From Eledone cirrhosa (Eukaryota), in the NCBI GenBank assembly GCA_964016885.1, contig CAXHJY010001667.1, positions 9,066 to 73,065 on the forward strand: a stretch of DNA of 64,000 nucleotides, in the 5' to 3' direction. Both the position numbers and the translations under genes were made by a program. The notes beneath the pieces were generated by a model. That model was not told where the DNA came from, did not search any database, and was given only the letters and a program-made list of their open reading frames with translations. The first letter of the stretch is position 1, and each line of letters opens with the position of its first letter. Below, one piece after another: positions 1 through 64,000 of the stretch.

Positions 1-248
1 TCAGAATTCTATTTCAAAGAAGGGCAACGTTTTATTGTAAAACATAATTTCACATGCGCATCTGATTTTTGAAAAGCATTAGAAATGCGCAACCGGTTAA
101 ACTTAAAACCAAAACTGAATACTAACCAATACTATTACTAATTTTTACTTATTCCTAATTAAACTATTTTTCACTGAGAACAATTTGTCAGCATTTTCTT
201 TTCCTTTTACCAATATATCATAACTCGCGTGTTACATCTCTATTCTTT

Positions 249-252
<4 letters not shown>
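1..252 (+). mobile_element. Heavily deleted 3' end of a Penelope-like element (region near the GIY-YIG endonuclease, plus UTR)
   Basis: Frame 1 reads SEFYFKEGQRFIVKHNFTCAS, resembling the F.I...FTC.S motif just upstream of PLE GIY-YIG domains. LKPKLN near 103-120 resembles a PLE ORF C-terminus. A hammerhead-like remnant ctga..gaacaatttgtcagca lies at 174-193, and the element ends in (TA)n. Confidence 0.55.
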
Positions 253-319
<67 letters not shown>

Positions 320-449
320 ATGTATATATATTTATTCATCTACCACTGTATAGATAAACGTAGGTATAATTACATCCTCAAACGTATATAAACATTCGTA
401 CGTGCAGATGTGTATAAACACTAGTAAGACATACGCACATGTGTATATA

Positions 450-495
<46 letters not shown>

Positions 496-589
496 GCCGC
501 ATTAAAAATGCTTATATTATGTATATATATGTTTATCTTATATATATATATACACCCTGGTTCGTCCACAGATGTTAATTGGCCTTGGA

Positions 590-1077
590 CAGATGCAAAG
601 TGTAAGTCGTCACACAAAGCTGGTAATAGACTCCAGTCCAGATGTGAAATGTATGTTCCCACTAAAGCTGGTAATAAGCCGCAGTCCAGATGTGAAATGT
701 ATGTTTCCACTAAAGCTGGTAATTGACCAACTCCAGATGTGAAATGTATGTTTCCACTAAAGCTGGTAATAGACCAACTCCAGATGTGAAATGTATGTTT
801 CCACTAAAGCTGGTATAAGCCCCAGTTCAGATGTGAAATGTATGTTCCCACTAAAGCTGGTAAAAGGCCCACACCAGATGTGAAATGTATGTTTCCACTA
901 AAGCTGGTAATAGACCAACTCCAGATGTGAAATGTATGTTTCCACTAAACTGGTAATAGACCAACTCCAGATGTGAAATGTATGTTTCCACTAAAGCTGT
1001 TAATAGACCCACTCCAGATGTGAAATGTATGTTTCCACTAAAGCTGGTAATAGACCAACTCCAGATGTGAAATGTAT
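590..1077. repeat. Minisatellite, 47-48 bp unit (ccagatgtgaaatgtatgtttccactaaagctggtaatagaccaact), about 10 copies
   Basis: Direct tandem repetition is visible, e.g. unit starts at 733 and 780. Confidence 0.95.
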
Positions 1078-1167
1078 TATTTAATTCTCAAAGTTCTTTC
1101 GCCATATATCCAGTGGCCTTTTCAATGTCTCTGCCTCATGTTATTGTTCCAGTTACCTGATTAATAA

Positions 1168-1380
1168 GTTTCTGATTCAGGTACGAGGTCAACAATTTTT
1201 GGGGATGGGAAAGCCGATTAAATCTACCCCAGTGCATTACTGGTACTTTATTTAACCGACCCCATAAAGATGAAAGGCAAAGCTAACCTTGGCGTAATTT
1301 GAAATCAGAACGCAAAGGGCCGTAACTCTATGCCACAAAGCATGTTGTCCGACGCTCTACCGATACTGCTAATCCACCGT
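1168..1380 (-). mobile_element. tRNA-derived SINE, family 1 (Meta-like core)
   Basis: Reverse complement matches the copy at 36398-36620 (A box, B box, core ctttgcctttcatccttacggggtcgataaaataaagtaccagt). Confidence 0.85.
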
Positions 1381-1427
1381 ACTAAACACCGAAGCGAGAC
1401 ACAGTTGGTGGGTATTTTTATATATAG

Positions 1428-1488
<61 letters not shown>

Positions 1489-1649
1489 CATACATATATA
1501 TATATTTCGATTCACAAATACATACATATATCTGCATGTATATACATAGAGATGTCTAATGTTGAGATTTAACCATGAAAATAACACGTCTATAACCATC
1601 TTATATATATCCGTGCTATTTCCAACTTCACCCCCCCTTCTCTCTCTAT

Positions 1650-1737
<88 letters not shown>

Positions 1738-1743
1738 ATATAT

Positions 1744-1777
<34 letters not shown>

Positions 1778-1781
1778 ATAT

Positions 1782-1826
<45 letters not shown>

Positions 1827-1903
1827 AGAATATTAAAATATATTTAAAATTTAAATCCAAACCAGATGTTTATATACAGCAAACATACTCTTTCTCTCCC
1901 TTA

Positions 1904-1983
<80 letters not shown>

Positions 1984-2059
1984 TATTTGCCAGAGATTCT
2001 AAACCAGCCTCTCGTAGCTTCAACGTGAAAGGCTCAATCTGTGTAAAAGACACCCCTTA

Positions 2060-2600
2060 CAGAAGATCAGGTTGAGAGCTAATGGGACTGTATAGGAAAC
2101 AAGCGATGAGTTCAACATGGAAGCTGTATGGTTAGCAAAAACTAGAGCAGGTCTAATGCCATATGTTCAACAAAACCAATACAAACTACAGGGCGCAATA
2201 CTGGAAACGGCTCCACAGAATATGTCAGACAGGATATTCCCAGGCCCAGACCTCATAATAGGTTAAATGGTTTAAGAATATCTGATATGGTTGTATAGAG
2301 ATCTGATATGGTTGTATAGAGAAAGTATGAAGAGCCCATAAGAACTACTTCAATAACTATAATTTGTTAGTTTTCTCATCCTCCACACATGGCCAAACCA
2401 TCCACGTTAATAATTACAACGTTATAACAATACTAATTATAAATATCCTGTATAAACTATACACTGTGCTTCAATGTGTTCTTGCAGGATCATTGTGAGA
2501 GCTACAACACCCGAACAAAAACAATGTAGTAGATAGGCTCTGGTAGTTGTTGGCGTTTCGGAACATTGGTCATAGAAGAGACCTCCTTAACTTTGGCAAG
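2060..2600 (+). pseudogene. Degenerate R4/Dong-clade non-LTR reverse transcriptase fragment
   Basis: Broken frames give EFNMEAVWL..., MSDRIFPGPDLIIG (cf. NWKAPGPD), NNYNVIT..NILYKLYT (cf. NYRPITCLNTLYKLLT) and TPEQKQC (cf. PEEQKGC), in the expected order with stops and frameshifts. Confidence 0.6.
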
Positions 2601-2805
2601 GAATAGTATTTGAAAAACAAATATTAAAAAACAAATAACAAGAATCAAAGACAAAAAAAAAAAGAAAAATTAACAAAATCAAAGAAAAAGCAAAAACAAC
2701 AAAATATTAGCCTAACAGATTCTTCAGTTTCTCATAAGTACCTGGTTATATTTTTGAGATGGGGGGGGGGGGGGCATATATTCCATGGAATACGGTATGT
2801 AACGA

Positions 2806-2859
<54 letters not shown>

Positions 2860-2868
2860 TAAACAGTA

Positions 2869-2965
2869 CAGGATGTCCCCCAAATGTATACATATCTTGA
2901 TTGACTACACATTATTTATTAGAATGCTGTTGAAGTGTATATACATTTTACTGTTCCAACCATCC
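2869..2965. mobile_element. Tc1/mariner-type MITE, degenerate copy
   Basis: Similar to the intact copy at 27887-27963. Other partial copies lie at about 13469-13535, 14910-15017 and 32627-32700. Confidence 0.6.
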
Positions 2966-2979
2966 GTCTATATATGGTC

Positions 2980-3018
<39 letters not shown>

Positions 3019-3070
3019 ATAATAATAAATTTGAAGAAGCACCGATTCTTTGCTTAAACTTTAATTTGTA

Positions 3071-3127
<57 letters not shown>

Positions 3128-3130
<3 letters not shown>

Positions 3131-3311
3131 AAAAAGTATGACCCGACGGCAGAGCTCAAGCCGTTTCGACGGCTATTTCTGGACTACGTCGAAACGGCTT
3201 GAGCTCTGCCGTCGGGGTCATACTTTTTCCTATTTCCCACTCTACTACCCTAAGTATTGAGTACTCTGGTGCGTTATGGTCCGTCTGGTTCCTTACCACA
3301 ATTCCTTTGTT
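3128..3311 (+). mobile_element. Penelope-like fold-back element, family A (3' half of a hammerhead plus bulged-hairpin tail)
   Basis: Inverted repeat 3128-3232; GAAACGGC-ttgagctct-GCCGTC stem III with GUC triplet; ACTC-TAC-loop-GTA-TT-GAGT at 3239-3262; (TA)n flanks. Other copies at 8437-8636(-), 22320-22406, 27432-27622 and 42317-42376. Confidence 0.75.
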
Positions 3312-3327
3312 ATATATATATATATAT

Positions 3328-3490
3328 GAGTTTCAGAAGATCCCGTTAAGGGTGAAAGCAGCGATTCTTTGCTTAAACTTTAATCTATTATTTTAATAAA
3401 TATTTGCTCTACGGTTCTTATATATTTGATATATATTTATCCTTATCGAGCCCTCTTTGGATTTTAGTCTTCAAATTTATTATTATTACT
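3328..3490 (+). mobile_element. Penelope-like element, family E
   Basis: Flanked by (TA)n. Full or partial copies at 3017-3080, 4058-4129(-), 23724-23917, 42392-42505, 45331-45450, 51552-51610 and 51666-51730, several with an inverted arm. Confidence 0.75.
3329..3379 (+). ncRNA. Variant type I hammerhead ribozyme (CAGAAGA core, CUU triplet)
   Basis: Stem I agttt/aaact; core CAGAAGA; stem II ccc-gttaa-ggg; GAAA; stem III AGCA/TGCT; H17 = U. Confidence 0.6.
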
Positions 3491-3580
3491 AAATATATAT
3501 ATATATTTATAAATATAGTTTATAAATATAGTTTTCCATTTATTTAATATTGTATATATATTTATATATATATATATATA

Positions 3581-3692
3581 ACACAAACGAAGACGGGTGA
3601 GTTGCCATACGTCGAGTGCTTTTCCTAATATTACATCAAGGTTGACTATACGGAATGACCAGTTCTATCCAGTAGTGAACCAACAAACCTAA

Positions 3693-3695
<3 letters not shown>
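3581..3695 (+). mobile_element. Tail fragment of Penelope-like family D
   Basis: Homologous to 30021-30133. Confidence 0.75.
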
Positions 3696-3778
<83 letters not shown>

Positions 3779-3990
3779 ATATATATGTGTGTGGAGAGAG
3801 AGAGAGAGAGAGAGGTAGGTAGTAGTAGGCTGCTTGTACTCTTCTATAGTCTAATGTCTAATACTTCACCTACTTCAACGTGTCTTGTGTTATCTAAAGT
3901 TTCTTTTTTAATTCCACAGAAATGTTTCAGATATTTAAACATCGTATCAGGCTTTCCACTGTTTCACTTCTTCAAAATGTATGTTCAACC

Positions 3991-4054
<64 letters not shown>

Positions 4055-4129
4055 AATAAATATTTATTAAAATAACAGATTAAAGTTTTAGCAAAGAATC
4101 GCTGCTTTTACCCTTAACGGGATCTTCTG

Positions 4130-4166
4130 TATGTATATATATATACATATATATACATATGATATA

Positions 4167-4207
<41 letters not shown>

Positions 4208-4240
4208 GCATATATATATATATATATATATATACATATG

Positions 4241-4273
<33 letters not shown>

Positions 4274-4300
4274 CATATGATATATATATATATATACATA

Positions 4301-4386
<86 letters not shown>

Positions 4387-4559
4387 CATATGATATATAT
4401 ATATATAGACATATATACATATGATATATATATATATACATATGATATATAGACATATATACATATGATATATATATATATATGCATATGATATATATAT
4501 ATATACATATGATATATATATATATACATATGATATATATATATATATATATACATATG

Positions 4560-4590
<31 letters not shown>

Positions 4591-6133
4591 CATATGATAT
4601 ATATATATACATATGATATATATATATATACATATGATATATATATATACATATATACATATGATATATATATATACATATGATATATATATATATATAC
4701 ATATGATATATATATATACATATGATATATATATATACATATATACATATGATATATATATATATATATATATACATATGATATATATATATATATATAT
4801 ATAAGGAGGAAGTTATAGTTCACGTTTGTATATGTATAATAAAGCCAAAACAATGCAGGTATGGACATAGAATAAAGAATACAAATGCAAAAGATATTGT
4901 TGAGAATTGGTCTTTTACCTTAGATTTATTTAAATGTCCTTAATTTTCAAGATAATATGTGTATATATATATATATGTATATATATATACACATATATAT
5001 ACAGATATATATATATACATATATATATATACACATATATATACATATATATATATATATACATATATATATACACATATATATACAGATATATACATAT
5101 ATATATATATATACACACATATATATACACACATATGTATACACATATATATATACACATATGTATACACATATATATATACACATATATATATACACAT
5201 ATATATACAAACATATATATACACATATATATACAAACATATATATACACATATATATATACACATATATATATACACATATATATATACACATATATAT
5301 ATACACACATATATACACATATATATATACACACATATATATACATATATATACACAGACATATATACACATATATATACACACACATATATACACATAT
5401 ATATACACACATATACACACATATATATATACACATATATATACAGATATATATATACAGATATATATATACATATATATACAGATATATATAGATATAT
5501 ATACACATATATATATACAGATATATATACACATATATATACAGATATATATATACATATATATACAGATATATAAATATACATATATATACAGATATAT
5601 ATATATACATATATATACAGATATATATATATACATATATATATATACACATATATATATACACACATATATATACACACATATATATATATACACATAT
5701 ATATATATACACACATATATATATATACACATATATATATATATACACATATATATATATATACACATATATATATATATACACATATATATATATATAC
5801 ACATATATATATACACACATATATACAGATATATATATATACATATATACACACATATATATACACATATATATATACTCACATATATATATACACATAT
5901 ATACACACATATATATACACACATATATATATACACATATATACACACATATATATACACACATATATACACATATATATACTGTATATACATATATATA
6001 CTGTATATACATATATACATATACACACATATATACTGTATATACATATATATACTGTATATACATATATATATTGTATATACATATACACACATATATA
6101 TACACACACACACATATATATATATACACACAC

Positions 6134-6168
<35 letters not shown>

Positions 6169-6531
6169 AACACTTATATATATCCACATATATATACACA
6201 TATATATATCCACATATATATACACATATATATACACACATATATACACATATATACACACACATATATATATACACATACATATATATATACACATACA
6301 TATATATACATACTTACATATATACACATACATATATCTATATACACATACATATATATATATATACACATACATATATATATATACACATACATATATA
6401 TATATACACATACACATATATATACATACACATACACATATATACACATACACATATATACATATGCATACACACATATATATACATACACATATATATA
6501 CATATATATGATTTGTGCATGTTGCATTACA

Positions 6532-6567
<36 letters not shown>

Positions 6568-6837
6568 GTGTGTGACTGTGTGTATATGTTTTTATGTTGC
6601 TGATATTATATATACATCGGCGTGTTATATAGGAGAGATGGGTGTATATATGCTGCTACCACAATAGACAATTAAATACACATGTGGTTCTCTTATCTCC
6701 TGGGACATATATTCCTCGTTTGCTTCGCCCTCTCATTCGGAGTTAACCAACCAAAAGACATCTACATTTTAAAATAACTGCCATTGTCTCACTGCTATTT
6801 GATTATATATTTATATACACATACATACATACATACA

Positions 6838-6873
<36 letters not shown>

Positions 6874-7300
6874 TACATAGATTCATAGATATATACATAG
6901 ATACATACATAGATTCATACATATATACATAGATTCATACATATATACATATATATACATACATATATATATATATATATATACATAGATTCATACATAT
7001 ATACATATATATACATACATATATATATATATATATACATAGATTCATACATATATATACATAGATTCATACATATATACATATATATACATAGATTCAT
7101 ACATATATACATATATATACATAGATTCTTACATATATATACATATACATACATAGATTCATACATATATATATACATACATAAATTCACATATATATAT
7201 ATATATATATACTCATGTATAAATGTGTGAGTGTGTTTGTATGTGTGTGTGTATATATTTGTATATATATATTTATATATATATATATGTATGTATATAT
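4130..7300. repeat. Long compound (TA)n/(CA)n/(TACA)n microsatellite fields with short unique islands
   Basis: Seen directly. Similar fields lie at 17310-19150, 44760-44975, 55850-57470 and 63060-64000. Confidence 0.95.
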
Positions 7301-7304
7301 AAGT

Positions 7305-7460
7305 TTATCCCGGGTTCAATCGGAGGTAACCACAGTAAGTAAGGTACTCAATACATAGCAGAGTATAAATATTTAATATAGAAATGGCTTCTACAAGACT
7401 AGAACAGTTTCATTCGGAAGAAAGATTTCCAGTCCTGCAGAAACCATTTCTATATTAAAT
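7305..7460 (-). mobile_element. Penelope-like fold-back element, family C
   Basis: Homologous to 22132-22300, 23938-24128 and 41973-42148; inverted arms; (TA)n flanks. Confidence 0.75.
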
Positions 7461-7789
7461 ATATATATATATATATATATATATAAGCATTTATATATAT
7501 ATATAAGCATATATGTATGCATAATATATATATATGCATATATGTATGCGTAAATATATGCACATTATCTATTTGACTGTCTATTTAGCTATTTCCCAGT
7601 GTCATTCATGACCTAAGGGAGTCTTTACCCTTTACCCTCATATCTAGCTATGTTTCTATATTTACCAAAATATCTTTGTACAAAAATGACAATACCAACA
7701 ATGAAAATCGAAACCCAATATCAGTTTGGAGGTATAGAACAATACATAGGAAGTTCAAAGACATCGTAAGTCACTAAATATATTTGATA

Positions 7790-7978
7790 ATTGTTTCTAC
7801 TTTTGGCACAAGGCCAGCAACTACCCAGTGCATTTCTGGTACTTTATTTTATCGACCCCGTAAGGATGAAAGGCAAAGTTAACTTCGACGAGATTTGAAT
7901 TCAAACCGTACAGGGACGTAACTATGATGGAAAGCATGGCGTCCGACTCTCTACTGATACTGCCAATTCACCGCCCTT
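7790..7978 (-). mobile_element. SINE family 1 with target site duplication taaatatatttgataat
   Basis: Matches the family consensus, with a direct repeat on both sides. Confidence 0.9.
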
Positions 7979-8150
7979 AAATATATTTGATAATGATTAA
8001 AGAAAATGTGAAAGAAAATTATTGTAATTAATTTAAATATATGTAAAATGAAATCAGATGATGGCCAAAGGGACAAGAAGTTGATGGAGATGTTTAGTTA
8101 AATACATTTTAAACTCTAGATCTTGTCATTTTCGGTGGGTATTATACTGG

Positions 8151-8236
<86 letters not shown>

Positions 8237-8243
<7 letters not shown>

Positions 8244-8424
8244 ATAAAATAAATAAGTCAAATGTTTAAAATTTGGCTTCGTTCATAACGAAGCCAAATT
8301 TTAACTTATTTTATTTTATTTTACTTTACATTACTCCGGAGTCACCAAACCAACCTGCGCACTTCGTCGAGTGCTCCAATCTGCATACTGAGGTGTTGGT
8401 ATACAACCAACATATACTCAAAAT
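8237..8424 (+). mobile_element. Fold-back element, family H, with bulged-hairpin tail
   Basis: Inverted repeat centred near 8285 (aaaatttggcttcgtt/aacgaagccaaatttt); ACTC-CGGAGT...ACTTCG-TC-GAGT at 8333-8372; (TA)n flanks. Confidence 0.65.
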
Positions 8425-8635
8425 ATATATATATATAACAAAGAAGGTGTGGTAAGGAACCAGGTGGACCATAACGCACCAGAGTACTCGATACTTAGGG
8501 TAGTAGAGTGGGTAATAGGTAATGAGTCAGGAACCCGACGGCTGAATTCTGGCCGTTTCGACAGCTAGATCCGAACTGTTCGGAGCTAGCTGTCGAAACT
8601 ACCGGAGCTCTGCCGTCGGGGTCCTGACTATTTCC

Positions 8636-8664
<29 letters not shown>

Positions 8665-8666
<2 letters not shown>

Positions 8667-8878
8667 TCATTTATATTAAGGCTTCAAAGTGAGTCTTCTT
8701 ACTCTGGAGTTTCACTTGTTTATCACAGGGTTATCAAATTAGATGTTCTTGTCTGATGACCCTGTGATAAATAGGCGAAACTCCAGAGTAACAAGACTCA
8801 CTTTGAGGCCTTAATATAGATGAATATTAAAACTCTACTTCGGTATTGAGTACTCCTTTCTCTCATCCGTCAACCACA
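8665..8878 (+). mobile_element. Penelope-like fold-back element, family B
   Basis: An inverted arm of about 70 bp (8665-8737) mirrors 8753-8826. It contains a complete hammerhead and a tail hairpin at 8832-8851. A related copy lies at 35606-35790. Confidence 0.8.
8747..8796 (+). ncRNA. Type I hammerhead ribozyme, intact core
   Basis: Stem I tcttgt/acaaga; CTGATGA 8753-8759; stem II cctgt/atagg; GAAA 8777-8780; stem III ACTC-ca-GAGT; GUA triplet, predicted cleavage after 8790. Confidence 0.8.
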
Positions 8879-8883
8879 TACAG

Positions 8884-8921
<38 letters not shown>

Positions 8922-8981
8922 TTTACTTGGACTACCTTTTATTTTCTGTATCTATCCTTTGTGATCCAGTCTCTATTTTTG

Positions 8982-9020
8982 TACTCCTGAAGAAGGGCTA
9001 AATCCCGACATGTCGAACTT
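8982..9020 (+). ncRNA. Degenerate hammerhead remnant
   Basis: CTGAAGA-a-ggg-ctaaat-ccc-GA(AA missing)-CATGT-C, with palindromic ACATGT stem III and GUC triplet. The core is damaged and stem I is poor. Confidence 0.4.
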
Positions 9021-9090
9021 TCTTTTCCCTTTTCCATATAAAGTGTGAAACTAATAAGAAATGTTGTACCTCTGTTTTGTAGTTTCCTTG

Positions 9091-9145
<55 letters not shown>

Positions 9146-9708
9146 TCATAACAAATGCAACTCGTATGTTTAGACAGACATGCAACCATCGCTCAAAACC
9201 TGTTGCATTTATTTTGTCTTGCTTCTCTCTAATTAATTAGTTTATCTCAATCGTCCAATATAAGATGTCCAATATAAATGATTGCACGACAGTGTATTGT
9301 ATCCAAGTGATATCACACATACACACATTGAAGGTATGGAAATATCTTGAATAGAAAACACTGGGACTCTTCTCTCACCGAACGCGCTGAACTAATTAAA
9401 ATGCTTTGAATGGTTCTTCGTTGGGGTTATTACGTCTTGGCCACAATTGATAGGCAGAAAGTGGATAATTTGTGTTATATCCTACAAACAAACAGGCAGA
9501 CAAATAGACAGGCAGACAAATAGACAGGCAGACAAATAGACAGGCAGACAAATAGACAGGCAGACAGTAGGGACGTGTAAAACAAAGGCGCCGTTTCCCT
9601 GCCCAAAGACATACATAGATACATTTATACATACATAAATATATACACCAATATAACATTAAAGTTTACACACACAAACACACACGCACACACATATATA
9701 TATATATT

Positions 9709-9977
9709 CAAGGGCCTTGTTTTAGGGGGCTACCAGGGGACAAGCCCCCCCCCCCCCCCCACACACACAGACACACTTTTTCAAACGTCTATATTTTATT
9801 TTTTGTTTATTTGATATAAATTCTTTTTAAGCTTATTTTTTTTATATCTGAACTTCATTTGAATATATAAAATTTTATTAGCGTCCAGGAAAGGCAGCAT
9901 AAGCAATTTATGCTCCTTTAAGAATCAACAAATGTTGGTTTGTCCCCCTCACAGTTTAAAGGCAAATGAGGCCCCTG
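9709..9977. mobile_element. DNA-transposon MITE with imperfect TIRs
   Basis: Ends caagggccttgttt / aaatgaggcccctg; subterminal ggggacaa/ttgtcccc; sits in a (TA)n tract. Confidence 0.55.
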
Positions 9978-10139
9978 AATATATATATATATATATATTA
10001 GGGTATTCAATCTTCTTAAGGTGACTGAGTCTTGCTCGATAAATAGTTGAGGGGGAAATCGAGTTTAGACGAAGAGTGTTCACACTTGCAATGTAAGAAG
10101 TACTTGGCTGTCATACCGATGATTTCTCTTGTTCTCCCG

Positions 10140-10320
10140 TGGTTACAAGAGTGGCGTCGTGAGTCGACTTTACCCGCGGTGATTGTCGGGGCACAGGTAA
10201 AAAAAAAAAAAGATTTGAATAAATACTGGGGTTGAAAATGATCCACTAAACCCTTCCCCAAGCGGGGTTCCAGCCTGGCCGCAGTCTAATGACTGTATTG
10301 AGAAACAGAATACAAAAGAC
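10140..10320 (+). mobile_element. SINE 3' fragment (tail ccagcctggccgcagtctaatgactg)
   Basis: The same tail occurs at 44455-44515(+) and 36745-36785(-). Confidence 0.55.
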
Positions 10321-10379
10321 GGTGTGAAGTGACATCTTATACAGTGTAACAATTGTGTGAAGGAAGATTTTAACTTTTA

Positions 10380-10885
10380 CATTTGTCTGTCGAGTGACTT
10401 GATCCGAGACTGTGTGTTAAAACTGAAGAAATTACATGATGGAAGAGTCATTTTAGCCACAGTTGTACTTGTCTGGCAGAGGACTTGATCTGAGATTTTC
10501 TTGAAACTATGGAAGTCATTTTAACCACAGTTGTACTTGTCTGGCAGAGGACTTGATCTGAGATTTTGTTGAAACTATGGAAGTCATTTTAACCACAGTT
10601 GTACTTGTCTGGCAGAGGACTTGATCTGAGACTTTGTTGAAACTATGGAAGAGTCATTTTAGCCACAGTTGTACTTGTCTGGCAGAGGACTTGATCTGAG
10701 ACTGTTGAAACTATGGAAGAGTCATTTTAGCCACAGTTGTACATGTCTTGTAAGTGACTTGCTCTGAGACTGTGTTGAAACTGAAGTAATTACATCACGG
10801 AACAGTCATTTTAGTCACAGTTGTACATGTCTGGCAGATGACTTGATTTGTAATTGAGTTGAAACTGAACCAATTACACCGTGAG
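10380..10885. repeat. Minisatellite, unit about 58-61 bp (gtcattttagccacagttgtacttgtctggcagaggacttgatctgaga...)
   Basis: About 7-8 tandem copies, with diverged edges. Confidence 0.95.
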
Positions 10886-10999
10886 TCAGTTTATATTTAC
10901 AATATATTTTATGGTGCTGAATTTTTCGTCGTACTTTTTTCGACCTGGTCACTGACAGTTCAACTGCAACTCTTAACGTTTTGTTTGTCAACCTCAACA

Positions 11000-27886: not shown

Positions 27887-27963
27887 CAGGGTGTCTCGAA
27901 AAAATGTATACACACTTTGATTAGAATGGTGTTGAAGTGTGTATATATTTTTGAGACACCCTG
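27887..27963. mobile_element. Tc1/mariner-type MITE (77 bp)
   Basis: TIRs cagggtgtctcgaaaaaatgtatacacactt / aagtgtgtatatatttttgagacaccctg; TA flanks. Confidence 0.85.
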
Positions 27964-28046
27964 TATATGTGTGTATGTATATATATATATAAATCTGAGT
28001 TTTTCGAATATTAATGATAATATTCGATTCGTGTTTTTTATTTATT

Positions 28047-28084
<38 letters not shown>

Positions 28085-28107
28085 GTTATTATTACTTTCA
28101 AAGTAAA

Positions 28108-28300
28108 AGGGCGGTGAATTAGCAGTATCAGTAGAGGGTCGGACACCATGCTTTGACGCATAGAGTTACGGCCCTTGCCATTCTGAGTTCAAATCCCGCC
28201 GAGGTTAACTTTGCCTTTCATCCTTGCGAGGGTCGATAAAATAAAGTACCAGTAATGTACTAATAATCGTTGGCCTTGTGCCAATAGTAGAAACAATTAT
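28108..28300 (+). mobile_element. SINE family 1 with ~20 bp target site duplication (attactttcaaagtaaaagg)
   Basis: Intact A and B boxes; flanking direct repeat. Confidence 0.92.
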
Positions 28301-28546
28301 TACTTTCAAAGTAAAAGGTGTCATGAAGGATACAAAATGAAACATCAAACATATGTCTTGCCTCTAAAAACAGCTCAATATAGAATTCAGAGAATAAAAT
28401 CGAGCCTTAATCTTTATATATATATATAGTGAAAGACTGAAAAGTAACATGGTCGGCTGTATAACAAGAGGCTTTATTTCAGGTATTAACAATTGTTTCA
28501 TTGATCCGCTGAGTCTAGATTACCTATAACGATAACTTGCTATCCC

Positions 28547-28582
<36 letters not shown>

Positions 28583-28617
28583 GTATATATATATGTGTGT
28601 GTGTGTGTGTATATATA

Positions 28618-28855
28618 TTGTTGCTTGAGTGTAGGATTGTAATCACTACAAAAGAGTCCTCAATATGTAAACATAGGGGTAAATATATTATATTATATAA
28701 AACATGACAAACTGGTACATACCTTTCTAGATATTCGGAGTTTCCCTAAGCAGGATGACGTTGTTTCGATTATTAGCGAAAATAGAAAGTGTATTACCGG
28801 CGGTGATTATACCGGTGAAGTCCCTCTTGAAAAACTATCCTGTTTGGAAACATGT
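28618..28855 (-). mobile_element. (TA)n-flanked element with bulged-hairpin tail (family I)
   Basis: Minus strand reads cccc-TATG-ttta-CATA-TT-GAGG at 28658-28679, with a GAAACAACGTC remnant upstream. Confidence 0.45.
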
Positions 28856-29017
28856 ATATACACACTGCATCCTTACATACACACATCTACAGGTATGTTT
28901 GTACATACACATATACATGCACACATATATGTGCAATGTATATATCCGCGCGCACAAGCCCACATATGCTCGTGTGTGTAAATGTATATATATATATATA
29001 TATACACACACAGGGAA

Positions 29018-29337
29018 TGCGCGTGGCTTTGTGGTTAAGGAATTCGGCTTACAATCGCAAGGTTGTGAGTTCGATTCCCGGCGGCGCGTTGTGTCCTTGA
29101 GCAAGACATTTTATTTCACGTTGCTCCACTGCACTCAGTTGGCAAAAGTGAGTTGTACCTGTAATTCGAGGGGCCAGTTTTGTCACATTCTCTGTCACGT
29201 TGAATCTCCCTGAGAACTGCGTCAAGGAGTACGCATGTAGATGGAATGCTCAGTCATTTGCACGTTAATTTCACAAGTAGGCTGTTCCGTTGATCGGATC
29301 GACTGGAAAACTCGTCGTTGTAACCGACGAAGTGCCT
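29018..29337 (+). mobile_element. tRNA-derived SINE, family 2b
   Basis: A box tggctttgtgg, B box gagttcgattcc and gtgtccttgagcaagac. Related heads at 37912-38045 and 59735-59870; a degraded 3' part at 33490-33660(-). Confidence 0.85.
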
Positions 29338-29429
29338 CATACATACACATACACACACACACATTTTCTTTATAATCGGTGCAGGAGAGGTAAAACCTGC
29401 TGATGGTCTTTTAAAACTAGGAACATTTT

Positions 29430-29745
29430 GTCTAAAATGTTAGGGTGGTTATTCGGCGGTCCTGGAGCATGTTATCTGTGGTGGCTGCTGGGTGCCTAAC
29501 TATTTTCTGACAAAAAACTGAGTAAATATTTTGTTCTATGTAGGCATGACTTACACATCTTATTGCTGGAGTTAAGGCAGTGAATGTTTCCATACAAGCC
29601 ATTTCTCGGTGTTGCAGAGCCCACATCTCTTAGAACCATTGATGTAGGGCTTATATCTTTCTGCTGTCTTCCAGTTGATGTTGTAATCAGTAGAGTTCTC
29701 TTCCAACTTCCATACACGACTGAAGAGCTTAGACGATCTAGCATC
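29430..29745 (-). pseudogene. Degenerate RTE-clade LINE C-terminal fragment
   Basis: Frames give SSVVYGSW, NGLYGNI and RHPAATTDNMLQD, resembling RTE motifs SVLLYGSETW, NEELYG and GRP..TYID.L. Confidence 0.5.
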
Positions 29746-29854
29746 TCTACTTTAGTCTAGCATTTTCTAAAGTAGAAGATGCTAGACTAAAGTAGAAGAT
29801 GCTAGATGGTCGGTCGTCCACTTGTCTATGATTTTCAGCCCCATAGATTTTATC

Positions 29855-30133
29855 TGTTATATTCCTTTGTTATATTTCGAATACCTGATGATATCACCGG
29901 ATTCATACGGAACCCGGTCATTGAAATGATCATAGTATAATAAACCTTTCAAGGATTTACACAAATCCAGCCTCCTGTTATTTTATTATAATAATTAACT
30001 CCGTACTCGCACCACCAACTACACAAACGAAGACGGGTGAACTGCATTACGTTGAGTACTCTCCATAATATTACATCGAGATTGACCATACGAAATGACC
30101 AACTCTATCCAGTCGTGAACCAACAAACCTAAA
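29855..30133 (+). mobile_element. Penelope-like pLTR plus tail, family D
   Basis: Contains a hammerhead at 29881-29938 and ACTC-CGTA...TACG-TT-GAGT at 29998-30057. A second tail-less copy lies at about 30265-30403. Confidence 0.75.
29881..29938 (+). ncRNA. Type I hammerhead ribozyme with loopless palindromic stem III
   Basis: Stem I atac/gtat; CTGATGA; stem II accggattc/gaacccggt; GAAA; ATGATCAT palindrome; AUA triplet. Confidence 0.72.
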
Positions 30134-30139
30134 TAAATA

Positions 30140-30185
<46 letters not shown>

Positions 30186-30424
30186 CTTGAAGGCGGCCAC
30201 TCGGACTGACAACTGCTAATTTTTTGGCCGCCTTCTCGTCTTGGGCATCTCTCTGGATTGTGTCTATTATATTCATTTGTTAAATTTCGGAATACCTGAT
30301 GATGTCACCGGATTCATACTGAACCCAGTCATTCAAATGTTCATAGTATAACAAACCTTTAAGGAATTACACCAGTCCAGCCTCCTGTTATTTTATAATA
30401 ATTTTATATATATATGTATGTATA

Positions 30425-30464
<40 letters not shown>

Positions 30465-30849
30465 ACATATGTGATGAGTGGTGGTGTGCTTTGTGTGGTG
30501 GGGGAGATCAGTAAACTGCAGTGCAAGTTGCCATGTTTCGATACTTAGACTAAAAGGTGACGAACTGATGTGTGCTGGTGATGAGACTGTGCGAGATATT
30601 TTACCTCAAACAGCAATAACGGCTGAAATTATCTCCCTTGAGAGTATTTCATCTGAAGAACGATCAGATAGGTTGACACCTGTTGCTTTCTTGGGTGACA
30701 AGGTGTTACATACTGAGGTTATATATGGAAACAGGACATGGTAGCAATGATATTTCTCACTCACTTGATGATAATAGGAAACAGTGTCTCTCTCTTTCGT
30801 TTTCATAGTTAAATTGACGTTCCTATTTTACACGCTCACATATGTACCC

Positions 30850-30891
<42 letters not shown>

Positions 30892-31006
30892 CCACACACA
30901 CGCATATATATATATGTACATATATATATATGGATACATATGTATATATACATATATAGATATGCATACATATATACGCGTGTGTATATATACGCATGTA
31001 CATAAC

Positions 31007-31047
<41 letters not shown>

Positions 31048-31740
31048 GTGTGTTTTATCTATAGCAACCCGGAATAAATAATATATATACAGACATACAT
31101 AATATATAATGTCTTTCACTCTGTATCTATCTATCTCAACGTCTCTTGGCAATGTTTATTTTACAATACAGATATGTTTGCATATTCTAACGCTTAACAT
31201 GTAATATTGGTTCTTGTAGACGTAATCGTCTCCACAGCATTACACCATTTTCTTTCATCTCCTACGTTTCCAACTGGAGGAGATTCTACATGCTTTTGTT
31301 TTCAGCTGTCATTGCTCACCCACGTTTGAATATTAAACTGCATATTACATTTTAACTGGCTTCGTTTTGTGTTTTCTAATATAACTTTACTTAGTGTTTC
31401 TTTTTTGGCTTTTTTTTTTGTGTGGGGTTTTTTGATTTTTTAAATAGCTTTTCTATAGTTTCTACGCCAGTTCCAGTTATATATAACCGAAACAATTATT
31501 TGTTGCAGCTAGCTGCATTCATTAAACTATTTTCTCCTTTTGTTAAGATGGTGGATTTTTTCATCCACTGTACAGTAGAAAATGATTTTATTTTAAATGT
31601 AAAACATGAAATAACGAAGAAGAATGTCAAAGAAAGAGAGAAGAAAAATGAAAGAAAACACAAGAGAAAATTGAAAGACAAATTGACGGAGTTTGGATTG
31701 TTTATTTCACACTGACATAACCATTGTACTAGATTAGATG

Positions 31741-31926
31741 CAGACCTGTCAATTCTCCCCGTTCAACGGGGGAGATTTGCAATAGCCTTTGGGGTGGGTG
31801 AGAGATGTCTTCTCTTGTGAAAATGAGTATAGCTTTCGTTAAGTAAAATCTCCCCATTTCTCCCCGTTTTGGGGCACTTTTCTTCGTGGTACTCCCCGTT
31901 TGGGTTTTTAGAGGTTGGCAGGTCTG
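31741..31926. mobile_element. hAT-like MITE with 6 bp target site duplication
   Basis: TIRs cagacctgtcaa / ttggcaggtctg; TAGATG on both sides; subterminal ctccccgtt repeats. Confidence 0.85.
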
Positions 31927-32026
31927 TAGATGACTCAGATTTTAAAATTGAGCAAGCATTCGTAAGCCAAGCGATTGAAAGAAGACGCTGCTGTTTTATC
32001 TTATAAAATATTAAGTGAACGAAATA

Positions 32027-32235
32027 ATCACTCGATCGACGAGCCGTCTCAAGTTGGTACAGTCACTCAATCGTTGAGTCGTCTCGAGTTGGTATAGTCA
32101 CTCCATCGTTGAGTCGTCTCGAGTTGGTACAGTCACTCAATCGTTGTGTCGTCTGAAGTTGGTACAGTCATTCAATCGTTGAGTCGTCTCGAGTTGGTAT
32201 AGTCACTCAATCGTTGAGTCGTCTGAAGTTGGTAG
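32027..32235. repeat. 35 bp minisatellite (agttggtacagtcactcaatcgttgagtcgtctcg), about 6 copies
   Basis: Seen directly. Confidence 0.95.
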
Positions 32236-32455
32236 TAATATATCACTTCATCTAGTTAGTTCAGATTTATTTTCGTTTTTTATTTTCTATGCATAATTAT
32301 GTTATGAAGACTAATTAAAAATTTCAAAGGTCTAATTACTAAGTCAGGTACATTAGATATCACATTTTTATTCATATAATTATAGTGTTTCTTCAAGGTT
32401 ACTAATGACAGCTTCAAATGAATTAAGTTGAGGTTACATTCTAGAAATTAATATC

Positions 32456-32620
32456 GGGTACACTAGAAGAGGAAGACCAAGGTTAACATATGTTGATGCC
32501 CTAAGGACAGACACTGGTCTGTTGGAGATGCAGGATATGGCAGCGATAATGAGGGACAGAGACCGCTGGAGAGAACTCGTCCATGGATCTCGGGAATTTT
32601 ACCCGCCTTAGATAGATAGA
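32456..32620 (+). mobile_element. 5'-truncated RTE-clade LINE 3' end with (TAGA)n tail
   Basis: Reads GYTRRGRPRLTYVDALRTDTGLLEMQDMAAIMRDRDRWRELVHGSREFYPP* (32456-32611), matching the RTE C-terminal pattern R.RGRP...D...A.DR..WR. Confidence 0.85.
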
Positions 32621-32698
32621 TATATGCAGGGTGTCACCAAAAATGTATACACACTTTGATTACTTGTACAGGCAATATTTATTAGAATGCTGTTGAAG

Positions 32699-32750
<52 letters not shown>

Positions 32751-33872
32751 AGTTTAAACAATGAATAAATAAGACAAGATAAAGTAGTTATTTAATCAAA
32801 TACATTACGATCGTTTCAGAGAGCAAAAAATACCGATGTGTGGACCAGTTGATGACAGTTATGCATCTACATACCATTAACCTCGAAAAGGCATATTTAG
32901 TAGTTTGCTGTCTATCGTCAGTAAACTATGTTTCTGAGAATAGACGTAATCAATTTTCAAAAATAATGATATATTATATTCAGACAAATCGAATAGTTTG
33001 TTTTGTGAAATATTTTATTCAATTATTCATACAAAATTTGTTTATTCAGAAAACTTCAATAGCATTGCTTAGATACTTACTTTCTGTATATTATATGTCA
33101 ATATATAATATAAGAAACCATTATATGTATATATATAATACATTTAAATCATGCCGGCATTCGTAATATATAATGCAATGAAACAAGGAAATAAAAAATA
33201 TATGATGAAAATATCTAATTAATCCTTGATAGATTTTACTAGAAAATTCCTCTGGTCAAAAGAAATGCCAAGGAAATATTTATGAGATACATATTTGCAT
33301 TTGGTGTCAACGATATTTATTCCAATATCTCGTAAAATATCATGTCATAATAATTTGTAATTTTAATATTTTTGTATATGACTTCTGGGAATCGAAGAAA
33401 AAAAACTTTCATCCCGAGACATGTACCATTAATCTACAATATATATATATACCATTAGTGTATATTTTCTAGAATCGTATGGAAGATGGAATAGACCTCT
33501 GCGCTGGCTTTGACGATGTATGTTCCAATTATTTGATCAACGGAACATCCTATTCCTCAAATTAACTGAACATTCTACAGACATATGCATGTACTCCCAG
33601 GGATACGTAGCATGACACTGTGTGTGACAAGGATACACGTTTGAATTTCAGGTACAGTCTATGTTATGTTGGAATGATAGAAGCTGAGTAGTTCATAGAT
33701 ACGTGTACAGTTAATTTAATTCTCGGATTCAACTAACACAGCGTGTGTCATAGCTGGTACTATGAATTATAGGTATAGTCAACCCGAAGACGGGTTTCCC
33801 TATTTTCGTCTGCTCAATTTCTCTCACAAAACTTGGTGTCAACTCGAGGCTATGGAAATTCTCAAAGTTTAT

Positions 33873-33910
<38 letters not shown>

Positions 33911-34276
33911 ATATAAGTCGATCGACTTTCGTCAAATCGGACCGAGGAAACAATGTTTCCGTTGGTCTTTCCAATTGCTAATACTCTCTATCGGTCGAAA
34001 CTCCAGGTAGAAGGAGCAGCGTGAAATAAATTGAAATAAAGTGTCTTGCCCAAGGACACAGCGCATCGCCTGGTCCGAGAATCGAACTCACAACCTCACG
34101 ATTGCGAATCCAATTCTCTAACCAGTCAGCCACGCGCCTTCACATATATAATATACATATAGGAATAAACACAGTAAATTGTGTAAAACACAGTAAAACG
34201 TTGGTTTGACGAATATAAACTGAATCAAACGGAAAATAGAAGATAAAATTAAAATGTGACCGTTTCAATAACTATT

Positions 34277-34365
34277 ATCTCCCGGACAGATAAGAGATTA
34301 ATCTGTTTCGCCCTGAAAAGTTGTGTTTGTAACAGATAATCCGGAGGCAGTCCTCAGCAGGAGAT
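34277..34365 (-). ncRNA. Type I hammerhead ribozyme, intact core
   Basis: Stem I atctcctg/cgggagat (8 bp); CTGAGGA; long, weakly paired stem II region; GAAA; stem III ACAGAT/ATCTGT; GUC triplet. Confidence 0.7.
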
Positions 34366-34521
34366 GAGATTATAAGCAACAAACACGAGGGAATGAAATA
34401 CCTCGTGCGTTCGTCGTTTCAAGTGGCGTGGCTGGATTGTAAAACGGCTAGAAATAATAGCCTAAATTCACCCAACTTGTTAGCTGGACAACTAGGAGCC
34501 AAAATTCATATATATATATAT

Positions 34522-34835
34522 ATTAATACAATAACAGAGATAGTTTAAAGCTAATCTCTGACTGGTAACCATCTCACTCAACAAACATTAGGTTATATTT
34601 TAATATAAACCCAATTTAAGTGTTTGGGGTGCTAACAATATGTATTATGTGGAAAAGCCAGTTGTATTATTTTATGAGATATAATTAAAGTTAAAATATA
34701 TCTCTCTTTCCAAACAATTGTTTCATTATAAGTTTTCTACAATCTCGGAGAATATTTCCAGTTTATGTAGAAGCCTAAAATACATTCATGTTAGAATATA
34801 TTTAGGTGGGCGTTTATAAATCATTAGTGGAAGCC
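34522..34835 (-). mobile_element. Penelope-like pLTR plus tail, family J
   Basis: Hammerhead at 34708-34832; tail hairpin accc-CAAACA...TGTTTG-TT-GAGT at 34576-34630; ends in (TA)n. Confidence 0.65.
34708..34832 (-). ncRNA. Hammerhead with large branched stem II (G5A mutation in this copy)
   Basis: Stem I ttcca/tggaa; CTAATGA; stem II ttataa/ttataa enclosing two hairpins; GAAA; ACAATTGT palindrome; GUU triplet. Confidence 0.6.
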
Positions 34836-35481
34836 CATTAAACTTTGATATAAGAAAAAAAATTTTCTTACCGCAGTTAAAATTCGTGTCTGTTTAAGTT
34901 GCTCCTTCCCGCATCGAATGACCGGCAAATTTGAAATTCCAGCAGTTTTTGACTGAGGAAGTATTATAGCGTCACTAAGCGGGAAGGGGAGACAACTACG
35001 ATCCACGAAAGGAGGGAAAAAAATAATATACACGCGGGTTAATTAGTTTTTTCGAAAACATTATTAATCCAACGTGTTAAGAACTCAATTGAAATTAAAA
35101 AAATAAATATATGCGTGTATAAATTACACACGCATATAGATATTTTCTTAGGCTAAAATCAGAGGTTGTACCTGAATAAGAAACCGCATCTCGTAACCGT
35201 TGTAAATACGGAAAGTTATGCTTTAAAGGACAAATGGGAATGTAAATCTCCGGCCGAATTAAGAGTAAAATATATATATAGTAATAATAATAATATTTAT
35301 ACTTATATATGTTTAATACAACTATAAATATGGAGGGTAGTACTAGGTACTAGCCGGTTACCGGTAGGATAAAAGGCTCAATGCAAATTTTCAAGCAATG
35401 TCTAGGACACTGACAGCATTTATGTATCTACCTAAATGTTCTGAAGACTAGGATTTTAATCACCTGTTTAGACATTTCCTA

Positions 35482-35528
35482 TGCTCCGATGATTCCAGAC
35501 ATCCCTCTGGAAGAAACAATTGTCAGCA
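35482..35528 (+). ncRNA. Compact type I hammerhead (CCGATGA core variant)
   Basis: Stem I tgct/agca; CCGATGA; stem II ttccaga/tctggaa; GAAA; ACAATTGT palindrome; GUC triplet; (TA)n about 40 nt downstream. Confidence 0.68.
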
Positions 35529-35573
35529 AATAAATGTATTAAACTAAGATTTGATTGTTTTAACACTTTGTAT

Positions 35574-35608
<35 letters not shown>

Positions 35609-36003
35609 TCATTTATTATGACAAAGTGGTGAGCCATGTAACTCTGGAGTTTTATCTGTTGCACTCATCAGATCATCTTGTCTGGTGATTCTCCAGAGTA
35701 ACAAGGCTTACCACTTTGCCATAATAAAATGAATATTTAAACTCTACTTCAGTATTGAGAACTCATTATCACGCCCACCAATAATGCATGAAATGTACAT
35801 ATATAGAAGTACCACTGGCGTTTATTCCTAACAAGATAAATACTGTTTACATTATAAACATTATTATTTGTTTAATTATCTAATTCTTACTTTATTTTCT
35901 GTTTCAGTTTCGTAGACAACCAGACTCATTATCATTAAACAATATTTTGGAATAATATAATTAATCAATAATGACAGACTTTTCTCAAATTTGTTTTGTT
36001 TAG

Positions 36004-36062
36004 AAAGAGATGTTACATCACTGAATATGGCAACTGTCCCTCAAACACACAACCTACCACTT
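36004..36062 (+). other. Possible host exon
   Basis: Acceptor tttgttttgtttag and donor GTATGT; open frames (RDVTSLNMATVPQTHNLPL); no recognised homology. Confidence 0.25.
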
Positions 36063-36397
36063 GTATGTCTTCGTATTTGTTCCACGATACGCCATTGAAG
36101 TGTAGAAACAAACAAATGAACATAGTTTGCCATGGGTACTACTCAAACAACAAAACTACTGTTAATGTTGAGAGAGAAAGGTCGTGGAATCATTATAGTG
36201 TAGCCAGTGTCTGATACTTCTTGAATGTCCTGACATTAACGGACAGATTCCATTTTATAAGGGTTGCCATTTAAACCTCAGGTATCTCCTTAGTTCCTCT
36301 GTCAAATCGAGACAAGGGCATCATGCCTGACAAAGGAGCTCCACCTTAGGTAGAAGGGTTGATGTAGCAGACATCGCTGGCTATTATTCACAGCAAC

Positions 36398-36620
36398 GGG
36401 CGGTGGATTGGCAGTATCGGTAGAGAGTCGGACGCCATGCTTTGCAGCATAGAGTTACGGTCCTTTTATGTTCCGAGTTCAAATCCCGCCGACGTTAACT
36501 TTGCCTTTCATCCTTACGGGGTTAATAACATTAAGCACCAGTAACGTACTAGAGTCGATTTAATCGACATTCCCCTCCACCCAAATTACTGACCTTGTGC
36601 CTATGCTAGAAATCATTATT
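36398..36620 (+). mobile_element. SINE family 1, full length, target site duplication attattcacagcaac
   Basis: A box TGGCAGTATCGG, B box GAGTTCAAATCC, Meta-like core and tail. Further full copies at 42647-42832(+), 44548-44737(-), 45663-45837(-), 50515-50730(-), 58598-58785(+), 60270-60480(-) and 61928-62153(-). Confidence 0.93.
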
Positions 36621-36835
36621 CACAGCAACGCTATTCAATAAGGAGTGTAGAGTTTGCTCTCCTACACCATTTTTTTAAATATATTTTTTTCTTATTTTTC
36701 TTATTTTTCTTATTTTTCTTATTTTTCTTATTTTATTCATTTACACTTTTACTGGTTTCAGTTATTAGACTACGGCCATATTGGATATTTGTAAATTCTT
36801 ACCTTCAGTTTTTTGTTTTTGCCTTCGATGAAAGA

Positions 36836-36963
36836 GAATGTGATTAGGACCACACCTGGTCTCTTGTCAATATGATTAGGGCTATGCCTGGTCTCTAGTG
36901 AATGTTATTAGGGCTATGCCTGGTCTCTTGTGAATGTGATTAGGGCCACGCCTGGTCTCTTGT
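36836..36963. repeat. ~31 bp minisatellite (gaatgtgattagggctatgcctggtctcttgt), 4 copies
   Basis: Seen directly. Confidence 0.85.
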
Positions 36964-37077
36964 CTCAACCAGCTACATTGCAGAGTGTACATGTAACTAG
37001 AGTGAGGCAGGGACCAGTGAAAAAACCGACTTTTGCACGTGACCAATTTAATATACATATATATAATATATACATAT

Positions 37078-37121
<44 letters not shown>

Positions 37122-37222
37122 CCACAATAATCCAGGACTGTAGCACGATTTTCACTCCTCTGTTGTGATAACTGTGAAAGAGAATTAAAAAAAATACGAA
37201 TATATAACTTTAAAAAAAACAA

Positions 37223-37705
37223 GGCAAAAGGCCAGACGGTATGACCATCTTCCTGTTCCGCGGTGGCAAACCCCTTGTCTGGAATGCCACTTGCAGCGAC
37301 ACTTTCTCCAGCCGCAACCTGGTGCAGTCTGCGACTAACCCAGGTTCTGCTGCACGTCGGGCTGAGGAGGCCAAACTCTCCAAGTACCAGTCGCTCTCCG
37401 ACAGGTTCGCGGTCGTGCCCTTGGCAGTGGAGACTACTGGTGTCCTTGGCCCTAGGGCTACCTCCCTATTCACCACCATAGGCGCTGAGCTGGCCAGCCG
37501 CAGGTGTGAGCCTCGCGAGTTGGAATGGCTCTTCCAGCGCGTCTCCCTTACCATCCTCCGGGGAAACTCCTTCTCCATCCTGTCCACCGGGGCTGTGGGG
37601 AGGCCAGCACGTGGGACCCCATTTGCTCACCATACGGATTAATAGGCAAAGTTATAAACTATTGTAAATAAATGACTTTTTGCTTATTTATTAAAAAAAA
37701 ACAAA
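37223..37705 (+). mobile_element. 5'-truncated CRE-clade non-LTR retrotransposon (restriction-like endonuclease domain)
   Basis: Reads GKRPDGMT...LVWNATCSDT...AEEAKLSKY...VPLAVETTG...LFQRVSLTILRGN to a stop at 37642. Followed by AATAAA and an A tail, with a possible TSD ttaaaaaaaacaa. Confidence 0.9.
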
Positions 37706-38289
37706 AAAACTTCCATTATATTGAAAAAACACTAGAGTGGTGGTTTGGTTGAGTCGTTAGAGCGCCGGACTAAATACTTAGTACTATTTCTTCTAGTACT
37801 TTACCATCACAGTACAAGTTCGTTTTTAACCCTTTCGAGGTTGAAAAAGTAAAGTACTAGTCAAGTACTCAGATCGATATAATCGATTTTCCCTTCTACC
37901 TGAAACTGTGAAAGCGCATGGCTTAGTGGTTAGAGCATTGGCTTAGGTTGTGAGTTCAATTCTCAGACCGGGTGATGTGTTGTTTCCTTGAGCAAGACAC
38001 TTTATTTCACGTTGCTCCAGTTTACTCAGCTGTAGAAATGAGATGATAGGGACTGGGGTCCCTATCATTAAATTACCCAAGACACCTCCCACGAGGCCAG
38101 CTAAATCTGCATAGGTGTGAGCTGTCACACACACAACCTGAAATTGCTGACCTTGTGCCACAAAAACTAGATACCATTATATTGGGGAAGTTCTAGAAAT
38201 ACATGGAATAATGTTGTTGTTGTTGTAGAGAGGATAGAGAAGAGAAATGAAAGTAAATCTAAAAATAAGAATACATGTATTACTAACAC

Positions 38290-38830
38290 TTTATATCTAT
38301 TATCTGATATTTATCAGTTATCTATTATATTACATCTATCATCTAATATATATAACATCTAATTATCTGACATCTCTAATATCACATTACCTGACATACG
38401 TTATCTAACATCCGTTGTTTAACATTTGATATCCAACATTTGATATCCAACATTTGATATCCAACATTTGATATCTAACATCTTATTATCTCACATATAT
38501 TATCTAACATACATTATCTAACATATATTATCTAACATCTATTATCTAACATCTATCACCTAACATTTAATATCTAACATCTATTACCTAACATCCATTA
38601 TCTAACATCTATTATCTAACATTTGTTATCTATTGTCTAACAGTTGTAGTCTATTATCTAACATATTGCATAACTTATATTACCTAATATATTGCATAAC
38701 TTATATTACCTAATATATATTGCATAACTTATATAATCTAACATCTATTTATCCTTGACATCGACTATTTGACATCTATTTTCTTATAGCTATCATTTAA
38801 TAGCCATTATCTAACATCTATTTATCTAAC
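38290..38830. repeat. Degenerate tattatctaacatc minisatellite
   Basis: Seen directly. Confidence 0.85.
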
Positions 38831-39009
38831 AATTGACAACATCGCAACAAACGCTGGCTTTATTTAGATGTGTTGATGCTACAGAGAGAATAAGGGAGAC
38901 AATAACAATAGATGTGATACTGTAGATATCATACTGAATGGTGTTGGGGTTGTAAAGAGAAGAGAGTGGGGAGATGATATCACAATAGATGTTATATTAT
39001 GTGGTGGCG

Positions 39010-64000: not shown

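Follow-up and report, generated by a model that had tools for sequence, protein, structure and literature searches.

Penelope-like elements (PLEs) are the sister group of telomerase reverse transcriptases (RTs). Tails on one side only, inverted 5' copies and a pair of internal starts of reverse transcription have already been published for PLEs (in the available parts of PMC11167929, PMC8557442 and PMC3846280), and the origin of inverted pLTRs with a tail at one end only is described as unresolved in the available text of PMC8557442. A search of full-text literature, whose coverage excluded most subscription papers (e.g., the earlier Penelope biochemistry) and to which the image-only supplementary figures of PMC11167929 might add, revealed neither a conserved pair of hairpins nor a fixed offset nor twin priming described for PLEs. 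Here we describe Hydra-type PLE copies that end 6-9 nt before either of two hairpins, and propose, with a probability of roughly 0.72, that each hairpin positions one RT start and that the characteristic inversion results from two primings, one per cut strand of the (TA)n target.

The window, a stretch of 64,000 nt from a 3.0-Gb animal genome (Eledone cirrhosa), is rich in short fold-backs within (TA)n runs (Table 1). In family B, positions 8754-8827 are mirrored by 8663-8736. The fold-backs are 5'-truncated PLEs in (TA)n, and the Penelope-like origin suggested by an earlier note on this DNA is supported by RT-endonuclease ORFs together with the hallmarks of the group, i.e., partial tandems forming pLTRs, an inverted 5' copy and a tail on one side. 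Four inversions in the window are non-overlapping. The hammerhead-like core of family B scores 15.3 bits (E 0.82) against Rfam Hammerhead_3, below the gathering score of 48.5, and an Rfam scan of the whole window has no hammerhead among the best 150 of 354 matches, all microsatellite-driven. Hammerhead core motifs are present in families B, C, D, J and Q, with none clear in A; in nearly all family E copies, CAGAAGA replaces CTGANGA in the core (window positions 3331-3337; loci L075 and L202).

Table 1. Penelope-like copies and their parts in the window (positions count from its first nucleotide).
Feature	Position	Strand	Remarks
Family B inverted arm	8663..8736	-	Outer end is site S1, against the (TA)n run
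Family B direct piece, 5'-truncated pLTR with tail	8745..8883	+	Ends at site S2, then (TA)n
Family B type I hammerhead-like core	8753..8790	+	CTGATGA at 8753, GAAAC at 8777, predicted cleavage after 8790
Family B site S1	8823..8827	+	-9 to -5 from the hairpin; ATAT microhomology with target
Family B bulged hairpin H1	8832..8851	+	ACTC, inner stem, TT bulge, GAGT
Family B remaining tail up to S2	8852..8883	+	Second hairpin lies outside short copies
Family A insertion	3126..3312	+	S1 arm, direct arm, hairpin 3239, tail to S2
Family A insertion	8436..8635	-	Hairpin 8509
Family H insertion	8233..8424	+	Hairpin 8333
Family C insertion	22130..22298	+	Hairpin 22241
Family G insertion	51802..51949	-	Hairpin 51870
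Family A non-overlapping inversion	22317..22407	+	S1 arm joined to the last ~38 nt of the tail alone
Family E non-overlapping inversion	45330..45449	.	Inverted tail piece and direct arm
Family E non-overlapping inversion	42390..42505	.	
Family E non-overlapping inversion	3013..3083	.	24-nt tail piece
Family E pLTR with tail	3329..3492	+	Hairpin 3406; same sequence serves as pLTR in full-length Hydra elements (709 aa) elsewhere in the genome
Family D tailed copy	29848..30137	+	Hairpin 29998
Family D tail-less copy	30258..30402	+	Ends at S1

Several other repeats share the window. A SINE-like repeat of ~220 nt is present in more than 15 copies (including 7775-7997, 1162-1379, 28039-28304, 42643-42841 and 44532-44802), and PLE arms are a frequent place for its insertion. 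There is a short MITE-like inverted repeat family with TA flanks (27882-27968, 13461-13534 and 32620-32751), an 80-nt palindrome containing internal direct repeats (29732-29811), and a long tandem array with a period of ~198 nt and long open frames (11110-12965). At 91%, positions 1-66 match a portion of the endonuclease region of a Neptune-type PLE. At 51536-51736, two tail-only family E pieces point their tails at each other from either side of a (TA)n run and are probably two insertions.

Families A, C, E, J and Q are tied to RT-endonuclease ORFs of the Hydra clade. A single ORF with an RT and a C-terminal endonuclease was found in E (709 aa), J (737 aa) and Q (809 aa). The family E pLTR leads upstream into an endonuclease with CxCX5C, CxxC and CxH motifs, a Hydra-type ORF starts after the tail in families A and C, and the pLTRs of families A and R are preceded by the end of a Hydra endonuclease. 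The ORFs carry the motifs of the clade, namely the CxCX5C linker, CxxC and CxH around conserved E and N, DKT and an RWK-like motif; the latter reads RWR or RWT, and DKT reads DKS in one Q copy. The CCHH motif appears, by eye, to be absent from the Hydra-type ORFs. Tandem spacings of ~3.3 kb (E), 3.5 kb (A), 3.9 kb (Q) and 4.0 kb (J) exceed the length of generally <3 kb given for the Hydra clade, which the available text of PMC8557442 presents as a tendency and not as a strict criterion. No Pfam family was matched by the endonuclease part of family E; the same part, used as a query, gave 73,867 candidates at first pass in the genome. For J and Q (loci L251-L310), many matches with full-length open frames and 99-100% identity at the protein level mark very young families.

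Family B is old (72-88% identity upstream). We group it with the others provisionally, by the common hairpin, hammerhead core and target; its end adjoins Hydra ORF remnants at one locus (L235), which may be a separate insertion. We found no tie to an ORF for families D, G and H. Some other assignments were considered and rejected. Searching the genome with Pfam GIY-YIG yielded mostly elements of the Neptune type, whose ends are without this hairpin, and a family D copy beside one of them is a separate insertion. The idea that the 5' ends of family B mark a transcription start was dropped because longer copies continue through them. The fold-backs are not non-LTR retrozymes (non-coding tandem hammerhead monomers), since the same pLTRs run into ORFs, nor MITEs or foldback DNA transposons, which have equivalent terminal inverted repeats, since the ends are unlike in 88 of 89 classified pairs.

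According to the earlier note, the inverted arms stop shortly before a bulged hairpin in families A, B, C, G and H, and this was confirmed in the window, with intervals spread by TA microhomology. We expressed each end as the interval from the last non-(TA)n base to the last matching base, relative to the first hairpin base. This gives -9 to -6 for family A (last mirrored base 3233, hairpin 3239), -9 to -5 for B (8827 and 8832), -10 to -8 for C (22233 and 22241) and, from a single copy, -13 to -10 for G (51880 and 51870). For family H the boundary before the hairpin at 8333 likewise stands (-7 to -2), the last mirrored base being measured at 8331 rather than the ~8322 given before, and the second family D copy indeed ends near 30402, at about -6. 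The description of family E copies as arm-only had to be revised for several of them, with those at 3013-3083, 42390-42505 and 45330-45449 joined to an inverted tail piece.

The relation to the hairpin extends beyond the window. We sampled 100 evenly spaced 10-kb stretches of the genome together with selected loci, leaving out of the counts L001 (which overlaps the window), L007 (a duplicate of L006), L171, L176, L177, L178 and L185 (which overlap other loci), matches below 36 bits or of low complexity, and ends less than 30 nt from a locus edge. Of the tail-less ends that precede a microsatellite in the 100 stretches, 69 of 107 lie at -13 to -4; the expectation for ends placed at any TAT or ATA of the reference is 25.2, with a maximum of 42 in 20,000 simulations. 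The ends lie there more often than by chance. Across 17 families they are bimodal, falling either at site S1, about 6-9 nt 5' of the bulged hairpin, or at site S2, the end of the tail: the evenly spaced stretches contain 86 S1 and 103 S2 ends and 45 others, many of which are subfamily mismatches or nested insertions. The commonest offsets from S1 to the hairpin are -9 to -6 in family A (28/34) and -7 to -3 in E (38/54), with a minor site in E at -11, 4 nt 5' of the main S1 (8/54 copies). When each arm is measured against its own partner, the last matching base lies at -11 to +1 in all 69 overlapping pairs, which refines the position but is no independent test, as these pairs had been classed as S1/S2 beforehand. 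Microhomology of 2-4 nt with TA occurs at S1 and S2 alike, and a TA-type run follows 254 of 308 S1 or S2 ends, in line with the (TA)n insertion of the Hydra clade. At L097 and L103, a further Hydra family has a first hairpin with a bulge of 1 nt, and its tail-less copy likewise ends at -7 to -5.

With TAT or ATAT at both sites, and elements nesting in one another's (TA)n runs, one might suspect that AT-rich sequence 5' of the hairpin blurs the alignments or draws later insertions that split elements. TA microhomology alone, however, would put only 25 of the 107 ends between -13 and -4, where 69 were found, only 3 of 103 tailed pieces begin at S1 following a TA run, and the pairing rule described below would be left unaccounted for. 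We therefore consider such an artefact largely refuted and very improbable.

Long copies with plain 5' truncation, no inversion and no tail also end at S1 (L075, L144, L173, L189, L209 and L211). Since such plain copies end there, S1 appears to be a priming site and not a place where fold-back synthesis stops. The earlier note had proposed that the hairpin fixes either an RT start or a nick. The hairpin-fixed end is upheld, and the long S1-ended copies, having neither inversion nor tail, fit an RT start better than a nick; what had been missed is a second hairpin that fixes the end of the tail.

This second hairpin was found in family E copies that read through S2. The tail end is followed by 6 nt and then by a hairpin that is smaller but alike in form and lies 38 nt ahead of the ATG; a second hairpin after S2 is likewise present in families J and Q. 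The distance from S2 to the second hairpin equals that from S1 to the first in A, E, J and Q, and the commonest intervals all include -7. From S2 these are -7 to -4 in A (34/36) and E (44/52), -9 to -7 in Q (6/7), and -10 or -7 to -4 in J (9/9), and the two hairpins are spaced by 78 (A), 89 (E), 91 (J) and 90 nt (Q). The hairpin of family A was predicted first and then searched for, as tail end plus hairpin start. This gave 420 genome matches compared to 0 for a reversed control, and the spacer is 6 nt in 98 of 100 among the matches listed. Four of the five fetched copies contain the hairpin and the ORF start, and the fifth (L317) ends just inside the second hairpin. For family C the same prediction was partly met: tail end plus hairpin start gave 195 matches, and the read-through form has no canonical second hairpin, with a divergent, unbulged 4-bp stem 8-10 nt after S2. 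Read-through searches for family B gave 5 and 1 matches, with one decayed candidate (L315) lacking a profile match and no intact copy, so that neither a second hairpin nor an own ORF was found for this family. When the whole two-hairpin segment was folded (MFE), both local hairpins were obtained in J alone.

The hairpin follows the consensus RCTC-stem-TY-GAGY in at least 17 repeat families of the genome. Among 21 genome hairpins the outer pair is A-T in 12, G-C in 9 and mismatched in 0, in a set chosen with a stem filter. We also scanned metagenomes, where 78 loci encode relatives; 44 have a usable ORF start, and the remaining 34 were left out because the ORF start is missing or the match spans more than one unit. 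A hairpin lies 5' of 31 of these 44 Hydra ORFs, compared to 0 of 180 control ORF windows and 1 of 44 reverse complements, with near-identical loci kept separate. Two hairpins are present at 18 loci, two of them counted via long-range pairing with a short first stem visible. The inner pairs, scored here without a stem filter, match in 71/83, 57/82 and 40/57 cases versus shuffled means of 56, 32 and 22, counts reached by 0 of 2000 shuffles; covariation is thus well above the shuffles, bearing in mind that about 15 of the 83 matches are probably spurious and that shuffles ignore relatedness. Hairpin matches are 99 sense versus 7 antisense. G-U versus A-C counts are 9 versus 1 in the genome of the window and 12 versus 12 in the metagenomes, which does not settle whether RNA or DNA is the relevant form. 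Of the 25 end events in the metagenome loci, some 8 are informative, with positions from -3 to -11; two fall at -13, and mismatches or contig ends make up the remainder. By eye, the same hairpin can be recognised in the published consensi Hydra-2_Amil and Hydra-2_Ajap, and twice in Hydra-1_Ajap (coral and sea cucumber; PMC8557442, in the part available). A viral scan and an initial metagenome scan gave no relatives.

The two ends are paired in a strict manner. Among 119 head-to-head pairs, S1/S2 accounts for 88, S1/S1 for none and S2/S2 for one, and in the other 30 an end remained unclassified (binomial P = 3e-25 on the classified pairs); the evenly spaced stretches alone give 39 S1/S2 pairs among 48, with no S1/S1 and no S2/S2 (P = 4e-12). 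The 27 long family E copies comprise 18 S1/S2, no S1/S1, one apparent S2/S2, which is a tandem read-through, and 8 other or edge cases. The halves share no sequence in 16 of the 88 S1/S2 pairs and overlap in 72; in L201, for example, a 36-nt inverted tail sits on a 3.2-kb S1-ended copy. The tail may be carried by either half, inverted or direct. The expectation that arms lack the tail did not hold: the rule is that one end is S1 and the other S2, and among ORF-bearing copies the inverted piece is often tailed while the direct copy is tail-less (L201, L210, L214 and L217). A sensitive search for tiny partners found 6 in 121 tested cases (4 S1/S2, 2 unclassified; controls 0/363), indicating that most remaining ends are unpaired or extend beyond the reference.

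Non-Hydra PLE families of the same genome (L048, L073, L074-L086, L071-L084 and others) have two fixed ends 37-60 nt apart without this hairpin, showing that the hairpin is not universal. Inversions with unlike ends, again without this hairpin, occur in L048, L073 and L077, and all 11 terminated copies of one Neptune-type family share a single end.

The pairs bear on how the inversions arise. The non-overlapping ones require two primings. The 72 overlapping pairs are unlike the products of simple one-template twin priming and count against two-hairpin priming; many look like near-perfect palindromes, as would be obtained if a single priming at the tail end were followed by fold-back and self-copying of the cDNA, with the endonuclease recognising the hairpin as DNA and cutting 5' of it, or synthesis stalling there. 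Self-priming has been proposed before (PMC3846280), as has endonuclease-mediated resolution (PMC8557442), and PMC11167929 cites the tail as required for endonuclease recognition of DNA in D. virilis, each in the part of the source available. However, self-priming would need later deletions in the 16 non-overlapping pairs, gives no account of long S1-ended copies without tail or inversion, and leaves the second hairpin at equal distance from S2 unexplained. Moreover, symmetric inverted DNA should yield like ends when cut, and these were seen in 1 of 89 pairs. We consider this route unlikely.

The hairpins might instead mark cut sites in the RNA, with the transcript cleaved 6-9 nt before each and ordinary target-primed reverse transcription (TPRT) proceeding from the 3' ends of two RNA species. 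Fixed ends would be a natural outcome, and RNA-seq read ends at start sites are reported in the available text of PMC11167929. According to the same text, though, the Poseidon enzyme begins internally on an uncut template, and free RNA species would pair randomly, not 88 to 1, making this scheme less probable still than self-priming. With 88 of 89 classified pairs unlike-ended, symmetric cutting of inverted DNA is excluded, as is a random choice between two RNA species; the pattern points to a single complex in which each target strand uses up one hairpin.

Fixed-site twin priming at two hairpins, possibly by a dimer, is thus the likely course of events, and can be sketched as follows. The hairpins in the sense RNA would serve as protein-binding rulers, and the nicked (TA)n strand would pair through its 3' terminus over 2-4 nt with the RNA and then be extended. 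Two cDNAs would stop at variable points and be joined head to head. One protein dimer may hold both hairpins and so force S1/S2 pairing, which is the least certain step. Overlapping halves could come from one template copied twice, with strand displacement, or from a second repeat unit; to our knowledge PLE RTs are without RNase H, so that one template could be copied twice. The published Poseidon enzyme agrees with such a course, as it begins internally at two sites, extends both strands and is predicted to form a dimer. Points that count against a two-hairpin rule are family C, without a canonical second hairpin, family B, for which no second hairpin was found, family G at -13 to -10 in its single copy, the minor -11 site of family E, and the in vitro behaviour of the Poseidon enzyme, whose start sites did not differ by strand and had no homology to the cut DNA.

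More tentatively, and with chances that we place somewhat below even, integration may be obligatorily two-primed: one dimer would bind two RNA hairpins, each protomer nicking one strand and starting cDNA at a fixed distance, so that a portable RNA module of ~100 nt sets both ends, perhaps carried on a unit-length RNA circle. The junctions in copies of unit length fall at -20 to +130 in 9 of 16 E, 4 of 12 J and 3 of 12 Q copies reaching that point, an excess between the hairpins of only 2-4-fold that is partly selected and does not establish a circular template.

Two primings at hairpin-marked sites on opposite strands would likely explain the inverted, one-tailed shape of the insertions. The hairpin pair, the fixed offset and the strict end pairing turn the puzzle of inverted pLTRs into one that a handful of direct mutations could address, using a kind of in vitro assay that already exists. 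The two-hairpin rule would also guide the annotation of PLE boundaries and, in genomes such as this, move MITE-like fold-backs by the tens of thousands into a different class. If the proposed scheme is true, priming makes both target junctions, unlike in LINEs, which is relevant to RNA-templated insertion tools.

The closest relatives are the Hydra-clade PLEs (Craig et al. 2021, PMC8557442; here and below, statements on published systems refer to the available parts of the sources). [quoted passage not shown] The units here are longer, at 3.3-4.0 kb, as are the tails (~60-145 nt versus 30-40 nt), and the available text does not describe the hairpins, their link to the two ends, or the S1/S2 rule. 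Non-LTR retrozymes (bioRxiv 10.64898/2026.07.22.740005, available part) likewise include short hammerhead-bearing sequences related to PLE pLTRs; the repeats in the window, by contrast, are 5'-truncated or inverted copies of ORF-bearing elements and not tandem hammerhead monomers.

In terms of mechanism, the nearest system is PAc, the Poseidon PLE of the green anole (Frangieh et al. 2024, PMC11167929), which also has two internal RT starts bounding a tail near the pLTR-ORF junction, AT-rich targets, nicking and extension of both strands, and a predicted dimer. PAc has one AC-rich stem-loop inside the ORF, whereas here two sequence-conserved hairpins lie in the 5' UTR with a start 5' of each. 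In vitro, the available text gives no start-site difference between strands and states no homology to the cut DNA for PAc, in contrast to the 2-4 nt target microhomology and strict end pairing that we read from genome copies. L1 twin or dual priming (PMC2837659, available part) shares the use of both target strands as primers, giving head-to-head inverted pieces. In L1, however, the second priming occurs at a variable internal site and is exceptional, while here both sites are fixed, structure-marked and in routine use; and whereas L1 twin priming leaves no duplication between the pieces, only 16 of the 88 pairs here are non-overlapping and 72 overlap.
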